DNA of 64,000 bases from the NCBI GenBank assembly GCA_965205855.1, contig OZ242184.1, positions 886,570 through 950,569 of the forward strand. The letters run 5' to 3'. Below, one piece after another: positions 1 to 64,000 of the stretch (positions within the stretch are counted from its first letter, which is position 1; every line of letters begins with the position of its first letter). The notes below the pieces were generated by a model. That model had not been told where the DNA came from. It ran no database searches and saw only the letters and a list, made by a program, of their open reading frames with translations. The position numbers were made by a program, and so were the translations under genes. The stretch is from Thermodesulfobacteriota bacterium (GTDB lineage: Bacteria > Desulfobacterota_D > UBA1144 > Nemesobacterales > Mycalebacteriaceae).

Positions 1-913
1 CTCAAAGCGGAATATGTCCGTTGACATTTTCGGAGAGAAATTCTCAATGCCGATTTTTGTGGCTCCGACTGCTTTTCACGGGCTTGCATCACCCGAAGCG
101 GAGATTGCAACTGTAAAAGCCGCAAAAAAGGCACAAACGCTTATGATTCTCAGCACTCTTTCAAACACAACCCTTGAGAATGTGAAAAAAGAGACGTCCG
201 TTCCGCTTTTGTTTCAGCTGTATGTCTACAGAGACAGAAGTGCCACGGCGGAGCTTGTGAAAAGAGCCGAACAAGCGGGATACAAAGCAATTGTTGTTAC
301 GGTGGACGCGCCCATTCTCGGAACGCGCGAACGCGATGTGCGCAACGACTTCAAACTTCCCGAAGGACTGACCATAAGAAACATGACTCCGATGCAACTT
401 GAGAAAATGAGCAAGGAATCCGGCTCCGGTCTCGGCAACTACTTTGCCTCGTCAATAGACCCTTCCCTTTCGTGGAAAGACATTGAATGGCTCAAAAGCA
501 TAACAAAACTTCCCGTTCTCGTGAAGGGAGTTGTTCATCCCGAAGACGCGAAGATTGCGCTTAAAAGCGGAGCGGACGGAATTGTGGTTTCAAATCATGG
601 CGGAAGACAGTTGGATACAAGCCCGGCGACAATAGACGCGCTCCCCGATGTCGCAAAGGCTATGGACGGAAAGGGATTGCTGTTTGTGGACGGCGGGGTA
701 CGGCGCGGAACCGATGTTTTCAAGGCGCTTGCACTTGGAGCGGACGCCGTTCTTGTGGGAAGGCCTGTCCTGTGGGGACTTGCCGCAAGAGGCGAAGAAG
801 GAGCTTCTGCGGTGCTTGAAATCCTCAGAGCCGAGTTTGACAAAACGATGATGCTCTGCGGATTCTGCTCCGTGGATGAGATAAAACGAAAGGGAAAAGA
901 GATTCTGTTTTAG
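1..913 (+). CDS. FMN-dependent alpha-hydroxy-acid dehydrogenase (glycolate oxidase / L-lactate dehydrogenase family), 5'-truncated by window edge
   Basis: ORF 14..913 stays open upstream to base 2. Motifs PIFVAPTA, VSNHGGRQLD and DGGVRRG are typical of the FMN_dh family. About 70 N-terminal residues are missing. Confidence 0.85.
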   Translation, partial: SKRNMSVDIFGEKFSMPIFVAPTAFHGLASPEAEIATVKAAKKAQTLMILSTLSNTTLENVKKETSVPLLFQLYVYRDRSATAELVKRAEQAGYKAIVVTVDAPILGTRERDVRNDFKLPEGLTIRNMTPMQLEKMSKESGSGLGNYFASSIDPSLSWKDIEWLKSITKLPVLVKGVVHPEDAKIALKSGADGIVVSNHGGRQLDTSPATIDALPDVAKAMDGKGLLFVDGGVRRGTDVFKALALGADAVLVGRPVLWGLAARGEEGASAVLEILRAEFDKTMMLCGFCSVDEIKRKGKEILF

Positions 914-923
914 TTTCCTCAGA

Positions 924-1271
924 TTAAAGCAAATTATAAATCAACATAAATACATAGCGCATATTCGGGCTTGTTTTCTGCATGTTAAGTTTTGGCTGAA
1001 GGTTGTTTATGCCCCCGAAAAGAGCGGCGTTGTAGGCTCCCGCTACAATTTTGAACTCTTCAAAATCAACCACCGGCTCATCAGGCACCGAAAGCGGGCG
1101 CACATTCCTTTCCGCTCCGGTGATTTTAATGCCACCCCCCTCAACCCTGGCAAGAAACCATCTCTGAGAATCCGGCAACATATACTCTATGCCGTCTCCG
1201 ACTTTTTTCTTCAATAGTTCCCACTCTTTTTCGGGCGAATCGCCGAAATCCAATTTTCTGTCTTTAAGCAT
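924..1271 (-). CDS. hypothetical protein (115 aa)
   Basis: ORF fills the gap between neighbouring genes. No motif recognised. Confidence 0.45.
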   Translation of the reverse strand: MLKDRKLDFGDSPEKEWELLKKKVGDGIEYMLPDSQRWFLARVEGGGIKITGAERNVRPLSVPDEPVVDFEEFKIVAGAYNAALFGGINNLQPKLNMQKTSPNMRYVFMLIYNLL

Positions 1272-1333
1272 TTTACACTTCCCTTTTTCAGTTGTTTGGC
1301 TTTAATATAACTGACCTATACAATTAGCCGAGT

Positions 1334-2704
1334 ATGGAAAATCAAGAACTGACAGAATCCGTAAAAAAACACATTAAAAACGGAAACAGGGCGGGAATTT
1401 TCCACGCGCTCTCTGAAATTCATCCTTCTGAAATAGCAAAGATTATAGACCCTCTGGAGACCGAAGAGCAGTCTTTTGTGCTTTCCTCCCTCGGAGTTCA
1501 AATATCTTCGGAAGTCATACCAGAGATGGACGAGAATGTCCGCGAAGAACTGCTTTCCAGACTTGATGAACAGCAGATAGCCGATATTGCCGGGAATATG
1601 GATTCGGACGACGCGGCGGATCTCATACAGGAACTGCCTGAAGAAAAAGCCGAAGAGGTTCTTTCCAAAATAGACCCCGAAGAGCTCAGGGAAGTTGAGC
1701 CTCTGCTCAAATACCCCGATGACTCCGCGGGCGGAATCATGCAAACAGAAGTTCTCACTGGAGGCACGGAGTCACCGGTCAGGGAAACCGTTGAGCGGAT
1801 TAGAGAACTCTCCCGTTCAAGAGAGATTGAGGAATACCAGAGAGTCTATGTGGTTGACGACCTGGACAAACTGGTTGGAATGGTCTCCCTTGGAAAACTC
1901 GCGATTTCGGACTCGGCGGCACCTCTGCGCGACATTATGGAGTCGGCAGAGATCACCCTGTCTCCGCTTACGGATCAGGAGGAAACCGCCGTTTTGTTCC
2001 GGAAATACAATCTGCTTTCCGCTCCCGTAATAGACGAAGACGGAAAACTTCTCGGCAGAATAACCGGCGACGACATTATGGATGTCATATCCGAGGAAGC
2101 CGAGGAAGACATATACCAGTTGGTCGGACTGGGAGACCATTTACACCCGATACATACTCCCACCGCGGAAAGAATTAAAGTCAGAATACCCTGGATTATT
2201 CTTACGCTTCTGGGAGAGCTTCTCATAGCGTTTGTGGTTCTGCACAACTTCCAGGTTACGCTTGAGCAGTTTGCCATCCTTGCCGCTTTTATGCCGGCGA
2301 TTATGGCGGCGGGCGGAAACGTCGGGGTTCAGACAAACACGGTTATCATAAGGTCGCTGGGAATGGAAACCATCAGAGGTAGCGGGCAGATATTGTCCAT
2401 CCTCCTCGCTGAAATAAAAGTCGGGTTCATCCTGGGAGTGATATGCGGAGTTATAGGGGCCATTACAGTGGAGCTTATAAATACCAAACCGGAACAGATA
2501 GACAACCTCGCGGTTGGCGCCACGGTTTTTATAGCCATGATTTCGGCAACAGTCGCCACATCTTCAATAGGGGTTTTTCTCCCGATAGTTTTGAAAAAAC
2601 TTAACATAGACCCCGCGGCTTCATCCGGGCCCTTCCTGATGATGTTCAATGACATACTTGGTTCGGTTTTCTACCTCTTTTTGGGAACATTGTTGCTGTT
2701 TTGA
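1334..2704 (+). CDS. mgtE: magnesium transporter MgtE
   Basis: 456 aa. N-terminal acidic MgtE_N region, tandem CBS region and C-terminal 5-TM domain with PAIMAAGGNVGVQT and ASSGPFL motifs. Confidence 0.9.
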   Translation: MENQELTESVKKHIKNGNRAGIFHALSEIHPSEIAKIIDPLETEEQSFVLSSLGVQISSEVIPEMDENVREELLSRLDEQQIADIAGNMDSDDAADLIQELPEEKAEEVLSKIDPEELREVEPLLKYPDDSAGGIMQTEVLTGGTESPVRETVERIRELSRSREIEEYQRVYVVDDLDKLVGMVSLGKLAISDSAAPLRDIMESAEITLSPLTDQEETAVLFRKYNLLSAPVIDEDGKLLGRITGDDIMDVISEEAEEDIYQLVGLGDHLHPIHTPTAERIKVRIPWIILTLLGELLIAFVVLHNFQVTLEQFAILAAFMPAIMAAGGNVGVQTNTVIIRSLGMETIRGSGQILSILLAEIKVGFILGVICGVIGAITVELINTKPEQIDNLAVGATVFIAMISATVATSSIGVFLPIVLKKLNIDPAASSGPFLMMFNDILGSVFYLFLGTLLLF

Positions 2705-3414
2705 CAAACCGCAATATAAAAAGCTGCGAGGCTTTGGTTATAAAAAAAACTCCGCTCGGCGAATCCGATATCGCGGTTGTGTTTTTCACAAAAGAGTTCG
2801 GCAAGCTCAGAGCGACGGCAAAGAATGCGGTTTCGAGCAGAAAAAGATTCGGCGGTCGGCTTGAACTTTTCACCCGTCTGAAAATTGAACTGAGAAAGAC
2901 CCTCGCGGGTACGACAACGCTGGAAAGCGCGGAATTGATAAAGAGTTTTGAAGATGTGGTAAAAGACATGAGAATCTTTCTCAAGGCAAACTGCATTGTT
3001 GAGTTTATAGACGCGGCACTACCGGAAAACGAAGAGCCGTGTGAAATAATGTTCACTGAAGCGCTGAAAGCCTTTTCATCAATGGAAAAAGGAGACGGGA
3101 TTGCGGCGATGATAAAATTCCAAATGGTCTCTCTTGAAACCCTCGGATACGGAGCGGATTTGTCGCGTTGTGGCGAGTGCGAAAGAAATGATTTCGCACG
3201 TGGGTCGCTGGTTTTTTCGACCGGTCTTTTCCTGTGCGACGAGTGCGGACGCAAAGAGGTAGCAAAGCCCGCGAAGAAAATCATGCGCGCAAACGCCCTC
3301 GTAGAAGACGAAGACGCGTTTGAAACCATCAACTGCCTGAACGCTTTCTTTCAATATCAGACGGGAAAAATATTGAAATCCGCGAAAGTTCTGGAGAGTA
3401 TGTTGCTGATATGA
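2701..3414 (+). CDS. recO: DNA repair protein RecO
   Basis: 237 aa. N-terminal OB-fold-like region (ALVIKKTPLGESD) and C4 zinc motif CGECE...CDECG. TTG start overlaps the mgtE stop. Confidence 0.8.
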   Translation: MTNRNIKSCEALVIKKTPLGESDIAVVFFTKEFGKLRATAKNAVSSRKRFGGRLELFTRLKIELRKTLAGTTTLESAELIKSFEDVVKDMRIFLKANCIVEFIDAALPENEEPCEIMFTEALKAFSSMEKGDGIAAMIKFQMVSLETLGYGADLSRCGECERNDFARGSLVFSTGLFLCDECGRKEVAKPAKKIMRANALVEDEDAFETINCLNAFFQYQTGKILKSAKVLESMLLI

Positions 3415-4622
3415 GCGCTGCAAAGTTAAAAAAAAATTCTCCCGTTTCGGTTCCAGGGTTTCTGTTCAGTTCGCTTTCGTGCGGAATAAAAAAAGGCGGA
3501 AAGCCCGATCTCGCGCTTATCTATGCGGAGAAACCCGCGGTCACGGCGGCGATATTCACAAAAAACAGACTCAAGGCCGCTCCGGTTCTTCTGGGAATGA
3601 AGCGCGTAAAACAGGGAAAATGCCAAGCGCTTTTGATAAACAGCGGACATGCGAACGCGATAACCGGAAAGGAAGGCGGCAAAGCGGCGGAATTGACCAC
3701 ACGTGCTCTCGCGGGCAAATTAAAAATTCCCCCCGGCCTTGTCATACCTTCGTCAACGGGACTGATTGGCGGAAGGTTTCCTTCCGGAAAAATTGTAAAA
3801 GCGGTTCCGCGCCTGATTTCACAACTTTCCGCAAGCGGAGCAGACAAAACGGCGCGCGCGATAATGACAACCGACCGGTTTTCAAAAATCTCTTCAAGAA
3901 AAATTAAAATCGGCGGACTTGCGGGAACCGTCTGCGCAATTGGAAAAGGCGCGGGGATGATTGCGCCTGACATGGCGACAATGCTTTGTTTTGTTCTGAC
4001 CGACATAAATATTTCAAAAACTTTCTCCGGAAAAATATTGCGAAAAGCCGCCGATGGCTCATTCAACCGCATAATTGTGGACGGCGATATGTCAACAAAC
4101 GATTCGGTGTTTCTTCTTTCAAGCGGAGAGCTGGGAAACAAAACCCTCGCGCCCGAAAGCACGGACAGCAAACGTTTTGACAAAGCCGTTTGCGAGGTGT
4201 GTTTTGACATCGCGCAAATGATAGTCAGGGACGGCGAAGGGGCGACAAAGACCGCGCGTATTGAAGTTGAAGGAGCAAAAAATGACCGTGATGCGGATAA
4301 AGTCGCGAGGGCTGTGGGTGGGTCTGTCCTTGTAAAATGCGCGCTTTTCGGAGAAGACCCTAATTTTGGCAGATTTGCTGCGGCTGCGGGGAGGTCCGGA
4401 GCGAATTTCAATCCCGCAAAAATGGATATTTTTATCGGCGCACTGAGGGTTGTAAGCGGCGGAAAAGAAATGACAAATGCTGAAAAAAAAGCCGCGGAAA
4501 TAATGAAAAAGGATGATTTGATAATAAAAATCCGCCTTTTCGAAGGAAAAGGAAAAGCGTTTACGCTTGTGTCAGACCTATCACTTGACTATGTGAAACT
4601 GAACTCGGAATATAGGAGTTAA
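3411..4622 (+). CDS. argJ: bifunctional ornithine acetyltransferase / N-acetylglutamate synthase ArgJ
   Basis: 403 aa. ArgJ family with autoprocessing-site context PDMATMLCFVLTD and the MTTDRF motif. Confidence 0.9.
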   Translation: MSAAKLKKNSPVSVPGFLFSSLSCGIKKGGKPDLALIYAEKPAVTAAIFTKNRLKAAPVLLGMKRVKQGKCQALLINSGHANAITGKEGGKAAELTTRALAGKLKIPPGLVIPSSTGLIGGRFPSGKIVKAVPRLISQLSASGADKTARAIMTTDRFSKISSRKIKIGGLAGTVCAIGKGAGMIAPDMATMLCFVLTDINISKTFSGKILRKAADGSFNRIIVDGDMSTNDSVFLLSSGELGNKTLAPESTDSKRFDKAVCEVCFDIAQMIVRDGEGATKTARIEVEGAKNDRDADKVARAVGGSVLVKCALFGEDPNFGRFAAAAGRSGANFNPAKMDIFIGALRVVSGGKEMTNAEKKAAEIMKKDDLIIKIRLFEGKGKAFTLVSDLSLDYVKLNSEYRS

Positions 4623-4644
4623 GTGCCGCCTGAAAATCAGGCAA

Positions 4645-5742
4645 TTATTCCGTCCCCACAATTTCCGCAACAGAGTCAACCCCCTCCCTTTCCATAAAAC
4701 GCGCGATGCCCCTGTTGATTTGAGACGCGACACCGGAGCCCTCTCCCCTTATTGCCGTAAATACCTGAACGGCATTCGCTCCGGCTTTGATTTTCTCAAG
4801 AGCGGTTTTCGTATCCTTTACCCCGCCAGAGCCGATAATTGTCATTTTCCCTCCGGTCTGCGAGCGGATGTATCTAATCCGGTTTGTTGAGAGTTTTCTG
4901 TAACCCTCATCATCACCGCTTATTCCGCCGCTTTCGTCCTTCCATCTTGCGCCGTATTTTGATTTTATCCCGGAAGAACTGGTTGTGTTCGTGGCAATAA
5001 TGCCCGATGCGCCAGTTGTTTCAACCGCTTCAATCACCTCGTCTGTTTCAGAATGTGAAATCTCAGGAGATATTTTCACATAAACAGGAATTTTTTTGTC
5101 TTGTGAGGCAATTGTAACGACACTTTGAAGTATTTGATAAAGTGCATCTCTGCGCTGTAAATCCCTTAATCCCGGCGTATTCGGGGAGCTGACATTAACG
5201 GCGAAATATGACGCGAACGGAAGCAGTTTCCGAGCAACCGCCGCATGGTCTTTCGGAGCGTTTTCCGATGGAACTCCTCTGTTGAAACCGATGCTTATTC
5301 CTATGGGAATTGGGAACGGAGCAGTGTTTTGAAGGTTTTGGGCAACCCCCCCTGCGCCCGGGCTGTTAAAACCGAGCCGATTCAGGAACACTCCGGGGGC
5401 CAGAGAGAAAAGGCGCGGTTTCGGATTTCCGGGTTGGGGATGAAGGGTTACCGAACCAATTTCCACGCAAGAAAAACCGAGAGCGTAGATACCGGAAATT
5501 GCCCTTCCCTTTTTGTCCCAACCCGCCCCGACAATAAGCGGGTTTTCAAGGCGCAGACCGTCAATCTCAACCTCAAGCCGCTTATCTTTGAACCTTCTCC
5601 CGCTGTTTGCGGCAAGCTCGGCAAGCAAAAGCGTAATTCGCGTTTTAGCGGCAAAATGCAACCCTTCAACTGCAAGAAAATGAAGGGTTTCGGAATCTAA
5701 TCTGTCAAGAAACGGGCTTACAAAATTTTTATAGATTGACAT
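4645..5742 (-). CDS. pyrD: dihydroorotate dehydrogenase (quinone), class 2
   Basis: 365 aa. N-terminal membrane-association extension, then LENPLIVGAGWDK, GSVTLHPQPGNPKPRLF and IIGSGGV motifs. Confidence 0.85.
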   Translation of the reverse strand: MSIYKNFVSPFLDRLDSETLHFLAVEGLHFAAKTRITLLLAELAANSGRRFKDKRLEVEIDGLRLENPLIVGAGWDKKGRAISGIYALGFSCVEIGSVTLHPQPGNPKPRLFSLAPGVFLNRLGFNSPGAGGVAQNLQNTAPFPIPIGISIGFNRGVPSENAPKDHAAVARKLLPFASYFAVNVSSPNTPGLRDLQRRDALYQILQSVVTIASQDKKIPVYVKISPEISHSETDEVIEAVETTGASGIIATNTTSSSGIKSKYGARWKDESGGISGDDEGYRKLSTNRIRYIRSQTGGKMTIIGSGGVKDTKTALEKIKAGANAVQVFTAIRGEGSGVASQINRGIARFMEREGVDSVAEIVGTE

Positions 5743-5751
5743 TTCAACCCT

Positions 5752-6837
5752 CTACACATTGAAACGAAAAAGCATAATATCCCCGTCACAAACTTCATAG
5801 CCTTTTCCCTCGGCTCTCATTTTTCCGGCTTCCTTCGCCGCCGATTCGGAACCGGCGACGATGAAATCTTCATATTTTATTGTTTCCGCCCTTATAAAAC
5901 CTTTTTCAAAATCGGAATGAATAACTCCCGCCGCCGCAGGCGCCTTTGTTCCCAGTTTTATAGTCCACGCCTTCACCTCCTTGGGTCCGGCGGTGAAATA
6001 GGTTATAAGTCCCAAGCCTTTGTAAGCCGCTTGCACAAGTTTTTCAAGTCCTGTTCTGTCAATGCCCATTTCATTGAAGAACTCTTCCCTTTCTTCAAGG
6101 TCAAGCCCTGATATTTCTTCTTCTATTTTCGCGCAGATGTTCACTACGGGGCTTGAGGTTTTCTGTGCGTGAAGTTCCACCTGTTTTGAAAATTCGGACT
6201 CCCGCGCCACATCATCAATATTGCACACATACAAAACCGGCTTCGCGGTCAGCAAAAAAAGTTGCTGTTCTTTCTCAATCTCAAGCCAATCACAATGGCC
6301 GCGGACGGAATTGCCGTCTTCAATAAACTCTCTCAGTTTTCTAACATCAGACAGCTGTTTTTTTATGTCTTTGTCGCCGCTTTTGGCTTGCGTAGCAAGT
6401 TTCTGTTCTTTTTTTTCCAGAGTTTCAAGATCTTTCAATATCAGTTCGGTCTCAATTGTCTCAATGTCACGCCCGGGATTCAAAACGCCGTCAACATGCG
6501 TAACATCACCGTCCTCAAAACATCGGACGACATGAACTATTAAATCCATCTCGCGTATATGAGAAAGAAAAGCGTTGCCCTTGCCCTTGCCCTCGGACGC
6601 GCCCTTCACAATTCCCGCGATGTCAACAAACTCGATAAAAGCCGGAACCATTTTTTCGGGTTTCACAAATGACTGTATTTTTTCAAGCCGCTCGTCAGGA
6701 ACCGCAGCAACACCGATGTTCGGCTCTATTGTGCAGAAAGGGAAGTTTGCTGCTTCCGCGTTTCCGTTAGAAAGAGAGTTGAAAAGTGTTGATTTGCCCA
6801 CATTGGGAAGCCCTACCACGCCGCATTTGAGTCCCAT
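5752..6837 (-). CDS. ychF: redox-regulated ATPase YchF (Obg-family GTPase-like)
   Basis: MGLKCGVVGLPNVGKSTLFN P-loop at the N-terminus and a TGS/YchF C-terminal domain. The longer ORF start at 6915 overlaps tRNA-His, so the ATG at 6837 is used. Confidence 0.9.
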   Translation of the reverse strand: MGLKCGVVGLPNVGKSTLFNSLSNGNAEAANFPFCTIEPNIGVAAVPDERLEKIQSFVKPEKMVPAFIEFVDIAGIVKGASEGKGKGNAFLSHIREMDLIVHVVRCFEDGDVTHVDGVLNPGRDIETIETELILKDLETLEKKEQKLATQAKSGDKDIKKQLSDVRKLREFIEDGNSVRGHCDWLEIEKEQQLFLLTAKPVLYVCNIDDVARESEFSKQVELHAQKTSSPVVNICAKIEEEISGLDLEEREEFFNEMGIDRTGLEKLVQAAYKGLGLITYFTAGPKEVKAWTIKLGTKAPAAAGVIHSDFEKGFIRAETIKYEDFIVAGSESAAKEAGKMRAEGKGYEVCDGDIMLFRFNV

Positions 6838-6870
6838 AATTTTTTCTTTCCTGGTATTTCCCTTTAAAAG

Positions 6871-6949
6871 TGGGGTGAATGACCGGATTTGAACCGGCGA
6901 CCTCCGAGGCCACAACTCGGCGCTCTAACCATGCTGAGCTACATCCACC
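6871..6949 (-). tRNA. tRNA-His (GTG)
   Basis: Hand-folded cloverleaf. Acceptor GTGGATG/CATTCAC with extra G-1 paired to discriminator C, anticodon loop TTGTGGC, T-loop GGTTCAAATCC, encoded CCA. Confidence 0.85.
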
Positions 6950-6956
6950 ATATTTT

Positions 6957-7031
<75 letters not shown>

Positions 7032-7054
7032 AATATCGTATCAAATTCCGCAAG

Positions 7055-7131
7055 TGGTCGGGGCGAGAGGGCTCGAACCTCCGACCCCGGCGCCCCAAAC
7101 GCCGTGCGCTACCAAACTGCGCCACGCCCCG
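7055..7131 (-). tRNA. tRNA-Pro (TGG)
   Basis: Acceptor CGGGGCG/CGCCCCG, anticodon stem CGGCG/CGCCG with loop TTTGGGG, T-loop GGTTCGAGCC, encoded CCA. Confidence 0.85.
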
Positions 7132-7151
7132 AATCCGATGCGGTTTTTCCT

Positions 7152-7179
7152 ATTATACATTGAGAAAAAGACGGGACAA
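7152..7179 (-). promoter_or_regulatory. candidate sigma-70-type promoter of the tRNA Pro-Arg-His cluster
   Basis: On the minus strand, TTGTCC-16 nt-TATAAT ends about 20 nt upstream of the tRNA-Pro 5' end. Sequence pattern only. Confidence 0.3.
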
Positions 7180-7208
7180 TGAAAAAAAACAACTGCGGAA
7201 TGCGCATT

Positions 7209-8105
7209 TCAGTTTTCCATTCTGAATTTTTTCCAATATCTGACAAGCCCGCCGGTGTTCATCCCCACAGTGTCGGTCTTTCTGTATGTTTCGAGAAGGT
7301 CTTTGCCGTTTGTACTTTCAGTCACGCGCTTGTCAAGAATGTCCTGAAACTCACGGGTGATTTCGTCTTCGGACGTGCCACTTTCCACTTTTTCACCGAT
7401 CCAGGATGAAAATTCCTCAAGATTTGCGGATAATTCGTCCAGATGCGCTACAACATCGGTCGCGGGTCCAAAATGTGTCGGACAAAGGGTTTCGGGCGCG
7501 ATGCCGCGAATGGTTTTTATGGTTTCCTGCCAGAGTTCTATGTTGATTTCGGGCGGCGGAGTCGGAGGAATCACCGCGCCGCCTTCTATTCTGACACCCG
7601 TGGCGTCTCCCGTGAAAAGAGTTCCGTCTTCTTCGCAAAGGTAGCAGTGGTGGTGCCCCGCATGACCGGGAGTGTCAAAAGCCCGTATTTTTAAATTGCC
7701 TACCGAGACCGTGTCGCCGCCGTTGACAACACGAACTTTGTCCTCCGGCACGGGAAGTACTTCGCCCCAAAGCGTTTTCATTTTGTCTCCGAAAACTCTA
7801 GTGGCAGAGGATACAAGACGTTCGGGCGCGGTTAAATGCACCGCTCCGTTGGGATGAACATACACCCGCGCCCCGTTTTGAGCGTACTTCCACGCGCCGC
7901 CACTGTGATCAAGATGTATGTGAGTTACAAAAACGTGTTTTATATCCCCAAGCGACAAGCCAAGCCGCTCAAGATTTTTTTCAACATTCTGAGATGTGGA
8001 TTCCGGACCGCTCTCTATCAGAACAATGCCATCCGAGCTTTCAAACAAGTATGAGGCGATAACCCGCGGAGAAAGAAAATTGTGGTCTATTATCTTTGCT
8101 CTCAT
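7209..8105 (-). CDS. MBL-fold metallo-hydrolase
   Basis: 298 aa with the [10 protein letters not shown] (HxHxDH) metallo-beta-lactamase motif and downstream His/Asp ligands (TPGHAGHH). Confidence 0.8.
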
Positions 8106-8152
8106 AAATTACAATCTACTATCAGAAGTTTTTTTTACAAGGCGCAAAAACC

Positions 8153-9037
8153 ATGACCCCGATACTCAAATTGAAAACTACGAAAAAATCCGCCGATATA
8201 TGGATAAAACTTGAGAATATAAGCAACTCGGGAAGCTCCAAGGAAAGAATCTGCTCCGCGATAATTTCTGATGCGGAAAACAGAGGGAAACTCCATCCCG
8301 GCAAAACAACCGTGGTTGAGGCGACAAGCGGCAACACGGGCATCGCGCTCTCGCTTGTGTGCGTCGAAAAAGGATACCGCACGACTCTTTTCATGCCCGA
8401 AAACACCGCCGCCGAAAAAAAATCCCTTGCCAGGCTGTTCGGCGCGGAAATTGTTGAAACCCCCTCGGATGAGTCCTTGCGGGGGGCGATAAGAAGAGCC
8501 GGAAAGTTTGCCGCTGAAATGCCGGATGAGCGTTTCTTTGCCAATCAGTTCTCAAACCCGTTGAACCCCGCAACGCACAGGACACAAACCGCGCGTGAAA
8601 TAATCGCTCAGGCAAAACAAAAGGACACCGGTGCAATAGACGCTTTTATAATGGGGGTCGGCACCGGCGGAACAATTACGGGCGTGGGGCTTGAGATTAA
8701 AAATGTATTCCCGAACGCCGAAGTCGTCGCCGTTGAGCCTGAATCTTCGGCGGTTCTCTCCGGCGGAAAGCCCGGGAAACACTCAATTTCTGGCATAGGA
8801 ACGGGTTTTATTCCGGATATTCTGGACACCGGAGCATATAACCGGGTGGTTACCGTAACGGATGGTGAAGCATTGAAGGGAGTCTCCGAACTTGCCCTTA
8901 ACAACGGGATCTTCGCGGGAATTTCATCCGGCGCGAACTATGTCGCCGCATTGAAAATGGCGGAAGAACTGGGTCCGGAAAAACAGGTTTTCACCATCGC
9001 GTGCGATTCGGGAAACCGTTATATTTCAATGAAATAA
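8153..9037 (+). CDS. cysK: cysteine synthase (O-acetylserine sulfhydrylase, PLP-dependent)
   Basis: 294 aa. SGSSKERI PLP-lysine context, TSGNTGIAL, GVGTGGTITG. CysK versus CysM cannot be distinguished by eye. Confidence 0.85.
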   Translation: MTPILKLKTTKKSADIWIKLENISNSGSSKERICSAIISDAENRGKLHPGKTTVVEATSGNTGIALSLVCVEKGYRTTLFMPENTAAEKKSLARLFGAEIVETPSDESLRGAIRRAGKFAAEMPDERFFANQFSNPLNPATHRTQTAREIIAQAKQKDTGAIDAFIMGVGTGGTITGVGLEIKNVFPNAEVVAVEPESSAVLSGGKPGKHSISGIGTGFIPDILDTGAYNRVVTVTDGEALKGVSELALNNGIFAGISSGANYVAALKMAEELGPEKQVFTIACDSGNRYISMK

Positions 9038-9100
9038 AACACGTCCCCACCATAAAGGTTGAAACACATTGTCGCGTATGATATTTTCACAAAATACCCA

Positions 9101-11047
9101 ATGAAAAGTAGCATATTCAAGAATATATTCATCTGGTTGCTGATTTTTGTCGGTCTCGTAGCGTTCTATCAGTTCAGGGGAATGCCGCAAGACAAGCCGC
9201 TGGAAATATCCTACAGCGATTTTCTCGCCCATGTTGAAAACGGGAAAATCAGCAGTGTGGAAATAACCCTTGAAGATAGCTTAATTCAGGGCTCATTTAC
9301 AAAAGGATTTATCCCGCTGCAAGAGGCATTGCCTGAAAACGCCGCGTCTGTACAAGGCGCTGAAGCGAACAAAACCGACCGGTCTGTTACTTTCAAAACA
9401 TTCGGTCCCGTGGAAGAGAACTACCTGCTTCAAACTCTCAGAGAAAACGGAGTAAAGTTCAGTTACGCGAAAAATTCGGGTAGAAGCTTCGGGCAGATTT
9501 TAATAAGCTGGGGACCGTTTCTGCTCCTTATAATACTTATGGTTTTCTTTCTGCGCCAGATTCAGGCAGGCGGCTCAAAAGCGATGTCCTTCGGCAAGAA
9601 CAAGGCTAAAAAACTGGACACTGAAAACAACAAAATAACATTTGACGATGTGGCGGGAATCGAAGAAGCAAAAGAGGAAGTCGGAGAGATAGTAGACTTT
9701 CTGCAAAACCCGGCAAGGTTCACTTCAATAGGAGGCAAAATTCCGAAAGGGGTGTTGCTTGTTGGGCCCCCCGGAACGGGAAAAACCCTTCTCGCCCGCG
9801 CGATTGCGGGAGAAGCCAACGTTCCATTTTTTCTGATAAGCGGAAGTGATTTTGTTGAAATGTTTGTTGGCGTCGGCGCTTCAAGGGTCAGAGACCTTTT
9901 CGCTCAGGCGAAAAAGAGTGCTCCATGCATAATATTTGTGGATGAACTTGACGCGGTCGGCAGGCACAGAGGAGCTGGTCTTGGAGGAGGCCATGATGAA
10001 AGGGAGCAAACCCTCAACCAGCTTCTTGTGGAAATGGACGGCTTTGAAAACAACAGGGGAACAATAGTTATGGCGGCAACAAACCGTCCCGATGTTCTTG
10101 ACCCTGCGCTTCTGCGTCCGGGGAGGTTTGATAGACAGATAGTTGTTTCCAGACCCGACTTCAAAGGACGCAAAGCCATACTTCAGGTTCACTCAAGAAA
10201 AACCCCTCTGCAAACAAATGTGGACCTTGAGGTAATAGCACTGTCAACTCCGGGGTTTTCCGGCGCGGATCTTGAAAACCTTGTGAATGAGTCGGTTCTT
10301 CACGCTGCGCGCAATGGAAACAAGATGGTCTCAATGGAAGACTTTGAATACGCCAAGGACAAAATAATGATGGGTTCGGAAAGAAAAAGTCTTGTCATAA
10401 ATGAGAAAGAGCGGAATATCACTGCTTACCACGAAGCCGGACACGCCGTGGTCGCAAAACTCACTCCGGGCGCGGACCCAGTGCACAAGGTAACAATTAT
10501 TCCGCGTGGAATGGCTCTCGGCCTCACGCAGCAGATACCCAAAGAAGACACATACACACAGTCGCGCTCTTATCTGAACACTTTGATAATGGTGCTGCTC
10601 GGCGGGCGCGCAGCGGAAGAAATCATCTTCGGAGAACGCACAAGCGGAGCCGGAAACGATTTGAAAAGAGTTACCGAAATAGCCAGAAAGATGGTCTGCG
10701 AGTGGGGAATGAGCGAAAAAATAGGCCCCATATCACTCGCGAAAACCGAAGAGCAAGTTTTCCTCGGAAAAGAGTTTGCGAAAGCATTCGACCACAGTCA
10801 GCGGACCGCCGAAAAAATAGACATGGAAATCAAAGCGATTGTGGAAATGAACTATGGGAAAAGCAAAAGGGTTTTGAACAACAACATAGAACTGCTCAAA
10901 TCGGTTGCCAAGAGGCTTTTAAAAAAAGAAAGCATCACCGGCAGGGAAATAGACGAAATAATGGAAGCCTCAAACCTTTTCGTCAAACATTTTAAAGACA
11001 GAAAATCCTCAGAAATGGAATCGGGGCCGCAACAAGCCCGCGCATGA
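9101..11047 (+). CDS. ftsH: ATP-dependent zinc metalloprotease FtsH
   Basis: Two N-terminal TM segments, AAA+ motifs [11 protein letters not shown] and IIFVDELDA, zinc site HEAGHAV. The ATG at 9101 (MKSSIF...) is preferred over the TTG at 9059. Confidence 0.95.
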
Positions 11048-11937
11048 TAAAACACATGATATCAACAGTCCGGAACATCAAACCGACGCCTGCCGTTTTA
11101 AAAACAAAGAGCGGGGATATTCCAATGTCCAAACCCCTTGTGATGGGAGTGCTGAATCTGACCCCCGATTCTTTTTACGCGGAAAGCAGATGCGCATCCG
11201 TTGACGAATCGCTTTTCAGAGTTGAAAACATGCTTGATGAGGGAGCGGACATTGTGGATATGGGAGCCGAATCCACACGCCCCGGTTCAATTCCCGTTTC
11301 CGAGAAAGAGGAAACCAAACGGCTGATACCGGTTCTTGAACAGTGCGTGAAAAAATTCGGAGATTCAATTTTTTCCGTGGATACAACCAAAGCCGCCGTC
11401 GCACAGCGCGCTCTTGAAAGCGGCGCTTCAATAATAAATGACATAAGCGGTCTTGCGTTTGAGCCTTCCATAGCAAAATGCGTAGCAGAGGCGGACGCAG
11501 CCATTGTTGTTTCCCACACACCTGAACGCCCGGGCAAAATGCAGTCCCGAACGGACTACACTTGCGTCGTACGCGATGTCATAAAATCCCTGAAACAATC
11601 CGTCGAAAAAGCCGTCAATGCCGGAGTGCGGATTGAGTCCATTGTGATTGACCCGGGAATAGGCTTCGGGAAAACGCAAAATCAGAACCTTGAAATACTC
11701 AACAGACTTGATGAATTCTTTGAAATTGGCCGCCCCGTCCTCGTCGGGACATCCCGCAAGTCTTTTATAGGCGGAGTTCTCGGAGGACTTCCGGCTGAGG
11801 AAAGGATTGAAGGAACCGCCGCGACCGTGACGGTAGCGGTGACGAAAGGCGCTCAAATAGTGCGCGTTCATGACGTAAAAGAAATGGCGCGCGTGGCTAC
11901 AATGTCATACGCGATAAAAAGCGGGATGGCGGCATGA
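11044..11937 (+). CDS. folP: dihydropteroate synthase
   Basis: 297 aa. MGVLNLTPDSF, DIGAESTRPG, NDISG and IDPGIGFGK motifs of the pterin-binding family. Confidence 0.9.
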   Translation: MIKHMISTVRNIKPTPAVLKTKSGDIPMSKPLVMGVLNLTPDSFYAESRCASVDESLFRVENMLDEGADIVDMGAESTRPGSIPVSEKEETKRLIPVLEQCVKKFGDSIFSVDTTKAAVAQRALESGASIINDISGLAFEPSIAKCVAEADAAIVVSHTPERPGKMQSRTDYTCVVRDVIKSLKQSVEKAVNAGVRIESIVIDPGIGFGKTQNQNLEILNRLDEFFEIGRPVLVGTSRKSFIGGVLGGLPAEERIEGTAATVTVAVTKGAQIVRVHDVKEMARVATMSYAIKSGMAA

Positions 11938-12752
11938 GTCAAATTATCGAAATTCTATCGCTGAGTTTTCTCGCCGGCTTTAACATAAAAGATGCCATAG
12001 ACTTGCTGCTAGTTACGGTGATTCTCTACAAACTGATATCACTGCTTGAAGGCAAGCGCGCGATACAGATGATAGTCGGACTGTGTTTGATCTTCGTTCT
12101 CTATCTGGTGTCCGGCGAACTCGGTATGTTCACAATAAACTGGATTTTGAGGGAGTTTCTGAGTGCCATAATAATAATAATCGTGGTGTTGTTCCAAAAT
12201 GACATAAGAAAGGCTTTGTCGAGCATCGGAGGTAGCTCACCGCTGCGGAAATTTCTCAAGAAGTCCGATTATAACGAAAAAACGGTTGATGAGATAGTCA
12301 AGGCGGCAAACTATCTGGCAAACAACAAAATAGGAGCCATTATCGCGATTGAAAGAACAAACAGTCTTATGGATTACTCGGAAGGAGGAATAGAAGTCAA
12401 CACATCGGTTTCATCCGAAATTCTGATAAGCATATTCAATCCGGATTCTCCTCTTCACGACGGCGGTGTACTTATTCAAGAAAACAAAATCACTTCGGCA
12501 GGCTGCTTCTTCCCCATAGACACAAATCCGGACATCCCCAATCACCTTGGAACCCGTCACCGCGCCGCTTTCGGCCTGTCCAATGAGACGGACGCAGTCG
12601 TTGTTGTTATTTCGGAAGAAAGAGGGGAAATCTCCGTAATGATTCAAGACAAGAGAAGATTCAGAATAGATGTAACCGCCTTGAGAAGCACCCTCAATTT
12701 GTTGCTTCAATTAAACTCGGAAAGCACGGGGGCAAAGGAAAGCAAACCATGA
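11934..12752 (+). CDS. cdaA: diadenylate cyclase CdaA (DisA_N/DAC domain, membrane-anchored)
   Basis: Three N-terminal TM helices followed by a DAC domain with GAIIAIER, LHDGGV and GTRHRAA motifs. Confidence 0.9.
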   Translation: MSQIIEILSLSFLAGFNIKDAIDLLLVTVILYKLISLLEGKRAIQMIVGLCLIFVLYLVSGELGMFTINWILREFLSAIIIIIVVLFQNDIRKALSSIGGSSPLRKFLKKSDYNEKTVDEIVKAANYLANNKIGAIIAIERTNSLMDYSEGGIEVNTSVSSEILISIFNPDSPLHDGGVLIQENKITSAGCFFPIDTNPDIPNHLGTRHRAAFGLSNETDAVVVVISEERGEISVMIQDKRRFRIDVTALRSTLNLLLQLNSESTGAKESKP

Positions 12753-13771
12753 CCCCAACAAGTGAAAAAGAAAACAAGCGCGGAGAGAAAATGATAAAAA
12801 ATCGCGCCGTGTCGCGGTTTTTTTCAAAAAATATGCCTTCTCTGAGTTTGGGACGTCTTGCTCTGGCATTTGCTGTCGCGAGCATTATGTGGTTCACCGC
12901 AAACTATAAATCCGATTTAGAAAAAGAGCTTGAAATACCGATTAACTACCTGAATTTGTCCGACAACCTTGTTATAAGCAACAAGCCGAATCTGCCAAGA
13001 TACGCAAAACTGAGAATCAAGGGAACGCGTAGCCAGGTTTCTGGGGTCGCAAAAACCAATGCGGCAATCAACATAGATATGGAAAACGAAGGGACGGGAG
13101 TTTTTCGCCGTCAGGTAAGTCCCGAATCTATCAGTCTTCCACGAAACGTGAAGATAATCAGAATAAGTCCGCGTGAGATTATTTTTGACATCGACACGAT
13201 TCTTGAAAAATTTGTTTCGGTCAAACCCGTCATAGGCCGACCTGGCAGCGGATACAGAATTGACAACAAACCGCAAGTCAAACCCTCCGCGGCAAAAATA
13301 AAGGGACCGAAAAAAATTATTCAGGATATCAAAGAGATTCTTACGAGCCCAATCTCCATTGACAAAGAAAAATCGGGTTTTTCAATAGATGTCGGACTTG
13401 TTTCCCCCGATTCGCGTGTTGAACTGAGCAATATAAAAACTGTCAAGGTAACGGTGAACATATCCGAATTAAATATTGAAAAATCCTTCCGGGATCTGAA
13501 AGTGGAAGTTCACAACGCTCCGAAGACCGGAACATTCAGGGTAAAGCCCGACAAAGCGAAGATAAAATTTGACGGGCCCGAGTCTATTATCAACAGCCTT
13601 CACAGCGAAGACATAATCATATTTCTGGATGCCTCCAACGCCGGAAAACTCCCCGCTGGCGGAGAGGCGGTCTACCGCCTGCGTTCCACATATCCGTACG
13701 ACGACAAAATTCAAGTAATAGAAATCACTCCTAAAAACGCAAAGATAATAAGAGAGGAGACGGAAAAGTAG
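12749..13771 (+). CDS. cdaR: YbbR-domain protein, CdaA regulator CdaR-like
   Basis: 340 aa with an N-terminal TM anchor and repeated beta-rich YbbR-like modules. Position between cdaA and glmM matches the conserved cdaA-cdaR-glmM operon. Confidence 0.7.
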   Translation: MTPTSEKENKRGEKMIKNRAVSRFFSKNMPSLSLGRLALAFAVASIMWFTANYKSDLEKELEIPINYLNLSDNLVISNKPNLPRYAKLRIKGTRSQVSGVAKTNAAINIDMENEGTGVFRRQVSPESISLPRNVKIIRISPREIIFDIDTILEKFVSVKPVIGRPGSGYRIDNKPQVKPSAAKIKGPKKIIQDIKEILTSPISIDKEKSGFSIDVGLVSPDSRVELSNIKTVKVTVNISELNIEKSFRDLKVEVHNAPKTGTFRVKPDKAKIKFDGPESIINSLHSEDIIIFLDASNAGKLPAGGEAVYRLRSTYPYDDKIQVIEITPKNAKIIREETEK

Positions 13772-13772
13772 A

Positions 13773-15137
13773 GTGCCGCCGGAAAAACTGTTTGGAACCG
13801 ACGGAATAAGAGGAATCTCCGGGGAATTCCCCGTGAACGAATCCGGTTCCCGCGCTATAGGATTCGCGGTAACGAAGGTGTTGAAAAAACAAGCCAATGT
13901 TCCTCGAATCGCGGTCGGAAGAGACACAAGAAAGCGCGGTGATTTGCTTCAACGGAAGATTTGCACGGGAATTGCCTCATGCGGAGGAAAAATCATTCGC
14001 GCGGATATCTGCCCCACTCCGGCGATTGTGGCTCTCGTTCTTGAGAGCCGCGCGGATGCGGGAGTTATGATTTCCGCCTCTCACAACCCGCCCGAATACA
14101 ACGGCTTCAAAATATTCAACTCCAAAGGCTTAAAGATTGGCTTGAGCGAGGAAAGTGAAATCCAAAAAAAGTTTGAGAAATTGAAATACGACACCCCAAC
14201 TGACGGTTTGAAAACAATACCGGAAGAAAAACCTGACTGGGAAAAAACATACTCTTCCTCTCTTGATACGTCAGCGCGGGAAGGACGCGACTTTTCGGGA
14301 ATGACAATCTGCCTTGACTGCGCCAACGGCGCAATGTTTAAAATAGCACCGAAGGTTTTTGAAAAAACCGGAGCAAAAATGTTTCTGACAGGTACAGAAC
14401 CTGATGGCAAAAACATAAACAAAGACTGCGGAAGCCTTGAAACCTCACTGCTCGGCAAGATGGTCAGGGAAAGCGGAGCCGCTTTCGGAGCGGCCCTTGA
14501 CGGAGATGGAGATAGGGTCGCTTTTTGTGATGAGAATGGAAACGAGGTAGACGGAGACATAATCATAGCCCTTTTTGCGCGAGAAATGCTGGAAAATGGC
14601 GCGTTGAAAAAACCGCTTGTGGCAACGACGGTTATGAGCAACAAGGGGCTTGAAATATTCCTGCAAAAAACGGGAATAGAAATAGTCAGAACGGATGTGG
14701 GAGATAGAAATGTGTCTGATATTATGAGGAAAGAACTCATAAACTTTGGAGGTGAAAAATCCGGTCATCTGATATTTTCAGACTATTCAACCAATGGAGA
14801 CGGATTGCTCGCCGCCCTGCTGATCGCGGATATTGTAAAGAAAAAAAACAAACCTTTTTCGCAAATACTTCCCCAATTTGAACTTTTCCCTCATATTCTT
14901 GCCAATTTGCGAGTTGCTCAAAGAGAGCCCTTCGACCAAATGCCCGGACTCACCGAAGAGATTCCGAAGCTTGAACAATACCTCGGCAACGGGGGAAGAA
15001 TCCATATGCGCTATTCCGGAACGGAACCTCTCGCGAGAATCCTTGTGGAGGGAAAAAACCACCGGGCTGTTAGGGAAGCCGCGGACAAAATCGTCGATAT
15101 TGTGGAGCGAAGAGTCGGAGCGGGGCGGAGAAACTAA
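13773..15137 (+). CDS. glmM: phosphoglucosamine mutase
   Basis: 454 aa. LFGTDGIRG, active-site SASHNPPEYNGFK, DGDGDR and GGEKSGH motifs. GTG start. Confidence 0.9.
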   Translation: MPPEKLFGTDGIRGISGEFPVNESGSRAIGFAVTKVLKKQANVPRIAVGRDTRKRGDLLQRKICTGIASCGGKIIRADICPTPAIVALVLESRADAGVMISASHNPPEYNGFKIFNSKGLKIGLSEESEIQKKFEKLKYDTPTDGLKTIPEEKPDWEKTYSSSLDTSAREGRDFSGMTICLDCANGAMFKIAPKVFEKTGAKMFLTGTEPDGKNINKDCGSLETSLLGKMVRESGAAFGAALDGDGDRVAFCDENGNEVDGDIIIALFAREMLENGALKKPLVATTVMSNKGLEIFLQKTGIEIVRTDVGDRNVSDIMRKELINFGGEKSGHLIFSDYSTNGDGLLAALLIADIVKKKNKPFSQILPQFELFPHILANLRVAQREPFDQMPGLTEEIPKLEQYLGNGGRIHMRYSGTEPLARILVEGKNHRAVREAADKIVDIVERRVGAGRRN

Positions 15138-15139
15138 AG

Positions 15140-15871
15140 TTGGTCGGGTTGAATATCAATATAGACCATATTGCCACTCTCAGACGGGCACGAGGCGGAG
15201 AGGAACCGAGTCCAATCAGAGCCGCTCGCGTAGCGGAGAAAGCCGGAGCGGCAGGCATTGTAGCTCATCTCAGAGAAGACAGAAGGCACATAACGGACAA
15301 TGACCTTTACGGGTTGAAAAAATCCGTAAAAACAAAGCTCAACATGGAAATGGCGGCTACCGATGAAATGCTTGCAATAGCCCTGTCCGTGCTTCCTGAT
15401 ATGGCAACCATTGTGCCGGAAAAAAGAGAGGAACTAACAACGGAGGAAGGTCTTGATGTCGCGGGAAATCGGTTGAAAATCAGGCGCGTTGTCTCAGCCC
15501 TTTCGGAAAGCGGAATAACGGTCAGTTTGTTTATAGATCCGGTTTTTGAACAAATAGAGGCGGCGGCGGATGCGGGAGCGAGAATGGTCGAAATACACAC
15601 GGGCGCGTTTGCTAATCAGTGTTTGGAAAAAGAGAAAGAAAAAGAATTTCAAATGATAGAAAAATCAGTTCCATACGCGCTTGACATGGGTTTACAGGTT
15701 TCAGCCGGGCACGGACTTGACTATGAAAACACCAAAGCAATAGCATCATTGGAAGGAATTAAAGAACTGAACATCGGATACGGAGTAGTATCAAGAGCGG
15801 TTTTTTACGGTATGAAACGCGCGGTTGAAGATATGGTTGCCATAATCGCGAAAGCCTCGGAGAGGAAATGA
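15140..15871 (+). CDS. pdxJ: pyridoxine 5'-phosphate synthase
   Basis: 243 aa. LNINIDHIATLR, HLREDRRHI, VEIHTG and ELNIG motifs. Confidence 0.9.
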   Translation: MVGLNINIDHIATLRRARGGEEPSPIRAARVAEKAGAAGIVAHLREDRRHITDNDLYGLKKSVKTKLNMEMAATDEMLAIALSVLPDMATIVPEKREELTTEEGLDVAGNRLKIRRVVSALSESGITVSLFIDPVFEQIEAAADAGARMVEIHTGAFANQCLEKEKEKEFQMIEKSVPYALDMGLQVSAGHGLDYENTKAIASLEGIKELNIGYGVVSRAVFYGMKRAVEDMVAIIAKASERK

Positions 15872-16245
15872 TACTCGGAATCGGAACCGACATTGTGGAC
15901 AACAAAAGAATTGCCTCTGTGGTTTCAAAACATGGAGACAGATTTATAAAAAAACTTTTCTCCGCGCGTGAGAGAAAAATTTTTCAAAAATTCAAGGGTG
16001 ACGAACAAAAACTGGGAACGTCTTTTGCCGCAAAGGAATCTCTTGTAAAAGCCATGGGAACCGGCTTCAGGTACGGAATATCTTTTTTAAACATTGAAGT
16101 GCTGAGAGGCAGACACGGGAAACCTCTTATCAAACTGTCCGGCAAGGCGGAAGAAGTTGCCCGGGCGATGGGAGTGAAACGTATACACCTGTCCATGTCA
16201 AACGAAAAATCACACAGTCTGGCGGTTGTCATTCTTGAAAGTTAA
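15868..16245 (+). CDS. acpS: holo-[acyl-carrier-protein] synthase
   Basis: 125 aa starting MILGIGTDIV, with FAAKES and HLSMSNE motifs. Confidence 0.85.
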   Translation: MILGIGTDIVDNKRIASVVSKHGDRFIKKLFSARERKIFQKFKGDEQKLGTSFAAKESLVKAMGTGFRYGISFLNIEVLRGRHGKPLIKLSGKAEEVARAMGVKRIHLSMSNEKSHSLAVVILES

Positions 16246-17512
16246 AAAAGACCCCTTTAAATACCTGGATTCGCTTGAACAACACACCGTAAAGCCCGGG
16301 CTTGAAAGAATCTCAAACGTTCTGAAAGCGGAAGGAAACCCGCATCTTGCCCTGAATACGGTTCTCATAGCCGGGACAAATGGAAAAACCTCCACCGCAT
16401 CAATACTGGCGGAAATTCTTACGGCGGGCGGTTTTTCAATTGGGCTTTACACTTCCCCGCATCTCATACGGCTCGGGGAAAGAATAAAAATATCCGGACG
16501 GGAAATTCCGATTTCCGTTCTTGGAGAATTGCTTTGCCGGGCACGCCGCCTTTCGGAAAACCTGAACCTTCAGATGAGTTATTTTGAAACACTTACCGCC
16601 GCCGCTTTTATTTATTTTAAGGAAAAAAGAGTTGATGCCGCGGTTTTTGAAGTTGGAATGGGAGGAAGGTGGGACGCGGTAAATGTCGCGCAACCTGTGG
16701 TGTCGGCAATTACCAATATCTCAATGGACCATATGCGGTATCTGGGAAGTACATTGGAAGAGATTGCTCTGGAAAAGGCGGGAATAATAAAACGGGAAAC
16801 TCCTCTTGTTACCGCTGCCGGAGAAGTGGCCCTTGGCGTGATTGAAAAAAAATGTGAAGAAAAACGCGCTCCGATTTTCAGAAACGAAAAAGAGTTTTTC
16901 TGCAGTGAAACTGAAAATGGAGCTTTTAATTACGCCGGACCACGGTGGACGGTGAATAACATCCGACCGGAAATAAAGGGAAGTTTTCAGCGGGCAAACG
17001 CCTGCGTCGCGCTTGCCTGTGCAGAGGTAATAGACCGTCTCAAAGGTTTTAACATTCCACCGGAGCGGGTGAGAAAAGCTGTCGGACAAACCCGTGTCGT
17101 TGGGAGAATGGAGTATGCGCGGACAAATCCTCCCTTCATTATAGACGGCGCTCACAATCCCGCATCGGCGCGGCACCTTGTGGAATCTCTCGGGGAACTT
17201 CACCGGGGGCTGCGGTTTGTTTTTGTCATAGCAATGTCCGGAGACAAAGACCACGCGGAATTTATAAAACAGATAGCACCGGTCTGCTTGCGTCTGATAC
17301 TCACCCGAAGTCCGGACGGGAAAAGCGCGCAACCGGAAACTTTGAGAAAATTCGCGCCGACAAACACTGAAACAGAAATAGCGGCAACACCCGAACGCGC
17401 GCTTGAAAAAGCCCGTCAAACCGCCCTGCCCTGTTGCGTAACCGGCTCTTTGTACTTTGCCGGAGAGGTGAAAAAACTAATTTCACGACCCGATTTTTCA
17501 ATCGAGGTTTAG
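16226..17512 (+). CDS. folC: bifunctional folylpolyglutamate synthase / dihydrofolate synthase
   Basis: 428 aa. Mur-ligase P-loop IAGTNGKTST, FEVGMGGRWD and DGAHNP motifs. Confidence 0.85.
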   Translation: MSFLKVKKDPFKYLDSLEQHTVKPGLERISNVLKAEGNPHLALNTVLIAGTNGKTSTASILAEILTAGGFSIGLYTSPHLIRLGERIKISGREIPISVLGELLCRARRLSENLNLQMSYFETLTAAAFIYFKEKRVDAAVFEVGMGGRWDAVNVAQPVVSAITNISMDHMRYLGSTLEEIALEKAGIIKRETPLVTAAGEVALGVIEKKCEEKRAPIFRNEKEFFCSETENGAFNYAGPRWTVNNIRPEIKGSFQRANACVALACAEVIDRLKGFNIPPERVRKAVGQTRVVGRMEYARTNPPFIIDGAHNPASARHLVESLGELHRGLRFVFVIAMSGDKDHAEFIKQIAPVCLRLILTRSPDGKSAQPETLRKFAPTNTETEIAATPERALEKARQTALPCCVTGSLYFAGEVKKLISRPDFSIEV

Positions 17513-18256
17513 AAATTGACACATCTTGGAAACCCTGTTGAACGTCAGGTCTCCCAGCTCGTGTTCAAGTTCGTTTTTTCCGTATTTTGTTGTGAGAATT
17601 ATTTTCCCCACCGCGCTGTGTCTTGCCAAAATCAATCTTTCAAGAATACCCTTTTCCCAGTCGGTAAGACCGCGCCCTCCGAACCCAACGCCATCAACCA
17701 CAAGCAACTCGACATTGAGAAACCGGCGGAGAAAGGCACGTTCCGAAACCCCTTCACCTCTGTCCTTTATTTGAAGTATAAAATCACCGAAATCTTGAAA
17801 CAGACAGTCTATGCCCTGTTTGAGTGTCTGATCGGCGACCGTGGCGGCGGCAAGATAGGTTTTTCCGCGTCCCGGGGGGCCTGTGAGTACAAAACCCTTT
17901 GCCACCGGATAGGAGTCTATAAAACCACGAATGTAGCTGCAGGCCAAAGCTGACTCCTTTGTGCCCAAATCTTCTACTTTGGCAGACACCATAGCAGACG
18001 GTATGCGCGCTTTGTTGTATTTTTTAATATTGCCGTAAAGCGCCGAGCATTGATCACAGGGAACAACGCACCTGTAGTTATCTTTGTCTCTTTGAACCAT
18101 AACGCCCCGTCCTTCGCATTGTTCGCAATTTTTTTTGCATTCACAAACACTTGCGTGCGCGAAAGGTTTTTCCTCGCCCAGGATAAAACCTCCCCCGCCG
18201 CATCTATCGCACGTCTTCACTTTCCATCCCGTTTGCCGAAGAAAACAGCCCGTCAA
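17498..18256 (-). CDS. DnaC/DnaI-like AAA+ ATPase with N-terminal Cys-rich zinc-finger region
   Basis: 252 aa. N-terminus has CDRCGGGG, CEQCEGRG and CDQC clusters (DnaJ-like CxxCxGxG). Walker A is GPPGRGKTYLA and the Walker B-like segment is LLVVDGVG. Confidence 0.6.
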   Translation of the reverse strand: MTGCFLRQTGWKVKTCDRCGGGGFILGEEKPFAHASVCECKKNCEQCEGRGVMVQRDKDNYRCVVPCDQCSALYGNIKKYNKARIPSAMVSAKVEDLGTKESALACSYIRGFIDSYPVAKGFVLTGPPGRGKTYLAAATVADQTLKQGIDCLFQDFGDFILQIKDRGEGVSERAFLRRFLNVELLVVDGVGFGGRGLTDWEKGILERLILARHSAVGKIILTTKYGKNELEHELGDLTFNRVSKMCQFLNLD

Positions 18257-18884
18257 GACCGGATTCCCTCATAATAATTTCATTCAGACAACCCGCCAAC
18301 GCTTTTTTTCTGTCACCCTTGTTTATAAAGCTCCTTCCAGAAACCGCCTCGCGCGCTTGCTTGTTTACGCGTTCTGTGCGCTCCAGGTCAAAACCCGCAA
18401 CCAGTTCTCTGCACATCCTGTCGCGTAATGTTTCCAAAAAATCACCCACGCTGTTTGCTTTTACTCCAGCTCTGGAAAGTTGTTTGCTGGCTTTTTCAAG
18501 GCACCTCTTCACATTGTCGTCCTTTTCCCTTGCCAGAGCTTTTCGCACATTGCGTGAAACTGCCGCAATCACCGAGTGAACAAACTGTTCCGGCGGCATT
18601 TGCCGGGAAGAAACTTTAGAAATGCCGCCGGCAAGAGAACGGGACTTTATGAAAGATTCCTCAACAAAACGGCTGCATCCCGATATCCGTAGCCTCTCCG
18701 GTCTGGAGCTGTTTTCAAAAGCCTTTTTTATCCCAAGAAGAACATCGCGCTTCGGAACTCCCTCCCGTTTCCACTGTATCAAAAGATAGTCGTCCTCGGA
18801 TGAGATTATCGCCCTACCGACAAGGGAGCAGAAATAGTCTTTTATTTCCCTCATATAGCTGCTTTCGGATATCAAATCGGTCAT
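18204..18884 (-). CDS. hypothetical protein, possible DnaD/DnaB_2-like replication accessory protein
   Basis: 226 aa. The N-terminal segment SSEDDYLLIQWKREGVPKRDVLLGIKKAF resembles DnaD-type helix-turn-helix repeats. Assignment is weak. Confidence 0.35.
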   Translation of the reverse strand: MTDLISESSYMREIKDYFCSLVGRAIISSEDDYLLIQWKREGVPKRDVLLGIKKAFENSSRPERLRISGCSRFVEESFIKSRSLAGGISKVSSRQMPPEQFVHSVIAAVSRNVRKALAREKDDNVKRCLEKASKQLSRAGVKANSVGDFLETLRDRMCRELVAGFDLERTERVNKQAREAVSGRSFINKGDRKKALAGCLNEIIMRESGLDGLFSSANGMESEDVR

Positions 18885-19558
18885 TGGGAAGTCCGCGGAG
18901 CAATCTCTTTCATATCCCTTACCGCTTTGGCTATATCGTCCCGCCCGAATATACCGGAACCGCTCACCACCGCATCCGCGCCGGATTCCACAACCGCTTT
19001 GGCTTTTTCAAAATGCAATCCGCCGTCCACTTCAATAATTGGAACCCCTTCGGTTGGAGGACCGAGAATACCGCGCACTGCTTCTATTTTTTTCAATGAC
19101 GACTCCATAAATTTCTGCCCCGAAAATCCCGGCTCAACGGACATGATAAGAACAATGTCCGCCACCGACAAAGCGCCTTCAATTGAAGAAACCGGAGTTG
19201 AAGGATTAAGAGCGACTCCCGCCATAACGCCAAGCGAACGGATATCCGAAAGCACGGACGAAACATCATCGCATGTTTCAACCTGGACCGTAATGTTGTT
19301 CAGTCTGTCTCCTCCGGCCTTGACAAACGCGCGGATTATCTTCTCGGGATTGTTAATCATCAAATGAACATCCATCGGCGGACACTCAATATTTGAAAGA
19401 GATTTAACCACAGGAAGGCCTATGCTTATGTTTGGAACAAAGCAACCGTCCATAACATCAACATGTATCCAATCTGCGCCGGCATCGGCGACGGCAAGAA
19501 CCTGTTCGCCAAGTTTTGTAAAATCGGCAGCGAGTATTGAAGGAGCAACAATGGCCAT
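18881..19558 (-). CDS. rpe: ribulose-phosphate 3-epimerase
   Basis: MAIVAPSILAADF..., HVDVMDG, VEPGFSGQKF and VDGG motifs. The 64-codon N-terminal extension of the tracked ORF is not family-like, so the ATG at 19558 is used. Confidence 0.9.
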   Translation of the reverse strand: MAIVAPSILAADFTKLGEQVLAVADAGADWIHVDVMDGCFVPNISIGLPVVKSLSNIECPPMDVHLMINNPEKIIRAFVKAGGDRLNNITVQVETCDDVSSVLSDIRSLGVMAGVALNPSTPVSSIEGALSVADIVLIMSVEPGFSGQKFMESSLKKIEAVRGILGPPTEGVPIIEVDGGLHFEKAKAVVESGADAVVSGSGIFGRDDIAKAVRDMKEIAPRTSQ

Positions 19559-19731
19559 TGCACGATAGATTATATCATAAACCGCCCCGCCCCACCGTAC
19601 CACAACCGGAGTGGTGGGGCGAAAACCCGCGCGCGAATGCCATCTCCGCACCGACACCGGTTTTGCTTGTCCATCTGGTTTCGGCACGGGTTGTGTGATA
19701 GATTTTATTTTAAAGGCGGGAGGCACATGCA

Positions 19732-19929
19732 ATGAGTGAAAAAACGACAATACAGATTCTCAAAGACGGTCCGCTGATTGTGTCCGGAATGTTTGAGATA
19801 ACCGGTTCTTCCAACGAAAAAATCGACTGCCGAGACAAAGTTGCCCTTTGCAGATGCGGCGCTTCGGCAACCAAACCGTTTTGTGACGGAACTCATAAAA
19901 AAATCGGGTTCCAAGAATCAAGAGACTGA
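19732..19929 (+). CDS. CDGSH-type iron-sulfur domain protein
   Basis: 65 aa with CRCGASATKPFCDGTH, matching the CDGSH 2Fe-2S signature. A GGGAGG Shine-Dalgarno lies upstream. Confidence 0.8.
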   Translation: MSEKTTIQILKDGPLIVSGMFEITGSSNEKIDCRDKVALCRCGASATKPFCDGTHKKIGFQESRD

Positions 19930-19951
19930 CAGAAGACTCAGGAGGTCTATC

Positions 19952-20506
19952 ATGGCACTTACACCATCCAACATGGTTCCGCTCGGGATGAAAGCCCCCG
20001 ATTTCAATCTTCCCGATGTTATAAGCGGACAGAATAAAACTCTGGGGGACTTTCAATCCAACTTGGCAACCGTTGTGGTGTTTATATGTAACCACTGCCC
20101 TTATGTGAAACATATTCAGAGCGGACTCGTCTCTCTTGCCGAAAATTACATTCCGCGCGGCGTGTTGTTTGTCGCAATCAATTCAAATGATGTTGAGAAC
20201 TATCCCGAGGACTCGCCCGGGAAAATGCTTGAAGAAGCCAAACGGTTCAACTACCCGTTCGCGTATCTATTCGATGAAACACAGGAAGTGGCAAAGTCAT
20301 ATGACGCCGCATGTACGCCTGATTTCTTTGTTTTTGACAAAGATTTTTTCTGTGTTTATAGAGGGCAGATGGACGATTCAAGACCCGAAAACGGAAAGCC
20401 TGTCACCGGCAAAGACATAAAAAACGCCCTTGACCGTATTATTAAAGGGAACCCTCCGGTTGAAAATCAGATTCCGAGCATGGGATGCAACATAAAGTGG
20501 AAATAG
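19952..20506 (+). CDS. thioredoxin-fold thiol-disulfide oxidoreductase (AhpC/TSA-like)
   Basis: Start MALTPSNMVPLGMKAPDF is preceded by an AGGAGG Shine-Dalgarno. CNHCPYV redox motif. Confidence 0.75.
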   Translation: MALTPSNMVPLGMKAPDFNLPDVISGQNKTLGDFQSNLATVVVFICNHCPYVKHIQSGLVSLAENYIPRGVLFVAINSNDVENYPEDSPGKMLEEAKRFNYPFAYLFDETQEVAKSYDAACTPDFFVFDKDFFCVYRGQMDDSRPENGKPVTGKDIKNALDRIIKGNPPVENQIPSMGCNIKWK

Positions 20507-22209
20507 AACCCGCCGAAAAACCCGGTGAGGTGAAAAAAAAAGATTTCATAAGAGAGATTGTTTCAAGCGACTTGGTCTCCGGGAAAAACGGCGGACTGGT
20601 TGTAACACGCTTTCCTCCGGAGCCCAACGGGCATTTGCATATAGGGCACGCCAAATCAATATGTCTTAACTTCTCCATCGCCACGGAAAACTCGGGAAAA
20701 TGCAATCTGCGCTTTGACGATACAAATCCCGGCAAAGAGAAGGGGAAATTTGTCGAGTCAATCAAATCCGATATAAAATGGCTCGGTTTTGACTGGGAAG
20801 ACCGCATTTTCTTTGCCTCGGATTATTTTGACAAACTGTTTGAATGCGCCGTTCATCTGACAGAAAACTCGCTTGCCTATGTGGATGACCTCAGCGCGGA
20901 AGACATTCGCCTGCATCGCGGTACTTTGACCAAACCGGGCAAAAACAGCCCCTTCAGGGAAAGAACAGTTTCCGTAAACCTCGCTCTTCTCCACGAAATG
21001 AAAAACGGGAAGTTTTCCGAAGGAGAAAAGGTATTAAGGGCAAAAATAGACATGACTTCTCCAAACATCAATATGCGGGACCCGGTGATATACCGCATAC
21101 TGGAAACCCCTCATCACAAAACCGGCACAATCTGGAAAATTTATCCGACTTACGATTTTGCCCATCCGCTTTCAGATGCAATTGAGAAAGTAACCCACTC
21201 CCTGTGCACTCTTGAGTTTGAAGACCACAGACCGCTCTACGACTGGTTTGTTGAGCGCCTTGGTGACCTGCTGGGGAACCGTCCGCGTCAGATAGAGTTT
21301 TCCCGCCTTGAGATGAGCCATACCGTTATGAGCAAAAGACAGTTGTCCGAACTTGTTGAGACCGGGGTTACGGACGGCTGGGACGACCCCAGAATGCCGA
21401 CAATTTCCGCAATGCGACGGCGCGGATATCCGCCGGAATCCATAAGGCTTTTTTGCGACAAAGTTGGAATCACAAAACAGAAAAGCTTAATAGAGCAGAG
21501 TTTGCTTGAGCACACGGTCAGGGAGTGTCTGAATAAAACCGCGCTGAGACGGATGGCGGTTTTGAATCCGCTTAAGGTTGTCATAACAAACTATCCGGAA
21601 GATAAAGAGGAGTTTCTGTCTGCGACAAACAATCCCGAAGACGATTCTGCGGGAACAAGACAGCTTCCATTTTCCCGGACAATCTATGTGGAAAGGGACG
21701 ACTTTATGGAAAAACCCCCGAAGAAATTCCACCGCCTCGCTCCGGGCACGGAGGTACGGCTCCGATACGGATATTTTGTTACTTGTGTTGATGTCATAAA
21801 AAACGACAAAGGAGAGGTTGCAGAACTGCATTGCGAATACGATCCCCAGACAAAAGGCGGACACGCGCCCGATGGACGCAAAGTACGGGGAACAATTCAC
21901 TGGGTCAGCGCGAAACACTCCGAACTCGCGCAAGTAAGAATTTACGACAGACTTTTCACGCCGGAAAACCCGTCCGCCGAAGGAAAGAATTTAAAAGATA
22001 TTATCAATCCCGCTTCAATTGAAACCCTGAAAGATATTCCCGTTGAGCTGTCATTGAAAAAAGCAAAGCCCGGAGAAGTCTTTCAGTTTGAGAGGAAGGG
22101 CTATTTCGTCGTTGATAAAGATTCGAGAAACGATGAGATTGTTTTCAACAGAACTGCAACGCTCAGAGATTCGTGGGAGAAAAAGGGCAAAAACGCAAAC
22201 AAAGGTTAA
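20485..22209 (+). CDS. glnS: glutamine--tRNA ligase
   Basis: 574 aa. Class I HIGH (PEPNGHLHIGHAKS) and VMSKR motifs, with a GlnRS-type C-terminal anticodon-binding region. Confidence 0.9.
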   Translation: MQHKVEIEPAEKPGEVKKKDFIREIVSSDLVSGKNGGLVVTRFPPEPNGHLHIGHAKSICLNFSIATENSGKCNLRFDDTNPGKEKGKFVESIKSDIKWLGFDWEDRIFFASDYFDKLFECAVHLTENSLAYVDDLSAEDIRLHRGTLTKPGKNSPFRERTVSVNLALLHEMKNGKFSEGEKVLRAKIDMTSPNINMRDPVIYRILETPHHKTGTIWKIYPTYDFAHPLSDAIEKVTHSLCTLEFEDHRPLYDWFVERLGDLLGNRPRQIEFSRLEMSHTVMSKRQLSELVETGVTDGWDDPRMPTISAMRRRGYPPESIRLFCDKVGITKQKSLIEQSLLEHTVRECLNKTALRRMAVLNPLKVVITNYPEDKEEFLSATNNPEDDSAGTRQLPFSRTIYVERDDFMEKPPKKFHRLAPGTEVRLRYGYFVTCVDVIKNDKGEVAELHCEYDPQTKGGHAPDGRKVRGTIHWVSAKHSELAQVRIYDRLFTPENPSAEGKNLKDIINPASIETLKDIPVELSLKKAKPGEVFQFERKGYFVVDKDSRNDEIVFNRTATLRDSWEKKGKNANKG

Positions 22210-22223
22210 TCTCCCGAAGAACG

Positions 22224-23171
22224 TTAATTGCTTTCCGTCTCAAACCATTCTTCATGCTTTCCGTTTTCCGCGCGCGTGATTTCAAAAAACACTTTCTGAA
22301 GTTTTTTTGTAACCGGTCCGGGTTTGCCGTTGCCGATTTTTCTTTTGTCCACTTCGCGCACGGGAGTTATTTCCGCCGCCGTGCCGGTCAGAAAAACCTC
22401 ATCGGCGGTGTAAAGCTCGTCTCTGGTAAAACGCTGTTCACGCACCTCAAGCCCCTCGTCCGCAGCGAGTTGAATAACAGAGTCTCTGGTTATTCCCTCA
22501 AGCACGGATGTCAGCGGAGGGGTCTTTATAACATCGCCCCGGACGGCAAATATGTTCTCTCCGCTTCCTTCGGCAACATATCCCTCGGCGTCCAGAAGCA
22601 ACGCCTCATCAAAACCCATTGATATGGCTTCCTGTTTTGCCAGAACCGAGTTCACATAGTTGCCGCAAACTTTCGCCTTTGTCATAAAAGAGTTGACATT
22701 CATCCTTGTGAAAGAGGAAATTTTTGTTCTGATACCGTTATTTATTCCGTCGTCGCCTAGATAGGCACCCCAATTCCACGCGGCAATGGCCGTGGACACG
22801 GGATTGTTCTTGGGATACAAACCCATAGAGCCGTAACCGAGAAATGATATCGGGCGTATATAGGCTTCCTGCAGACCGTTTTTCTTGAGAAGTTCAAAAA
22901 TTGCGCCGCGAATTTCGTCTTTTGTATGAGGAATTTTCATACCCACTATGTGAGCGGACATAAAAAATCTGTCTATGTGCTTGCCGAGCTTCAACACGGC
23001 GGGTTTGTCCGGCTTCTTGGGGTTTCTGTACGCCCTTATGCCCTCAAAAACCCCCATTCCGTAGTGCAAAGTGTGGGTCAATATGTGAACATTCGCGCTT
23101 TCCCATGGAACGAGCGAACCGTTGAGCCATATAAGCTCAGGCATATCAATGGTATTTGAAGGTTCTGGCAT
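22224..23171 (-). CDS. ilvE: branched-chain-amino-acid aminotransferase
   Basis: 315 aa, fold-type IV PLP enzyme. [26 protein letters not shown] and LEGITR motifs. Confidence 0.9.
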
Positions 23172-23267
23172 TGGGAAGTTCCGCTTGCTTACAAACGGGC
23201 TATTCTAACGACCACCGTCGAAAGTGCAATATGCCTTTTTCTCTTCGTGTGGTAGATTTCGATTTTT

Positions 23268-24515
23268 ATGGCTCAGAAAAACGGCGAAAAAAGAGTTCTT
23301 TTTATCAATCATTCGGTTCGTGACGGGGGTCCGGGAAGGAGTCTTTTCTACATACTGAAACATATTGACCGGAAAGTTATCCGTCCGGTTGTGCTTATAC
23401 CCCGTGACGACATATTCAGCGAAAGGCTGAAGGAAACGGGAATATACCGTGATGTGATTGTTGATTCCCGTTTTCCGGACGGGCTTTTCCGCCCTTACCT
23501 GCAGAAATTTCTCTCTAACTTCAGGTTTTCCTCTCCAGTGTTCACAACGTTTCTGAAGTTCATATACGCCACGGTCAACATATTGCGGATAGCAGCTCTT
23601 GTTTTCACTTTCGGAAATGTAATACGGGAGAGGCGCGTAGATTTGATACACTGCAACGGGACAATAGCAAAAATCACGGGCGCGTTTATGGGCACTATTT
23701 ACAAACGACCGGTTGTTTGGCATGTAAGAAACATACAGCAAACCCGTTTTTTGAAGTTTCTGATAACAAGTCTCGCCTCTTTTTCATCGGTTAAAAAGAT
23801 AATATGCGTTTCACGCGCCACCGCTCTTCAGTTTGGGAACAACCCGAAAGTATGCGTAATACATAACGGCGTGGATATTGAAGATTTTGACTCCAAAGAA
23901 ATGCGCCGGGGTGGGTTGAGAAAGGAGTTTTCAATCAAGCCGGACACAATTGTGATAGGAAACGCGGGCAGAGTGGTTCCGCGAAAAGGATATGAGCACA
24001 TTCTGGAAGTCGCGTCCTCGCTTTTGAAAAGGGAGGGTTTGAAAGAGAAAATCAAATTCGTGATTGTTGGTGATACGCCCGGTTTTTTCGGGGAAAATCA
24101 TCTTTCCAAACTCAAGGACGCAATCGTAAAAATGGGAATGTCGGACAGCTTTGTCTTTACGGGATTTAGAAAAAATGTCGCTACGTGCCTCGCGGACTTT
24201 GACATATTCATTATGCCTTCCAACTACCCCGATCCGTTTCCCCGATCCGTCATAGAGGCGATGTCTTGCGGTATACCGGTTGTGGGTTTCAAGGTGGGAG
24301 GAATAGAAGAATCGGTTGAGAACGGAGTAACGGGGATTTTAAGCCCTCCTGGAGACATAAGCCATATGACCGCGAGCGTAAGCAATCTTATGGAAAATGA
24401 GAACTTAAGAAAATCCATGGGAATAGCAGCCAAACAGCGCGCGGAAAATTTTTACTCGGCGCGGAGCAAAACGATGGAAATTCAGTCCGTTCTTGTTGAA
24501 GCGTCCGAAAAGTAG
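23268..24515 (+). CDS. glycosyltransferase family 4 (GT-B)
   Basis: 415 aa. C-terminal Glycos_transf_1 pattern GRVVPRKG...PSNYPDPFPRSVIEAMSCGIPVV (E-x7-E region). Confidence 0.8.
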   Translation: MAQKNGEKRVLFINHSVRDGGPGRSLFYILKHIDRKVIRPVVLIPRDDIFSERLKETGIYRDVIVDSRFPDGLFRPYLQKFLSNFRFSSPVFTTFLKFIYATVNILRIAALVFTFGNVIRERRVDLIHCNGTIAKITGAFMGTIYKRPVVWHVRNIQQTRFLKFLITSLASFSSVKKIICVSRATALQFGNNPKVCVIHNGVDIEDFDSKEMRRGGLRKEFSIKPDTIVIGNAGRVVPRKGYEHILEVASSLLKREGLKEKIKFVIVGDTPGFFGENHLSKLKDAIVKMGMSDSFVFTGFRKNVATCLADFDIFIMPSNYPDPFPRSVIEAMSCGIPVVGFKVGGIEESVENGVTGILSPPGDISHMTASVSNLMENENLRKSMGIAAKQRAENFYSARSKTMEIQSVLVEASEK

Positions 24516-24520
24516 AGGTT

Positions 24521-25882
24521 TCAGACAGTCTTTCTTGCTTCCCTTTTACGGAAGAACAGCCTTATCGGAGTGCCCTCAAAACCGAACTCCTCTCTGAGCC
24601 GCCGCTCAATATATTTTGAATAATGAGAGGGAACCCCAGCTCCCGTGGAGTTTGTAAACACAACAAAACTCGGCGGCTGTGAGCGAACCTGACTCATGTA
24701 GTATGCCTTGAACTCCCGACCCCGAAAAACCGACGGGCCGCTGCGCACGGCTTTTTTCAGAAAGTCGTTCAGTTTTCTCGTGGAAATTTTTTTCCGGTGC
24801 CACAAGTGCGCCTGACAAACCTCCTCAAACAATTTGTGAACGTTCTTCCCTTTCAAAGCGGATGCTTTCATCACCGACGAAAAAGAAAGAACGCCTCCAA
24901 GCCGCTCAACTGTTTTTTCGCGGATATCCTTCACTTCCCTTACGTTTTCGGGCGCGAGGTCCCATTTATTCAAAACAACCACCGCCGGTTTTCCCCTGTC
25001 CTCTACGAGAGATGCAAGACGTATGTCCTGCCGTGAGGGGCCTTTACCAGCGTCTATCATTAGCACCGCAACATCACACGCTGCTATGCTTCTTATCGCT
25101 TTCAAGGTTCCAAGACGCTCAACCGAATCTCCTATTCTCGCCCTTTTACGCACGCCCGCGGTGTCCGTCATCACATATTTTCGCCCTCCGTATTCAAGCG
25201 GGACATCAACGGCATCGCGTGTGGTTCCGGGTTCGGAACTTGTTATCATCCTATCGCTTTTCAGTATTGTGTTGACGAGTGTGGATTTTCCCACATTGGG
25301 TTTGCCGAGAACCGCGACCCGTATCGGCGGCTCGCTATCGTCTTTGGTCTGCGCACGTTTCAGGGGCGATAGCGCCGAGGTTATGCTGTCAAGAAGCTCG
25401 TAGGTGTTACGTCCGTGAAGAGCGGAAATCCCGGCGGTTTCCAACTCCCCCATAAAATGAAAATTATTAACAAGTTTCTCGTGCTTTGTATGGTCTATCT
25501 TGTTCACAAAGCAAAAAACCTTTTTTCTGCTTTTTCTTAGCATCCTCATAATCTCCACGTCCTGAGGAACTGGGCTCTCCATTCCGTTGAGAAGCATCAC
25601 AATCAAATCTGCCTCCGCAATGGCGATTTTCACCTGCTCTTTTGCCCCCGACTCCGAGGTATCCCCACCCAGAGACTCAAGCCCAGCCGTGTCAACAACA
25701 GAAAAATCCAACCCGTTCCATCTTACGTCCGCATATATTCTGTCCCTTGTTACACCCGGCACACTCTCCACGATTGCCTTGTCTGTTCCCGTAATCCTGT
25801 TGAACAAAGTTGATTTACCCACATTGGGCCTTCCAACAATTGCAACAAGGGGAACCGGTTGTCTGGCGGATTGAGAAAACAT
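24521..25882 (-). CDS. der: ribosome biogenesis GTPase Der (EngA)
   Basis: 453 aa with two tandem GTPase domains (GRPNVGKST and GKPNVGKST P-loops, DTAG motifs) plus a KH-like C-terminus. Confidence 0.9.
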   Translation of the reverse strand: MFSQSARQPVPLVAIVGRPNVGKSTLFNRITGTDKAIVESVPGVTRDRIYADVRWNGLDFSVVDTAGLESLGGDTSESGAKEQVKIAIAEADLIVMLLNGMESPVPQDVEIMRMLRKSRKKVFCFVNKIDHTKHEKLVNNFHFMGELETAGISALHGRNTYELLDSITSALSPLKRAQTKDDSEPPIRVAVLGKPNVGKSTLVNTILKSDRMITSSEPGTTRDAVDVPLEYGGRKYVMTDTAGVRKRARIGDSVERLGTLKAIRSIAACDVAVLMIDAGKGPSRQDIRLASLVEDRGKPAVVVLNKWDLAPENVREVKDIREKTVERLGGVLSFSSVMKASALKGKNVHKLFEEVCQAHLWHRKKISTRKLNDFLKKAVRSGPSVFRGREFKAYYMSQVRSQPPSFVVFTNSTGAGVPSHYSKYIERRLREEFGFEGTPIRLFFRKREARKTV

Positions 25883-25904
25883 AACGCTGGCACATTATAT
25901 ATTA

Positions 25905-26372
25905 TTGTCCGTTATGCAAAGGAAAAGAGTTTTAAAAACAGGAGCCGAAGCAGGCGCGCCAGTATTAGTTGTCAACAGAAGCCTCAAGGCGGAGCCCCGG
26001 CACCTCCGCCTCATCAAAAAGTGCGCGCGCAAAGCACTTGAGATTCTTTCCCTCAAAGGCGAATTGAGCATAGCAGTTGTTGACGACCCGGAGATGCGGG
26101 AGATTAACCGGACTTACAAAAAAGCGTCAAAAACAACCGACGTACTCTCTTTTGAGCAAGGTGAAAACGGTTTGATAGGCGACGTTATAATATCTTTTGA
26201 AACCGCCCGCCGCCGTGCCGGTCTTTACGGCATCACGATTGAAGAGGAAATAAAGCGCCTCGTTGTCCACGGGACCGCCCACCTTGCCGGACACACTCAT
26301 AAGAGGAGAAAGGACGGCGCAGAAATGCGCGCCGAAGAATCAAAAATTCTCTCCGCCGTCTCAAAACTATGA
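25905..26372 (+). CDS. ybeY: rRNA maturation endoribonuclease YbeY
   Basis: 155 aa with the HGTAHLAGHTH zinc motif (H-x3-H-x5-H). Confidence 0.85.
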   Translation: MSVMQRKRVLKTGAEAGAPVLVVNRSLKAEPRHLRLIKKCARKALEILSLKGELSIAVVDDPEMREINRTYKKASKTTDVLSFEQGENGLIGDVIISFETARRRAGLYGITIEEEIKRLVVHGTAHLAGHTHKRRKDGAEMRAEESKILSAVSKL

Positions 26373-26960
26373 AACGTCCGGCACGGGCTCCGGTTTTTGG
26401 GGTTTGGCCTCCGACTGTTGCGCTCCGAGGTCTCTCTCTATTTCTTCAATCTCTTTGAGCGTGGGAAGGTCGGAAAGTCTTTCTATGCCGAAAGTCTCAA
26501 AAAACTCCCCGGTTGTTTTATAGAGAAACGGCCTGCCGGGAACGTCCTTTCTTCCGCATATTTCAAGCAGTCGCCTTTCCATAAGAAGGTTGACGACTGC
26601 GGATGAATCCACACCGCGTATTTCCTCCACATCGGCTTTTGTCAGAGGCTGCTGATACGCCGATATGGCAAGTACTTCAAGCGCTGCCTTGCTGAGGCGT
26701 AGTTTCTTTATTTTTTTGTTGAATTTGATTATCTCGCCCGCGTGCTCTTTTTTTGTGCGGAACTGATAACCGCCCGCGACTTTTACAAGCTCAAAACCCC
26801 TGTCCAACTCGTTCCACTCATTGGCAAGCTCCCTGAAAATTGCGCCGATGTCTTCACCGGCGAGTTCGGGCAGATTGTTTTTTACCTCCCCCGGGCTCAC
26901 GGGTGACTGTGATGTAAAAACAACCGCCTCAACCGTTTTCTTTATCAGTTTTTTCTCCAT
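26367..26960 (-). CDS. scpB: segregation and condensation protein B
   Basis: Start MEKKLIKKTVEAVVF, then LEVLAISAYQQPLTKADVEEIRGV winged-helix repeats. The longer ORF start at 27101 would lie inside scpA. Confidence 0.85.
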   Translation of the reverse strand: MEKKLIKKTVEAVVFTSQSPVSPGEVKNNLPELAGEDIGAIFRELANEWNELDRGFELVKVAGGYQFRTKKEHAGEIIKFNKKIKKLRLSKAALEVLAISAYQQPLTKADVEEIRGVDSSAVVNLLMERRLLEICGRKDVPGRPFLYKTTGEFFETFGIERLSDLPTLKEIEEIERDLGAQQSEAKPQKPEPVPDVS

Positions 26961-27738
26961 CCTTTTTTTCCTCCGAATATAAAAGTCGTATTGAAGAGAA
27001 AGGTTTTTTTTGAAACAACTCCACAATTTCTTTTTTCGCAAGTTCAAGAATCGCCATAAAAGAAATAACAATATGTCTCTTTGATGGCGCGCCGTCCTCA
27101 AAAAGCATATTGAAATCTTCTATAACTTTCTTCTCTTTTATCTTTTCATGTATCTCGGCAATTCGCCGCTCCACCGACACGGGGTCTATGACAAAGGTTA
27201 TGTCTTCGGTGTCATTTTCGTTGATTCTCGCTCTCATCTCACACAGGGAAGCGATAAGTTTCCACACACCGGACGTTGCCGTTTCGGTTTCAATTTCCGG
27301 ATCGCCGAATTCCTCCGCATATCCGTATCCTTTTACAAACACATCCCTGCCCAGTAAATTCATATCAGCCATTTTCATCGCGACATCACGAAACCTCTCA
27401 TATACAACCAGCCGCCTCGCAAGTTCCATGCGAGGGTCGAGCTGCGAAACTTCATCCTCTTCTTCGGTACGGGGTAAAAGCATTTTGGATTTTATAAAAC
27501 CCAGCTCCGCAAGGAGGGGAAGATAAGCCCCAATGGCGTCAAGGTCGCACTCTTCAATCATTGTCAAATGGCGGTTGTACTGGTCGGAAATTTCCGAAAT
27601 TGGAATGTCATAAATATTTATTTCGCTTTTTTTAACGAGAGAAAGCAGAAGGTCCAACGGGCCTTCAAATTCTTCAATATCAACCGTATAAAAGTCTGTA
27701 TGCGTATCGTCGGTCAATTTTTGCTGTTTTTCCGTCAT
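26929..27738 (-). CDS. scpA: segregation and condensation protein A
   Basis: 269 aa. FEGPLDLLLSL...I.DIPISEI is the N-terminal signature of ScpA kleisins. The gene lies upstream of and overlaps scpB. Confidence 0.85.
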   Translation of the reverse strand: MTEKQQKLTDDTHTDFYTVDIEEFEGPLDLLLSLVKKSEINIYDIPISEISDQYNRHLTMIEECDLDAIGAYLPLLAELGFIKSKMLLPRTEEEDEVSQLDPRMELARRLVVYERFRDVAMKMADMNLLGRDVFVKGYGYAEEFGDPEIETETATSGVWKLIASLCEMRARINENDTEDITFVIDPVSVERRIAEIHEKIKEKKVIEDFNMLFEDGAPSKRHIVISFMAILELAKKEIVELFQKKPFSSIRLLYSEEKKDGEKTDKENG

Positions 27739-27750
27739 TGCAACACGGAT

Positions 27751-28395
27751 TTAAAGAATGCCCTGCACTCCCGATAACAAAACGGTCATCTCCTTTACAG
27801 GCGTCCATAAAACTTTCATAAACCCTTCCCTTGCAAATATAAAAATTCCAAACAGCAGAAGCATCCCGATTTTTTCAAAACGTATGTAAAAATCCGCCAA
27901 CCTTCCCGGAAGAATCCCGTAAAGAATCCTTGAGCCGTCAAGCGGAGGAATCGGAATAAGATTGAACAGCGCAAGGGCGATGCTGTAGAAAACGGTTAGA
28001 ATCAGTACATTCCTCATAAATATCTCCGCACCGGGAGAAAGCAAATTCCCCGTTCCAAAGTCCGCAAGAGCCCTGATTACCCATCCGGCGACAAATGCGG
28101 TCAGAAGGTTTGACAGAGGCCCGGCCGCCGCTATGTATATCATTTCTGTTTTCGGGTTTTTCAGTTTGGAGAGATCCACAGGCACCGGCTTCGCCCATCC
28201 GAACCCCACTATGAACATGAGCACGGTTCCGAGAATATCAAGGTGTGCTATCGGGTTGAGGGTCAGTCTCCCGAGCCTTCTTGCCGTATCGTCTCCAAGC
28301 GCGTCTGCCACAAAGGCGTGGCTGAACTCATGTACGGTCAGCACAAACAGTATGACGACCGACAGAACCACAATTTGCAAAGGGTCGAAAAACAC
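27751..28395 (-). CDS. site-2 protease family (M50) membrane zinc metalloprotease
   Basis: 214 aa polytopic membrane protein with HEFSHAF (HExxH) in TM1 and LFNLIPIPPLDG. Confidence 0.75.
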   Translation of the reverse strand: MFFDPLQIVVLSVVILFVLTVHEFSHAFVADALGDDTARRLGRLTLNPIAHLDILGTVLMFIVGFGWAKPVPVDLSKLKNPKTEMIYIAAAGPLSNLLTAFVAGWVIRALADFGTGNLLSPGAEIFMRNVLILTVFYSIALALFNLIPIPPLDGSRILYGILPGRLADFYIRFEKIGMLLLFGIFIFAREGFMKVLWTPVKEMTVLLSGVQGIL

Positions 28396-28399
28396 CGCG

Positions 28400-30585
<2,186 letters not shown>

Positions 30586-31749
30586 TTATCCCAGACTGTT
30601 TTTCAAACCCTCCGCCCTGTCGGTTCTTTCCCATGTAAATCCTCTCTCCTCGCGGCCGAAATGACCGTACGCAGCGGTCTGTAAATACACGGGTCTGAGA
30701 AGTTCGAGATCTTCTATAATACCCGCGGGTCTAAGGTCAAAATTTTCCCTTATTGCGGACGCTATTCTGCTTTCCGGCTCGGTTGACGTCCCGAAGGTAT
30801 CTACCATTACGGAGACGGGATGTGCTATTCCTATCGCATAGGCGAGTTGAATTTCACACTCCTTCGCGATTCCTGCCGCCACAATGTTTTTTGCTATGTA
30901 ACGCGCCATATACGCGGCGCTGCGGTCAACCTTTGAAGGGTCTTTTCCGGAAAAGGCTCCCCCGCCGTGGCGTGCCCAGCCGCCGTATGTGTCTATGATG
31001 ATTTTTCTTCCCGTAAGACCGACATCCCCCATCGGACCGCCTATGACAAATCTTCCGGTCGGGTTTACAAAAATTTTGGTTTCTTTAGTAATAAGAGACT
31101 CGTCAATCACGGGCTTCACAACCTCTTCTACAATCCCCTCGTATATGGTCTTGCTGTTCGTATCAGCCGAGTGCTGGGAGGAAACCACCACCGTGTCTAT
31201 TGCAACAGGTTTGTTGTTTTCGTATCTGACAGTAACCTGGGATTTTCCGTCTGGCCTGAGAAACGGCAGAACGCCCTTTTTCCTTGCCTCGGAAAGATTC
31301 TTTGACAGCTGATGCGCGCACATAATTGGAAACGGAAGAAGCTCGGGTGTGTCATCATTCGCATATCCAAACATAAGCCCCTGGTCTCCGGCTCCCTGCT
31401 CTTTTCCGGGTCCCGAATCAACCCCCGCTGCTATGTCCTCGGACTGCACATCGGTTGCCACAACAACTGAGCAAGTCCTCGCATCAAAGCCCATTGAACT
31501 GTCCGTATATCCTATGTTTTCCACTGTCTGTCTGACCGTTTCGGGAATGTTAACCCGACTTGAGCTTGTTATCTCGCCCGACACAACGACAAGCCCCGTG
31601 GTTATCAAAGTCTCGCACGCGACCCTGCTGTTGGGGTCTCCGTCGAGCATTCGGTCAAGAACCGCATCCGATATCTGGTCTGCTATCTTATCGGGATGGC
31701 CCTCGGTTACGGACTCTGATGTGAAAATAAAACTCTTGTTGGAGGACAT
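30586..31749 (-). CDS. metK: S-adenosylmethionine synthase
   Basis: 387 aa. [25 protein letters not shown] and GGGAFSGKD signatures. Confidence 0.95.
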
Positions 31750-31782
31750 AATCTGAAAAATGACTCAACGAACTGAAAACTC

Positions 31783-31811
31783 AACATATTGCCTATATAC
31801 CTTTGTGTCAA
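31783..31811 (-). promoter_or_regulatory. candidate sigma-70-type promoter of metK-ahcY
   Basis: On the minus strand, TTGACA-17 nt-TATGTT lies about 30 nt upstream of the metK ATG. Pattern only. Confidence 0.3.
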
Positions 31812-31845
31812 GTTTTCCGGAAACGCAAAAGAGCGCGCGGCGGTT

Positions 31846-32514
31846 TCAGGCGAGAATCTTTGAGACCATGACGTTTTTCTCCCCTTCCGTTCTCTCCTGG
31901 GACGGAGGAATTCGGCTTCCCTTGTGAACCGCCGGGCGCGCGGCCACGCACTCAAACCACTTTTTCAGATTCGGCAGACGGGAGATATCAACGCCCGCCC
32001 TGTCGCAACTGTCCGCCCAGGGCCAAAGCGCCATATCCGCTATTGTGTAGTCCTGTCCGGCGACAAATGGAACAAGAGAAAGTCTTTTTTCCAGAACTTC
32101 ATACAACCTGTTTGTCTCTCTTGTGTATCTGTCCCGCGCGTAGTAGGTTTCCTCCTCGGTAACATAGTGGCGGAAAACATGCGCCTGCCCGTGCATGGGA
32201 CCAACTCCCGACATTTGAAACATAAGCCACTGCATCACAACCGACCTGCCCTCCAAGTCGCCCGGCAGGAATTTACCGGTTTTCTCGGCAAGATAGACAA
32301 GAATCGCACCGGATTCAAAAACGGCGAACCCTCCCATGTCTTCATCAACAATCACGGGTATCCGCCCGTTGGGATTCATTGCGAGAAACTCCGGTTTTTT
32401 CTGCTCCATCTCATCCAGTTTGACAGTGTGAACCTTGTATGGAACCCCTGTTTCCTCAAGCATTATGGAGATTTTTCTTCCGTTTGGAGTCGCCGCTGTG
32501 TAAAGATGAATCAT
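31846..32514 (-). CDS. glutathione S-transferase family protein (Nu/YfcG-YghU-like)
   Basis: 222 aa. N-terminal thioredoxin-like domain [13 protein letters not shown]...NPNGRIPV and an alpha-helical C-domain. Confidence 0.75.
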
Positions 32515-32525
32515 TGGTAAAACTG

Positions 32526-33329
32526 TCAGCGAACAACTTCTATAACTCTGCTTTCACTGCCGAATCTGCCGGGAACAACATCGCCCGAACTGTCCAGGAG
32601 CTCAATCCGAAAAGTGTATACGCCGCTTTTCAGTCCTTCGACAAAAGCCGGACTCCACTTGGCAAACACCTCGGATGCCACAATGGAATCTCGGGACGCG
32701 CCCTCTCCTTCATGGACGGTCAGCCTCACCCTGTATCCATCTTTGCGGAGAACCGCATTGTGAATGTAGAAATCAACCATTATTCTCTCCGCGTCTTTAC
32801 CTTTATAAGAGCCCTTGGGACGACTGTATATAAGCGCGGGACCGGTTGAAAGGTTTTCAAGCGGATAGGGTTTCCCGAAAGATGAGAAAACACTGAAGTT
32901 TACAATATCGGACGCGCCTTCTGTTTTAACGCTTTCGTGATAAGAGCGCGACGGGAAAACGACAAGAGTATGGGTCCCCGGGCTCAAACCGTCCAGGCGA
33001 ACCGGCTTTGAAACATCGTAGATGGCTTTGTATGGCTTGTTGTCAACAATCAAATGTATATGCTGCCCCCGGTCCGAGTTTGCCACAAGAGTTTTTCTTC
33101 CGGTTCGGGTCTGAACTCCGAGTTTATAGCCGGCAACTTCCAGTTTGATTTTTGGCGACCGCGAGAAAACGGACTTACCGTGCTTCGGATAAACAACCCT
33201 GACCCGCGGGCTGCGGAACTCGGGCGACCTTGTAACCTTGGTAATGCGAACCTGCTCCGCTCCGCGAACATCTGTCGAAAAAACTGCTATAAAAAGCCCC
33301 GATACGGCAAAAAAAAGTAAAAACCTCAT
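32526..33329 (-). CDS. hypothetical exported protein (267 aa)
   Basis: N-terminal signal-peptide-like segment [18 protein letters not shown], then a beta-rich sequence. No family recognised. Confidence 0.5.
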
Positions 33330-33405
33330 ATTTTAGTTTAACACTACAACGCCGTCCGGCGGAAAGAAATTTGAAAAACGCCACCGCCCGTGTAAGTTCC
33401 ACGCC

Positions 33406-34446
33406 ATGGGCGGAGACCGGAAAAAAAGTGGGGGAAACTTCGGCGTTCCGGACTCCGACACCACATTGCTTGACATACCGGCGCGTCCGCGCAGGAACAG
33501 AAAGACAGAGGCGATACGTTCCCTTGTGAAGGAAACAACTCTGTCTGTGCGGGAACTCATCTATCCTGTCTTTATTCACGCCGGCAAAGCGGATGAAGAA
33601 ATAGCCTCAATGCCCGGCAGAAAAAGGTTCACGCCGGACGGTCTTCTAAGGGAAACGGAAAACTGCCTCAAGGCGGGAATCACCTCATTTATGCTGTTTC
33701 CCGTGATTGACGAAAAACTCAAATCCCCGAACGCGAAAGAGGCGGAAAACCCTCACGGGCTTGTTCCCCGAACCGTGCGCAAATTGAAAAAGGAGTTTCC
33801 CGAAACAGTTGTCATAACGGATGTGGCTCTTGACCCGTATTCAAGCGACGGGCATGACGGGATTGTCTCTGCATCGGGTGAAATACTGAACGACGCGACG
33901 GTTGAAATCCTCTGCCGGCAGGCTCTCTGTCACGCGGATTGCGGAGCAGATATCGTAGCCCCGAGTGATATGATGGACGGACGGGTCGGCGCGATAAGGG
34001 AAACGCTTGATGAAAGCGGCTGTACGGACACTTCAATACTTTCCTACACGGCAAAATACGCTTCGTGTTTCTACGGGCCATTTCGCGGCGCGCTTGTCTC
34101 GGTGCCGAAGTCGGGAAACAAACAAACCTATCAGATGGACCCGGCAAACTTGAGAGAAGCCCTCAGGGAGTTGAGCCTTGATGAAGCGGAAGGGGCGGAC
34201 ATAGTAATGGTAAAACCCGCAAGCCATTACCTTGATGTCGTAAGCGCGTTCAAGGAATCAACCGACCTGCCCATTGCCGCGTATCAGGTAAGCGGCGAAT
34301 ATATCATGATAAAAGCGGCCGCCGAAAAAGGGTACCTGAATGAACATAACGCGATTATGGAAAGTCTGACTTCAATCAAAAGAGCGGGAGCGGATATGGT
34401 AGCGACATACTTCGCCCCCGAAGCGGCAAAGATAATCCGGCCTTAA
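33406..34446 (+). CDS. hemB: porphobilinogen synthase (delta-aminolevulinate dehydratase)
   Basis: 346 aa. RPRRNRK...LVKET N-terminus, active-site context MVKPA (Schiff-base Lys) and YQVSGEY. Confidence 0.9.
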   Translation: MGGDRKKSGGNFGVPDSDTTLLDIPARPRRNRKTEAIRSLVKETTLSVRELIYPVFIHAGKADEEIASMPGRKRFTPDGLLRETENCLKAGITSFMLFPVIDEKLKSPNAKEAENPHGLVPRTVRKLKKEFPETVVITDVALDPYSSDGHDGIVSASGEILNDATVEILCRQALCHADCGADIVAPSDMMDGRVGAIRETLDESGCTDTSILSYTAKYASCFYGPFRGALVSVPKSGNKQTYQMDPANLREALRELSLDEAEGADIVMVKPASHYLDVVSAFKESTDLPIAAYQVSGEYIMIKAAAEKGYLNEHNAIMESLTSIKRAGADMVATYFAPEAAKIIRP

Positions 34447-34463
34447 ACTCCCGTTTCGGTGTC

Positions 34464-35471
34464 TTACGGGTTTATCACAACCTTTCCGAACTGACTTGAA
34501 TTCTCAAGCGCCAGATGCGCCTCGGCAAGTTGCGCCAGAGGGAGAGTTCTGTCTATGACGGGAGACAGAATTCCCTCTGCCGCCATGTCAACCGTATCCT
34601 GCAAAACGCTTTGCGGAGAGTTAAAAACCGTTACGCCAATAATGGAAATATCCCTCATAATCACGGGGCCGAGGGAAAATTTCTCAACAAGCCCTCCTCC
34701 TACAACACCCACAAGAACAAGCCGTCCTCCGGGTTTGAGTATCTTTATGTTTTTCTCCCAGTAAGACGCGCCGACAGAGTCAAAAATCAGGTCAACCCCG
34801 CCTTTGATTTCTTTGGAAAAATCGGATTTTTTGTAGTTGAAAACTTCATCCGCGCCGAGGGTTTTTGCTTTTTCAAGTTTCTCATCGCTGCCCGCCGTCG
34901 CTATGATTTTCGCGCCGAGATGTTTTGCGAACTGTATCGCAGCAGTTCCCGTTCCGCTGCCTGCGGCGTGCACGACAACCGTTTCGCCCTTTTTCAGCCC
35001 GCCCCTGTTTACAAGCCCATAAACGGCTGTCACATAACAGATGGGAAGCGCAGACGCATCATCATGGGAAAGATTGTCCGGAATTTTGCACACATTCACG
35101 GCGGGAACTTTCACATACTCCGCAAAACCTCCCTGCCGGTTCGCGCCTATGATGCCCGTTCCTCTCTCCCCCGCGATTGCCGGATTCACAACCACCCGGT
35201 CTCCCGTGCCGAGGCTTCCGCCTGCCTTGTTTCCAACCTCTTCTATTACGCCCGAAATATCTATCCCGCCGATATGAGGAAGGTCAACGGGGCGAGGGGA
35301 TTTGCCAGATCTTAATCTGGTGTCCAGTGAGTTCATTGCGCATGACTTAACCCTGATTAAAACCTCGTCAGAAGAGATGGAAGGAGTTTTAATATCCTCG
35401 TATTTTATTACTCCAGCGTTTCCCAATTCGTGATATATACCCGCTTTCATTTTTTTCTCCCATACCGTCAA
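34464..35471 (-). CDS. zinc-type alcohol dehydrogenase / NADPH:quinone oxidoreductase (MDR family)
   Basis: 335 aa. GroES-like N-domain and Rossmann motif HAAGSGTGTAAIQ. Confidence 0.8.
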   Translation of the reverse strand: MTVWEKKMKAGIYHELGNAGVIKYEDIKTPSISSDEVLIRVKSCAMNSLDTRLRSGKSPRPVDLPHIGGIDISGVIEEVGNKAGGSLGTGDRVVVNPAIAGERGTGIIGANRQGGFAEYVKVPAVNVCKIPDNLSHDDASALPICYVTAVYGLVNRGGLKKGETVVVHAAGSGTGTAAIQFAKHLGAKIIATAGSDEKLEKAKTLGADEVFNYKKSDFSKEIKGGVDLIFDSVGASYWEKNIKILKPGGRLVLVGVVGGGLVEKFSLGPVIMRDISIIGVTVFNSPQSVLQDTVDMAAEGILSPVIDRTLPLAQLAEAHLALENSSQFGKVVINP

Positions 35472-35526
35472 ATTTTCCTGTAACTATATATCCGGTCACG
35501 GATTTTGTGCAAAGCGACTGAGAAAA

Positions 35527-36480
35527 TCAACCCTTCGGTTTTCTTCCGAGAGACCAAAGCGTTTCCGCGACACTTGTCTGTAAAGCCCACAAGTCGTAGC
35601 CGCCTTCAAGCATAAAAGCCGCTCCGCAACCACACAGTTCACGGGCAAGGGATTGAACCTCGGACGCGATGGCTCCGAAACACTCGCTTGAAACATTCAT
35701 ACCGGCAAGAGGGTCCGCCCTGTGTGCGTCAAAACCAGCCGATACGAGAATGACATCGGGTTTATACGCGCGCGCCGCAGCCGCGAGTTCATTTTGAAAT
35801 ACGCTCATATAAGAATCGTCTGACTGTCCCGCGGCGAGGGGTATGTTCAAAGTGGCTCCCCTGCCATCTCCGCTTCCGGTTTCCTCTGAGCTTCCGGTGC
35901 CGGGAAAAGCCGGATGCTGGTGGACTGAAAAATAGAAAACATCGCCTCTGCCGTAAAAACTGTTCTGAGTTCCGTTGCCATGATGAACATCCCAGTCAAC
36001 TATCATTACGCGGCCCGCGCCACACTCTCTGAGCGCGAACTCCGCCGCGACAGCGATATTATTGAAAAGACAAAACCCCATCGCACGGTCACGCTCGGCA
36101 TGGTGTCCCGGAGGGCGGCAAAAAGCGAACGCGCTTTCCCTTCCGCCTTTGATAACTGTCTCACACGCGCAAATTGCCGCCCCCGCCGAAAGCGCCGCGG
36201 CTCGCCATGTTTCTCCCCCCGCGCCGGTGTCGGGGTCAAGCTGAAAAAAGGGTTTTCCGTCCGTTTTTTCAATCGTTTCCACATACCTTTCATCATGAAT
36301 CCATGCCAGTTGAGCGGGGGTCGCGGCTCTCAATTGCATACGTTCAACAAAAGGCGACACGCTTGCCAAGTTCAAAAGGGAGTCAATCGCGGTTATTCTG
36401 TCAGGGCTTTCGGGATGCGCGGGACCGTTTTGATGCCCTTTACAAATATCAGAATCAATAAAAACAGCAGTTTGTGTCAT
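35527..36480 (-). CDS. histone deacetylase-family protein (acetoin utilization / acetylpolyamine amidohydrolase-like)
   Basis: RPPGHHA, DWDVHHGNGTQ and GFD...DPL motifs. The ATG at 36480 is used because the longer ORF start (36594) runs through the 42-bp palindrome and past the rpmE2 start codon (36577) on the opposite strand. Confidence 0.85.
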   Translation of the reverse strand: MTQTAVFIDSDICKGHQNGPAHPESPDRITAIDSLLNLASVSPFVERMQLRAATPAQLAWIHDERYVETIEKTDGKPFFQLDPDTGAGGETWRAAALSAGAAICACETVIKGGRESAFAFCRPPGHHAERDRAMGFCLFNNIAVAAEFALRECGAGRVMIVDWDVHHGNGTQNSFYGRGDVFYFSVHQHPAFPGTGSSEETGSGDGRGATLNIPLAAGQSDDSYMSVFQNELAAAARAYKPDVILVSAGFDAHRADPLAGMNVSSECFGAIASEVQSLARELCGCGAAFMLEGGYDLWALQTSVAETLWSLGRKPKG

Positions 36481-36503
36481 AGTGCTGAAAAGACTAACAT
36501 AAG

Positions 36504-36545
36504 ATAACAAAGAGCGCTTCTTTACAAAGAAGCGCTCTTTGTTAT
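36504..36545. promoter_or_regulatory. 42-bp near-perfect palindrome in the divergent HDAC/rpmE2 intergenic region
   Basis: ATAACAAAGAGCGCTTCTTT-AC-AAAGAAGCGCTCTTTGTTAT. The two 20-nt arms are exact reverse complements. The sequence is certain. The function (operator or 5'-UTR hairpin) is unknown. Confidence 0.4.
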
Positions 36546-36576
36546 AATTAATTCTTCTAAAGCGGGAAAGCGTAAG

Positions 36577-36825
36577 ATGAAAAAAGACATTCACCCAGAA
36601 TATAAACCGGTGGTTTTCAGGGATCCTTCAACGGATTTTATGATACTTACAAAGTCCACAAAGACCTCGAACGAAACAATAGAGTGGGAAAACGGCGAGA
36701 CCTATCCGGTTGTGAATGTCGAGATATCAAGTAGCTCCCATCCTTTTTTCTCTGGCAAAGAGCAGCAGTTTTCAAAAGAAAGCCGCGTGGAAAAATTCCG
36801 CAAAAAATACGGCTCGGCAGAGTAA
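36577..36825 (+). CDS. rpmE2: 50S ribosomal protein L31, type B (no zinc-ribbon cysteines)
   Basis: 82 aa. MKKDIHPEY..., [10 protein letters not shown] and VEKFRKKYG. It lacks the CxxC pairs of type A. Confidence 0.9.
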
Positions 36826-36830
36826 CCGCG

Positions 36831-37346
36831 TTATACCGCTTCGGACTCTTTCAGGTATCTGGCGACATCCTCCTGAATTGACTCGTCAACCATTTCACGC
36901 CAGTCATTCTCGTTGTTTTTGATTGAATCCCTTATTTTCGTGGCCGATATCCAGCCGATGTTCTCCGGAGGGAAGAACTCATTCATCTCATATCCGACTC
37001 CCCTGCCCCAGTTAACCGATTCAATATCGGGAATCTGTATCACTTCAACATCATCGCCTTTGCTCATATGGTATTTGCGTATCATGTCAATGGTCTGCGC
37101 CGTTGTAAAAGGATTTGTCGGGTCTGGCGGAATGTCTCTGACCATTATCAGGCACGGAACGCCCTTGTCCAGTTTCTGGCGCACAAGACTTATGTGCCCT
37201 TGATGATAGGGCTGATACCTTCCGATGAATATGGCCCTCTTGGACTTTACCGGCTCAATTCCGGTATGCCCGTGATTTGTAAATTTCCATTCAGACATGA
37301 TCTTCCTTCTTCGCCAGTTTTCGAATTCTGCTGGTGATTCAGACAT
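36831..37346 (-). CDS. cytidylyltransferase-like protein, NadM-type nicotinamide-nucleotide adenylyltransferase family
   Basis: 171 aa. GRYQPYHQGH (HxGH) and ISATKIR (ISxTxxR) nucleotidyltransferase motifs. An AAGGAG Shine-Dalgarno precedes the ATG at 37346. Confidence 0.6.
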   Translation of the reverse strand: MSESPAEFENWRRRKIMSEWKFTNHGHTGIEPVKSKRAIFIGRYQPYHQGHISLVRQKLDKGVPCLIMVRDIPPDPTNPFTTAQTIDMIRKYHMSKGDDVEVIQIPDIESVNWGRGVGYEMNEFFPPENIGWISATKIRDSIKNNENDWREMVDESIQEDVARYLKESEAV

Positions 37347-37398
37347 GATGTTTCTCCTTTGTCAGTTTGTTATTTTGGAAACCCATTCTACTGGTAAT

Positions 37399-38100
37399 TC
37401 AGACAAGTTTCAAAAAAGCGCCGAATACGGACTCCGCGAGTTTGTTAATTCCGTCCGGATAAATCTCCGCGCCCCGCTCAATCTCTTCAATATCAAGACC
37501 GGAGTTTTCAATCTCCAGCCTGTTATCGTTTCTCTCAAGCCATTGCCGCACAATCTTTTCATCCGTCTCAAGGTGGAACTGAAGCGCATACGCCCTGTCG
37601 CCGTATCTGAACGCCTGATTTGGAAAATCATCCGAGAACGCAAGGTTGACCGCTCCAGCGGGCGTTTCAAAACCGTCTCCGTGCCACTGAAAAACCTTTT
37701 CGCTTTGCGAGAAAAGTGAAAATACGGGGTCGGATGCGGCAGAGGGTGCCGCGCTGACATCATACCACCCAATCTCTTTCGAACCACCCGCCCTGACCTT
37801 CGCGCCGAGCGCGGCCGCCATTATCTGCGCTCCGAGACATATTCCAATCACTGGCCTGCCACTTTTGATAAATTCACGCACAAACCGTATCTCCCGCGCG
37901 AGATACGGATACCTGTCGTTTTGATAAACGTTCATCGGTCCGCCCATTATGGCAAGAACGGAAAAGTCGTCCGCATTTGCCGGAGCGGACTCCCCGTCAC
38001 CGAAGTTCACCGTGACGATATCAAAACCGCGTTTGTCCATCAACTTTCCGAGCAGACCCGGAGATTCGTGGCTTACATGCTGAAAAACAAGCGCTTTCAT
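37399..38100 (-). CDS. class I glutamine amidotransferase (GATase1, GMP-synthase-like domain protein)
   Basis: 233 aa. Nucleophile elbow GICLGAQ and the downstream QFHLE histidine motif. Confidence 0.75.
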   Translation of the reverse strand: MKALVFQHVSHESPGLLGKLMDKRGFDIVTVNFGDGESAPANADDFSVLAIMGGPMNVYQNDRYPYLAREIRFVREFIKSGRPVIGICLGAQIMAAALGAKVRAGGSKEIGWYDVSAAPSAASDPVFSLFSQSEKVFQWHGDGFETPAGAVNLAFSDDFPNQAFRYGDRAYALQFHLETDEKIVRQWLERNDNRLEIENSGLDIEEIERGAEIYPDGINKLAESVFGAFLKLV

Positions 38101-38378
38101 TTTATTTTTTTGTTAATATGCCCGAGGCTCTTTTCTGGCACGACACGGTCTCTCACAAGAGACTTGAGTTCTGCGGCAGATGGAAAACCGCCCTGTTCCC
38201 GCCTTGACCACACAAGATATTTTCCGACAAAGATTCTGAAAACCCCGCCGGAGGAAGGTGCAAGCGCAAAATCGCCTATCTCATCGTCAAAGGTGGAAAA
38301 CAACTCCTGCGCCATCCAGCCCGCTCTGAGAAGCCAGCCGCACCGGACACAATACTCTATTCTTATCTTTACGGGCAC
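38097..38378 (-). CDS. SelW/SelT/Rdx-family thioredoxin-like protein (Cys form)
   Basis: 93 aa starting MPVKIRIEYCVRCGW with a CxxC redox motif, as in Rdx-family proteins. Confidence 0.6.
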   Translation of the reverse strand: MPVKIRIEYCVRCGWLLRAGWMAQELFSTFDDEIGDFALAPSSGGVFRIFVGKYLVWSRREQGGFPSAAELKSLVRDRVVPEKSLGHINKKIK

Positions 38379-38456
38379 AGCGGGCTTAAGATAACCGCGC
38401 GAACTCGTGGCGCAAACGTTTTCGCAATGTGCCTTATCGGGAATGTTCGGGGGAGA

Positions 38457-38532
38457 TGGCTCCGGCGGAGGGATTCGAACCCCCGACCTAGTGGTTAACA
38501 GCCACCCGCTCTGCCAGCTGAGCTACACCGGA
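38457..38532 (-). tRNA. tRNA-Asn (GTT)
   Basis: Acceptor TCCGGTG/CGCCGGA, anticodon loop CTGTTAA, T-loop GGTTCGAATCC, encoded CCA. Confidence 0.85.
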
Positions 38533-38557
38533 ACTGAAGAAGATGTGTTAAATTATA

Positions 38558-39481
38558 TTGCCTATGAAAGACAGTCAAGAAAAACCCGTGTCCGCAACGG
38601 AGCCCGAAGAAAAGCCCAAACCCGCAATCCGGTCTGCGCCGCTTGTTGAAGCCTCGCCTCTGCAGCGCTATGTGTCCGAAATCGCTTCCAACCCCATTTT
38701 ATCAAATGAGGAAGAGCGCGAACTCGCCGTCCTCTACAGGGAAAAGGGAGACATAGAAGCCGCGCGCAAACTTGTCGCTTCAAACCTGAAGTTTGTCGTC
38801 AAAGTCGCCGGAGAATACAAAAACTACAACATCAACATTATGGACATTATTCAGGAGGGGAACCTCGGGCTTATGCACGCGGTCAAAAGATTCGACCCCA
38901 CAAAGGGTTACAGGCTTATCTCATACGCGGTCTGGTGGATAAAAGCATATATTCAGAAACACATAATGGACACATGGAGTCTTGTCAGAATCGGCACCGG
39001 CAGAGAGCAGAGAAAACTTTTCTACAAAGTCCGCTCCGCGAGTAGCGCGGCGGGAAGTGGGGCGGAAAAAAATGACGCCGAAATTGCGAACAGCCTCGGC
39101 GTTTCGGAAAAAAGTTTCTCGGAGATGAAGCGGGTTATGGGCACAAGAGATCTATCTCTTCATTCTCCGGTTCAAAATGAAGCCCAGCAGGCACATGTGG
39201 ATTTTCTGACCGACAGTTCCGAAGGGCCGGAAGCTGGTTTTGAGCGCGAGGAAACAAAGAGAATTATCCATAACCACATAGGGAAAGTTCTCGAAAAACT
39301 CAAAGAAAAAGAGAGGCATATAGTTGAAAACAGGCTACTGACGGAAAACCCCGAAACCCTAGACACAATCGGAAGCAGGCTGGGCATCTCGCGCGAAAGA
39401 GTAAGGCAGATAGAACAAACCGCTCTGAAGAAACTCAGGCGGGAATTCGAAAAATACGGCATCACCGCCCCACTGGACTGA
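38558..39481 (+). CDS. rpoH: RNA polymerase sigma factor, RpoH (sigma-32)-like
   Basis: 307 aa sigma-70 family (regions 2-4) with an RpoH-box-like QRKLFYKVR. The tracked start is a TTG at 38558. An ATG lies at 38564. Confidence 0.75.
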   Translation: MPMKDSQEKPVSATEPEEKPKPAIRSAPLVEASPLQRYVSEIASNPILSNEEERELAVLYREKGDIEAARKLVASNLKFVVKVAGEYKNYNINIMDIIQEGNLGLMHAVKRFDPTKGYRLISYAVWWIKAYIQKHIMDTWSLVRIGTGREQRKLFYKVRSASSAAGSGAEKNDAEIANSLGVSEKSFSEMKRVMGTRDLSLHSPVQNEAQQAHVDFLTDSSEGPEAGFEREETKRIIHNHIGKVLEKLKEKERHIVENRLLTENPETLDTIGSRLGISRERVRQIEQTALKKLRREFEKYGITAPLD

Positions 39482-39505
39482 CACCCGCGCACCGGCAGGG
39501 ACACG

Positions 39506-42115
39506 CTAAATTGACTCAACAACACCGGCGGACATTTCAATCGCTTCGGCAACCCCTTCGGGACGGTCTCCGCCCGCCTGCGCGAGCACGGGCTTTCCGC
39601 CTCCTCTGCCGCCAATCAGCGGGGCAATCTCCTTGATGATTTTCCCCGCGTGAAACCTGTCTGAAATATCCTTTGTAACCCCGACAAGGATAAATGCCTT
39701 TCCCTCGCGCACGCCGCCAAGCACCGCGACCCCGCCTTTAATTTTCGCGCGTATCCCGTCCCACAATTCCCTCAACTCTTCGGGGCCGCAGTCCGGAACT
39801 TCGCGTGAAAGAAACCGCGCTCCGTTAATTTCCTTCATGCCGGATATCATCTCACCGGCGCCTTTCATAAGAGCGCTTTTTCTGCGCACACCAGACTCCT
39901 TTTCGAGCTCCGTGTTACGCTCAAGCAGTTTTCCGATTTTTTCCGCAACCGCTCCCGGAGCAACTCCGAGCATCTTTGCGGCGCGCGCAAGAGTCCTTTC
40001 GTTTTCCAGAGCGCGTTTGTACGCCGCCTCATGGCAAACCGCCTCTATTCTTCTCACTCCCGCGCTTGAAGCGGATTGCGAAACTATGCTGAACATTCCC
40101 GCCTCCGCGGAGTTGGCAATATGAGTTCCGCCGCACAGCTCAACGCTGTATCCGCCGATTGAAACCACCCTGACCCTGTCGCCGTATTTCTCCTCAAAAA
40201 TCGCCATTGCCCCCCCTTTCAGCGCCTCTTCGTAAGAAACATCCGCTCTTGTAACAACCTCGTCCGCGCGTCTTATTTTCTCATTCACCATATCTTCAAT
40301 CCCCTTAATGTCTTCGTGGCTCACGGGCGAGTGGTGTGTGAAGTCAAACCGCAATCTGTCCGGGGCGACAAGCGAGCCCGCCTGTGAAACATGGGTTCCG
40401 AGTTTGTCCCTCAAAACGGAGTGCAGTATGTGAGTCGCGGTGTGGTGCGCGCACGCGGCGCGTCTGCAGCTTTTGTCAACTGAAAGGCGCACGGTGTCTC
40501 CGGGGCGAACCGCGCCTTTTTCAATCACGGCGCGGTGGCGGATAATACCCGCGATGGGGCGGGTTGTGTCAATCACTTTCGCAAAAAACCCGTCCCCCTC
40601 AATGGTTCCCGTGTCTCCCGCCTGTCCTCCGGACTGTGCGTAAAAAGGCGTTGAATCGGTAACAATGTCCGCTGTGATGTCAGAATTTGCGAAAAAAACA
40701 ACCTTGCCCGTCCCTTCGGTGGCTTCGTAGCCGGTAAAAGCCGATGAGAAACCCGCGGAAACAAGTTCCGACAAACCCCCGCCGCCGTCTTCGGTGCCTT
40801 TCCACGACCCTTTTGACTGCTCTTTCTGTTTTGCCATCTCTTTGTCAAAACCTTCCCTGTCAACCCCGATATTTTTTTCCCTGAGCACATCCTCGGTCAA
40901 TTCAAGCGGAAAACCGTACGTGTCGTAAAGTTTGAAAGCCACATCGCCGGAAAGTTTTTCACCGCTTGAAAGTTTTTTCACTTCGCTCTCAAGAATCTCA
41001 AGCCCTCTGTCTGCGGTTTCAAGAAAACCCTCCTCTTCTTTCATCACGATTTGAGCCGCAAACTCGGTTTTTTCCACAAGTTCGGGATAGGTTCCGGCAA
41101 GTGTGCCGGAGACCGCGCCGAGGATTTTGAAAAGAAACGGCTCATTTGTGCCGAGGGTTTTCGCATGGCGCGCGGCTCTTCTGATAATTCTTCTAAGAAC
41201 ATAGCCCCTACCTTCGTTTGAGGGAAAAATCCCGTCCGCGATAAGAAACACAGCGGCGCGCGCATGGTCTGCGATAACGCGCATGCCGCTGTCAATCCTG
41301 CCTCCCTTTCCATCTGTGTATTTTATTTGCGAAAGTTCTTCAATCCGCCCGATTACGGGGCGAATCAGGTCGGTTTCGTAGTTTCCGGGCGCTCCCTGTA
41401 TGACCGCCGTTATCCTTTCAAGTCCCATCCCCGTGTCTATGTTCGGAAGAGGAAGGGGTTTTGTCTCGCCGGATTCATTCTGTTCATACTGCATAAAAAC
41501 AAGGTTCCACAACTCAAGGTAGCGGTCGCAGTCGCAGCCCGGCGCGCACTCCGGTTTACCGCATCCGGTTTTTTCGCCCTGGTCTATGAGAATTTCCGAA
41601 CACGGCCCGCACGGCCCCACATCTCCCATAGTCCAGAAGTTGCTTTCGTCTCCCATGCGCAGAATGTGGGATTGCTCAAGCCCCGCTTCTTTGCGCCAGA
41701 TTTCAAACGCTTCGTCATCGTCCTTGTAGACGGTAACCCAGAGTTTATTTTTGGGAAGTCGGAAAACATTTGTCATCAAATCCCATGCGAAATGCACGGC
41801 GTCCTGTTTGAAATAGTCGCCGAATGAAAAATTGCCGAGCATTTCAAAAAATGTGTGATGCCGTGCCGTGTATCCGACATTGTCCAGATCGTTATGTTTT
41901 CCGCCCGCTCTCAAGCATTTCTGCGACGAGACCGCGCGTTTGCTGGCGGGAGGCTGTTCGAGTCCGAGAAAGATGTTTTTGAACGGAACCATCCCCGAAT
42001 TGGTAAAAAGAAGAGTCGGGTCTTGCACGGGGATAACGGGTGCGCTTCTTACACGCTTGTGGCCGTTTTTTTCAAAGTAAGAAAGAAAAGTTTCCCTTAT
42101 TTCGTTTCCGGTCAT
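39506..42115 (-). CDS. alaS: alanine--tRNA ligase
   Basis: 869 aa. Class II core (FTNSGM, KHNDLDNVG), editing-domain HxxxH/CxxxH motifs (HTATHIL, CGGTH) and a DHHA1 C-terminus. Confidence 0.95.
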   Translation of the reverse strand: MTGNEIRETFLSYFEKNGHKRVRSAPVIPVQDPTLLFTNSGMVPFKNIFLGLEQPPASKRAVSSQKCLRAGGKHNDLDNVGYTARHHTFFEMLGNFSFGDYFKQDAVHFAWDLMTNVFRLPKNKLWVTVYKDDDEAFEIWRKEAGLEQSHILRMGDESNFWTMGDVGPCGPCSEILIDQGEKTGCGKPECAPGCDCDRYLELWNLVFMQYEQNESGETKPLPLPNIDTGMGLERITAVIQGAPGNYETDLIRPVIGRIEELSQIKYTDGKGGRIDSGMRVIADHARAAVFLIADGIFPSNEGRGYVLRRIIRRAARHAKTLGTNEPFLFKILGAVSGTLAGTYPELVEKTEFAAQIVMKEEEGFLETADRGLEILESEVKKLSSGEKLSGDVAFKLYDTYGFPLELTEDVLREKNIGVDREGFDKEMAKQKEQSKGSWKGTEDGGGGLSELVSAGFSSAFTGYEATEGTGKVVFFANSDITADIVTDSTPFYAQSGGQAGDTGTIEGDGFFAKVIDTTRPIAGIIRHRAVIEKGAVRPGDTVRLSVDKSCRRAACAHHTATHILHSVLRDKLGTHVSQAGSLVAPDRLRFDFTHHSPVSHEDIKGIEDMVNEKIRRADEVVTRADVSYEEALKGGAMAIFEEKYGDRVRVVSIGGYSVELCGGTHIANSAEAGMFSIVSQSASSAGVRRIEAVCHEAAYKRALENERTLARAAKMLGVAPGAVAEKIGKLLERNTELEKESGVRRKSALMKGAGEMISGMKEINGARFLSREVPDCGPEELRELWDGIRAKIKGGVAVLGGVREGKAFILVGVTKDISDRFHAGKIIKEIAPLIGGRGGGKPVLAQAGGDRPEGVAEAIEMSAGVVESI

Positions 42116-42179
42116 TTAATTGCCGTCCGTGGCGCGACAGAGTGAAGTGGGAAAAGACGCACGCGGGGAATTGAGAAAA

Positions 42180-42434
42180 TCACTCTGCGGGAGAAACGAC
42201 CGAGACGGTGTTTCTTTTTCCTTTGCGGAATTTCACAACTCCGTCTGCAAGAGCAAAAAGCGTCCAGTCCCGTCCGGTTCCGACATTGTCTCCGGCGTGA
42301 AAAGAAGACCCTCTCTGGCGGATGATGATGTTTCCCGCTTTGACGACTTCTCCGCCGAATTTTTTAACGCCGAGCCGTTTGCCCGCCGAATCTCTTCCGT
42401 TTCTTGAACTGCCGCCGCCTTTTTTTGTGGACAT
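42180..42434 (-). CDS. rpmA: 50S ribosomal protein L27
   Basis: 84 aa. [20 protein letters not shown] is a canonical L27 N-terminus. Confidence 0.95.
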
Positions 42435-42446
42435 TCTCTGTCTCTC

Positions 42447-42764
42447 CTACCCTTTTATACCGGTTATGCGAACCGATGTGTATCTCTGCCGGTGTCCGGC
42501 TTTAAGTCTGTATTTTTTGCGTCTTTTGAATTTAAAAACGGTAATTTTAGGTCCTTTCTTCTGAGAGACGATTTCGCCTTTAACTTCCGCTCCGTCAACA
42601 ACGGGAGTACCCACGCGCGCCTCACCCTCTCCGTCCGAAACCATAAGCACATCGGGAAATCCGATCGTGTCTCCGGGGCTACCCTCGATTTTTTCTATGT
42701 CAAGAACATCTCCGGATTTGACCAAGTACTGTCTGTTTCCTGTTCTTATTACTGCCTGCTGCAT
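42447..42764 (-). CDS. rplU: 50S ribosomal protein L21
   Basis: 105 aa. MQQAVIRTGNRQYLV...KFKRRKKY...GHRQ pattern. Confidence 0.95.
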   Translation of the reverse strand: MQQAVIRTGNRQYLVKSGDVLDIEKIEGSPGDTIGFPDVLMVSDGEGEARVGTPVVDGAEVKGEIVSQKKGPKITVFKFKRRKKYRLKAGHRQRYTSVRITGIKG

Positions 42765-42788
42765 AAAGATTGCTCCGCTCTTGGAAGG

Positions 42789-43547
42789 TCAATTATGCCA
42801 CAAAAAGGGATGGAGTGTCAAACTATACGGCGACCGCCTGATAGTCGGGGAGTTCACCCATTGTTTTCCCTCAAGAGCGCGTCCCGTCTTCTTTTTGTTC
42901 ACACCGCCCCATTGTTTGAAGAAAAACGGAACCCCGCTTTCAACGCAGTTGTCCCTGATTTCCGTAACCCATTCCTCTTTCATCGGTCTTGCGCCGGGGC
43001 CGGACTCTCCACCGACAATGACCCAGTCTATGCCTGACAAATTGAGGTTTGGAAACGGGGCAAGCAACGGTTCAAGAGAAAGAAACTTCACGCAAGCATC
43101 GGTCTGTTTTAAAACTTCTGTACGGGAAAGATATTTCTCGGACTCTACGCTTGTTCCCATCCAGATGTTGGAAGTCCAGTGCAGGTGTTTGTTCGCCTTC
43201 ACAACCCTTTCCGGTCTTTTTGTGAGAACCTGAAAAGTGTGTTGAGATGCTTCGTTCATAACTTCAAAAACGGACATAATGAATTTTGCGGGAACATCCT
43301 TGTGGAACAAATCGCTCATTGAATTGACAAAAACTATTTTCGGTTTTTTCCATTTAAGCGGGTCTTTCAAAGTGTGTTCATGAGTGGTGAGTTTGAAACC
43401 GTTTCTGTATTTCTCCATCCCTTGAGCGTGAAGCCGCTTTGCCATCCGCTCGGCGTAGCAGTATTTGCAACCGTGGCTGATTTTTGAACAACCGGTAATG
43501 GGGTTCCATGTTGTGTGAGTCCATCCTATTTTGGAGGGTTGGGTCAT
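42789..43547 (-). CDS. DUF5131 / phage Gp37-Gp68 family protein (Cys-cluster, radical-SAM-like)
   Basis: 252 aa. N-terminal [27 protein letters not shown] signature as I recall for Pfam PF07505. Its start overlaps the res stop (TAATG). Confidence 0.75.
42792..42821 (-). promoter_or_regulatory. candidate rplU-rpmA promoter embedded in the last codons of the upstream DUF5131 gene
   Basis: On the minus strand, TTGACA-18 nt-CATAAT. The -10 hexamer spans the final His-Asn codons (CAT AAT), directly before the TGA stop of the DUF5131 ORF. A GGAG Shine-Dalgarno and the rplU ATG follow within about 30 nt. Confidence 0.45.
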
Positions 43548-46090
43548 TACTGTTTGTTGATAACACCGTTTATATCGTCCCGCCAGCTGTCTTCAAACAT
43601 CATCCTGAAAGTAGCGGGCGTCTTATTGATGGCCATTTCGCCTCTGTCAAGGGCGATCCTGTATGTTTTTTCAAGCGTGTCGAGCAATTTTTTCTTGTAA
43701 CTCGTATCTTCGCTGCCTTTCAGGTGGATGCCCTTTGTTTCCAGAATTAGCAGTTTTCCGTTATCTTTTCGGCAGGCCACAAAATCGGGATACACGCGCT
43801 GGCGTCGCCAGCCTTGCAGATAGTACGCTTGTCTTGCAGCTATTCTGTGCCACCAGTAGATGGCGTTGCTCTTATCCAGATAAAGCGCAAAATCCCGCTC
43901 CAGACCGTTAAAACTACTTTCATAAACAGGTTCAAAAAGGTTTTGCTGTATAGGTCTGCCATGTTCGCTCTGTAATGATCTTTCTTGACTGGAAACAAAA
44001 ACCTCGAACGACTTGCTCAATTCGTAGTCCAGTCGCTGGTCGGTCTCAAGGTGAAACCGAATCACATTCCGCCCAACCTTTTCCCGAAACACCGCTTCGG
44101 CCTCGTCGTCTATGGCCTTGTTCACGCGGCGGCTCAATTCTTCGGAAAGGTAAATTCGGTTATTCAACAATTTGCTTTCATCGTGTTTCCTGTTTTTATG
44201 TGTTTGAATAAACCCCTCCGCCATGCGCGCCGCCTGCCACGGATTGGGCACCTTGTCCACAAGCCGCCGAACAAAATAATCCACGCTCAGCCGCTTTTCG
44301 CTGTCAGGGATTTGTTCCGAAGCCTTAACCTGCCCTTGAATGTCCACCGTGGTTTTGATCTCCTGAGTGATGTCTCTATCATCCAGATTCACCGCTGCGC
44401 CCGCGTCAATGGTGTCCCAATCAATCGCGCTTAATATATCGCGGTCGTAATCAATGGGGCGCCAGGTGCGCCCCGCTTTGTGTAACACCTGCGGGAGAAA
44501 AATTTTCAATGGCCGGTATTTACCACGACGTTTGACGGTGGTCGGTTTCGGTGCATCGCCCTCGCCATGCCCGTGAACAAAATCGCCAAGCCCGGTCAGC
44601 CCTTCATTCTCCAGGCCGGCCTTCACGCCTTTGATCGCCTTGCCTACGACCTGATTATAGCAATAGATATAACACTGGTTCAGCGCATCGCCTTGTGCGA
44701 TTCTGCGTGCATGGGGTTGCCGCATCACCCGACCGACCATTTGCGTGATGGCGGTGGTTGCGGTGGTGTTATCCAGCAAGGCAAGCAGATATGCAAACGA
44801 GCAATCCCAGCCTTCTTTCAGCGCGTCTTTGGTGATAATCCAGCGCACCTCGCTTGTCTCGCTCAACAAATCCTCACCCGCAAGTTCCTTGCGTTCCGAT
44901 GATTGAATCCTGATGTGATTCTCCGGCACAGCAAGATTTTGTATCAGGTATTCGCGCGCATCCTCCGAATGAATTTTTCCTTGCCCTCTTTGTTTTGCGC
45001 CCGTTCTTTCCACCCTGACCAAAGCGATGGGTCGGATATGGCGGTTTTCCTGTTCCTGTAATTTTTGCGCCGCACTTTCAAGCTCATCCAGTTTTTCCTG
45101 TGTTTTGGCAAGCGTGTGTTCCCAGTCGGAATTGCTGAAACTGTGAATCTCTATCGGCAGTTTGATCATCTCCTCGTCCTGGAGGTCGCGGCCCGATGTG
45201 TTGACCAGGATATTGCTGATGCCGATTTTCGGCGTGGCGGACAGTTCAAGCACAAAACGGGGGTTGAGCCGGTTGACGGATTTGACAAACTCCTGGTTGT
45301 TTTGATTATTCGGTCCATATGCTTTATGCGCTTCGTCCAAAATCACCGTGGGACGAATCAGTTTCAGCACATTGATCAGGCTTTGCTTAACCCAGTCGCC
45401 GGGTGCATTTTTCTCCAGGTCGGGATGGTGTTCCGAAAGCGTTGCATTGGCCGCCGCGTCATCCTGCTCGGGAAAAAACGACATATACCCGCTGCTGTCG
45501 CGGAATATTTTGAGAAACTCCCTGTTCTTTTGCCGGTTGGCGGAGGGTAGCATCAGCAGCATAATGCAAAGATAGTTTTCGGTATCCTGTCGGGTAAAGC
45601 GGTCGGTTTTTTGCAACAATTTGACCCTGCCGCCAGACATATGTTCGAGCATCTGCCGGTAGGTATGTTCGCGGGTGTGGAACGCCTGGCGGGTCTGCTC
45701 GTAGATCGCCCGGGTCGGCACAATCCACAACACAAAGCCGGTATCCCGCTTGATCCGCTCAAGCGTGGCCACGCCCAACAGCGTCTTGCCGCCGCCGGTC
45801 GGCACCTTCAGGCAAACATGCGGGATGGGTTCGCCGGATGCCGCAGTGCGGGAAATGTAGCCGGGAACTGCCATGTCACCGTCTTGGGAAATGCCGGGGA
45901 GGATATTTTGATCTTTCAGCGCCTTCCAAGCTAAGAGGGGATAGTTTTGCAGTTCTTCAGGAATATCAATCCCCGACTCTTCAAGAGCTTTGCCCGCCTT
46001 TTCACTAGTCAGCCGCGCTTCCTTGAGCGCGTCCAGCCAGCGGTCTAACTGTTCAAGAGCTTGTTGCTGATAGTTTTTCAGGGAGAGCAT
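43547..46090 (-). CDS. res: Type III restriction enzyme Res subunit (SF2 helicase plus C-terminal nuclease)
   Basis: Helicase motif I VPTGGGKT, motif [10 protein letters not shown], motif [12 protein letters not shown], and a C-terminal PD-ExK-like YPDF...LILETKG. The ATG at 46090 ([13 protein letters not shown]) is preferred because the tracked start at 46225 overlaps orf185. Confidence 0.85.
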
Positions 46091-46091
46091 A

Positions 46092-46649
46092 TCACGGATT
46101 TTTTGAGTCAGTACTGTCTGAATTATTTGGCAAATTGATGATTTCAACAGGCACATTCCTTTTACCAACTGCAAGACCGACAGCGTAGTTACGGATAATA
46201 GTTTGATCCATTTCCATATCCGCATAGCCTTGTGGATAGTACGAACCCCTTAGAATTTCCATCTGTTCTACCTTAAAATCTAGCACCTTGGCCATTGAGC
46301 TAAGCATCTCCGTGAGCAATTCCATTTGCTCCTTGCCGAGTCGTTCATAGTGCGAACGAGAATCATTTTCTTCGTTAGGCCTCTTAGCATGCGTTTCACC
46401 ATAATGCTTGCGGAGTGCTGCCCATTTTTCTATAACTTCTTTATGCTTAACAAATTCTATCTCAACCAGATTAATGGCTCCGACATAATCAGGTGATAAA
46501 CGCGCATTTCGTGTACGCATTAACGTCTTGAATATATCCATTTTTCGCGCCTTTTGTTCGCGCCATCTGTCAAGAAGACCGTTAACCCAGACAGCTGCGC
46601 AAGGACCGATTAAGATGGCTGCAATGGTGATGATAGAATATGAATTCAT
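46092..46649 (-). CDS. hypothetical membrane-anchored protein (185 aa) between mod and res
   Basis: N-terminal TM helix SIITIAAILIGPCAAVWV, then a charged helical region. Visibly AT-richer than the flanking mod and res sequence. Start lies 2 nt after the mod stop, and its stop lies 1 nt before the res ATG. Confidence 0.6.
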   Translation of the reverse strand: MNSYSIITIAAILIGPCAAVWVNGLLDRWREQKARKMDIFKTLMRTRNARLSPDYVGAINLVEIEFVKHKEVIEKWAALRKHYGETHAKRPNEENDSRSHYERLGKEQMELLTEMLSSMAKVLDFKVEQMEILRGSYYPQGYADMEMDQTIIRNYAVGLAVGKRNVPVEIINLPNNSDSTDSKNP

Positions 46650-46651
46650 GT

Positions 46652-48115
46652 TTATCTTATACCCTCATATGGTAATTGGGCAAAAGTTATCCCCATCTCG
46701 GTTAATGCTTTTTGTCCCATGAATTTGTGAGTGGCGAACACCACCGCGGTTTTCTTTTTTGCCTTGGCCTGTTTGGCGATGCGTTCGGCGCGGGTGCTGT
46801 TCAAAGCGGAATCCGCACTGCGCAGAAAATCAAGGTTCGGCTCGTAGATCAGGTAAAACATTTTGTCACCTGCTTCATAAAATAAACCGTCTTTGCCACG
46901 CCTTGTTTTCGGGTTGAGTTTATGCGGCGATTGTCCGCTTGCGGTATAGATCAGATGGCGGGCAAAGGTTTCATAGCCCGGCAGGTTCCTGCCGGTGAGC
47001 ATTTTTTCAATGCTGATTTCATCGCCCAGTGTGCAATAGGCAAAACTGCCGCCCAGTCCGTTTTTTAGGTTCTCATCCTTTGCTTTTGGTATGCCCTTTA
47101 TCACACGGCGAACGCGCTCGGCGGTGATTTTGTCGGCGTAGTCTTCGCATTCCACCAAGATAAATTTGCGGTTGCCGCCGTCTTCCTTGTTCAGCGCAAG
47201 CACGGCGTGGGCAGTGGTGCCGGAACCGGCGAAGGAGTCGAGGATAATGGCGTTTTTTGTCGTTGCCAGTTGTAAAATCTTTTTCACAAGGGAAATTGGT
47301 TTGGGGTTTTGGAACTGATTAGAACCAAACACCGTCCTCAACTCGATTGTGCCGTTGGTTGTTGTACCTACATCATCCCACCAAGTGCTAGGCGTTAACC
47401 CCCTTCGGCGTGCCTCTGACAAAAAACGTTTGCGCTGAGGTCTGGAACTATTTCTCTTTCCGAATACGATTCTATTGTCTGCAAGAAGCTCCTCAAATTT
47501 GTTCAAATCGTTTTTCCAGCAATTACCTTCAGTGGGGTAAAATATTTCTTTTGTTTTAGGGTTTCTTATCGGATACATCTGATTAGGTCGAACCCCACCA
47601 GCCTCAAATGGATCCGCCTTCCATGGGCCTCTCGGATCATTATCAGGATTTTTGAATCCTTCTAAAATGGCAGGAAGTTTGAAATCTTTTCTAATGGTTT
47701 TTAATACATTCAGTTGTTTAGCATAAGCTATATTATGAGTGTGTGATATTGATACTAATGCAGGATTTGTAATTGATTTTGTGCTATGCCACACAAAATC
47801 TGCAACAAAATTCTCCTCCCCAAAAATCTCATCCATGACCATCCGCAGGCGGTGCTGTTCATTGTCGTCGATGGAAATAAAAATTACGCCATCTTCGGCC
47901 AGCAATTCTCTTAACAACTGCAATCTTGGCCACATCATGCACAGCCATTTGTCGTGCCGCTCCAGGTCTTCGCCATCCACCGGACTTTTGCCTTTCAGCC
48001 ACGCCTTCATCATCGGGCTGTTGACATTGTCGTTATAGACCCATTTCTCATTGCCGGTGTTGTAGGGCGGGTCGATGTAAATGCAGTTGACGCGGCTGGC
48101 ATAGCGCGGCAGCAA
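46652..48115 (-). CDS. mod: Type III-like DNA methyltransferase Mod (beta-class N6/N4), main frame downstream of a frameshift
   Basis: Motif IV IDPPYNTG precedes motif I DSFAGSGTT. The frame stays open upstream of the tracked TTG start up to the stop at 48203..48205 (..SFSEKWGGNPSLDDNLIIHGDNLHALKA). The N-terminal 37 codons lie in another frame (next feature). Confidence 0.85.
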   Translation of the reverse strand: MLPRYASRVNCIYIDPPYNTGNEKWVYNDNVNSPMMKAWLKGKSPVDGEDLERHDKWLCMMWPRLQLLRELLAEDGVIFISIDDNEQHRLRMVMDEIFGEENFVADFVWHSTKSITNPALVSISHTHNIAYAKQLNVLKTIRKDFKLPAILEGFKNPDNDPRGPWKADPFEAGGVRPNQMYPIRNPKTKEIFYPTEGNCWKNDLNKFEELLADNRIVFGKRNSSRPQRKRFLSEARRRGLTPSTWWDDVGTTTNGTIELRTVFGSNQFQNPKPISLVKKILQLATTKNAIILDSFAGSGTTAHAVLALNKEDGGNRKFILVECEDYADKITAERVRRVIKGIPKAKDENLKNGLGGSFAYCTLGDEISIEKMLTGRNLPGYETFARHLIYTASGQSPHKLNPKTRRGKDGLFYEAGDKMFYLIYEPNLDFLRSADSALNSTRAERIAKQAKAKKKTAVVFATHKFMGQKALTEMGITFAQLPYEGIR

Positions 48116-48150
48116 CGCCTTGAGCGCGTGCAGATTGTCGCCGTGGATAA

Positions 48151-48291
48151 TCAGATTGTCATCAAGGGAAGGGTTACCCCCCCATTTTTCGCTGAAAGAG
48201 ATTTTTTAGTGTCTATCTCAAGTGTCCTGGACGGAACAGTCAGGTGGTGCGCATAAATGAGTTGCTTCCCTTTGAAATCAATTGTCGGCAT
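48151..48291 (-). pseudogene. mod: 5' segment of mod in a different frame, separated from the main frame at a G7 tract
   Basis: The ATG at 48291 opens MPTIDFKGKQLIYAHHLTVPSRTLEIDTKKSLSAKN followed by the G7 run (plus-strand C7 at 48177..48183). As written, the frame ends at the TGA at 48151. One extra G joins it to the Mod main frame. Confidence 0.7.
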
Positions 48292-48448
48292 TGAAAACCC
48301 CGTAAATCAGTTTGATATTGGCTTTGAAGATACCCGATTTACTCCCCCAACCTAAACCCCTCAACCTCCCGATGCACCGCCCCTTCCCGTCTCAATTCAC
48401 TCTCCATCAAACAAACTCTTTCAGAAGCAAAACCAAGTTCAAACTGCG
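48285..48448 (-). repeat. direct repeat copy A: thpR(ligT) 3'-end fragment, downstream spacer and first 7 nt of mod
   Basis: Identical base-for-base, by manual alignment, to 51106..51269. Its inner end is truncated by the IS1380-family remnant. Confidence 0.9.
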
Positions 48449-48768
48449 CCCGCGGTGACATGGAGAACCGGATCAAGGATCAGCAGTTGGATTTGTTTGC
48501 GGATCGCACCTCTTGTCACCGCTGGTGGCCCAACCAGTGCCGGCAGTTGCTGTCAGGGTTGGCTTACACGTTGATTGAGGGATTGCGGCGCCTTGCACTA
48601 CAGGGCACCGAACTGGCCAAAGCCAGTCCTCACAGGATCAGGCTGACACTGCTTAAAATCGGTGCCGTGATCATCCGCAACACGCGCCGCATCCGCCTAC
48701 TGATGAGCAGTGCTTATCCCCATCAGGCGTTGTTCCGCACGGCAGCCTATCGGCTCAACTCCCCATAA
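48449..48768 (+). mobile_element. IS1380-family transposase C-terminal remnant (pseudogene)
   Basis: Encodes only ..ARGDMENRIKDQQLDLFADRTSCHRWWPNQCRQLLSGLAYTL..., which resembles the conserved C-terminal block of IS1380 DDE transposases. About 340 N-terminal residues are absent. Confidence 0.65.
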
Positions 48769-48959
48769 ACCCAACCCAGTGCTGCCCCGGCATGTTGATA
48801 AACAATGGGGGTAGGGGGAGTTGCGCCCGAAATCTGTGAACAACGAAAGAATTGATCAAAGAACAGGCAACTGCATCATATGATGCATCGACAGGGATGG
48901 CGCTACCGAAAAATCGACCACCACCGCTTCACTCATGAAATATCCGGGATAGTCTCGCT

Positions 48960-50099
48960 TTATTTTCGGATGAGAAACAGAAATTCTTTATTCGGATCGC
49001 TGGATTCCCGCAACCACTCATTTGTCCATTTCATGGCGGCCATCACATTTTTTTTATACTCAATTTTTGCGCTATCCACAATTTCTCCGTTACGCGTTAT
49101 CACCTCGTTTAATTCCTCCGCGGTTGCTCGTCCACCGGAACTGTAAGAGAGCAAGATCCATCGGCAAGGAGTTTCCTTCAGCAAACGCTCTATGGCTTCC
49201 ACCACAACCAATCGTCCTGATTTGCTTCTACGAAATTCCTCGAACACTGAAGTCGCCACTTTATCGGATGTGTCTTTTCTGCGGAGGGACTTGCCAAATA
49301 GCACGGGATGATCATTTTTACATATGGTCGTCCACAAATGATAATATGAAGCGTACCGAACCCTTGAAGGTGGCATTTTTTCATTGTTTGACCCATACGG
49401 AGGATCAAAATAAGCAAGATCGGCGTCCGCTTCGGGAAGTACCTTAAAAACATCACCACACAGCACCGTGTTTTCGATTTCATTTTTCCACAACCGTGGC
49501 ACTTTCAATTGTAAATTTTTGAATGAACGCGGCGACCAATCTTTTAAATAAGAAACAAAATGACCAAGAGTACTGTCTATCTCATTCAACCCTAAAATCA
49601 GGCTTGTCAATGCCACACTTTTGGAAACGTCATCCAGCATCAAGGCATCGATCTCTCTCCTGATTGCATCAAGTTTTCTTGTATTTTTTTTCTGCCAAGG
49701 CTTTTTGGTTCCATCCTTCTGAATAGCATTATGGCAAGTTCCAGAGCGAACATCACCACCGTAATTCTCAGTAAACCATCCGTCTTCCGGAGGAAGCGAA
49801 TTTAAATGATCAATAAGAGGTTGGTATATTTTCGGGTTTTTTAAGTTTTTCAAATAGCACGTGGCAAAAATTCTTGACCATTCGGAAATATCATTTGATA
49901 CCACGCGATATCCTGCTTGTGCAAAAGATTGACTTACTCTGGTGGAGCCTGAAAAACCGTCAAAAATGCTTTTTGCTCCGGTCTGTTTTGACAGATTAAA
50001 AATATGTGGAAGCAGTTTCAGTTTTGAGCCTGCGTAATTGATGCCTTCGGTTTTTGGAACATCAATCCAATCACGAAAAATTTGAACTTGCCCTTGCAT
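48960..50099 (-). CDS. adenine-specific DNA methyltransferase, alpha-class (Dam / D12-like)
   Basis: 379 aa. NYAGSKLKLL, motif I FDGFSGS, motif IV FDPPYG, and a C-terminus ending in EFLFLIRK typical of D12-class enzymes. Confidence 0.8.
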   Translation of the reverse strand: MQGQVQIFRDWIDVPKTEGINYAGSKLKLLPHIFNLSKQTGAKSIFDGFSGSTRVSQSFAQAGYRVVSNDISEWSRIFATCYLKNLKNPKIYQPLIDHLNSLPPEDGWFTENYGGDVRSGTCHNAIQKDGTKKPWQKKNTRKLDAIRREIDALMLDDVSKSVALTSLILGLNEIDSTLGHFVSYLKDWSPRSFKNLQLKVPRLWKNEIENTVLCGDVFKVLPEADADLAYFDPPYGSNNEKMPPSRVRYASYYHLWTTICKNDHPVLFGKSLRRKDTSDKVATSVFEEFRRSKSGRLVVVEAIERLLKETPCRWILLSYSSGGRATAEELNEVITRNGEIVDSAKIEYKKNVMAAMKWTNEWLRESSDPNKEFLFLIRK

Positions 50100-50776
50100 T
50101 ATGTAACTTTAAAGCGGGAAGCCTGCTTGAGTCTAACAATATCATCTTTCACTTTTGCAAGAGCCTCATTCTGGCCGAAATCAGAAGAAACAAGCGCGTG
50201 AGAAAATAGTTGGACCAAGATAGGATTGTGAGAATAATCAACCCATCCATTGGTTATGCTATCAAAATAGTTTAAACCACTTTTTGTATGAGTCCAAAGC
50301 CCTCGCTGGAGGGCATTGGCGGTTGCGCTTCCATAACGCACCTCGCAAATATAAGAATCGCTTGCATCGTAGAAACGATATACTGGGTGCTTTCTACCTT
50401 TCTTTTTTGTTTCTTTTACTATTTTCACCGTTTCAGTTTCAGCGCGGTGGTAATCGAAGACAAGAATATTACACTGTCGATTTTTTTCGTCATAAATTAA
50501 TGGCAAAACATTTACATTGTAAAAATCCGAGAAAGCGGGGTCGGCAAGCACTCGTTGTACATTTTTCTTGCCCACTATTTCATCCCCCTCTTGTGCCAAT
50601 CTCGGAAACATTTTGAAATTCTTGTCGGTTGAAAGTTGAAGGGGACCATCACCATACGCTTTGATGCTAACAGGAAATTCAGCTTCGGTTACTTCATTTA
50701 TTATTTTGATGTCTTCTTCCCGAGATTTGGCTCTGTATAAATCTTTGCCAACATGGATCGAGCGAAAATCATACAT
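50099..50776 (-). CDS. hypothetical protein, candidate Type II restriction endonuclease partner of the Dam-like methylase
   Basis: 225 aa. Its stop overlaps the methylase start. Possible PD-ExK-like element (FYDASDSYICEVRYG). No family recognised. Confidence 0.4.
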   Translation of the reverse strand: MYDFRSIHVGKDLYRAKSREEDIKIINEVTEAEFPVSIKAYGDGPLQLSTDKNFKMFPRLAQEGDEIVGKKNVQRVLADPAFSDFYNVNVLPLIYDEKNRQCNILVFDYHRAETETVKIVKETKKKGRKHPVYRFYDASDSYICEVRYGSATANALQRGLWTHTKSGLNYFDSITNGWVDYSHNPILVQLFSHALVSSDFGQNEALAKVKDDIVRLKQASRFKVT

Positions 50777-50777
50777 A

Positions 50778-50987
50778 CTACTGGTTGATAAATTCGGCTA
50801 TGGCGATTTCTGCCAAATCTCCATGTGTTTTATTTCCAATGAGGCGCATGGTGAAAATGTTGCTCAATGTCAAGATTATTAAATCCGGGCGTTTACTCGC
50901 AAGAAGCTTCAATCTCGAGATGAAATCTTTATATGGATCATTTTTCATGTTTTTCGTTTGATGCCTCTGTTTTGGTATTTTTATCAA
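50778..50987 (-). CDS. hypothetical 69-aa ORF, separate small gene or detached N-terminal part of the 225-aa ORF
   Basis: It ends at a TAG one nt before the ATG of the next ORF (CAG TAG T ATG). It is in a different frame from that ORF. Confidence 0.3.
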   Translation of the reverse strand: MIKIPKQRHQTKNMKNDPYKDFISRLKLLASKRPDLIILTLSNIFTMRLIGNKTHGDLAEIAIAEFINQ

Positions 50988-51105
50988 CCTTCATTTTTCA
51001 GATCGTCGCATGAGCTTGGGTTGAGATGATTCGGTAGCGTCATCGAGAATTCATGTGTATCAATTGCTGTTCAAGTTTAACCCGTTTTGCCTGTAAATCA
51101 CCCAA

Positions 51106-51335
51106 TCGGCATTGAAAACCCCGTAAATCAGTTTGATATTGGCTTTGAAGATACCCGATTTACTCCCCCAACCTAAACCCCTCAACCTCCCGATGCACCG
51201 CCCCTTCCCGTCTCAATTCACTCTCCATCAAACAAACTCTTTCAGAAGCAAAACCAAGTTCAAACTGCGGCAATTCGGGTAGCTTCATCCTTTTTTTTAT
51301 CCACCCTATCGTAACGTGCGACATAAAATCCCGTT
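51106..51335 (-). repeat. direct repeat copy B: longer thpR(ligT) 3'-end fragment, spacer and first 7 nt of mod (ATGCCGA)
   Basis: 51106..51269 is identical to copy A. 51129..51335 aligns without gaps to the intact thpR 3' end (52052..52258) with about 18 mismatches by manual count. It keeps an open frame (..SHVTIGWIKKRMKLPELPQFELGFASERVCLMESELRREGAVHREVEGFRLGE*). Confidence 0.85.
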
Positions 51336-51461
51336 ATTGTAGGCTGCTGTTATGTGTAACGGAGTTTCATATGAAAATTCTCTGCTATGAGCAATTGTGG
51401 TCACTGGGATTCTCACAATTGCTGGTTGTGCGAGCCAGCCAGATTTGACAATGACTCAGTA

Positions 51462-51872
51462 TTAGTGCTCGCCCTCTTGATTAATTTGTTTCCACAAACT
51501 GCCGATAGCAAGTAGTGCTGGAATAATAAGTAGCACCACTACAATTGGCACACTTGATTTAATTACCTCTACATTTAATGCATATACGGTAATAACATCG
51601 GATATGTCCGTCAATAATCTGACAATTAATATCGCTAAAAGTGCTTTATGAGACTTAAGGAATAAAGCAACTATTATCCCTATAACTACCATTACATTTC
51701 TTGTAATGTAAAGTTGTGTAACATAATTCAATTCGGAAACCTCTGGTATGAAACCACTTGGGTTCATGGCCGTACCAGCTGAGAAGAAAAGCACTAAAGA
51801 TATTTGTATTAGAACAATGACCCATACCCAAATAGGTAAGAATCCATTGGTTTGACCATTTTTGTAATTCAT
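51462..51872 (-). CDS. hypothetical four-TM membrane protein (136 aa), AT-rich cargo
   Basis: Four hydrophobic helices. Markedly AT-rich by eye. Lies between repeat copy B and the IS1595 remnant. Confidence 0.5.
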   Translation of the reverse strand: MNYKNGQTNGFLPIWVWVIVLIQISLVLFFSAGTAMNPSGFIPEVSELNYVTQLYITRNVMVVIGIIVALFLKSHKALLAILIVRLLTDISDVITVYALNVEVIKSSVPIVVVLLIIPALLAIGSLWKQINQEGEH

Positions 51873-51905
51873 ATTTGCAACCTCTTATTTTTACCTAATT
51901 ATCAC

Positions 51906-52052
51906 TTAAACTAAGCAGAGTTTCAAGATATTTTCCGGCATCGGCGGCGTTTTGAGCGCTGCATAAGCAAGTCTCGGTATTAACTCGCACAAATCAAAGC
52001 GACGATTGAAACGATACTGAAATTCTGACAAATAACGCTGTGCGTATTTTTC
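51906..52052 (-). mobile_element. IS1595-family transposase C-terminal remnant (pseudogene)
   Basis: The minus strand encodes EKYAQRYLSEFQYRFNRRFDLCELIPRLAYAALKTPPMPENILKLCLV*. The YL.EF.YRFNRR block is the conserved C-terminal signature of ISXO2-like/IS1595 transposases. It abuts repeat copy C directly. Confidence 0.65.
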
Positions 52053-52258
52053 AGTTTGATATTGGCTTTGAAAATACCCGATTTACTCCCCCAACCTAAA
52101 ACCCTCAACCTCCCGATGCACCGCCCCTTCTCGTCTCAATTCACTCTCCATCAAACAAACCCTGTCAGAAACAAACTCAAGTTTAAACTGCGGCAATTCG
52201 GGCAGTTTTATCCTTTTTCTTATCCGCCCTATCGTAATGTGTGGTATAAAATCCCGTT
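52052..52258 (-). repeat. direct repeat copy C: 3' end of the intact thpR gene plus 31 nt downstream
   Basis: Homologous to copy B over 207 nt (about 91% identity by manual count) and to copy A over its shorter extent. Confidence 0.85.
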
Positions 52259-52664
52259 TCTCCGGCTCAAAACCGATTGTCTCAAGTTTTGAGTCAATCT
52301 CGTCCTTGAGACTGAAAAACGCGTCCCCGGATTCCGCAATCACCGCAAGCGTCTGCGTATAACGGCGGAGTATAAGCGCCTCAACCCCGTCCGTTGTGAT
52401 GTCGAGCGGCACAAACCGCTTGCAACAACTTTCAATAACCCCGCACAGTTCGGGAATCAATTCGCGGCGCGTCTCTCCGAGAAACCTTAAAGTAATATGG
52501 AATTTTTCAGACAGCTCCCAACGCACATGGCGGAGCGAGCGTATTGCGGCGGAACGGGATTTTATCACCCTTTTTGCTTTTTCGGGAACTTCAAGAGAAA
52601 TAAAAAGCCGGACGGTAGCGCTGTCAACTCTCAAGCTCAACATTCCAGTATGAGGCATCAACAA
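52083..52664 (-). CDS. thpR: RNA 2',3'-cyclic phosphodiesterase ThpR (LigT, 2H phosphoesterase)
   Basis: Two H-x-T-x motifs (HITLRFLG and HITIGR). The true start may be the ATG at 52643, which overlaps the HNH gene stop by 20 nt. Confidence 0.8.
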   Translation of the reverse strand: MLMPHTGMLSLRVDSATVRLFISLEVPEKAKRVIKSRSAAIRSLRHVRWELSEKFHITLRFLGETRRELIPELCGVIESCCKRFVPLDITTDGVEALILRRYTQTLAVIAESGDAFFSLKDEIDSKLETIGFEPEKRDFIPHITIGRIRKRIKLPELPQFKLEFVSDRVCLMESELRREGAVHREVEGFRLGE

Positions 52665-53232
52665 AACTTACAAACGGCTCCCATTCTTTGTAGCGGATTG
52701 GGTGCGCGTAAATGTTTGCAAACGGTCCCCACTGCGGTTCGGAGGGAATTGTGAGCAATTTCATCCTTGCCTGTTCGGGAGTTCTACCGCCTTTTCTGCG
52801 GTTGCACGAGCCGCAGGAGCAGACAACATTGTCCCATCTGCTTTCTCCGCCGTGCGCGCGCGGAATAACATGGTCTATCGTAAGCTCGGTTTTGGAAAAA
52901 TGCTTTCCGCAGTATTGGCATTTACCGCTGTCTCTGCGGAATATGTTGAAGCGCGTAAATCTCGGACGCTTTCTGTGAAATCCGCTGTAACGGAGCAGGA
53001 TTATAACCCTCGGCGCTTTGATGATCCTTGTAACGGTTCTCACATAGTCGCCACGCCCTCCGGCGGCAGAGGCGGCGGAAACCTCCGCCCAACTCTCAAA
53101 ATCAAAAGTCTCGTAGGTTTTTGTTACGGCTTTCGCCTCGCCGCAATAGAGCATCACAAATGCCCGTCGCAAATTGGTAACGGAAACGGGCATATAGTTT
53201 TTGTTCAAAACCAGAACCGGCGAACTCAACAT
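52624..53232 (-). CDS. HNH endonuclease-domain protein
   Basis: 202 aa. CQYCG...DHVIPRAHGGESRWDNVVCSCGSCNRRKG is an HNH/zinc-finger core. Confidence 0.8.
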   Translation of the reverse strand: MLSSPVLVLNKNYMPVSVTNLRRAFVMLYCGEAKAVTKTYETFDFESWAEVSAASAAGGRGDYVRTVTRIIKAPRVIILLRYSGFHRKRPRFTRFNIFRRDSGKCQYCGKHFSKTELTIDHVIPRAHGGESRWDNVVCSCGSCNRRKGGRTPEQARMKLLTIPSEPQWGPFANIYAHPIRYKEWEPFVSFVDASYWNVELES

Positions 53233-53336
53233 ATCCCGATATTTTACAGTCGGAAACGGACTATTTCAAAAAAAAACCGGCCGCTGTTGAAAAAAAGTCT
53301 GAAAAGATATAAATAGAACAAAGGCGTTTGCCGGTT

Positions 53337-53468
53337 ATGGATATTACAGCAAATATTGTTTTTCTTGTTAACTTTCTGCTCTGCGCGGGCTTTTTCTCCC
53401 TGCTGTTTGCGCTTTCGAGAACAAACGCGCGCGCGGAAAAAGCCGCCCAAGAGAAACGGCACGGTTAG
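53337..53468 (+). CDS. possible small membrane protein (43 aa) directly upstream of lgt
   Basis: MDITANIVFLVNFLLCAGFFSLLFALSRTNARAEKAAQEKRHG*. One TM helix plus a basic tail. Its TAG stop abuts the lgt ATG (TAGATG). It is below the ORF-track size cutoff and has a weak Shine-Dalgarno. Confidence 0.3.
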   Translation: MDITANIVFLVNFLLCAGFFSLLFALSRTNARAEKAAQEKRHG

Positions 53469-54233
53469 ATGTATCCGGATCTTTTCAAAGCCGGAGACTT
53501 TACGGTCGGCTCATTCGGCGTTCTTGTCGCTCTGGCGTTTCTTGTCGCCTACATCGTTGCGGCGGGAGAGTTGAAAAGAAAAGGCGCGCCGCCCTCCGCC
53601 GCTCAGGACATGTTTGTGTGGATTTCTTTGTGCTCAATAGTGGGAGCAAAACTGTTCTTTGTCACGGAAAATTTCACATTTGCAGAAATAATCTCAGACC
53701 CCGTTCCGGTTCTTTTTTCGCGCAACGGGCTGACTTTCTACGGCGGTCTGCTCGGCGGGATTGCGGGCGGGATATACGCCGCGCGTAAAAACGGCGTGCA
53801 GGTGCGAAAGGCGCTTGACGCTGTGGCTCCCGCGCTTGCAATCGGCTACGCGATTGGAAGAATCGGCTGCCTACTTGTTGGAGACGACTACGGAACGGCG
53901 TCCGACCTGCCGTGGGCAATGGCGTTTCCAAACGGATATCCGCCCGTGGATTTTACCGTTCATCCGACCCAGATATACGAATCGGTTTTAATGTTCGCGG
54001 TGTTCGCCCTGCTGTGGAGAATCAGGAAAACCGCCATGCCCGACGGACGCCTGTTCGCGCTTTATCTCGCGCTTGCGGGCACAGAGCGGTTTCTCGTTGA
54101 GTTTATAAGAACAACCACCCAAAGCGGATTTGCCGGACTTTCAGTCGCGCAAGTCATTGCCCTTGCGTCAGTAACAATCGGATGTGTGTGGCTTGTCGTT
54201 TCCCGCCCATCGGGTTCGCGCCACGAACTATAA
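53469..54233 (+). CDS. lgt: prolipoprotein diacylglyceryl transferase
   Basis: 254 aa polytopic membrane protein. GRIGCLLVGDDYG and HPTQIYES motifs. Confidence 0.9.
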   Translation: MYPDLFKAGDFTVGSFGVLVALAFLVAYIVAAGELKRKGAPPSAAQDMFVWISLCSIVGAKLFFVTENFTFAEIISDPVPVLFSRNGLTFYGGLLGGIAGGIYAARKNGVQVRKALDAVAPALAIGYAIGRIGCLLVGDDYGTASDLPWAMAFPNGYPPVDFTVHPTQIYESVLMFAVFALLWRIRKTAMPDGRLFALYLALAGTERFLVEFIRTTTQSGFAGLSVAQVIALASVTIGCVWLVVSRPSGSRHEL

Positions 54234-55313
54234 AACAGCCGGAACAATGTCGCGTAAACAGGCCTCAAACTCACGGTTTTCTTCCGCAAGTCCGACCGTA
54301 ACCCTGAGACAGTCCTCGACACCGCCACCGGAAAAATTGCGCACAAGAACGCTTTTTTCAACAAGCGCCCGGTAAACCCTGTCCGCCGCCGCCACGTCCG
54401 GGAAACGGATAAGAAGAAAATTGGAATCACTCCGATAAACGGTAACGCCTTCAACGGCAGAGAGAGATTTGAATATTTTTGCACGCTCCGCCGCGACGGT
54501 TTTCACGTTTTCCTCAAACATCGCGCGGTTTTCAAAAAAGAACATGACCGCCGCCTGCGTGAGCGAGTTTATGTTATACGGAAGCCTGACTTTTGACAGT
54601 TGCGCGGAAAGTTCGGGACGCATAAACAAAACTCCAAGCCGGAGAGCGGCGAATCCGATTTTGGAGAATGTGCGCATAACGGCAAGGTTCTCGTATTTTT
54701 CCATAAGCGGTGTGTTGTCCGCGCCGCAGAACGCGCCGTATGCCTCATCCACAACAACAACCCCCGGAGCGTTTTTTATGACCGATTCCACCCTTCGGGG
54801 CGACAGCAAATTTCCGGTCGGGCTGTTGGGTGAGGCGAGAAACACAATGTCGGGGTCGCATTTCTCAATAGCGTGTTGCATAGCAGCTTCTTCAAGGTCA
54901 AACTCCGGGTCAAGGTTTTCAGAAACAACCTTTCTGCCAAGAGCCGCCGCCGTGAGCGCATACATTGAAAATGTCGGAGACGGAACAAGCACGGTTTGAG
55001 AACCACCGCAAAAAGCCTCCACGGCCATCTGTATCAACTCATCCGAGCCATTGCCGAAAACAATGCCGTCCGGACAAACTCCGCTCCATTGCGACACCGC
55101 CTCTCTGAGACGCGAGCAGTCCGGGTCGGGATAACGGTTGAGCGGAACGCTCGAAAGGTTTTTCAGAATCTCGCCGCGCTCTCCCACGGAAAGCGGAAAA
55201 GGGCTTTCGTTGCCATCAAGCCGTATCCGGCACTGCGGTCTTGAGGAGTCGTAAGCCGAAAGGTCGCGCACGGAGCCGCGAACCCTGTGCAGAAGTTGTT
55301 CAACGCCCGCCAT
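54228..55313 (-). CDS. hisC: histidinol-phosphate aminotransferase
   Basis: 361 aa class II aminotransferase. NESPFP, GNGSDELI and the RTFSKIGFAALRLG PLP-lysine context. Overlaps hisD. Confidence 0.9.
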   Translation of the reverse strand: MAGVEQLLHRVRGSVRDLSAYDSSRPQCRIRLDGNESPFPLSVGERGEILKNLSSVPLNRYPDPDCSRLREAVSQWSGVCPDGIVFGNGSDELIQMAVEAFCGGSQTVLVPSPTFSMYALTAAALGRKVVSENLDPEFDLEEAAMQHAIEKCDPDIVFLASPNSPTGNLLSPRRVESVIKNAPGVVVVDEAYGAFCGADNTPLMEKYENLAVMRTFSKIGFAALRLGVLFMRPELSAQLSKVRLPYNINSLTQAAVMFFFENRAMFEENVKTVAAERAKIFKSLSAVEGVTVYRSDSNFLLIRFPDVAAADRVYRALVEKSVLVRNFSGGGVEDCLRVTVGLAEENREFEACLRDIVPAVL

Positions 55314-56607
55314 TTGAGAAGTTTTTCTTCCTTGTGGTTACGGAAAGAGCGTGAGCGGAAAGCCCTTCGGCGAGGGCGAGGTTGACCACTGTGTCCGAGA
55401 GGTTTTCAAACCCTTTTTCCGTAAGTTCGGCGACACTCGGTGTTTTCACAAAATCCGCGGCGGAAAGAGGCGAAGAGAACCGCGCCGCGCCGCCCGTAGG
55501 TAGCACGTGGCTTGAGCCGCAAACATAGTCGCCAAACGCCTCGGTGGTGTTTTTCCCCATAAAAATGGCGCCGGCGTGCCGTATCAGAGGCAGAACCGAA
55601 CGCGGAGATTTAACGCAAAGCTCAAGATGTTCGGGAGCGACCGCGTTTGCGATACGTGCGGCCAGATTGATGTTTCTCACAACAAAGATTCTTCCGTTGT
55701 TTCGTATCGCCGCAAGAGCGATGGCGCTTCTTTCAATCCCGTGCGCCATTTCGTAAAGCGCGGATTTAACCTTGGCGGCGTGGGACGCAGAGGTTGTAAC
55801 AAGGGTCGGGGTCGCCATTTCATCATGCTCGGCTTGGGCGAGCAAATCCGCGGCAATCCACCGCGCGGGACATGAACCGTCTGAGATAACAAGCACCTCG
55901 CTGGGCCCGGCCATCATGTCTATGTCTGTTTCGCCGTAGACGAGTTTCTTCGCAATCGTAACATAGATGTTTCCTGGACCGACAATCTTGTCCGCACGGG
56001 GAACCAAGCGTGTTCCAAAAGCGAGCGCGGAGATTGCCTGAGCGCCTCCGATTTTGAAAATACGGTCAACACCCGCAATACCTGCCGCGGCAATCGTTTC
56101 GGGATTTAACTCCCCCCCGCGGCACGGTGTCGCCATGACTATTTCACGAACTCCGGCGACCTTTGCCGGAACAGCCGTCATGAGAACGGTTGAGGGATAC
56201 GCCGCTTTTCCTCCGGGAATATATATCCCGACTCTGTCAAGCGGCCGGACAACCCAGCCCAGTTTGTTCCCGTATTTGTCCCTGTGCTCATGAGAGCGCG
56301 GCAGTTTTTTTTTCTGGTATTCCGCTATGCGGCGGCGCGCGGTTTTCAAATCCCTTATGACGGATTTTGCAACCTTTGCAGTCGCCATCTTCGCTTCGTC
56401 CGGCGAGACCTCAACCGTCCGGGAGTTTACGACCGTGCCGTCAAATTTTTTTGTAAGCGAAAAAAGAGCCCGGTCGCCTCCGGTTCTTACGAGTTCAACA
56501 ATCTTCGCAACAGAGGCAACCTCCCGCGTACTGAACGGAGAAGCCGTCTTGCGTATCCGGGCAATCTGTTTCTCAATGTTGGAGAAATCTATTTTGACAG
56601 TTTTCAT
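55300..56607 (-). CDS. hisD: histidinol dehydrogenase
   Basis: 435 aa. IYIPGGKAAYPSTVLM, AGPSEVLVI..., AQAEHD and APEHLEL motifs. Confidence 0.9.
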   Translation of the reverse strand: MKTVKIDFSNIEKQIARIRKTASPFSTREVASVAKIVELVRTGGDRALFSLTKKFDGTVVNSRTVEVSPDEAKMATAKVAKSVIRDLKTARRRIAEYQKKKLPRSHEHRDKYGNKLGWVVRPLDRVGIYIPGGKAAYPSTVLMTAVPAKVAGVREIVMATPCRGGELNPETIAAAGIAGVDRIFKIGGAQAISALAFGTRLVPRADKIVGPGNIYVTIAKKLVYGETDIDMMAGPSEVLVISDGSCPARWIAADLLAQAEHDEMATPTLVTTSASHAAKVKSALYEMAHGIERSAIALAAIRNNGRIFVVRNINLAARIANAVAPEHLELCVKSPRSVLPLIRHAGAIFMGKNTTEAFGDYVCGSSHVLPTGGAARFSSPLSAADFVKTPSVAELTEKGFENLSDTVVNLALAEGLSAHALSVTTRKKNFSNGGR

Positions 56608-56619
56608 ATCCGCGCCGCA

Positions 56620-56907
56620 TCATTCTCCGGTGTGAGCACCCTCCCCGAATCCGCTCTCCACAAAGCCGGATATCTGCTCGGAGGCTTCCTGAGCATCGCC
56701 GCCCGAAACCCTGATATCAATCTCCGTGCCTCTTGTGGCGCCGAGGGAAAGAATTCCGAGAATGCTTTTGCCGTCCACTTCGTATCCGTTTTTAATTATC
56801 TTCACATCCGATGAAAATCTGCTTGAAAGTTTGACAAAACCCGCCGCCGCTCGCGCGTGCAAACCGAGGGTGTTGACAATTGTGAGGGTTTTGTTTATTG
56901 AATCCAC
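56620..56907 (-). CDS. ptsH: phosphocarrier protein HPr
   Basis: TIVNTLGLHARAAAGFV (active-site His context) and GKSILGILSLGA (Ser-46 region). The GTG at 56907 is preferred over the tracked ATG at 56949 because it gives a family-typical length. Confidence 0.8.
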   Translation of the reverse strand: MDSINKTLTIVNTLGLHARAAAGFVKLSSRFSSDVKIIKNGYEVDGKSILGILSLGATRGTEIDIRVSGGDAQEASEQISGFVESGFGEGAHTGE

Positions 56908-56992
56908 TACTGTTGCCTCTGTAAAAATACGATGACGGATTATACACAATTATACGGCAAGCATTAAAAACCGTGGCACGGCAAGTTACAAT

Positions 56993-58078
56993 GTGAGCAG
57001 TATGAGCATCAAAGAAATATGTGGCAAGGTAATGGACTGCGAAAGACTGCGCGGCGATGACGGACTTGAACTCCTGCGCGGTGCGACCCTGACGCAACTC
57101 GGTGGCCTTGCGTCTTTTTGCAGACAGAGGTGCAACCCCGGCAAAACCGTAACCTTCATCTGCGACACAAACCCGAACTATACAAATGTGTGCGACACAG
57201 AATGCCTTTTCTGCGCCTTCTGGAGACCCGCGGATGCGTCGGACGCCTACACTCTTTCAGTGGACAGGCTCATTGAGATGATGAAAACATCTTATCACAA
57301 CGGAGCCACAACGGTTTTGCTTCAGGGCGGTCACAATCCCGATATCGGAATTGAGTATTACGAGAAAATTGTGAGGCGCGCGAGAGAGGAAATTCCCGGT
57401 CTTCATCTTCACGCCTTTTCCGCGCCGGAAATAGCGGCAATCGCGAAATACGAGGGCATCAATACGCGGGATGTGCTGTGGAGACTCTGGAATGCCGGAC
57501 TCAGAACAATCCCCGGCGGTGGCGCGGAGATACTTTCCAACAGAGTGAGAAAAAAAATCAGCCCGCTCAAGATAGATGCGGACAAGTGGATTGGAATTAC
57601 AAAAGAGGCACATGAAACCGGATTCAAAACCACCGCGACAATGATGTTCGGTCATTTAGAGCGGGACGAAGACATTGTGGAGCATCTCACGAGGGTGCGC
57701 GATTTGCAGGATGAAACGGGCGGTTTTCTCGCTTTTATACCCTGGATATTCAAGCCTTCCAACACCTTCCTTGAGCGCAAAATTTCCGCCGAAATAGGCG
57801 GGGAACGCTATTTACGTGTGCTTGCGGTGTGCCGAATCTTCCTTGACAACTTCAGATTTATTCAGGGCTCGTGGTTCACTCAGGGGTTTAAAATCGGGTC
57901 TGCGTCAATGAATTTCGGCGCGGACGACCTTGGGGGAACATTGTATGAGGAAAACGTGCTCAGATGCGCGGAGAACAGAATAAAGGCGAGTGCCGGAGAG
58001 ATTTCCGGAATGATAGAGCGCGCGGGCTTCAAGCCGGCGCGGAGAAACACTTTTTATGAAATCATACCCAAACCCTGA
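56993..58078 (+). CDS. radical SAM enzyme of the futalosine menaquinone pathway (MqnC/MqnE family)
   Basis: 361 aa. NYTNVCDTECLFCAF radical-SAM cluster motif and CofH/MqnC-like C-terminal region. MqnC versus MqnE cannot be resolved by eye. Confidence 0.75.
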   Translation: MSSMSIKEICGKVMDCERLRGDDGLELLRGATLTQLGGLASFCRQRCNPGKTVTFICDTNPNYTNVCDTECLFCAFWRPADASDAYTLSVDRLIEMMKTSYHNGATTVLLQGGHNPDIGIEYYEKIVRRAREEIPGLHLHAFSAPEIAAIAKYEGINTRDVLWRLWNAGLRTIPGGGAEILSNRVRKKISPLKIDADKWIGITKEAHETGFKTTATMMFGHLERDEDIVEHLTRVRDLQDETGGFLAFIPWIFKPSNTFLERKISAEIGGERYLRVLAVCRIFLDNFRFIQGSWFTQGFKIGSASMNFGADDLGGTLYEENVLRCAENRIKASAGEISGMIERAGFKPARRNTFYEIIPKP

Positions 58079-58821
58079 TGGCTGAGCGTATACAGAAACT
58101 GCTCGCGGGCGCCGGAGCGGGCTCGCGGAGACAGGCGGAAAAGTTGATAAAATCCGGCGCGGTTTTTGTCAACGGAAAGATTTGCAAACTCGGAGACAAA
58201 GCGGAGCCGCATGACGCCATTACAATAGACGGAAGGGAAATTGATTGTAAAACAGACCCGTCCGAAAAACTCGTAATCGCATACAACAAGCCCGCCGGAA
58301 AAATCGTGAGCAGAAGCGACCCTCAAAACCGCCCCGTTGTTTTTGATGATTTGCCCCCGTTAAAGAAAGCCCGCTGGGTTTGTGCGGGGCGGCTGGACGT
58401 GAATACATCGGGGTTGCTGCTCTTCTGTTCGGACGGACTGCTTGCGCACAGGCTTGCTCATCCCTCAAGCGGAATTGAGCGCGAATATATGGCGCGTGTG
58501 CGCGGAAACACGGGTCCGGAAACGATTAATAAACTGCTCGCGGGCGTTGTTCTTGACGGCAAAAAGGGGCAGTTTGAAAAAATTACAGCAGTTGCCTCAA
58601 AGAACAAAAGCAACAAATGGTTCAAGATAATTGTACAAGAGGGAAGAAACAGGTTTGTCAGAAGAATGTGGGAAAGTTGCGGGTGTTCGGTCAGTCGCTT
58701 GATAAGGGTCAGGTTCGCAACGGTGAGGCTTCCGAAAAAATTGCCCACGGGAGCGTCGGTATTTCTTGATGGGAAGGAAATCCGGAAGATTTATAAAGCC
58801 ACGGGGGTTAATACGGGTTAG
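58078..58821 (+). CDS. rluB: 23S/16S rRNA pseudouridine synthase, RsuA/RluB family
   Basis: 247 aa. N-terminal S4 domain (RIQKLLAGAGAGSRRQAEKLI) and catalytic GRLDVNTSGLL. Confidence 0.8.
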   Translation: MAERIQKLLAGAGAGSRRQAEKLIKSGAVFVNGKICKLGDKAEPHDAITIDGREIDCKTDPSEKLVIAYNKPAGKIVSRSDPQNRPVVFDDLPPLKKARWVCAGRLDVNTSGLLLFCSDGLLAHRLAHPSSGIEREYMARVRGNTGPETINKLLAGVVLDGKKGQFEKITAVASKNKSNKWFKIIVQEGRNRFVRRMWESCGCSVSRLIRVRFATVRLPKKLPTGASVFLDGKEIRKIYKATGVNTG

Positions 58822-58848
58822 GCAATTTGCGTGCCGTCGCGGGTGGAA

Positions 58849-59415
58849 TCACTTCACCCTTTCAACATAACTTCCGTCCCTTGTATCAACCCTTATGATA
58901 TCCCCAGGGTTGACAAAAAGCGGGACGTTAACCTTCGCTCCGGTCTCAAGAGTCGCGGGCTTTGTCGCGGACGCGGCGGTGTCTCCCTTCACTCCCGGTT
59001 CCGCCTCGGTAACTTTCAATTCCACAACCGCCTTGGGAAACTCAACTCCACGCGGCTCCCCGTTGATGAAGTTGACCTGGACCTCCTGGTGCTCGCTGAT
59101 AAAATCCGCCATGCTCCCAACCTGAGCGGCCGAAAGCTCCCATTGGTCAAACTTCTCGCTGTCCATAAAATGGTAGGAAGAACCGTCCGAATACAGAAAC
59201 TGCATTGCCGTTTTTTTTATGTCAGGAGTATCAAATTTGTCTCCCGAACGGAATTTTTTTTCCTGTACCGCTCCCGTAACTATGTTGCGCACCTTTACCG
59301 TTACGATGGGACTACGTTGAGCCATCTTTGAGTGCTGATACTCAATGATCTCCCAAATCCCGTCATCGGTCTGTATTTTCATTCCTCTGTGAAAATCGTT
59401 TGTTTCAACAACCAT
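58849..59415 (-). CDS. efp: elongation factor P
   Basis: MVVETNDFHRGMKI..., KPATLETGA..VPLF. The ATG at 59415 is preferred, and the longer ORF overlaps the mutL end. Confidence 0.9.
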   Translation of the reverse strand: MVVETNDFHRGMKIQTDDGIWEIIEYQHSKMAQRSPIVTVKVRNIVTGAVQEKKFRSGDKFDTPDIKKTAMQFLYSDGSSYHFMDSEKFDQWELSAAQVGSMADFISEHQEVQVNFINGEPRGVEFPKAVVELKVTEAEPGVKGDTAASATKPATLETGAKVNVPLFVNPGDIIRVDTRDGSYVERVK

Positions 59416-59437
59416 TTTATTCTCCGGACAAGTGAGA

Positions 59438-61240
59438 TTACTTTCTCTTGAACATCTTCTCAAGACTGCCGTAAGTAATTCTTACCGCGACCGGCCTGCC
59501 GTGCGGACAGAAATGGGGAGACTCGCATTTGTCCATATCGGAGAAAAAAGTATTTAACTCCTCCTCCGCCGTTATGTATCCGGCACGGATGGACCGGTGA
59601 CACGCCATTGTGGCGAGAATGTGCTCGGTTTTTTCGTCAAGCTTGTTGGAAAGTTCCGGACAGTCGGCCTCTTTCAGTTCGGTAAAAATATCGATAAATA
59701 GGTTTCTACCACTTACGCACGGCAAAATGGCGGGAAGCGCACCAAGTCTGATGGCATCTTCTCCAAACGCTTCTGCGCCAAACCCTATTCTGCTCATTTT
59801 CGGTTCAATCTCCGCAAACAGGATGATATCTTCGGGACGCATCTCTATAATCTCCGGTATGAGAAGCCTCTGAGCCTTCAAGCCGCCGTCGTTGAGGTAA
59901 CTGTTTTTAAGCCGCTCAAAATTGACTCTCTCGTGCGCTGCATGTTGGTCAATCAGCACAAGTCCCTCTTTTGACTCACAGATAATGTAAAGCCCTGCTA
60001 CCAGCCCGATACGGTTAAGTTGGGAGAAAAAACCCCTCTCCGCAGGGGAAGAGATTCCTTGCGGATTGCCGGTTCGCGGTGGCTCCTCCAAAGCTGTGAA
60101 ATCCAAATCGGGGGCTTTGTTTACCGGTGGCTTTCCGTAAACCTGAGCACCGATAGACTGCCGTGCCGCGCGGGAGCCGGAACCGTACCGTTCGGATTCG
60201 GGGGTCTCTCTCATCGGAGATGTTTGCCGGGGAGCGGACGGTTCCGGATAACCGGTAATCCACGGAGCGGATGAAAGGAAAGCCTCCACCGCCGCGCGAA
60301 CTGACGCGGCAACCGCGGCGGGAGACTTGAAACGAACCTCGTGTTTTGTGGGATGCACATTGACATCAACCTCCTCCGACGACAGGTTGATAAAAAGCGC
60401 CCCTTGCGGATAACGCCCCCTTTCAAATGTGCGCCCGAAGGCGCCTATCACAACCTTGTTGACAAACCTGTCCCGCACATACCTGCCGTTAACATAGCAG
60501 TAAAAATGCGTCATTGAGGAAAATCCGTCCAAAGGGGAACAGAGAAATCCCTTTATTTCAACTGCGCCGCCCGTGGCTTCAATCTCATACGGCTTTATCT
60601 TTCCGAGCACATCCCCGACTCTGCGCTCAAGGTCGCCCGGAGAAAAACTGAAAATGCTTTTGCCGTTGTGCAGAACCTCAAAGCCAACTTCGGGATTTGC
60701 CAGCGCGATGGAACGGATAACTCCGGCGCACCTTGAAAGCTCGGTTTCATTTGTTTTCAGAAATTTGAGACGCGGACGCGTGTTGAAGAAAAGAGAGCGC
60801 GCCTCAACGGTTGTTCCTGCGGGACAGCCCGTGTCCTTCACACCGCCTGATCTTCCGCCCTCCACAACTATAAGGGTTCCGGTGTCGCAATCGCGCGGGC
60901 GTGTCTCAAGAGAGAATCTGGACACAGCGGCAATGGAGGCAAGCGCCTCTCCCCTGAACCCAAAGGTGGACACAGAGGCAAGCTCCTTTTCGTTCTTTAT
61001 CTTGCTTGTGGTATGCCGTTCAACGCTCAACACAGCATCTTCGCGCGACATTCCGCAACCGTCATCGGCAACCCTTACAAGGCGTTTTCCACCCGAATCA
61101 AGCTCAACCGAAATCCTTTTCGCTCCCGCATCAACGGAGTTCTCAAGAAACTCTTTGAGAACCGACGCGGGTCTTTCAATTACTTCTCCGGCAGATATTT
61201 TGGAAATAAGGATATCGTCAAGTTTTTGAATGTGGTTCAT
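59438..61240 (-). CDS. mutL: DNA mismatch repair protein MutL
   Basis: 600 aa. GHKL ATPase N-terminus (AGEVIERPASVLKEFLENSVDA, DDGCGM, GFRGEAL). The C-terminal endonuclease-type motif DQHAAHERV suggests a nicking MutL. Confidence 0.9.
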   Translation of the reverse strand: MNHIQKLDDILISKISAGEVIERPASVLKEFLENSVDAGAKRISVELDSGGKRLVRVADDGCGMSREDAVLSVERHTTSKIKNEKELASVSTFGFRGEALASIAAVSRFSLETRPRDCDTGTLIVVEGGRSGGVKDTGCPAGTTVEARSLFFNTRPRLKFLKTNETELSRCAGVIRSIALANPEVGFEVLHNGKSIFSFSPGDLERRVGDVLGKIKPYEIEATGGAVEIKGFLCSPLDGFSSMTHFYCYVNGRYVRDRFVNKVVIGAFGRTFERGRYPQGALFINLSSEEVDVNVHPTKHEVRFKSPAAVAASVRAAVEAFLSSAPWITGYPEPSAPRQTSPMRETPESERYGSGSRAARQSIGAQVYGKPPVNKAPDLDFTALEEPPRTGNPQGISSPAERGFFSQLNRIGLVAGLYIICESKEGLVLIDQHAAHERVNFERLKNSYLNDGGLKAQRLLIPEIIEMRPEDIILFAEIEPKMSRIGFGAEAFGEDAIRLGALPAILPCVSGRNLFIDIFTELKEADCPELSNKLDEKTEHILATMACHRSIRAGYITAEEELNTFFSDMDKCESPHFCPHGRPVAVRITYGSLEKMFKRK

Positions 61241-61244
61241 AAAT

Positions 61245-61430
61245 TCAGAACGCCCCGGATACCCTCAAAACTGCTATGATCGCAATCACAGCAACGGGAA
61301 CAACAACGGCGGCAAAAGCGAAAAGTACATAGAAAAAAAGAGCGCGGGAAGCATTTTTGCCGTAAACATCACCGGACTGCTCTTTTAAGGAAGCAAATAG
61401 CGACAGAAAAAATCCGCCGTCCGAGCTCAT
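61245..61430 (-). CDS. hypothetical small membrane protein (61 aa)
   Basis: Two hydrophobic segments. Its start overlaps the stop of the upstream GYD gene (ATGA). No family recognised. Confidence 0.35.
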   Translation of the reverse strand: MSSDGGFFLSLFASLKEQSGDVYGKNASRALFFYVLFAFAAVVVPVAVIAIIAVLRVSGAF

Positions 61431-61744
61431 CTTTTTTCGTTTCTCCTCTCGGCTTTGTCTTTGGCAAGAGTATCCACCACCGAGTCAATTGAAATAGCCA
61501 CAAGAGTAATAATCTCAACGGTTCCCCTTGAGCAAAGCTCAACCGACACCTGACCTATGGTTTCATTGTCCGGGGCTTCGACGATATTGACAAAATCGTA
61601 ATGACCGAGAGTGGCATACTGCTCAATAACCTGGACACCGAATTTTTCAAGCTCCCTGTCAACTTCTTTGATTCTCTCCGGCCTTTCCTTGACTGTTTTT
61701 CTTCCTTCGGGCGTTAACTTGCTGAGTAGAATATAGATTGACAA
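61427..61744 (-). CDS. GYD-domain protein
   Basis: 105 aa. YILLSKLTPEG...TLGHYDFVNIVEAPD matches the GYD family pattern. Confidence 0.7.
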   Translation of the reverse strand: MSIYILLSKLTPEGRKTVKERPERIKEVDRELEKFGVQVIEQYATLGHYDFVNIVEAPDNETIGQVSVELCSRGTVEIITLVAISIDSVVDTLAKDKAERRNEKR

Positions 61745-61800
61745 AACCCTTTCCGTTCCTGTGATATAGTCTTATTTTAATTGTATCGGTTCTTTGCCAC

Positions 61801-62907
61801 ATGACAACAAGGAAAATAAATTCACTCACTCTTACTGCGTTCTTTTTTATGGTTTCGGCGTTTTGGATTGCGGATGCGCACGCTTTGTCGCGCATCGGCA
61901 TTTTCGGCGGGCGGCAAAGCACGGACATCACCGTTGAAAGCTTCAAATGGCAGTCTGGCGGAATCGGCAGAAAAGCGGTTTTTTCGGAAGTAACGCTCCG
62001 CAACAACAGCAATCTGGACTATTCCTCGGTCACATTGAGAGCCCGGCTTCTGGTATCGGGAAAGTCAAGAGGCGGCGTTCGGGGCAAACTGAACACCGCT
62101 TTGAAAGCCTGGGAGATGAAAACATTCAAAAATGTGCGTCTCGGAAGAATGAACTTCAATGCGGACTCCGTCTCGCTTGAGGTTGTCGGCGCAACTCTCG
62201 CGTCAGAGGACGGAAAACGGCGAAACCCTCTCAAAATAACGGATTGGGAATGGAAAAGCGGAGGGCAACAGATGGGAAGCGGAACAATTGAAAAAATTGT
62301 CATAAAAAACCCGTCAAATACTCCGTACGGGAAAGTGCGCATTCTCATAGTTCAGAAAAGAGCGGGAAAAAGACTTCAGGCTTATCCGGTAACGATAAAT
62401 AAAATCGCCCGACCCGGCACGGAGACGGTTTATGAAAACGTGAATCCAGGATTTATCCACCCTTCGGCCGACGAGATTGAAGTCTCCATCGTCTCCGCAT
62501 ATCCGGTCTCGGAAAAACAGATAGCTTTGATGAGCGAAAGAGCCGGAGAGAAAAACACAAAGGCCGTAAAGTTCGGTGGCAAAGCCAAGGCCGTTCCGGG
62601 TTACGATATTGTGGTAAGAGAATTCGAATGGGGAAGCGGAGTCGCCGGTTCGCTGGGGGTTGTCAAATCTCTTGTCTTGACAAATAGAAGCGCTGTCCGA
62701 TATGCGGAAGTTTCCATGGCGGTGGAGTTTCTCTCAAGAAAAGGAACGGTTGTTAACACAAAAGTTTTCAAGATAAAAAAACCACCGACACCCGGAGAAA
62801 CCGTCACTTTCAAAAACTTGAAATTGGGAATTCTAAATTACTCTCCAGAAAAAAGACTGATGAGAATATATGTTAAAGGTGGCAAGAACACAGACTTGGA
62901 ACAATAA
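61801..62907 (+). CDS. hypothetical exported protein with three tandem ~110-aa repeats
   Basis: Signal-peptide-like N-terminus. The three modules start FKWQSGGIG.., WEWKSGGQQ.. and FEWGSGVAG.., and each ends ..TFKNVRLG / ..VYENVNPG / ..TFKNLKLG. Confidence 0.6.
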   Translation: MTTRKINSLTLTAFFFMVSAFWIADAHALSRIGIFGGRQSTDITVESFKWQSGGIGRKAVFSEVTLRNNSNLDYSSVTLRARLLVSGKSRGGVRGKLNTALKAWEMKTFKNVRLGRMNFNADSVSLEVVGATLASEDGKRRNPLKITDWEWKSGGQQMGSGTIEKIVIKNPSNTPYGKVRILIVQKRAGKRLQAYPVTINKIARPGTETVYENVNPGFIHPSADEIEVSIVSAYPVSEKQIALMSERAGEKNTKAVKFGGKAKAVPGYDIVVREFEWGSGVAGSLGVVKSLVLTNRSAVRYAEVSMAVEFLSRKGTVVNTKVFKIKKPPTPGETVTFKNLKLGILNYSPEKRLMRIYVKGGKNTDLEQ

Positions 62908-62910
62908 AAA

Positions 62911-63129
62911 TCAGTCCGTTACAAGAGATGCCTTTTTCATAATATCCGCTAAGCTTTCGCTAAACGATTGAGCCCCGCTGAGAGGAATCACTATGCATGA
63001 ACGACCGCCGCTCACTTCGGTTATGCGTACATATTTTCCCTTATGGTTTTCTTTCAAGTCAAAAAAGAACTTTTTCTGTTCTATGTTAATCTGTTTACTG
63101 ATATGGTCTTTTTCAAAATTTCCGCTCAT
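62911..63129 (-). CDS. PUR-alpha-like nucleic-acid-binding protein (DUF3276-type single PUR repeat)
   Basis: 72 aa. KKFFFDLKENHKGKYVRITEVSGGRSCIVIPLSG resembles bacterial PUR repeats. Recalled from memory and not searched. Confidence 0.55.
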   Translation of the reverse strand: MSGNFEKDHISKQINIEQKKFFFDLKENHKGKYVRITEVSGGRSCIVIPLSGAQSFSESLADIMKKASLVTD

Positions 63130-63203
63130 TGTTCACTCCCGCTAATTAAGACACTCTGACAGAAATTCTATACTACAAGCAAGCGGAGAAAAATCAAACC
63201 GGC

Positions 63204-63686
63204 TTGGCAGCCGCGGAAAATGAATTTATATTGCCATATATGGCGAAAATTAAGATAGAAATGCCGGATTTTTTTCTGTTTTCCACCGATATTACCGTAA
63301 GAATAAACGACATCAACTATGGAATGCACGTTGGGCATGACTCATTTCTTACAATAACCCATGAAGCACGGGTCAGGTTTCTGAGAAGTCTCGGAGCGAC
63401 CGAAGGCGATGTGTTTGGAAAAGGAATAGTGTTGTCTCACGCGGCCCTTTCATACACAAACGAGTCTTTCTACGGAGATGTGATAACGGTCAAAATAGGA
63501 GCCGGAGAGTTTAGTAAATACGGGCTGGAGCTTTTCTATCTGCTTTCCGAAAATACGCGCGAGACAGAGATAGGCAGAGTGCGAACCGGAATTGTCTTCT
63601 TTGACTACAAGAAACGGAAAGTGGCGCGCGTGCCGGCGAAATTCGCGCAAATGATTTCCAGTATCCGCGCGGCCGCGGACATTTGA
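63204..63686 (+). CDS. acyl-CoA thioesterase, hotdog fold (4HBT/YbgC-like)
   Basis: 160 aa. Hotdog-type pattern DINYGMHVGHDSFL with a predicted central helix. The true start may be the ATG at 63240 (MAKIKIE). Confidence 0.65.
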   Translation: MAAAENEFILPYMAKIKIEMPDFFLFSTDITVRINDINYGMHVGHDSFLTITHEARVRFLRSLGATEGDVFGKGIVLSHAALSYTNESFYGDVITVKIGAGEFSKYGLELFYLLSENTRETEIGRVRTGIVFFDYKKRKVARVPAKFAQMISSIRAAADI

Positions 63687-63689
63687 CGC

Positions 63690-64000
63690 CTATTTGCCAT
63701 TCGGGTAATCAACCCTGAACGCAATAAACAGGTTGCCACCCCTTCTCCGGACAAGAAACCGCACCGGCTTGTTTTTATCAATGTCTTTTATCTTTGCGTT
63801 GTAATGGTCTACGGATTTTATCTCATCACCGTTCACCTTAAGCACAATATCCCCACGACGAACACCGGCATCCCACGCGGGACTGTCTCCGCGCACGTTG
63901 ACCACAACAACACCGGAGCGCGAATCCAGAGCGTAACGTTCCGCAAGACCCTGAGTAACCTGAGCAACCCGTATTCCGGTTGAGGAAGATGGCTCTTGCT
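63690..64000 (-). CDS. HtrA/DegP-family serine protease, C-terminal PDZ part only (5' end beyond window)
   Basis: The frame is open to the window edge (..RVAQVTQGLAERYALDSRSGVVVVNVRGDSPAWDAGVRRGDIVLKVNG), a typical PDZ domain. Confidence 0.7.
   Translation of the reverse strand, partial: QEPSSSTGIRVAQVTQGLAERYALDSRSGVVVVNVRGDSPAWDAGVRRGDIVLKVNGDEIKSVDHYNAKIKDIDKNKPVRFLVRRRGGNLFIAFRVDYPNGK

Follow-up and report, generated by a model that had tools for sequence, protein, structure and literature searches.

[quoted passage not shown] Res in turn consumes ATP and cleaves DNA that is unmethylated with the PD-(D/E)xK nuclease at its C-terminus. Cleavage by Type III enzymes is ATP-dependent and requires two inversely oriented unmethylated sites, while Mod hemimethylates. 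Where methyltransferase genes form phasevarions, the hallmark is heterogeneity of tract length within the population, with ON/OFF methylation.

The window, by which we mean the whole 64-kb stretch of DNA that was analyzed, contains four ORFs at 42789-48291, all on the minus strand. Re-reading of the ORF coordinates gave the same positions as the first-pass annotation and the same order of mod, orf185, res and DUF5131. The tight junctions it described were also recovered by direct reading: 2 nt separate the mod TAA (46654-46652) from the orf185 ATG (46649), 1 nt separates the orf185 TGA (46094-46092) from the res ATG (46090), and the TAATG at 43549-43545 is a res stop overlapping the DUF5131 start. 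No minus-strand terminator-like site was found at the three intergenic junctions, which makes co-transcription of the four genes plausible. A scan with Rfam returned tRNAs only. We read the locus, with a probability of roughly 0.7, as an ordinary Type III R-M system with a mod gene probably phase-switched OFF and a conserved DUF6680 gene between its two subunits, the DUF5131 gene not being part of it.

The mod and res genes and the poly-G tract

The mod gene (46652..48291, minus strand) encodes a beta-class N6-adenine methyltransferase of a Type III R-M system and is frameshifted as sequenced. Mod matched N6_N4_Mtase in Pfam (E 5e-32) and, over its full length, MTase_III in PADLOC (E 9e-146), and its earlier assignment to the beta class is supported by the motif order, with IYIDPPYNTGNE (DPPY) lying N-terminal to LDSFAGSGTT (FxGxG). 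The res gene (43547..46090, minus strand) encodes the restriction subunit, an SF2 helicase-like ATPase with a C-terminal PD-(D/E)xK nuclease. Its product matched PADLOC REase_III PDLC03653 (E 6e-213, residues 3-841) and Pfam ResIII, and both the helicase motifs and the C-terminal PD-ExK-like nuclease (PDF...ETKG) that had been claimed for it could be read in the sequence. The listed res ORF opens at an ATG at 46225; homology favors the ATG at 46090. By analogy, the chemistry of Mod and Res would be the same as that of the EcoP15I type.

From its ATG at 48291, mod runs into a stop after 46 codons, and the remainder of the gene is a 487-aa ORF in another frame, beginning with a TTG at 48115. The frameshift sits in a tract of seven G residues (G7, or C7 on the plus strand; 48177..48183, minus strand) at mod codons 37-39, a candidate phase-variation repeat. 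A tract of G8 or G5 would give an intact 546-aa Mod, and the 546-aa protein obtained with one added G is colinear with the Mod proteins of loci L002 and L092. At the homologous position of mod, the closest homologue, L001, carries a tract of G24 and is likewise out of frame, with G23 or G26 restoring the frame. A tract of this length at the same position in the closest homologue suggests phase variation of mod. Genes for Mod with poly-G tracts are a known class, an example being the G[n] tract of Helicobacter pylori modH, and measured against the criterion of at least 9 nt for a mononucleotide tract in a phase-variable mod gene (PMC5909438), the G7 of the window falls below the threshold and the G24 of L001 above it. 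Expression would probably be toggled on and off by slipped-strand mispairing at the poly-G tract, the sequenced state probably being OFF. Since Res needs Mod, and since translation of the genes downstream is coupled to that of mod, we infer that the whole operon is probably silent or weakly expressed in the OFF state.

An error of sequencing, or an inactivating mutation that has become fixed, could also account for the G7. Taken further, this would make the operon a decaying cluster of pseudogenes, in which the mod frameshift was fixed, or introduced in assembly, and had nothing to do with phase variation. Apart from a tract shorter than the 9-nt threshold, such decay would fit the adjoining Type II restriction endonuclease gene, which is also split (into pieces of 69 aa and 225 aa), the related locus L089, which is clearly decayed, and the origin of the assemblies as long-read MAGs, where homopolymer errors happen. 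Against it, the 24-nt G tract at the exact codon position in the closest homologue is difficult to account for other than as a hypermutable repeat, and the other three ORFs and the remainder of mod are intact. A C7 run at 40210 within alaS is read in frame and alaS is intact; runs of seven are therefore not always miscalled in the assembly. On balance we consider decay unlikely. If mod is indeed phase-variable, as we favor, the tracts of G7 in the window and of G24 in the relative suggest that phase-variable methyltransferases, which have been studied mainly in host-adapted pathogens, are present in sponge symbionts too.

A DUF6680 gene between mod and res

With respect to the gene between mod and res, orf185 (46092..46649, minus strand) is not an orphan but a member of Pfam PF20385, DUF6680 (E 6e-47; 159.9 bits versus a cut-off of 23.2; profile positions 1-168 of 170), a family of 1847 clusters at 50% identity. 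The first-pass description of a small, N-terminally anchored membrane protein agrees with the hydropathy of residues 4-22 (19 residues, mean Kyte-Doolittle value 2.04) and with the AlphaFold2 model (pLDDT 89.4; helices 3-45, 53-65, 70-84, 97-122 and 140-161), which together predict a transmembrane helix at the N-terminus, followed by a four-helix bundle in the cytoplasm. The protein has no enzyme-like features. An exact look-up gave no identical protein on record, and a literature search for DUF6680 returned no papers.

The arrangement mod-DUF6680-res, with junctions of 0-4 nt, was also found in L001/L087, L002/L086 and L092 and as a decayed copy in L089, all of these loci coming from sponge-associated or Nitrospirales MAGs. 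Identities of Mod, DUF6680 and Res to the window proteins were 64, 81 and 91% for L001, 48, 66 and 38% for L002, and 54, 41 and 37% for L092. The four embedded DUF6680 proteins were monophyletic in a neighbor-joining tree, and dN/dS values for DUF6680 ranged from 0.26 to 0.6, below 1. The proposed linkage of orf185 with mod and res is thus conserved in the homologous loci, though in a small clade only: five loci with DUF6680 inside a Type III operon are known, all of them from related sampling projects. The distribution points to a single capture of DUF6680, after which the gene was passed on together with mod and res within a small clade of cassettes that move among sponge-associated bacteria. 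Recombination beyond simple co-descent is possible, because the Res proteins of the DUF6680 loci are no closer to one another than to canonical Res.

Outside this clade the gene is found in other company. About 75 of 79 DUF6680 loci were without R-M context and 35 of the 79 DUF6680 genes came after a gene for a protein of ~114 aa, in a locus sample which was drawn from an 18-sequence alignment by the single pattern A[LI]NL[VI]E[IV]EF and is biased towards one part of the family. The ~114-aa partner is absent from the window. Genes for DUF6680 without R-M context also follow housekeeping genes (cysS, class II RNR, leuA-like). The idea that DUF6680 is a general defense-island gene was not supported, as few of 122 neighboring proteins matched PADLOC models. 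A distant DUF6680 homologue lies between gpA and gpQ in a P2-like phage, a single suggestive datum.

These surroundings bear on the possibility that DUF6680 is purely a passenger, a small mobile or selfish gene inserted by chance between mod and res, with no role in restriction and persisting only because res would lose its translational coupling if the gene were excised. The rarity of R-M context among DUF6680 loci and of defense-model matches among their neighbors would be expected of such a gene. Locus L004 holds an unrelated pair, Peptidase_M78 and DUF4411, between mod and res, so the gap between the two genes tolerates insertions. DUF6680 also evolves faster than Res in the same cassette (dN/dS 0.6 and 0.21, respectively, in comparison with the closest relative), as a passenger gene might if constraint on it were relaxed. 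A gene without a role would not, however, be expected to stay intact and tightly coupled down to identities of 41% (DUF6680) and 37% (Res), nor would its embedded copies be expected to be monophyletic, and the sole broken DUF6680 is that of L089, where mod and res are destroyed as well. We therefore regard a pure passenger as the less probable explanation, although of the alternatives to an ordinary Type III system with a conserved third gene it is the one that survives best. If that third gene does have a role, our best guess, tentative as it is, would be a non-catalytic accessory protein made in step with Mod, perhaps anchoring the complex to the inner membrane or regulating it there; just as tentatively, the protein could act in exclusion independently. 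If DUF6680 proved to modulate the Type III enzyme, a class that otherwise consists strictly of two proteins would gain its first described accessory subunit, and a family of ~1800 clusters a first testable role.

The DUF5131 gene and the ligT-rplU site

The fourth ORF (42789..43547, minus strand) had been assigned to DUF5131 (Gp37/Gp68) with a C-x6-C-x2-C cluster, and both the match to PF07505 (E 4e-98) and the motif itself bear this out; PADLOC models PDC-M41B (E 1.7e-117) and PDC-M30B (E ~1e-115) also matched. Cysteines C20, C27 and C30 were invariant in 42 sequences. This N-terminal Cys triad and a predicted partial TIM-barrel fold are features of radical SAM proteins, of which DUF5131 is a recognized subgroup (PMC9477430), and we take the window protein to be a radical SAM protein similar to spore photoproduct lyase. 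The first-pass statement that the family has no established biochemical function is accordingly correct in part: the radical SAM affiliation was already known, while the literature on DUF5131, TcmP, PDC-M30/M41 and COG4422 holds passing mentions only, without functional data. A sequence search of the PDB with DUF5131 gave no significant match.

DUF5131 usually sits next to a gene for TcmP, which adjoins it in 48 of 61 assessable loci, and the two make up a widespread pair, the PADLOC candidate systems PDC-M30 and PDC-M41. An HMM built from 58 TcmP partners detected TcmP in 51 of the 61 loci, and at E <= 10 the same HMM found none in a six-frame translation of the 64-kb window. Among related DUF5131 loci, TcmP is intact in L170, L173 and L174, frameshifted in L004, reduced to a remnant in L172 and absent from L005, as from the window, so that the gene studied here is the orphan half of a TcmP-DUF5131 pair. 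The last 12 codons of res showed no recognizable similarity to TcmP C-termini that would mark them as a relic, and Res tails vary in any case. Judged by sequence, TcmP resembles the methyltransferase RlmJ, which its profile matched with E 4e-6. An RlmJ-like fold together with a radical SAM enzyme like spore photoproduct lyase makes nucleic-acid modification a concrete hypothesis for the pair. In four lineages without an intact TcmP, dN/dS of DUF5131 was 0.08-0.11, and such strong purifying selection suggests that DUF5131 may work without TcmP.

Boundaries in the DNA separate DUF5131 from the genes upstream. Homology between the window and L001 (92% at the DNA level) stops at 43582, ~35 nt before the res stop, and homology of the DUF5131 gene to L004 and L005 covers only 42836-43547 and 42866-43547, starting exactly at the ATG. 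At its other end, the native last ~8 codons of DUF5131 are replaced by a read-through tail of 17 residues with pLDDT below 50. Inside this tail falls a strong sigma-70-like promoter for rplU-rpmA (42792..42821, minus strand; TTGACA, 18 nt, TG-CATAAT; 11/12 matches, extended -10), and as far as 42823 the window shares homology with the region upstream of rplU in L005, where DUF5131 is also near rplU, linked to it through AbiL genes. On the far side of mod, the upstream cassette boundary is marked by the first of three direct repeats (~208 nt; 48307..48514, minus strand), which consists of a ligT-like 3' end and the mod 5' leader. The second copy (51128-51335) retains 7 nt from the start of mod (ATGCCGA), the third (52051-52258) contains the real ligT 3' end, and these two copies separate two further cassettes. 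The three repeats show serial accretion of cassettes at the ligT-rplU site.

The DNA homologies indicate that DUF5131 was already resident upstream of rplU, in a hotspot for defense genes between ligT and rplU. TcmP would have been lost, the Type III cassette would have come to sit immediately upstream of DUF5131, and a deletion of ~2 kb (relative to L005) would have joined the end of DUF5131 to the promoter of rplU. Through the overlapping TAATG, res and DUF5131 would be expressed together, which need not mean that they function jointly.

The first-pass annotation had instead proposed a four-gene composite defense system, in which DUF5131 would add radical SAM modification, repair or sensing to a Type III core and DUF6680 would be an effector or regulator. 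The tight or overlapping junctions without an intervening terminator lend themselves to this proposal, and a stop and a start that overlap by 1 nt at the end of res look neat for a junction made by chance. DUF5131 may have a link to neighboring methyltransferases: its usual partner has a methyltransferase fold, it is coupled to a Dcm-like methyltransferase on a Burkholderia plasmid, the closest TcmP-less DUF5131 genes adjoin R-M methyltransferases, and purifying selection on it persists without TcmP. A general rule that TcmP-less DUF5131 genes have methyltransferase neighbors was rejected, as 20 neighbors examined by Pfam scan were varied and included no methyltransferase. The neighbors of the closest DUF5131 genes comprised Type II R-M, AbiL, Type III, PD-Lambda-4 and Type I genes, and those of TcmP-less genes were often not methyltransferases; location beside PD-Lambda-4 in L171 and beside AbiL in L005 fits general residence of DUF5131 in defense islands. 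Among 74 DUF5131 loci, a Mod-like gene was adjacent in L030 and within the flanks in L022 and L085, and DUF6680 was present in none.

The composite proposal founders on the homologous triplets of L001, L002 and L092, none of which (0/3) carries DUF5131 after res, any more than the decayed L089 does, this being the very observation that the first-pass annotation had named as counting against it; homology of the cassette DNA stops ahead of DUF5131, whose 3' end is moreover damaged by deletion. As linkage of DUF6680 is conserved and that of DUF5131 is not, the locus is better described as a three-gene Type III variant beside an unrelated orphan gene. A true four-gene system is highly improbable, and the claim of a new one should be dropped. 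We would give equally little credence to a version in which DUF5131 takes the Type III Mod/Res as a substitute for TcmP and adds or removes another mark on the DNA in or close to the sites of Mod, with DUF6680 as a membrane-anchoring third subunit.

Comparison with known systems

Like the EcoP15I and EcoP1I Type III systems, the window locus encodes a beta-class Mod and a Res combining SF2 and PD-(D/E)xK domains, with mod upstream of res in one operon. Unlike them, it has a 185-aa DUF6680 gene between mod and res, and its mod is out of frame. In canonical relatives from Proteus, Chryseobacterium and Alicyclobacillus, whose Res proteins are 37-43% identical, mod is adjacent to or overlaps res, and neither DUF6680 nor DUF5131 is present. 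The L004 operon is also Type III-like and also has extra genes on the same strand between mod and res; these are, however, Peptidase_M78/ImmA and DUF4411, which resemble a toxin-antitoxin pair, and its Mod and Res belong to another subfamily.

With phasevarions such as that of H. pylori modH, the locus shares a G tract in the 5' part of mod whose length sets the frame, reaching G24 in the homologue. It differs in that the tract of the window is just G7 and in belonging to MAGs of sponge-associated or environmental bacteria instead of pathogens adapted to a host, and its switching is a prediction.

The DUF5131 gene resembles that of the TcmP-DUF5131 pair (TIGR04474 partner; PDC-M30/M41) in its PF07505 and PDC matches, its three-Cys motif and its defense-island setting, but the window is without TcmP, the C-terminus of DUF5131 is replaced, and the coupled gene upstream is res. 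Spore photoproduct lyase (PDB 4fhc) is more distant, with 12% identity and a CX3CX2C motif in place of the CX6CX2C of DUF5131, which is also much shorter, at about 240 aa.

The Type III core and the tract in mod

[quoted passage not shown] The first-pass annotation had described four closely packed ORFs with a Type III core, and this description was borne out: mod has its ATG at 48291 and its stop at 46652, and is followed by orf185 (46649-46092), res (46090-43547) and the DUF5131 gene (43547-42789), the successive junctions reading TAA-ac-ATG, TGA-t-ATG and TAATG, with no terminator-like site on the minus strand at any of the three. In profile searches Mod matched PADLOC MTase_III (E 9e-146) and Pfam N6_N4_Mtase, with DPPY ahead of FAGSG in its sequence, and Res matched PADLOC REase_III from end to end (E 6e-213) and carried [23 protein letters not shown] plus PDF...ETKG at the C-terminus. 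Type III biochemistry would be expected of this pair. The orf185 product could not be treated as an orphan, as it matched Pfam DUF6680 (E 6e-47). The fourth protein matched PF07505 (DUF5131; E 4e-98) and, among PADLOC candidate systems, the B components of PDC-M41 and PDC-M30 (E ~1e-115).

The mod frame is broken, with the first 46 codons in one frame and the remainder in another, and the break falls at a G7 run (plus strand 48177-48183). A tract of G8 or G5 would give an intact 546-aa Mod colinear with its homologues. At the same position in the closest related cassette, from a Ca. Spongiihabitans MAG (L001 8414-8437), mod carries G24 followed by (TAA)3 and is likewise out of frame; a length of G23 or G26 would restore the frame. 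No tract was present at the corresponding position in the more distant relatives L002, L092 and L089. A C7 run inside the intact alaS of the window was correctly read. Poly-G switching is a known phenomenon in Type III mod genes, with repeats in 17.4% of mod genes under a mononucleotide criterion of at least 9 nt (PMC5909438); the G7 run falls below this criterion and the G24 tract lies far above it. We conclude that mod is probably hypermutable in this cassette lineage, and that the window copy would be either in an OFF phase or else locked off. ON/OFF switching may also exert polarity on the downstream genes. The two tracts suggest that phase variation of Type III methyltransferases occurs in sponge symbionts.

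DUF5131 and its TcmP partner

The genomic context of DUF5131 was surveyed in 74 loci, in most of which its neighbour was TcmP. Long upstream neighbours matched TIGR04474 in 24 of 32 cases, and those same proteins also matched PADLOC PDC-M30A and PDC-M41A. With an HMM built from 58 partner proteins, TcmP was found adjoining DUF5131 in 48 of the 74 loci and nearby in 3; it was absent despite adequate flanks in 10, 13 loci were not assessable, and the neighbours in TcmP-less loci were varied. The same HMM gave no match in the 64-kb window. TcmP was intact beside DUF5131 relatives at 72-77% identity (L170, L173, L174), and beside those at 82-84% identity it was frameshifted (L004), present only as a C-terminal remnant (L172) or, as in the window, absent (L005). 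Defence systems lying next to the closest DUF5131 genes comprised Type III-like R-M, Type II R-M plus AbiL, PD-Lambda-4, Type I R-M and Dcm/Vsr. In the Type III-like operon of L004 (2008-9041), which adjoins the frameshifted TcmP and an intact DUF5131, mod and res are separated by two unrelated inserted genes, one Peptidase_M78/ImmA-like and one DUF4411.

TcmP (loci L006-L085, e.g. L006 514-1725) is without a Pfam family. Its profile matched the m6A rRNA methyltransferase RlmJ (E 4e-6) with SAM-binding and DP motifs aligned (alignment A5), and on the strength of this match TcmP probably has a methyltransferase fold and the pair looks like a methyltransferase fold combined with a DNA-type radical SAM enzyme. 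No published functional data on the pair were found in the literature. Another methyltransferase-coupled context was seen in the transfer region of a conjugative Burkholderia plantarii plasmid (L169 2094-4969), where there is a 4-nt overlap between DUF5131 and the stop of a gene for a 636-aa DNA cytosine methyltransferase.

DNA homology between the window and L001 spans the cassette (43582-47257, 92%, and 47807-48279) and stops short of DUF5131. Homology with L005 covers DUF5131 (42836-43547) and the rplU-rpmA region (41650-42823); between these two blocks L005 carries 2 kb with AbiLi and AbiLii, a segment of ~2 kb that is missing in the window. The conserved C-terminal W-D-E-x-P end of the family is lost from the window protein, which reads on for 17 residues, with pLDDT below 50 in the structure model, through a strong rplU promoter. 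This near-consensus sigma-70 promoter (42821-42792, minus strand; TTGACA, 18 nt, TG-CATAAT with extended -10) presumably serves rplU-rpmA. Despite the damaged end, the dN/dS of DUF5131 (0.08-0.11) indicates purifying selection. Judged by conserved linkage across homologous loci, the proposal that all four genes form one composite defence system fails for DUF5131, since cassette homology ends before it and its usual partner is TcmP; for DUF6680 the linkage is conserved, narrowly, since mod-DUF6680-res recurs. DUF5131 appears to belong to a separate pair and a separate piece of DNA, and derivation of the orphaned gene from a TcmP-DUF5131 pair is the best-supported origin.

The interval between ligT and rplU

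Three direct repeats of ~208 nt, each consisting of a ligT-like 3' end and the mod leader (copy A, 48307-48514; B, 51128-51335; C, 52051-52258), mark off the cassettes that built up in the ligT-rplU interval. Copies A and B are almost the same in sequence, and the opening 7 nt of mod (ATGCCGA) persist in B. The second R-M system of the window, a Type II system of low GC (~0.40; 48960-50987), has an intact D12-class methyltransferase (48960-50099) and a REase split into 69-aa (50778-50987) and 225-aa (50099-50776) ORFs that align with successive segments of a single PADLOC REase_II model; the REase is probably a pseudogene, leaving an orphan methylase. A DDE_Tnp_1_4 transposase fragment (48460-48768, plus strand; C-terminal 100 residues, E 8e-34) shares ~55 nt (48460-48514) with copy A and continues in the direction of the Type II cassette. 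Alone between copies B and C lies a minus-strand ORF for a 136-aa multi-pass membrane protein (51462-51872) with no family match, and a minus-strand HNH endonuclease gene (52624-53232) overlaps the start of the ligT-like gene. The repeats and the cassettes between them identify this interval as a hotspot of defence-cassette accumulation, of which the res-DUF5131 junction is one seam.

DUF6680 between mod and res

An exhaustive search returned 1847 DUF6680 clusters, all of stand-alone proteins of about 180-220 aa, and context was drawn from 79 loci. The commonest gene ahead of DUF6680, directly upstream in 35 of the 79, encodes a beta-rich protein of ~114 aa with the motif G-x-Y-x-x-Y-Y-T-G ... 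T-P-x-G-P-V-N (L098-L161, e.g. L101 7657-8001), which matched no Pfam family and is without a homologue in the window. Elsewhere the upstream gene had a housekeeping role (cysS or class II ribonucleotide reductase, for example), and only a few of 122 neighbours matched defence models. A distant homologue (26% identity, E 4e-5) was found in Yersinia phage vB_YenM_31.17 (L166 4890-5552), a P2-like phage in which it is flanked by gpA, for replication, and gpQ, for the portal. This region of P2-like phages often carries accessory defence genes, and the position gives no more than a hint of a defence link. Vibrio plasmids and phages of Ralstonia and Brevundimonas carried further homologues.

A mod gene lay upstream of DUF6680 in only 4 of the 79 loci (L092; L089; and L086 and L087, which coincide with L002 and L001 respectively), all from sponge-associated or Nitrospirales MAGs, and res followed in 3 of them. 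The fourth, from a Ca. Poriferihabitaceae MAG (L089 7019-8530), is a decayed copy: mod has lost its central region to an internal deletion, DUF6680 carries a frameshift and there is no res. Compared with the window proteins, Mod, DUF6680 and Res showed identities of 64, 81 and 91% (L001), 48, 66 and 38% (L002) and 54, 41 and 37% (L092), with junctions of 0-4 nt in the homologous triplets. The dN/dS of DUF6680 was 0.26-0.6; in the same pair, Res had a value of 0.21. The four embedded DUF6680 proteins grouped as a single clade when 73 members of the family were placed in a neighbour-joining tree. This recurrence, the tight junctions, the single clade and the existence of DUF6680-free Res relatives argue that the triplet is a real, heritable variant architecture, in which DUF6680 may have some role. 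In those relatives, from Proteus (43%), Chryseobacterium (37%) and Alicyclobacillus (37%), mod directly adjoins res with no DUF6680 at the locus, whereas in the window cassette DUF6680 lies between the two.

What the first reader, a model, noticed from the sequence alone, without database searches (positions are those of the whole stretch)
46092..46649. AT-rich 185-aa membrane-anchored ORF inserted between mod and res
The ORF sits in the position where mod and res normally abut. It has one N-terminal TM helix followed by a charged, probably helical domain (..DIFKTLMRTRNARLSPDYVGAINLVEIEF..). By eye it is clearly AT-richer than the flanking mod 3' end and res sequence, which suggests separate acquisition. 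I recognise no catalytic motif. It faintly recalls an uncharacterised DUF family of N-terminally anchored proteins, but I cannot verify that. Its junctions of 2 nt and 1 nt with the neighbouring genes argue that it is expressed with them.
Basis: partly seen in the sequence, partly recalled or inferred. Interest (0 to 1): 0.6.

Follow-up and report, generated by a model that had tools for sequence, protein, structure and literature searches.

The report
DUF6680 cassette inside a restriction operon
A small membrane-anchored protein gene of unknown function (Pfam DUF6680) is inserted between the methylase and nuclease genes of a Type III restriction system; relatives also sit inside other restriction operons and in phage defence hotspots, so it is a candidate, untested defence accessory gene.

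Summary
The ORF at 46092-46649 (-) is a real 185-aa gene. It sits 2 nt after mod and 1 nt before res. It is AT-richer than its flanks (GC 0.42, GC3 0.40; res GC3 0.61). It is a full-length member of Pfam DUF6680 (E 6e-47), with one N-terminal TM helix and a confidently predicted cytoplasmic helical bundle that has no informative structural relative.

Related Type III systems in Chryseobacterium, Alicyclobacillus and Proteus have mod abutting res, so the gene is an insertion. The mod-DUF6680-res block recurs in sponge-symbiont genomes from two phyla. There DUF6680 is under purifying selection (dN/dS 0.26-0.60), but its history is decoupled from its flanks.

Across 70 species, DUF6680 is AT-richer than its host in nearly every locus. 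In 31 of 70 it has a conserved ~112-aa partner gene. It also lies inside a Type I R-M operon, next to Type II R-M genes, beside a TIR gene, in prophages, and in the gpA-gpQ defence hotspot of a P2-like phage. Many copies, however, simply follow housekeeping genes.

Best guess (about 0.4): a mobile membrane-acting defence accessory coupled to the R-M enzyme, by PrrC-like logic. Function is untested. No paper in the searched library mentions DUF6680.

The parts
46092..46649 (-). DUF6680 gene (185 aa), the feature in question
   Evidence: ORF. Pfam PF20385 E 5.9e-47, full length. AF2 mean pLDDT 87, all-alpha. dN/dS 0.26-0.60.
46572..46637 (-). Codons ~5-26: the single N-terminal transmembrane helix, with an invariant Gly15-Pro16. 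Predicted topology is N-out / C-in.
   Evidence: Hydrophobicity and flanking charge across 120 family members. G15 and P16 are invariant in alignment A2.
46652..48115 (-). Type III mod, main reading frame (487 aa from a TTG). It carries the DPPY and FAGSG motifs. The central target-recognition region is swapped between orthologues.
   Evidence: Pfam N6_N4_Mtase 5e-32. PADLOC MTase_III 9e-146, starting at model position ~53-58. TRD mosaic.
48151..48291 (-). 5' fragment of mod (46 codons from the ATG at 48291) in a different frame from the main mod ORF
   Evidence: tblastn of the L004, L007 and L011 Mod N-termini, and three-frame translation. DNA.
48177..48183 (-). Poly-G tract (G7 on the coding strand) at the mod frameshift. 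G8 would restore a full-length Mod. The orthologous site in L005 has G24.
43547..46090 (-). Type III res (847 aa), with helicase motifs and a C-terminal PD-ExK-like motif. It starts 1 nt after the DUF6680 stop.
   Evidence: PADLOC REase_III 6e-213, full length. Pfam ResIII. Start confirmed by alignment.
42789..43547 (-). DUF5131 gene whose ATG overlaps the res stop by 1 nt. It is operon-linked here but lies outside the shared mod-DUF6680-res block.
   Evidence: Pfam DUF5131 3.8e-98. PADLOC PDC-M41B and PDC-M30B. Homology to L005 ends at the res stop. No homologue in L004, L005 or L011.

Best explanation
**Shown:**
- The ORF is a genuine, selectively maintained gene of the DUF6680 family.
- It encodes a single-pass membrane protein. 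It has a very short external N-terminus, a TM helix with an invariant Gly-Pro, and a cytoplasmic bundle of 4-5 helices carrying conserved Arg, Glu, Gln and Tyr residues.
- It was inserted as a cassette exactly at the mod/res junction of a Type III R-M operon.
- The three genes now move as one block. Homology between the window and the Ca. Spongiihabitans locus starts at the mod start and stops at the res stop, and the chromosomal neighbourhoods differ.
- The DUF6680 allele has been exchanged or diversified independently of its flanks.

**Inferred:**
- It is transcribed with mod and res and is translationally coupled to them (2-nt and 1-nt junctions).
- It acts as an accessory defence module at the inner face of the membrane.

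**Mechanism I commit to:** it works as a second-line effector or sensor that cooperates with, or is held in check by, the Type III enzyme. A phage that escapes or inhibits restriction would trigger membrane-level exclusion or abortive infection. This is the logic of PrrC embedded in the EcoprrI Type Ic operon, carried out by an unrelated protein. In the 44% of family members that are not in R-M operons but have the ~112-aa upstream partner, that partner would play the regulating role.
For: - **Family and structure:**
- **Insertion:**
- **Conserved architecture:** mod-DUF6680-res occurs in Gammaproteobacteria (L001/L005) and Nitrospirota (L002/L004, L011), with Res as low as 37-38% identical. 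These DUF6680 copies form one clade in an NJ tree.
- **Block boundaries:**
- **Purifying selection:**
- **Hypervariable or decoupled history:**
- **Independent embedding in a Type I operon:** hsdM, AbiEi_4-like, partner, DUF6680, hsdS, hsdR in L018 and L021.
- **Type II neighbours:** a NotI-like REase plus an MTase in L049, and an MTase in L037.
- **TIR neighbour:** L087 and L088.
- **Prophage cargo:** L081 and L089.
- **P2-like phage:** Yersinia phage gp15 is DUF6680 (Pfam 4e-31) and lies between gpA and gpQ. That interval is a documented anti-phage hotspot (PMC9122126; PMC13586616).
- **Foreign composition:** AT-richer than host in 70 of 71 loci.
- **Precedent:** PrrC (PMC1484252, PMC3458546).
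Against: - No defence-system model recognises the protein (PADLOC), and there is no literature on it.
- Only about 8 of 70 species-level loci have R-M genes as immediate neighbours, and 4 of those are one clade.
- Many copies simply follow housekeeping genes: class II ribonucleotide reductase in 5-7 loci, gyrB, cysS, and rpoD-DUF983.
- The nearest Type III relatives work without it, so it is not needed for restriction.
- No expression, interaction or phenotype data exist.
- The RM3 clade differs from the family consensus at several nearly invariant positions (for example H117 is S or D), so its function may have drifted.
Confidence: 0.4

Rival explanations
1. Selfish passenger or addiction-type module. 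DUF6680, alone or with its small partner, is a mobile 'moron' that lands just downstream of expressed genes and is kept because it is hard to lose or is neutral. Its place in the R-M operon reflects a permissive, transcribed junction in an already mobile cassette, not a role in restriction.
For: - Contexts are very heterogeneous. It is often co-directional and within a few nt of the stop of unrelated upstream genes (nrdJ, cysS, gyrB, rpoD operon).
- It has a family-wide foreign composition.
- The two-gene layout with a 4-nt overlap resembles toxin-antitoxin organisation.
- In L007 it decays together with the R-M genes.
- dN/dS rises to 0.60 in the closest pair.
Against: - The same junction is occupied in operons whose Res proteins are only 37-38% identical, and across two phyla.
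- Alleles are replaced rather than lost between near-identical operons.
- It is embedded independently in a Type I operon and sits in a phage defence hotspot.
- No transposase, recombinase or repeat boundary is attached to it.
Confidence: 0.3
2. Auxiliary subunit or regulator of the Type III enzyme. One version is a membrane tether that places Mod2Res at the inner membrane where phage DNA enters. The other is a spacer gene that tunes res translation relative to mod, delaying restriction after transfer or during phase switching.
For: - It is tightly coupled between mod and res.
- Its cytoplasmic domain sits next to the membrane.
- The block is inherited as a unit.
- The mod gene carries a poly-G tract, so operon expression is probably switched.
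Against: - Over 85% of family members have no R-M neighbour.
- Related Type III systems lack it.
- Its sequence evolves out of step with Mod and Res, which is the opposite of what is expected for an obligate interacting subunit.
Confidence: 0.15
3. Spurious or decaying ORF with no product.
For: It has a low GC3 relative to its neighbours. One orthologue (L007) is frameshifted.
Against: Pfam E 6e-47 over the full length. All 17 family-invariant residues are retained. dN/dS is below 1 in every comparison. It is intact in four other genomes.
Confidence: 0.03

Closest known systems
PrrC anticodon nuclease embedded in the EcoprrI Type Ic R-M operon (hsdM-hsdS-prrC-hsdR)
   Same: It is an extra gene sitting inside an R-M operon, co-directional with the R-M genes, optional for restriction itself, and found only in some relatives of the system. 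It serves as a model for an R-M-silenced back-up defence (PMC1484252, PMC3458546).
   Different: PrrC is a soluble ABC-ATPase plus tRNase, whereas DUF6680 is a small single-pass membrane protein with a helical bundle and no NTPase or nuclease motif. The host system here is Type III, not Type I. No activation mechanism is known. prrC is always R-M linked, while DUF6680 mostly is not.
Accessory genes of the P2 gpA-gpQ hotspot (old, tin and the single-gene systems of Rousset et al. 2022)
   Same: A bona fide DUF6680 gene (gp15) occupies this hotspot in Yersinia phage vB_YenM_31.17. It is a small, AT-rich, horizontally shuffled cargo gene.
   Different: DUF6680 was not among the systems named in the passages I searched in those papers. 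The phage copy is only ~26% identical to the window protein and is untested.
Prophage superinfection-exclusion proteins (small N-terminally anchored membrane proteins such as lactococcal Sie2009 or T4 Imm); this comparison rests on my own knowledge.
   Same: Similar size, a single N-terminal TM anchor, and carriage as morons in prophages and plasmids.
   Different: No sequence or fold relationship was found. The bulk of DUF6680 is predicted to be cytoplasmic. Most copies are chromosomal and outside prophages.
Phase-variable Type III mod genes (phasevarions; PMC1976455)
   Same: The host operon's mod has a homopolymeric G tract early in the ORF. Its length differs between orthologues (G7 versus G24), and it sets the reading frame.
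   Different: This concerns the neighbouring gene, not DUF6680. Switching was not observed, and a long-read homopolymer error cannot be excluded.

Membership tests
Pfam PF20385 (DUF6680) | Full-length match to the family HMM above the gathering score (23.2 bits) | tested here: met
   159.9 bits, E 5.9e-47, residues 1-177 on model positions 1-168 of 170
Pfam PF20385 (DUF6680) | Single N-terminal hydrophobic helix with Gly-Pro, followed by the TLMRTR, NLVEIEF and GxYxPQ motifs | tested here: met
   The window protein retains all 17 positions that are invariant in 120 members. A TM segment is present in 97.5% of members and in the window protein.
DUF6680 two-gene module (partner + DUF6680) | A ~112-aa partner gene immediately upstream, usually overlapping by 4 nt | tested here: not met
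   The partner is present in 31 of 70 loci. There is no homologue anywhere in the window, and it is absent from the whole Type III-embedded clade.
Type III restriction-modification operon (host of the insertion) | Mod: an N6/N4 methyltransferase with DPPY before FxGxG and a central TRD | tested here: met
   Pfam N6_N4_Mtase and PADLOC MTase_III 9e-146. The motifs are visible in the translation.
Type III restriction-modification operon (host of the insertion) | Res: a superfamily-2 helicase with a C-terminal PD-(D/E)xK nuclease motif | tested here: met
   PADLOC REase_III 6e-213 over 3-841 of 847. Pfam ResIII. A 'YPDF...ILETKG' motif lies near the C-terminus (reading this as PD-ExK is my interpretation).
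Type III restriction-modification operon (host of the insertion) | mod and res adjacent or overlapping, with mod intact | tested here: not met
   A 558-nt gene lies between them. As assembled, mod is frameshifted at G7.
PrrC-like R-M-embedded abortive-infection gene | Gene located inside an R-M operon | tested here: met
   and for the Type I case.
PrrC-like R-M-embedded abortive-infection gene | ABC-type NTPase N-domain and anticodon-nuclease C-domain | tested here: not met
   Pfam, NCBIfam and PADLOC give no such hit. The fold is a TM helix plus a helical bundle.
PrrC-like R-M-embedded abortive-infection gene | Kept latent by the R-M enzyme and activated by a phage anti-restriction factor | not testable with these tools
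   Needs genetics and biochemistry.
Known anti-phage defence systems (PADLOC-DB v2) | Match to any model of a known or candidate defence protein | tested here: not met
   0 families at E <= 0.1.
Phasevarion-type Type III mod (neighbouring gene) | Simple-sequence repeat within the 5' part of the mod ORF whose length sets the frame | tested here: met
   G7 at 48177-48183 puts the first 46 codons out of frame, and G8 would restore the frame. The orthologue L005 has G24 at the same site.
Phasevarion-type Type III mod (neighbouring gene) | Observed ON/OFF length variation within a population | not testable with these tools
   Needs the sequencing reads.

The most novel reading that the evidence does not exclude
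DUF6680, alone or with its ~112-aa GrlR-like partner, is a previously unrecognised, widespread membrane-acting anti-phage effector family of about 2,800 clusters at 50% identity. It can be plugged into R-M operons of Types I and III, where the R-M enzyme replaces the partner as the licensing or sensing component. That would be an R-M-guarded abortive-infection or exclusion module. Its hypervariability, next to the equally hypervariable mod TRD, would reflect an arms race with phage anti-restriction functions.
Probability: 0.25. Interest if true: 0.75.

Novelty: new variant of a known kind. Interest (0 to 1): 0.5.

Why it matters
Type III R-M operons are textbook two-gene units. A conserved third gene at the mod/res junction, from a large uncharacterised membrane-protein family, is a concrete and cloneable lead. 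The same family also appears inside a Type I operon, beside Type II and TIR genes, and in the P2 defence hotspot.

If the gene adds a second layer of immunity, it would extend the PrrC paradigm to Type III systems and to a membrane effector. PrrC is an R-M enzyme guarding a suicide module, and few worked examples of that arrangement exist. It would also assign a function to DUF6680 and its unnamed partner family.

If it is only a passenger, it is still a clean case of a single gene repeatedly inserting within a few nucleotides of the stop codons of expressed genes with no visible mobility machinery. That is unexplained.

Tried and rejected
- **Family libraries:** PADLOC, NCBIfam and PHROGs gave no hit for the window protein. 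PHROGs gave no hit for the phage copies or the partner.
- **Fold searches:**
  - Foldseek against PDB and BFVD found nothing with E < 0.6.
  - The afdb50 library was unavailable.
- **PDB sequence profile search:** nothing.
- **Literature:** 0 papers mention DUF6680. No paper describes a gene between mod and res.
- **Exact-protein lookup of the window protein:** not on record. Cluster lookups gave no names.
- **Metagenome scan with the Type III-embedded clade:** found no further members. The IMG/VR scan found only two loci.
- **Ferritin-like or di-iron bundle idea:** I considered this because of the conserved Glu and His residues and the link to ribonucleotide reductase. I dropped it because the His positions are not conserved in the embedded clade and no fold match supports it.
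- **Partner as a TSCPD domain:** I considered this because DUF6680 often follows the TSCPD-ending class II RNR. Pfam does not support it.
- **Gene caller artefact:** my crude gene caller missed many DUF6680 and partner genes in high-GC genomes because it required high GC3. The partner count was redone by tblastn, rising from 11 to 31 loci.
- **R-M census:** it used seeds taken from the loci themselves, so it gives a lower bound and is partly circular.

Full report
**1. The observation**

The minus strand carries an ATG-started ORF of 185 codons at 46092..46649. It is bracketed by a Type III mod (46652..48115) and a Type III res (43547..46090).
- Mod matches PADLOC MTase_III at 9e-146 and Pfam N6_N4_Mtase.
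- Res matches PADLOC REase_III at 6e-213 and Pfam ResIII.

Reading the DNA confirms the junctions. The mod TAA is followed by 2 nt and then the ORF's ATG. The ORF's TGA is followed by 1 nt and then the res ATG. That res start aligns with residue 1 of an orthologous Res.

Composition:

| Region | GC | GC3 |
|---|---|---|
| DUF6680 ORF | 0.421 | 0.398 |
| mod, last 600 nt | 0.508 | n/a |
| res, first 600 nt | 0.552 | n/a |
| res, whole gene | 0.517 | 0.607 |
| mod, whole gene | 0.468 | 0.523 |
| mod, central 600 nt | 0.407 | n/a |
| 64-kb window | 0.488 | n/a |

The ORF sits at the 5th percentile of equal-sized windows. The drop is real but moderate, and the central part of mod is as AT-rich as the ORF.

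**2. What the protein is**

Pfam places it in DUF6680 (PF20385) at E 5.9e-47 over the full length. PADLOC, NCBIfam and PHROGs give nothing, and no paper in the library mentions the family.

An exhaustive profile search finds 2,828 clusters at 50% identity, essentially all 110-260 aa and single-domain.

With a 120-sequence alignment, AlphaFold2 gives mean pLDDT 87. The model has a long helix at 3-45, whose first part is the hydrophobic segment, followed by a bundle of four to five helices.

Across 120 members:
- 97.5% have exactly one strongly hydrophobic segment.
- The N-tail has a median length of 4 residues with no net charge.
- The 19 residues after the segment carry a median of 7 Lys/Arg.

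By the positive-inside rule the helical domain is therefore cytoplasmic.

Seventeen positions are invariant, including Gly15-Pro16 inside the TM helix, R47, E63, E93, R103, Q129, Y137 and R153. The window protein keeps all of them.

Structure searches are uninformative:
- Foldseek against PDB and BFVD has no hit below E 0.6.
- A PDB sequence-profile search finds nothing.

**3. It is an insertion, and the three genes form a mobile block**

The closest annotated relatives of this Res (37-43% identity, full length) are in a Chryseobacterium plasmid, an Alicyclobacillus plasmid and a Proteus replicon. In these, mod and res overlap by 1 nt, lie 5 nt apart, or abut, with nothing between them.

The mod-DUF6680-res arrangement occurs in:
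- Ca. Spongiihabitans (L001/L005; DUF6680 81% identical);
- two Nitrospirales MAGs (L002/L004 at 66%, L011 at 42%);
- a Poriferihabitaceae MAG (L007), as a decayed remnant with mod truncated, DUF6680 frameshifted and res gone.

These hosts belong to two phyla.

Nucleotide homology between the window and L005 begins at the mod start and ends at the res stop. The surrounding genes differ: rplU-rpmA-alaS here, efp and uvrC there. The unit that moves is therefore the three-gene block. In an NJ tree of 65 family members, without support values, the R-M-embedded copies form one clade.

**4. The gene's history is decoupled from its flanks**

Amino-acid identities:

| Pair | Res | DUF6680 | Mod |
|---|---|---|---|
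| window vs L005 | 91% | 81% | 64% |
| window vs L004 | 38% | 66% | 48% |
| L004 vs L011 | 86% | 46% | 64% |

Sliding windows show two variable modules set between conserved arms.
- The first is the mod target-recognition region, at 8-25% amino-acid identity between otherwise 90-98% identical genes.
- The second is DUF6680. It is 22-75% identical between L004 and L011, whose flanks are 85-98% identical.

Synonymous divergence between the window and L004 is 0.73 for DUF6680, against 2.0 for mod and 2.7 for res.

dN/dS for DUF6680 is 0.26-0.60, against 0.21-0.29 for res. The gene is constrained, but less tightly than res.

Together this indicates allele replacement or exchange at the junction rather than simple co-divergence. 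That supports 'separate acquisition' more strongly than composition does.

**5. The family at large**

In 71 loci (70 species-representative loci plus one metagenome contig), DUF6680 is AT-richer than its surroundings in 70. The median difference is -0.11 GC and the median percentile is 0.035. Foreign composition is thus a trait of the family.

By tblastn, 31 of 70 loci carry a conserved ~112-aa gene next to DUF6680. In 28 it is directly upstream and co-directional, typically with a 4-nt overlap. It has no Pfam or PHROG family. It has only a marginal profile hit to GrlR (E 0.03). The window has no copy.

Contexts with a defence or mobile flavour:
- **L018 and L021 (Ca. Porisulfidus):** a Type I operon reading hsdM, AbiEi_4-like, partner, DUF6680, hsdS, hsdR with a Schlafen domain. 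A dGTPase-like HD gene lies upstream.
- **L049:** SRAP, partner, DUF6680, a NotI-like REase, then an MTase.
- **L037:** partner, DUF6680, then an N6/N4 MTase.
- **L087 and L088:** DUF6680, a TIR protein, an unknown gene, with IS110 nearby in L087 only.
- **L081:** a prophage head module with portal, minor head protein, partner and DUF6680.
- **L089:** a prophage edge.
- **Vibrio plasmids**.
- **Yersinia Peduoviridae phage:** gp15 is DUF6680 (Pfam 4e-31) and lies between gpA and gpQ. That interval is documented as a hotspot of anti-phage systems in P2-like phages (PMC9122126; PMC13586616).

Against this, many copies sit directly after housekeeping genes on the same strand:
- class II ribonucleotide reductase, in 5 loci within 77 nt and 2 more within 2 kb;
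- gyrB, followed by the partner;
- cysS, with a 4-nt overlap;
- the dnaG-rpoD-DUF983 operon;
- several are isolated among metabolic genes.

R-M genes are immediate neighbours in at least 8 of 70 loci, representing at least four independent lineages. I judge this well above what two random neighbours would give, but I could not compute a proper background.

**6. Mechanism**

Shown:
- The gene is real and under selection.
- The product is an N-out/C-in single-pass membrane protein with a cytoplasmic helical bundle.
- It is a cassette inserted at the mod/res junction and inherited with the operon, but it is exchanged independently.

Inferred:
- It is co-transcribed and translationally coupled.
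- It has a defence-related role.

My preferred model (about 0.4) is an accessory second-line module acting at the membrane and functionally tied to the Type III enzyme, by the logic of PrrC in the EcoprrI operon (PMC1484252, PMC3458546). The invariant Gly-Pro in the TM helix suggests that the helix does more than anchor the protein, for instance oligomerisation or gating. That point is inference only.

Rivals:
- A selfish passenger or addiction-like module that exploits transcribed junctions (0.3).
- A tether or expression spacer for the R-M enzyme (0.15).
- A non-functional ORF (0.03), effectively excluded.

**7. Comparison and novelty**

The protein is a member of DUF6680: every family feature I could test is met except the optional partner. 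It is not a member of any known defence protein family (PADLOC negative). It is not a PrrC homologue, since the domains are absent.

What is new is the architecture:
- a Type III operon with a conserved third gene from this family;
- the family-level pattern of embedding in R-M operons of two types, the partner gene, hotspot and prophage carriage, and uniform foreign composition.

I rate it a new variant of a known kind (an R-M operon with an embedded accessory gene). Interest is moderate (0.5) because the function rests entirely on context.

**8. Relevant side finding**

The mod gene is split as assembled. Its first 46 codons, from the ATG at 48291, are out of frame with the 487-aa ORF because of a G7 tract at 48177-48183, and G8 would restore a ~545-aa Mod. 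The orthologous site in L005 has G24 followed by (TAA)3 and is also out of frame. L004, L011 and L007 have no tract.

This looks like a phase-variable Type III mod of the phasevarion type (PMC1976455), or else a homopolymer assembly error. Either way it bears on how DUF6680 and res, which lie downstream, are expressed.

Noticed in passing
window 48151-48291 and 48177-48183 (minus strand); L005 6396-6419: The Type III mod is frameshifted at a poly-G tract. The window has G7, and G8 would give a full-length Mod. The orthologue in Ca. Spongiihabitans has G24 at the same site and is also out of frame. This is either phasevarion-like phase variation or a long-read homopolymer error.
   Followed up: partly
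window 42789-43547 (minus strand): A DUF5131 gene (Pfam 3.8e-98; PADLOC candidate-system proteins PDC-M41B and PDC-M30B; weak radical-SAM 'mobile pair A' similarity) has a start codon that overlaps the res stop by 1 nt. It is not part of the mod-DUF6680-res block shared with L005 and is absent from the other embedded loci.
   Followed up: partly
window 48460-48768 (plus strand): A C-terminal fragment (about 100 aa, model positions 332-431 of 435) of a DDE_Tnp_1_4 transposase lies just upstream of mod. It is an IS remnant separating two R-M-like loci.
   Followed up: no
window 48960-50776 (minus strand): This looks like a second R-M-like pair. A D12-class adenine methyltransferase (48960-50099) has a start that overlaps by 1 nt the stop of an upstream 225-aa ORF (50099-50776) with no Pfam, NCBIfam or PHROG hit, possibly an orphan-family restriction endonuclease. 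The region is AT-rich (GC 0.40-0.42). Together with the Type III locus it forms a defence island next to rplU-rpmA-alaS.
   Followed up: no
L018 7549-7974, L036 7603-7941, L049 7606-7980 and 28 other loci: A conserved, unnamed ~112-aa protein family (motif GIYAMYYTG..GSGHAVLVMKDG.I.GAD) lies next to DUF6680 in 31 of 70 species. It is usually directly upstream with a 4-nt overlap. It has no Pfam or PHROG family and only a marginal profile hit to the T3SS regulator GrlR (E 0.03).
   Followed up: partly
L013, L016, L020, L029, L072 (also L047, L054): DUF6680 lies 6-77 nt downstream of, and co-directional with, the class II (B12-dependent) ribonucleotide reductase gene in five species, from at least two DUF6680 clades. 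In two more species it lies within 2 kb. This is unexplained: it could be an insertion hotspot or a functional link.
   Followed up: no
L018 3454-13501 and L021 (Ca. Porisulfidus): A Type I R-M operon has three genes embedded between hsdM and hsdS (AbiEi_4-like, partner, DUF6680). Its HsdR carries a C-terminal Schlafen/AlbA_2 domain. A dGTPase-like HD gene lies immediately upstream.
   Followed up: partly
window 47250-47850; L004 and L011 mod centre: The central target-recognition region of mod is swapped between otherwise 90-98% identical genes (8-25% amino-acid identity). It is as AT-rich (GC 0.37-0.41) as the DUF6680 gene.
   Followed up: partly
L007 7019-8900: A decayed copy of the block in a Poriferihabitaceae MAG. 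The mod is cut to 316 aa, DUF6680 is frameshifted after residue ~122, and res is missing. A HicB-like antitoxin ORF follows.
   Followed up: partly
L020 8764-9657: Immediately downstream of the nrdJ-DUF6680 pair there is a roughly 200-nt tandemly repeated DNA element of at least three copies, with a run of N. It shows up as a spurious repetitive ORF.
   Followed up: no

What the first reader, a model, noticed from the sequence alone, without database searches (positions are those of the whole stretch)
48151..48291. mod is split by a frameshift exactly at a G7 homopolymer: phase-variable (phasevarion-like) switch, decay or assembly error
Reading the minus strand from the ATG at 48291 gives an open 37-codon frame (MPTIDFKGKQLIYAHHLTVPSRTLEIDTKKSLSAKN). 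This frame runs into a run of seven G (plus-strand C7, 48177..48183) and stops 9 codons after the run (TGA at 48151..48153). The Mod main frame (..KWGGNPSLDDNLIIHGDNLHALKALLPRYASRVNCIYIDPPYNTG) is open from just upstream of the same tract. Adding one G (G8) or removing two (G5) joins the two frames into one ORF of about 546 aa. With G7, only a truncated Mod could be made, from an internal TTG with no good Shine-Dalgarno. Homopolymer or short-repeat tracts near the 5' end of Type III mod genes are the established mechanism of phase-variable regulons in Haemophilus, Neisseria and Helicobacter. Because res and the two extra genes lie downstream in the same operon, the tract could switch the whole system on and off.
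Basis: partly seen in the sequence, partly recalled or inferred. Interest (0 to 1): 0.75.

Follow-up and report, generated by a model that had tools for sequence, protein, structure and literature searches.

The report
Repeat-tract off-switch in a Type III methylase
A DNA-methylase gene of a restriction-modification defence system is knocked out of frame by one base inside a run of seven G's, and related genes in other marine-invertebrate-associated bacteria carry runs of 9 to 34 G's or C's at the same spot, so this is most likely a known kind of reversible on/off switch caught in the off state.

Summary
On the minus strand an ATG at 48291 opens 36 codons that run into G7 (48183..48177). That frame stops at TGA 48153..48151, and the Mod frame continues one base out of register. 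G8 or G5 would give a 546-aa protein.

The upstream codons are the real Mod N-terminus. About 110 of 120 homologues begin MPTLDFKGKxxxYAHHLTVPxRTL, and a Type III methylase profile aligns from residue 1.

Sixteen related alleles, counting the window's, carry a simple repeat at exactly this linker: G7, G9 (twice), G10, G11, G12, G24, C9, C11, C13, C14, C16, C18, C19, C34(AC)5 and a CA dinucleotide repeat. Three are in frame and 13 are out of frame. Close relatives of the window's allele (87-94% nucleotide identity) have G9, G11 and G24.

None of 73 more distant homologues from other metagenomes has such a tract. The rest of the operon (DUF6680, res, DUF5131) is intact and tightly coupled.

This is a new member of the known class of repeat-controlled phase-variable Type III mod genes. 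The host is probably a sponge-associated Dadabacteria relative.

Caveats:
- G7 is below the strict 9-base cutoff, so switching may be slow.
- No G8 copy of this allele was found.
- Reads were not available, so a consensus error cannot be excluded.

The parts
48184..48291 (-). 5' coding segment of mod: ATG plus 35 codons for the conserved Mod N-terminus (MPTIDFKGKQLIYAHHLTVPSRTLEIDTKKSLSAKN)
   Evidence: The motif is conserved in about 110 of 120 homologues. The PADLOC MTase_III profile PDLC03644 aligns from residue 1.
48177..48183 (-). G7 homopolymer (C7 on the plus strand). This is the simple-repeat switch point; G8 or G5 would be the ON state.
   Evidence: Homologous tracts lie at the same linker position in 15 other alleles.
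48151..48153 (-). Premature TGA that ends the N-terminal frame in the G7 state (46-aa product)
46652..48176 (-). Body of mod in the shifted frame (NPSLDDNLIIHGDNL.., DPPY at 48073..48062, FAGSGTT, C-terminal region). It has no further stops or frameshifts. The stop codon is at 46654..46652.
   Evidence: Pfam N6_N4_Mtase 7e-32. Solved Type III Mod proteins 6K0W and EcoP15I 4ZCF match. PADLOC MTase_III.
48113..48115 (-). Internal TTG, the only conventional start left in the Mod frame (487-aa product lacking the N-terminus and the IIHGDNL motif). Its AAGG is only 2 nt upstream.
   Evidence: It is the same as public gene call P0001.
46092..46649 (-). DUF6680 gene (185 aa) between mod and res. Its ATG lies 2 nt after the mod stop.
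   Evidence: Pfam PF20385 6e-47; junction
43547..46090 (-). res (847 aa from ATG 46090), intact Type III restriction subunit. Its ATG lies 1 nt after the DUF6680 stop.
   Evidence: Pfam ResIII. PADLOC REase_III PDLC03653 aligns end to end, 6e-213. Junction.
42789..43547 (-). DUF5131 (Gp37/Gp68-like, 252 aa). Its start overlaps the res stop by 1 nt. It is the last gene of the operon.
   Evidence: Pfam PF07505 4e-98. PADLOC candidates PDC-M41B/M30B. Junction.
48307..48514 (.). Upstream boundary: a degenerate copy of the 3' end of thpR/ligT (one of three copies) lies directly upstream of mod
   Evidence: the repeat finder family D1; sequence

Best explanation
Overall reading. The split gene is the mod subunit of an otherwise intact four-gene Type III restriction-modification operon (mod, DUF6680, res, DUF5131). 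Its reading frame is governed by a slippage-prone homopolymer. The tract lies in a length-tolerant linker between a conserved N-terminal motif and the methyltransferase core.

Mechanism (inferred). Slipped-strand mispairing during replication adds or removes G's. G8 (or G5, G11..) gives full-length 546-aa Mod, which is ON. G7 terminates translation after 46 codons, which is OFF.

Consequences of OFF (inferred). Type III Res needs Mod for target recognition. The downstream genes are translationally coupled behind about 1.5 kb of untranslated mod mRNA. OFF therefore probably silences methylation and restriction together.

State of this copy. The window shows the OFF state with the shortest tract seen in the family, so reversion (G7 to G8) is expected to be slow, all the more because an intact mutL is present.

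Shown: the frame geometry, the homology of the N-terminus, the recurrence and length variation of repeats at this site in relatives, and the integrity of the rest of the operon.

Inferred: the slippage mechanism in this organism, reversibility, polarity on res, and any effect on gene expression.
For: 1. Geometry of the break at the tract.
2. The N-terminal 36 codons match the family-wide motif, and the Type III MTase profile aligns from position 1.
3. Close relatives of the same allele differ in tract length:
   - L002, G9, 92-93% nt identity at both gene ends.
   - L005, Halieaceae MAG, G11, 94% nt identity over mod and res.
   - L030, Ca. Spongiihabitans MAG, G24, 87-92% nt identity.
4. Other alleles carry different repeats at the same linker: C9, C11, C13, C14, C16, C18, C19, C34(AC)5, G9, G10, G12 and a CA repeat. 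G12 (L004) comes from a Logan assembly of a public sequencing run and C11 (L167) from a separate metagenome scaffold set, so the tracts are not confined to one assembly project.
5. The chance of a G/C run of 9 or more in a 60-nt linker is about 3e-4.
6. Repeats occur in 7 of 75 species-representative loci, against 0 of 73 more distant homologues from other metagenomes. Fisher P = 0.014.
7. Both phases occur: 3 ON and 13 OFF among 16 alleles, which fits random phase (expected one third ON; binomial P = 0.14 for 2 ON of 13, about 0.17 by hand for the final 3 of 16).
8. In every OFF allele the N-terminal segment stays open and conserved. Across all pairs of alleles, 1157 codon differences are synonymous and 909 non-synonymous. 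This points to continued use rather than decay.
9. The window's mod body, res and accessory genes have no other lesions.
10. Forty-six of the window's 62 homopolymers of 7 or more bases lie well inside long open frames, including the other three C7 runs. This argues against systematic homopolymer miscalling.
11. Alleles are mosaic, with conserved 5' and 3' ends and a divergent central target-recognition region, as in known phase-variable mod families.
12. The mechanism is established for Type III mod genes: 17.4% of those in REBASE carry repeats (PMC5909438).
Against: - G7 is below the 9-base mononucleotide cutoff of PMC5909438.
- PMC6321876 notes that tracts near its 7-base cutoff may mutate at less than 1e-5.
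- An intact mutL (59438..61240) suggests mismatch repair that would stabilise short tracts further.
- All four alleles of the G-tract clade are out of frame as assembled. No G8 version of this allele was found in the protein database or in the metagenome scans.
- L002 carries an additional 1-base insertion in the N-terminal segment, so some copies may be decaying.
- Many of the relatives appear, from contig and record naming only, to be long-read metagenome consensus assemblies, in which the exact length of long homopolymers would be uncertain.
- No read-level data were available.
Confidence: 0.68

Rival explanations
1. Locked-off remnant. The family is repeat-prone, but in this genome the tract has contracted to G7 and the system is effectively a fixed pseudogene on its way to decay, with no meaningful switching.
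For: It is the shortest tract of 16 alleles and falls below the 9-base criterion (PMC5909438). mutL is present. All close relatives are also out of frame. L002 has a second frameshift. L069 has a frameshift with only G5.
Against: There is no other lesion in mod, DUF6680, res or DUF5131. The N-terminal segment still has its ATG, an open frame and the conserved motif. A single +1 event restores the gene. In C. jejuni, G7-to-G8 insertions were measurable (PMC3401435).
Confidence: 0.17
2. Consensus or assembly error. The true tract is G8 and the gene is simply intact, or the population is mixed and the assembler chose G7.
For: Homopolymer length is the main residual error of long-read consensus assemblies (general knowledge). 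The related contigs carry long-read-style names with coverage tags, which is an inference from naming only. A one-base undercall would produce exactly this picture.
Against: The other three C7 runs, and 46 of 62 runs of 7 or more bases, lie in uninterrupted open frames. No other split gene was seen among the window's ORFs of 100 aa or more between 30 and 64 kb. Out-of-frame tracts also occur in a Logan assembly of a public sequencing run and in a separate metagenome scaffold set (L004 G12, L167 C11). Even if it is an error, a mixed population would itself be phase variation.
Confidence: 0.11
3. Recoding. Full-length Mod is made from the G7 template by -1 ribosomal frameshifting or by RNA-polymerase slippage on the G run, so the gene is constitutively expressed at a low level.
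For: A GGG codon in the P site could re-pair one base back (G GGG). Transcriptional slippage is known on long homopolymers, so it may contribute in the G11-C34 alleles (general knowledge).
Against: There is no X XXY YYZ heptamer in frame. The downstream RNA folds no better than shuffled sequence (z = 0.30). The correction needed differs between relatives: +1 base in the window, L005 and the first mod of L001, and -1 base in L030, L003 and L004. That does not fit a conserved recoding signal. G7 is short for RNA-polymerase slippage.
Confidence: 0.04

Closest known systems
Helicobacter pylori modH/modJ/modL and Campylobacter upsaliensis modU: Type III mod genes with a mononucleotide G[n] tract (PMC5909438)
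   Same: They have a poly-G tract inside the mod reading frame, so length changes switch translation on and off. They also exist as multiple alleles that differ in the central target-recognition region between conserved ends.
   Different: The window's protein belongs to a different Mod lineage, with the N-terminus MPTLDFKGK.. and about 65% identity to Nitrospira, Poribacteria and similar homologues. The tract here is only 7 long. The hosts are uncultured symbiont-type bacteria, not epsilonproteobacterial pathogens. Here res is intact and two extra genes are coupled in the operon.
Haemophilus influenzae / Neisseria modA phasevarions (tetranucleotide AGCC/AGTC repeats; PMC5909438, PMC4525171)
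   Same: The repeat lies in the 5' part of a Type III mod gene. Expression switches ON and OFF by slipped-strand mispairing. The allelic recognition domains vary.
   Different: The repeat unit differs (4 nt against 1 nt). Those systems have a demonstrated regulon effect, and none is tested here.
Mycoplasma mycoides MmyCI mod with (AG)12 (PMC3498834)
   Same: A dinucleotide repeat in a Type III mod causes premature termination. The relative L084 has a CA repeat at the linker.
   Different: The window itself has a homopolymer, not a dinucleotide repeat.
EcoP15I (solved structure 4ZCF), the archetypal non-phase-variable Type III system
   Same: The Mod core aligns (residues 43-195 and 238-385, E = 2.6e-47). 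The mod-then-res gene order is the same.
   Different: By sequence search the N-terminal 42 residues do not align to EcoP15I Mod. The window's operon also has the extra DUF6680 and DUF5131 genes.

Membership tests
Type III restriction-modification system | Mod subunit: N6-adenine methyltransferase with DPPY and FxGxG motifs of the Type III Mod lineage | tested here: met
   Pfam N6_N4_Mtase 7e-32. PADLOC MTase_III PDLC03644, residues 1-543 against profile positions 1-538 of 542, 7e-152. Best solved relatives are Type III Mod proteins 6K0W and 4ZCF. DPPY and FAGSGTT are visible.
Type III restriction-modification system | Res subunit with helicase-type ATPase, encoded downstream of mod in one operon | tested here: met
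   Pfam ResIII. PADLOC REase_III PDLC03653 aligns end to end, 6e-213. Same strand, with junctions of 2 nt, 1 nt and a 1-nt overlap.
Type III restriction-modification system | Enzymatic behaviour: hemimethylation of an asymmetric site, ATP-dependent cleavage | not testable with these tools
   Needs biochemistry or methylome data.
Repeat-mediated phase-variable mod gene (phasevarion type) | Simple repeat inside the mod reading frame, so that changes in unit number alternate between in-frame and out-of-frame | tested here: met
   G7 at 48183..48177. G8 or G5 restores 546 aa.
Repeat-mediated phase-variable mod gene (phasevarion type) | Tract long enough for high-rate switching: 9 or more for mononucleotides (criterion of PMC5909438) | tested here: not met
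   The window has 7. The relatives have 9 to 34 and pass.
Repeat-mediated phase-variable mod gene (phasevarion type) | Tract of 7 or more G/C (PhasomeIt criterion, PMC6321876) | tested here: met
   G7. The paper itself warns that mutability near the cutoff may be below 1e-5.
Repeat-mediated phase-variable mod gene (phasevarion type) | Tract length differs between closely related copies of the same allele | tested here: met
   G7 in the window, G9 in L002, G11 in L005 and G24 in L030, with 87-94% identical flanks.
Repeat-mediated phase-variable mod gene (phasevarion type) | Both ON and OFF lengths observed for the same allele or within one population | tested here: inconclusive
   All four G-clade copies are OFF. 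ON states were seen only in other alleles: C18 in L166, C19 in L001 and G9 in L073.
Repeat-mediated phase-variable mod gene (phasevarion type) | Switching changes genome methylation and the expression of a regulon | not testable with these tools
   Needs methylome and transcriptome data from ON and OFF variants.
Programmed ribosomal frameshift / transcriptional slippage gene | Conserved slippery motif, stimulatory element and one conserved shift direction | tested here: not met
   There is no X XXY YYZ heptamer in frame. The downstream fold has z = 0.30. The required shift differs among relatives.

The most novel reading that the evidence does not exclude
A single lineage of Type III mod-res cassettes, with a repeat-prone linker that has acquired poly-G, poly-C or CA repeats several times, circulates by horizontal transfer among distantly related bacteria of sponge and coral microbiomes. 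The lineages involved are a Dadabacteria-like host of the window, Halieaceae, Ca. Spongiihabitans, Nitrospirales and Dehalococcoidia. In situ the cassette sits mostly in the OFF phase. On this reading, stochastic switching of defence and methylation, so far studied mainly in animal pathogens, would be a community-wide trait of uncultured marine symbionts, and might trade phage defence against DNA exchange inside the host.
Probability: 0.35. Interest if true: 0.62.

Novelty: new member of a known kind. Interest (0 to 1): 0.45.

Why it matters
If the switch is real, this symbiont population carries cells with and without an active Type III restriction system and its methylation pattern. That affects phage susceptibility, uptake of foreign DNA and possibly gene expression. 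It would also extend repeat-driven phase variation of methyltransferases, studied mainly in pathogens, to uncultured sponge-associated lineages.

Practical points:
- Annotation pipelines call these genes as truncated proteins of 483-526 aa (P0001, P0002, P0013, P0026, P0062), which hides intact switchable systems.
- Homopolymer length in metagenome consensus sequences should be read as a population majority, not as a fixed state.

Tried and rejected
- A DNA pattern for the window's exact flanks with a variable tract found nothing in the JGI metagenome collection.
- The protein-guided scan of that collection returned only more distant homologues (67% identity or less), all without tracts. They served as a control, not as a source of G8 variants.
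- Exact-protein look-ups for the window's own genes failed (P0001, DUF6680, the 46-aa N-terminal ORF). The source contig's sample, coverage and sister contigs could therefore not be retrieved.
- Sequence searches against solved structures did not align the first 42 residues. The N-terminus was validated with homologues and the PADLOC profile instead.
- The sigma-70 promoter scan gave no site between the thpR-derived repeat and the mod ATG. This is uninformative for this phylum.
- Ribosomal frameshifting was considered and rejected.
- L165 (C34) was tested as a possible within-sample length variant of the third mod of L001 (C19). It turned out to be a recombinant of paralogues, not the same locus.
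- The ATG abutting the tract (48185..48183) would be in frame with Mod at G9 or G6, as in L002's gene call MGGGNPSL... It is absent from L005 and L030 (ATC instead), so I do not treat it as a designed second start.
- Literature searches for phase variation in sponge symbionts found nothing relevant in the held library.

Full report
**Observation**

Reading the minus strand, an ATG at 48291 is followed by 35 sense codons (MPTIDFKGKQLIYAHHLTVPSRTLEIDTKKSLSAKN). Then come seven G's at 48183..48177 (C7 on the plus strand). In this frame translation continues GGVTLPLMTI and stops at TGA 48153..48151.

The Mod frame (..EKWGGNPSLDDNLIIHGDNLHALKALLPRYASRVNCIYIDPPYNTG..) is offset by one base. It stays open to its stop at 46654..46652. 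One more G, or two fewer, joins the parts into 546 aa. The third frame reads ATG GGG GGG TAA. The only conventional start left in the Mod frame is TTG 48115 (487 aa), which is how public annotation calls the gene (P0001).

**Is it more than chance?**

A G/C run of 7 is unremarkable on its own. The window has four, against 6.2 +/- 2.5 in dinucleotide shuffles. The other three lie inside uninterrupted frames of 368, 869 (alaS) and 439 (hisD) codons. Of all 62 homopolymers of 7 or more bases, 46 lie deep inside long open frames, and none of the others marks a broken conserved gene. The notable feature is the coincidence of the only frame break with the tract. The comparative data below strengthen this.

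**What the gene is**

The reconstructed protein matches Pfam N6_N4_Mtase. It matches the PADLOC Type III methyltransferase profile PDLC03644 over residues 1-543 against profile positions 1-538. It also matches the solved Type III Mod subunits 6K0W and EcoP15I 4ZCF from residue 43 onward.

Downstream on the same strand lie three more genes:
- a DUF6680 gene (46649..46092);
- res (46090..43547), which matches REase_III PDLC03653 end to end at 6e-213;
- a DUF5131 / Gp37-Gp68-like gene (43547..42789).

The junctions are 2 nt, 1 nt and a 1-nt overlap. None of these genes is damaged. The cassette lies between rplU/alaS and a degenerate copy of the 3' end of thpR.

**The upstream codons are the real N-terminus**

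Of the 120 best homologues, about 110 are 536-602 aa long. They begin with MPTLDFKGKxxxYAHHLTVPxRTLExDxxKS, then a variable linker, then DDNLIIHGDN. The window's 36 codons fit this motif almost residue for residue. The distance between the two motifs ranges from 108 to 164 nt among loci, so the linker tolerates insertions.

**Comparative evidence for a hypermutable site**

The homologues whose gene calls are truncated turned out to have repeats at exactly this linker:

| Locus | Source | Tract | Phase |
|---|---|---|---|
| L002 | 2.43-Mb circular contig; flanks nearly identical to the window | G9 | OFF |
| L005 | Halieaceae MAG; 94% nt identity over mod and res | G11 | OFF |
| L030 | Ca. Spongiihabitans MAG; 87-92% nt identity | G24 | OFF |
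| L001, first mod | metagenome contig | C13 | OFF |
| L001, third mod | same contig | C19 | ON |
| L003 | metagenome contig | C14 | OFF |
| L165 | metagenome contig | C34(AC)5 | OFF |
| L004 | Logan assembly of a public sequencing run | G12 | OFF |
| L023 | Nitrospirales MAG | G10 | OFF |
| L073 | Dehalococcoidia MAG | G9 | ON |
| L080 | Dehalococcoidia MAG | C16 | OFF |
| L081 | Dehalococcoidia MAG | C9 | OFF |
| L084 | Dehalococcoidia MAG | CA repeat | OFF |
| L166 | metagenome contig; encodes PPPPPP | C18 | ON |
| L167 | separate metagenome scaffold set | C11 | OFF |

- The chance of a G/C run of 9 or more in a 60-nt stretch is about 3e-4.
- Among 75 species-representative loci that could be scored, 7 carry such repeats. 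Most of these loci come from MAGs with sponge-symbiont names such as Poribacteria, Poriferihabitaceae and Spongiihabitans.
- None of 73 more distant homologues from other metagenomes carries one, and all of those are in frame (Fisher P = 0.014).
- Counting the window, 16 repeat-bearing alleles split into 3 ON and 13 OFF. This fits a random phase with one third ON (binomial P = 0.14 for 2 ON of 13, about 0.17 by hand for the final 3 of 16). Part of this set was found through truncated gene calls, which biases it towards OFF.
- In every OFF allele the N-terminal segment keeps its start codon, open frame and motif. Summed over all pairs of alleles, 1157 codon differences are synonymous and 909 non-synonymous. 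The segment is therefore still under selection.
- The correction needed to restore the frame differs between alleles: +1 base in the window, L005 and the first mod of L001, and -1 base in L030, L003 and L004.

**Mechanism**

The best-supported explanation is the classical one. Slipped-strand mispairing in the tract changes its length, and translation of Mod alternates between full-length (G8) and a 46-aa stub (G7).

Type III Res depends on Mod (established knowledge of the family). The downstream genes are tightly coupled behind about 1.5 kb of untranslated mRNA. The OFF phase therefore probably silences the whole system. This step is inferred, not shown.

Two known features of phase-variable mod families are also present. 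Alleles are mosaic, with conserved 5' and 3' ends and a divergent central region: the window against L002 is 92-93% identical at 48294..47787 and at 47248..46666, and diverged in between. Several independently tract-bearing mod paralogues can also sit on one contig (L001).

**Caveats for this particular copy**

- G7 is the shortest tract in the set.
- It passes the PhasomeIt cutoff of 7 or more G/C. That paper notes that mutability near the cutoff may be below 1e-5 (PMC6321876).
- It fails the 9-base cutoff of the REBASE survey of Type III mod genes (PMC5909438).
- In C. jejuni, switching rates rise about 10-fold from G8 to G11. That species lacks efficient mismatch repair (PMC3401435), whereas this window encodes an intact MutL.
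- No G8 version of this allele was found.
- All four members of the G-tract clade are out of frame, and L002 has a second frameshift in the N-terminal segment.
- The window's contig is not in the contig index, so reads, coverage and sister assemblies could not be examined.

I therefore keep two rivals. One is an effectively locked-off remnant (0.17). The other is a one-base consensus error or a mixed population (0.11). Recoding by ribosomal or transcriptional slippage is unlikely (0.04), because there is no slippery heptamer, no downstream structure (z = 0.30) and no consistent shift direction.

**Host and setting**

The window's AlaS is 71% identical to that of Ca. Mycalebacterium sp.. NCBI taxonomy places that genus in the class Candidatus Dadabacteria, phylum Thermodesulfobacteriota. 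The next named hits are Dadabacteria and Thermodesulfobacteriota at about 55%. The contig is 1.4 Mb.

The same cassette, at 92-94% nucleotide identity, occurs in Halieaceae and Ca. Spongiihabitans MAGs, which implies recent horizontal transfer. That the window's sample is a sponge is inferred from these relatives, not shown.

**Comparison with known systems and novelty**

Functionally this matches the poly-G Type III mod genes of H. pylori (modH, modJ, modL) and C. upsaliensis (modU). [quoted passage not shown] It is a different Mod lineage in a different kind of host, with an intact res and two accessory genes.

I found no report of phase-variable methyltransferases in sponge symbionts in the held library. 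This is an absence of hits, not proof of novelty.

Verdict: a new member of a known kind. It is a real feature, of moderate interest. The family-level pattern, in which different repeat types arose at one linker across several phyla, is the most interesting part.

Noticed in passing
window 48307-48514, 51128-51335, 52051-52258: There are three direct copies (77-100% identity to the reference copy) of a stretch of about 208 nt that includes the 3' end of the thpR/ligT gene (52083..52664). The peptide LMESELRREGAVHREVEGFRLGE* is re-encoded just upstream of mod. This looks like serial insertion of cargo blocks at one attachment site, each regenerating the gene end.
   Followed up: partly
window 48460-50776: Between the first two repeat copies lie a C-terminal fragment of a DDE_Tnp_1_4 transposase (48460..48768, plus strand) and a complete Type II restriction-modification pair. 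The pair is a D12-class methylase (48960..50099) and a 225-aa protein (50099..50776) that matches PADLOC REase_II at 1e-99. A second defence system therefore lies adjacent to the Type III operon.
   Followed up: partly
window 46092-46649 and 42789-43547: The Type III operon carries two tightly coupled extra genes. DUF6680 lies between mod and res. DUF5131 (Gp37/Gp68-like) lies after res; it hits NCBIfam 'radical SAM mobile pair protein A' far below that model's cutoff and matches PADLOC candidates PDC-M41B/M30B. The gene between mod and res differs in relatives: L002 has a Lipase_3 gene, L004 has none, and L005 has a 1.4-kb insert.
   Followed up: partly
window 47248-47787 versus L002 and L030: The mod alleles are mosaic. 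The 5' and 3' ends are 87-93% identical to L002 and L030, while the central part (presumed target-recognition domain) is too diverged to align at the DNA level. L005 is 94% identical throughout. This suggests swapping of the recognition domain between alleles.
   Followed up: partly
L001 9822-21452; L165 2798-2980: One 71-kb metagenome contig carries three mod paralogues. The first has C13 (OFF) and the third C19 (ON). The second, a 535-aa call, was not examined for a tract. A related contig from the same sample has C34 followed by (AC)5 and is a recombinant of these paralogues. Fic-domain genes lie next to them.
   Followed up: partly
L084 about 3110-3140: A Dehalococcoidia homologue has a CA dinucleotide repeat (about 11 units), instead of a homopolymer, at the same linker. 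It is also out of frame.
   Followed up: no
L002 9936-9946: The closest relative of the window's 5' mod segment has an extra C (CACCCACC against CACCACC) inside the conserved N-terminal codons. This is a second frameshift in addition to its G9 tract. It is either decay or a consensus error.
   Followed up: no
window 48183-48185: An ATG abuts the tract (AAAAATGGGGGGG). At G9 or G6 it would be in frame with Mod and give a protein lacking the N-terminal 36 residues, which is how L002's gene is called (MGGGNPSL..). It is not conserved in L005 or L030.
   Followed up: partly

Follow-up and report, generated by a model that had tools for sequence, protein, structure and literature searches.

A predicted Type II restriction-modification (R-M) pair lies between two perfect 164-nt direct repeats in the window, that is, in the whole 64-kb stretch of DNA that was analysed, and the arrangement was probably produced by one microhomology-mediated illegitimate capture of a linear foreign fragment, accompanied by a 154- to 164-nt duplication of the target. 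The repeats and the host genes from which they are built are the following.

48285-48448, minus strand: repeat copy A, a thpR-like 3' end, stop codon, spacer and ATGCCGA continuing into the Type III mod gene
51106-51269, minus strand: repeat copy B, the same 164 nt, with ATGCCGA entering a foreign valS tail (MPIG and a stop)
52051-52258, minus strand: diverged repeat copy C, the last 176 nt of intact thpR and 32 nt downstream
51128-51335, minus strand: thpR fragment B at its full extent relative to the intact gene, 91.3% identical over 208 nt to 52051-52258 (BLASTN)
52083-52664, minus strand: intact thpR, RNA 2',3'-cyclic phosphodiesterase (TIGR02258, E=2.7e-29; Pfam LigT_PEase)
46652-48291, minus strand: Type III mod (ORFs; PADLOC MTase_III, E=9e-146)

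Perfect 164-bp direct repeats had been claimed in the original prediction, and direct string comparison together with self-BLASTN of the whole window, a check that it had proposed, bears this out: copies A and B agree at 164 of 164 positions within the limits given, and not one further base matches on either side. A perfect repeat of this length in 64 kb cannot have a chance origin. The anatomy had also been read correctly from the sequence, in that each copy comprises, on the minus strand, 107 nt of thpR/ligT-like coding sequence, a TAA stop (48339-48341 in copy A and 51160-51162 in copy B), a 47-nt spacer and ATGCCGA, past which the reading frame becomes the mod N-terminus (MPTIDFKG...) after copy A and MPIG with a stop after copy B. 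When A and B are collapsed into one, the thpR fragment, spacer and mod form a continuous sequence. Because the repeat ends are also present in the incoming DNA (4-9 nt on the mod side and about 6 nt on the IS side), the unambiguous target duplication is about 154 nt. A recent insertion is plausible, although gene conversion could also maintain the identity of the copies.

The intact thpR constitutes a third copy at 91-94% identity, which the earlier reading did not contain. The repeat occurs only three times within the 64 kb, the third being this parent gene, and is not multi-copy within that stretch. On the side of copy A, 48307-48448 is 93.7% identical to intact thpR over 142 nt (BLASTN), and since the match of fragment B spans 208 nt, copy B reaches 66 nt deeper into thpR. 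The end points of the copies differ on both sides (52051/51128 versus 51106/48285, and 51335/52258 versus 51269/48448), and copies C and B enclose an insert of their own.

51336-52050, minus strand: outer nested insert between copies C and B (GC 0.36-0.40)
51906-52050, minus strand: C-terminus of a 5'-truncated IS1595-family transposase (tblastn, 58-65% identity to family C-termini, from query residue 1)
51462-51872, minus strand: membrane ORF of 136 aa in the outer insert

This 715-nt outer insert gave no DNA match in plasmids. The A/B repeat is not an isolated event but a single layer in a nested structure of three copies, and the third copy of the target region implies a more complex history of the locus, perhaps with steps whose outcome would look like duplication in one step.

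The insert between copies A and B is 2,657 nt long (48449-51105) and consists of two foreign parts.

48449-48951, plus strand: 5'-truncated IS1380-family (ISPa33-like) element (Pfam DDE_Tnp_1_4, NF033539)
48950-51114, minus strand: imported chromosomal fragment with valS tail, restriction gene R and methyltransferase gene M, 98.7% identical over 2,165 nt to positions 8987-11150 of the unrelated genome L005
51040-51114, minus strand: foreign valS tail, the last 25 codons including the stop (QCRLGDLQAKRVKLEQQLIHMNSR and stop), aligning with the valS C-termini of L005, L016 and L018
50099-50948, minus strand: Type II restriction endonuclease gene (R), disrupted by a +1 G insertion at 50778; intact in L005 with 282 aa
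48960-50099, minus strand: D12-class N6-adenine DNA methyltransferase (M), intact, 379 aa (Pfam PF02086, E=1.6e-22)

On sequence grounds the segment between the repeats is demonstrably foreign: the fragment differs from L005 by 27 mismatches and 1 gap over 2,165 nt, and the insert's GC content is about 0.39-0.41 against 0.50-0.57 in the host. PADLOC predicts a bona fide Type II R-M pair. M matches the MTase_II profile PDLC03342 (E=6.9e-162) and is 99% identical to P0002, and the intact L005 orthologue of R matches the REase_II profile PDLC03568 (E=1.2e-129), which settles the identity of R; R has no Pfam family, PDB sequence searches with R and M returned no match, and an AlphaFold single-sequence model of a 225-aa fragment of R (pLDDT 36) was uninformative. 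The original prediction had listed two uncharacterised ORFs here; these ORFs, of 69 aa and 225 aa, are parts of one Type II restriction gene split by the 1-nt insertion at 50778. As R is frameshifted, the pair in this window is no longer a working R-M system. The predicted R-M cassette does contain R and M genes and yet is not a clean unit, being a random chromosomal fragment with a valS tail joined to a truncated IS1380-family element. That an IS1380 remnant lies between the repeats, as had been proposed, is confirmed by the Pfam DDE_Tnp_1_4, NF033539 and ISPa33 matches, and the reported lack of an integrase between the repeats extends to the whole of 43547-52083, where we found no integrase or recombinase gene and no tRNA gene.

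The IS remnant is approximately the 3' quarter of the element, that is, the last ~102 transposase codons (48460-48768, matching positions 332-431 of 435 in Pfam DDE_Tnp_1_4) and ~180 nt of 3' sequence, with 72.5% nucleotide identity to ISPa33 from 48450 onward. Its genuine right inverted repeat ends in ...CTCATGAAATATCCGGG(ATA) at 48948-48951, in agreement with the ends of three relatives. The remnant thus has one authentic terminus, which adjoins M, and opens at the other side inside the transposase (about residue 330), precisely at the repeat boundary.

The donor appears to be a gammaproteobacterium-like chromosome, from a phylum different from that of the host. In the donor clade (L005, L016, L017 and L018) the gene order pepA-holC-valS-R-M-ugd is kept, the valS tail in the window corresponds to the last 75 nt of donor valS, and past M the L005 sequence passes into the 3' end of ugd, which lies on the opposite strand. 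Nucleotide identity within this clade is 76-79% over the R-M pair and over its flanks alike, so the pair is resident there and imported here. L008 is a third genome with the fragment, with other end points (L005 8948-11348), and because the end points vary between genomes the unit travels as a chromosomal fragment and not as a discrete element. No direct or inverted repeats longer than 28 nt surround the R-M pair in L005, L007 or L008. Two other readings of this region were discarded. The limits of the 2,165-nt block coincided in the window and in L005, as for a discrete mobile cassette with fixed ends, which the translations of the valS C-terminus rule out; and the L005 flanks are not a split valS, as the first 75 nt of the block are a normal valS end (L005, L016, L018).

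Short identities between host and incoming DNA are found at both ends of the insert.

51106-51114, no strand: microhomology at junction J1, TCGG exact and 8 of 9 nt (TCGGSATTG, plus strand) common to the host spacer/mod start and donor valS
48443-48448, no strand: microhomology at junction J3, ACTGCG (~6 nt), found both in the thpR fragment and in the coding sequence of the IS1380 transposase

At the single J1 mismatch copy B carries the host base (51110), having the G of CAATGCCGA where donor valS has C; at least the mod ATG in copy B therefore derives from the target. At J3 the IS relatives read TA(C/T)TGCG followed by CCCG(C/T)GG and the thpR fragment reads AAACTGCG followed by GCAA, a microhomology deduced from relatives that are 70-72% identical, one of the three reading ATTGCG.

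We propose the following course of events. In the donor, an IS1380-family element would have inserted ~10 nt downstream of M, the R-M pair lying between valS and ugd. A linear fragment of ~2.66 kb, reaching from the last 75 nt of valS to the interior of the IS transposase gene, may then have been joined at both ends by microhomology-mediated illegitimate recombination to a site between the thpR 3' fragment with its spacer and the start of the resident Type III mod. If the two chromosomal ends that took up the fragment overlapped by ~154-164 nt, this stretch would be present on both sides after repair, and mod would retain its start codon and native upstream sequence. Such overlapping ends could come from over-extension of broken ends on a sister copy, from joining to two sister duplexes or from template switching at a fork. 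We infer the single event, the entry of naked or linear DNA and the origin of the overlapping ends from this geometry. A plain two-ended illegitimate insertion would be mechanistically simpler than one that yields the duplication.

The same final structure, with the same two microhomology junctions, would also result if the fragment had inserted 7 nt into mod without any duplication, disrupting the gene, and uninserted sibling DNA (thpR fragment, spacer and mod) had later recombined with the locus, restoring mod and making the second copy. Of the two crossovers, a homologous one would have fallen in mod or res, and an illegitimate one would have joined the thpR fragment to the interior of the IS (homology-facilitated illegitimate recombination). 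We regard this sequence of steps as rather unlikely. It accounts for the truncation of the IS exactly at the repeat boundary and for the native 5' region of mod, and the nested outer copy at 91% suggests past recombination with related DNA at this place, but it requires two rare events instead of one, no intermediate was observed, and mod is out of frame anyway at its G7 tract, which weakens the argument that selection restored it. Chaining of strain variants with and without the insert into one contig is far less probable still. Collapsed or chained haplotypes would yield perfectly identical copies, the window has the look of a contig from a metagenome assembly, and long-read metagenome assemblies are the source of related records; however, J1 and J3 must both physically exist, the 2.66 kb between them is much shorter than long reads, a long-read assembler would not be misled by a repeat of 164 nt, and the junction microhomologies are biologically coherent.

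The element itself could be thought to have moved the genes, since ISEcp1, a member of the IS1380 family, can carry adjacent chromosomal genes along as units with flanking 5-bp repeats (PMC9429958). The mobilised unit would have begun at the left inverted repeat, taken in the IS, M and R and ended at a surrogate right end in the valS tail; after its transposition into the spacer/mod start, the 5' part of the IS would have been lost and the repeat formed in a later rearrangement. The geometry fits, in that the transposase reads toward the right inverted repeat abutting M with the cargo downstream, and the far boundary in the donor, AATCGGGATT, weakly resembles the IS terminus ATCCGGGATA. Of what such a unit would need, the window has a right inverted repeat that faces the cargo; the left inverted repeat is missing, together with three quarters of the transposase (~330 codons), and without the left end a target-site duplication cannot be seen. 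Moreover, J3 sits within the transposase gene, away from the ends of the IS, the putative surrogate end in copy B contains the host base instead of the donor G, the 8/9 match to the mod start would be a coincidence, and transposition duplicates 4-5 bp and not 164 bp, so that an extra, unexplained step is needed; we therefore consider this mobilisation improbable. Integrase-mediated tandem accretion of islands into the 3' end of thpR, with the three copies as attachment sites, is scarcely credible and already largely refuted. Such islands typically show an intact gene with displaced 3' fragments after it, and relatives hold different defence islands at this place, but site-specific integration calls for a recombinase gene and a common att core, and this region has neither, nor a tRNA gene: the three copies differ in their end points on both sides and thus share no crossover core. 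Nor do the inserts resemble islands, consisting as they do of truncated IS pieces and of a chromosomal fragment that includes the tail of valS.

An empty site was sought in scans of genomes and metagenome contigs with thpR, which reached at most 64% aa identity and yielded none. Protein searches with M, Mod and thpR, which were also aimed at a donor allele, reached at best 66% aa identity in thpR and 83% in Mod, the closest Mod contexts being without thpR and those of P0122 and P0128 unrelated; exact look-ups with proteins encoded in the window gave no match. The pre-insertion state is accordingly reconstructed and not observed. As a caveat on the material, the sequence of the window derives from an assembly of metagenome type.

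The insertion of R-M gene complexes accompanied by a long target duplication was described by Nobusato et al. (2000), as cited by Furuta, Abe and Kobayashi (2010; PMC2853133), who extended that work. The latter required R and M homologues in an insert of less than 20 kb, a direct repeat of more than 30 bp that is not multi-copy, no other mobile-element genes, and an empty-site genome aligning with both repeats and flanks; their tables give repeat lengths of 45 to about 420 nt (PMC2853133). The present locus has R and M homologues, an insert of 2,657 nt and a repeat of 164 nt (~154 nt less the microhomologies) that is not multi-copy in 64 kb. It also has an IS1380-family remnant inside the insert and an IS1595-family remnant 0.8 kb away, both truncated and unable to be active, and the IS1380 remnant would have caused that screen to drop it. 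The original prediction of a long target duplication of this type is upheld in part, as to the geometry, the foreign R-M insert and the lack of an integrase, but not as to a clean R-M unit or an isolated event. As in the published cases, an R-M pair of foreign composition lies between long direct repeats of host sequence that overlap the 3' end of a host gene, and the 164-nt repeats should permit precise loss or amplification by homologous recombination. Unlike in those cases, the insert also brings in an IS1380 remnant along with the tail of valS, R carries a frameshift, the target is a displaced gene fragment in a nested three-copy array, and both the donor locus and the microhomology at each junction can be identified, which could generally not be shown there.

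The joining of heterologous DNA at both ends via microhomology (4-9 nt here) without an element-encoded recombinase resembles SPDIR, in which foreign single strands integrate at microhomologies (bioRxiv 10.1101/2023.11.22.568220). Here the insert is 2.66 kb with a 164-nt duplication, whereas the patches attributed to SPDIR/DIR, following Harms et al. (2016) as described in that preprint, are microindels of 3 to about 100 bp (bioRxiv 10.1101/2023.11.22.568220). Like ISEcp1-type units (PMC9429958), the insert has an IS1380-family right inverted repeat facing cargo from a foreign chromosome; unlike them, its IS is truncated in the transposase and has no left end or 5-bp target duplication, and the 164-nt repeat is not a product of transposition. 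A conserved hotspot where an intact gene, displaced 3' pieces and varying cargo occur together recalls gene-3'-end genomic islands, which have direct-repeat att sites; here the end points differ and there is no shared repeat core or integrase. In the case of PaeR7I, the R-M unit is said to have been physically linked to an IS after moving, some products having reportedly formed via 1-3 bp identity, with an active chromosomal IS and a plasmid as vehicle. The R-M unit in the window is likewise physically linked to an insertion sequence, which is, unlike in that case, a dead fragment within imported DNA. IS-linked movement of the PaeR7I system in Escherichia coli is the subject of PMC3031569.

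The locus is a clear case, if a fairly ordinary one, of a known route of spread and does not overturn current views. To our knowledge, long target duplications at R-M inserts have been on record for 25 years with no mechanism to explain them. In the present case the imported DNA is traceable to a valS-R-M-ugd neighbourhood in another phylum, the fragment occurs with other ends in a third genome, and both joints with the host lie on microhomology. These findings favour a spread of R-M genes from phylum to phylum in the form of plain chromosomal fragments captured via host repair, without mobile-element machinery, and supply a concrete, testable model of how the duplication forms. More tentatively, this may be the first such duplication in which the donor locus, the exact fragment end points and both junction microhomologies are visible; the duplication might then stem from host break or fork repair that captured naked foreign DNA between two overlapping chromosomal ends, and not from R-M or mobile-element activity, and one hotspot, immediately downstream of a conserved HNH-thpR pair, might have been hit by this process two times. 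If so, the site would be unusually break-prone and a trap for defence genes in this Dadabacteria-like lineage.

Downstream of thpR lies a variable hotspot for defence islands, the interval between thpR and alaS being occupied by different ones in the relatives L001 and L015. The locus marks this hotspot in an uncultured lineage, and the 164-nt repeats predict that the insertion is reversible. The remainder of the resident Type III operon beyond mod spans 43547-46649 on the minus strand.

46092-46649, minus strand: DUF6680 gene of the Type III operon (Pfam DUF6680, E=5.9e-47)
43547-46090, minus strand: res of the Type III operon (PADLOC REase_III, E=7e-213)

A simple sigma-70 scan of the spacer gave no minus-strand promoter. 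The G7 tract at which mod goes out of frame (C7 on the plus strand, 48177-48183) would give the full-length gene as G8, the frame being judged against the P0128 N-terminus and a G9 tract in L021, and the split of mod at this tract could reflect either phase variation or a homopolymer sequencing error.

The 164-nt direct repeats that the original prediction had recognized by eye are perfect. String comparison and self-BLASTN of the window both match 48285–48448 (copy A) to 51106–51269 (copy B) at 164 of 164 positions, and in self-BLASTN the identity breaks off sharply at each edge. The predicted anatomy of each copy also proved exact on reading the sequence: downstream of copy A the frame runs on into the resident Type III gene mod, whereas downstream of copy B it closes as MPIG*. 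The repeats and the segments nested among them are as follows.

48285–48448, minus strand: copy A, consisting of 107 nt of thpR-like coding sequence, a TAA stop, a 47-nt spacer and ATGCCGA
48449–48951: 3' quarter of an IS1380-family element (Pfam DDE_Tnp_1_4, model positions 332–431 of 435, and NF033539)
51106–51269, minus strand: copy B, with the same four parts as copy A
51336–52050: second nested insert, between intact thpR and fragment B, GC 0.36–0.40
51906–52050: C-terminus of a 5'-truncated IS1595-family transposase, in the second (outer) insert
Also in the outer insert: a membrane ORF of 136 aa that matches no family

Intact thpR (52083–52664; TIGR02258, E=2.7e-29) supplies a third copy of the repeat and is 91.3% identical across 208 nt to the thpR fragment at copy B (fragment B) and 93.7% identical across 142 nt to that at copy A (fragment A). 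Fragment B extends 66 nt deeper into thpR than fragment A.

The DNA between copies A and B has a close match in an unrelated genome, represented by loci L005, L006 and L007. The 379-aa D12-class methylase of the insert is 99% identical to a protein of that genome (P0002), where the methylase gene follows a 282-aa gene and the two are flanked by valS and a gene for UDP-glucose dehydrogenase. In BLASTN, window 51114–48950 aligns over 2,165 nt with L005 8987–11150 at 98.7% identity; 27 positions are mismatched and there is one gap. The gap reflects an additional G in the window, at 50778, outside any homopolymer, which divides the 282-aa gene into ORFs of 69 and 225 aa while leaving the methylase intact. 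The two ORFs predicted here as separate and uncharacterised do exist, but the L005 alignment and PADLOC resolve them as one frameshifted Type II restriction gene. By PADLOC, the intact 282-aa protein is a Type II restriction enzyme (E=1.2e-129) whose Type II partner is the methylase (E=6.9e-162); thus the predicted Type II-like assignment holds, and this is a real restriction-modification (R-M) system. In the window, the restriction gene is dead, which makes the imported pair a solitary methylase beside a dead nuclease.

Because its limits coincided, the 2,165-nt block was considered as an element with ends of its own, a candidate ruled out by translating its first 75 nt. These nucleotides (51114–51040) encode QCRLGDLQAKRVKLEQQLIHMNSR*, the normal valS C-terminus as found in L005 and in two further genomes (L016 and L018). 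We therefore read the block as a chromosomal fragment rather than a cassette. The order pepA-holC-valS-R-M-ugd is kept in L005, L016 and L018, and nucleotide identity among these genomes is 76–79%, alike over the R-M pair and its flanks. This conservation indicates that the pair is a long-term resident of the donor clade, despite its lower GC (0.41, versus 0.56–0.62 in the flanks). The pepA-holC-valS order, known from E. coli, suggests a gammaproteobacterial donor. A third, unrelated genome (L008, 9587–11492) carries a valS-R-M-ugd fragment 96–99.6% identical to L005, in which most of the restriction gene is deleted and the methylase gene has a 140-nt insertion. Its end points differ, corresponding to L005 8948–11348, and it represents an independent transfer of the same pair. 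The window and L008 copies together imply that the pair has moved out of its home chromosome on two or more occasions, each time with arbitrary fragment ends. Long repeats were sought around the pair in L005, L007 and L008, and none flank it.

The predicted IS1380 remnant is borne out by the two domain matches to its ORF. From 48450 on it is 72.5% identical in nucleotide sequence to ISPa33, and its terminus, ...CTCATGAAATATCCGGG(ATA) at 48948–48951, agrees with the right inverted repeats both of ISPa33 and of two further relatives (TCATGAGAAATCCGGGCTA). This genuine right end next to the methylase gene indicates that a complete IS had inserted ~10 nt past the methylase stop codon before transfer. 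The segment present in the window extends from within the IS transposase gene to within valS.

At the valS junction (51105/51106), read on the minus strand, the host sequence is ...GGGGTTTTCAATGCCGAcaattg (copy A), the donor sequence ...aaagaaCAATCCCGATTGGATG (L005) and the window sequence ...GGGGTTTTCAATGCCGATTGGGTG (copy B). The crossover lies within CCGA, itself inside an 8/9 match, and the G of the copy B ATG comes from the host. In the closest mod allele (L021), homology to the window begins just 3 nt upstream of the ATG, which implies that attachment of the Type III unit to the spacer predates the arrival of the fragment. At the IS junction (48448/48449, marked by a slash), the thpR fragment reads ...AAACTGCG/GCAA, the IS1380 relatives ...TA(C/T)TGCG/CCCG(C/T)GG and the window ...AAACTGCG/CCCGCGG; compared with the IS relatives, the microhomology is ACTGCG, at minimum TGCG. 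Microhomology thus marks both junctions, and neither coincides with an IS terminus. About 154 nt are duplicated without ambiguity.

No integrase gene was found in 43547–52083, in line with the absence originally noted between the repeats, nor was a tRNA gene. Together with the differing end points of the three thpR copies and the microhomology joints, this argues that the joining step was neither site-specific integration nor transposition. The simplest reading of these sequences is a single illegitimate capture, in which a linear foreign fragment would have been taken up between two chromosomal ends overlapping by ~154–164 nt. The resulting structure is the "insertion with long target duplication" of Furuta et al. 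(PMC2853133). Three of their criteria describe the insert, which contains both R and M genes, is <20 kb and is flanked by a repeat of >30 bp, but their exclusion of linked mobile-element genes is formally breached by the dead IS piece. The predicted insertion of an R-M unit with long target duplication is the best available interpretation, although only partly supported. In the collections searched for a genome with the empty site, none was closer than 66% in thpR amino acid sequence.

We retain three alternatives to single capture. In a two-step history, the fragment may first have inserted plainly, and the locus may then have been repaired from sibling DNA by homology-facilitated illegitimate recombination. 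Alternatively, an ISEcp1-like transposition unit (PMC9429958) may have moved the genes before a rearrangement; the host base within its putative surrogate end and the repeat length of 164 nt count against this. The third, mis-assembly, is unlikely for junctions 2.66 kb apart. The locus is a new, well-resolved case of a known phenomenon and no new kind of system.

The outer insert resembles the inner one in kind, but its flanking direct repeats of 208 nt are only 91% identical. Differences between its two thpR copies concentrate in the 5' part, where conservation is lower; dN/dS is ~0.42, and fragment B agrees with outgroups at residues where intact thpR differs. Although the sample is small, this pattern suggests a pair of functional alleles and not decay in place.

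The gene order hisD-hisC-lgt-HNH-thpR is common to Dadabacteria-like relatives, which then diverge. Downstream of thpR, three related genomes carry the following.

L001, 7543–16185: alpha/beta-hydrolase gene, Type III-like res/DUF1828/mod set, then DUF5131
L015 (Candidatus Mycalebacterium sp., NCBI name), 8384–11351: Mrr and AAA_15/AAA_21 ATPase, then rplU-rpmA-alaS
Window, 43547–52083: the whole Type III and Type II island

Since each holds a different defence island, this interval is a conserved defence-island hotspot; it extends from thpR to DUF5131/rplU/alaS and adjoins an overlapping HNH-thpR gene pair. The 202-aa HNH protein (52624–53232) overlaps the thpR start, and the gene pair also occurs in L015. 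Outside the main finding, its HNH domain scores best against Cas9/IscB-type HNH models. The DUF5131 gene (42789–43547), directly after res, matches two candidate defence families of PADLOC, PDC-M41B and PDC-M30B (E ~1e-115), and is syntenic in L001 at 84% nucleotide identity.

Within the Type III operon, a G7 tract (plus-strand C7, 48177–48183) puts mod (46652–48291) out of frame, where G8 would give full-length Mod from ATGCCGA. L021 has G9 at the same tract, so that tract length varies between genomes, which could reflect phase variation or homopolymer sequencing error. Between mod and res lies a DUF6680 gene (46092–46649), whereas the closest related operon, in L021, has a Lipase_3 gene at that position (L021 11630–12721), making this a variable middle gene within an otherwise ~80–93% identical Type III system. 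The Mod target-recognition region also differs between the window and L021. Elsewhere, self-BLASTN of the window revealed a 42-nt near-perfect palindrome at 36504–36545 (95% self-complementary).
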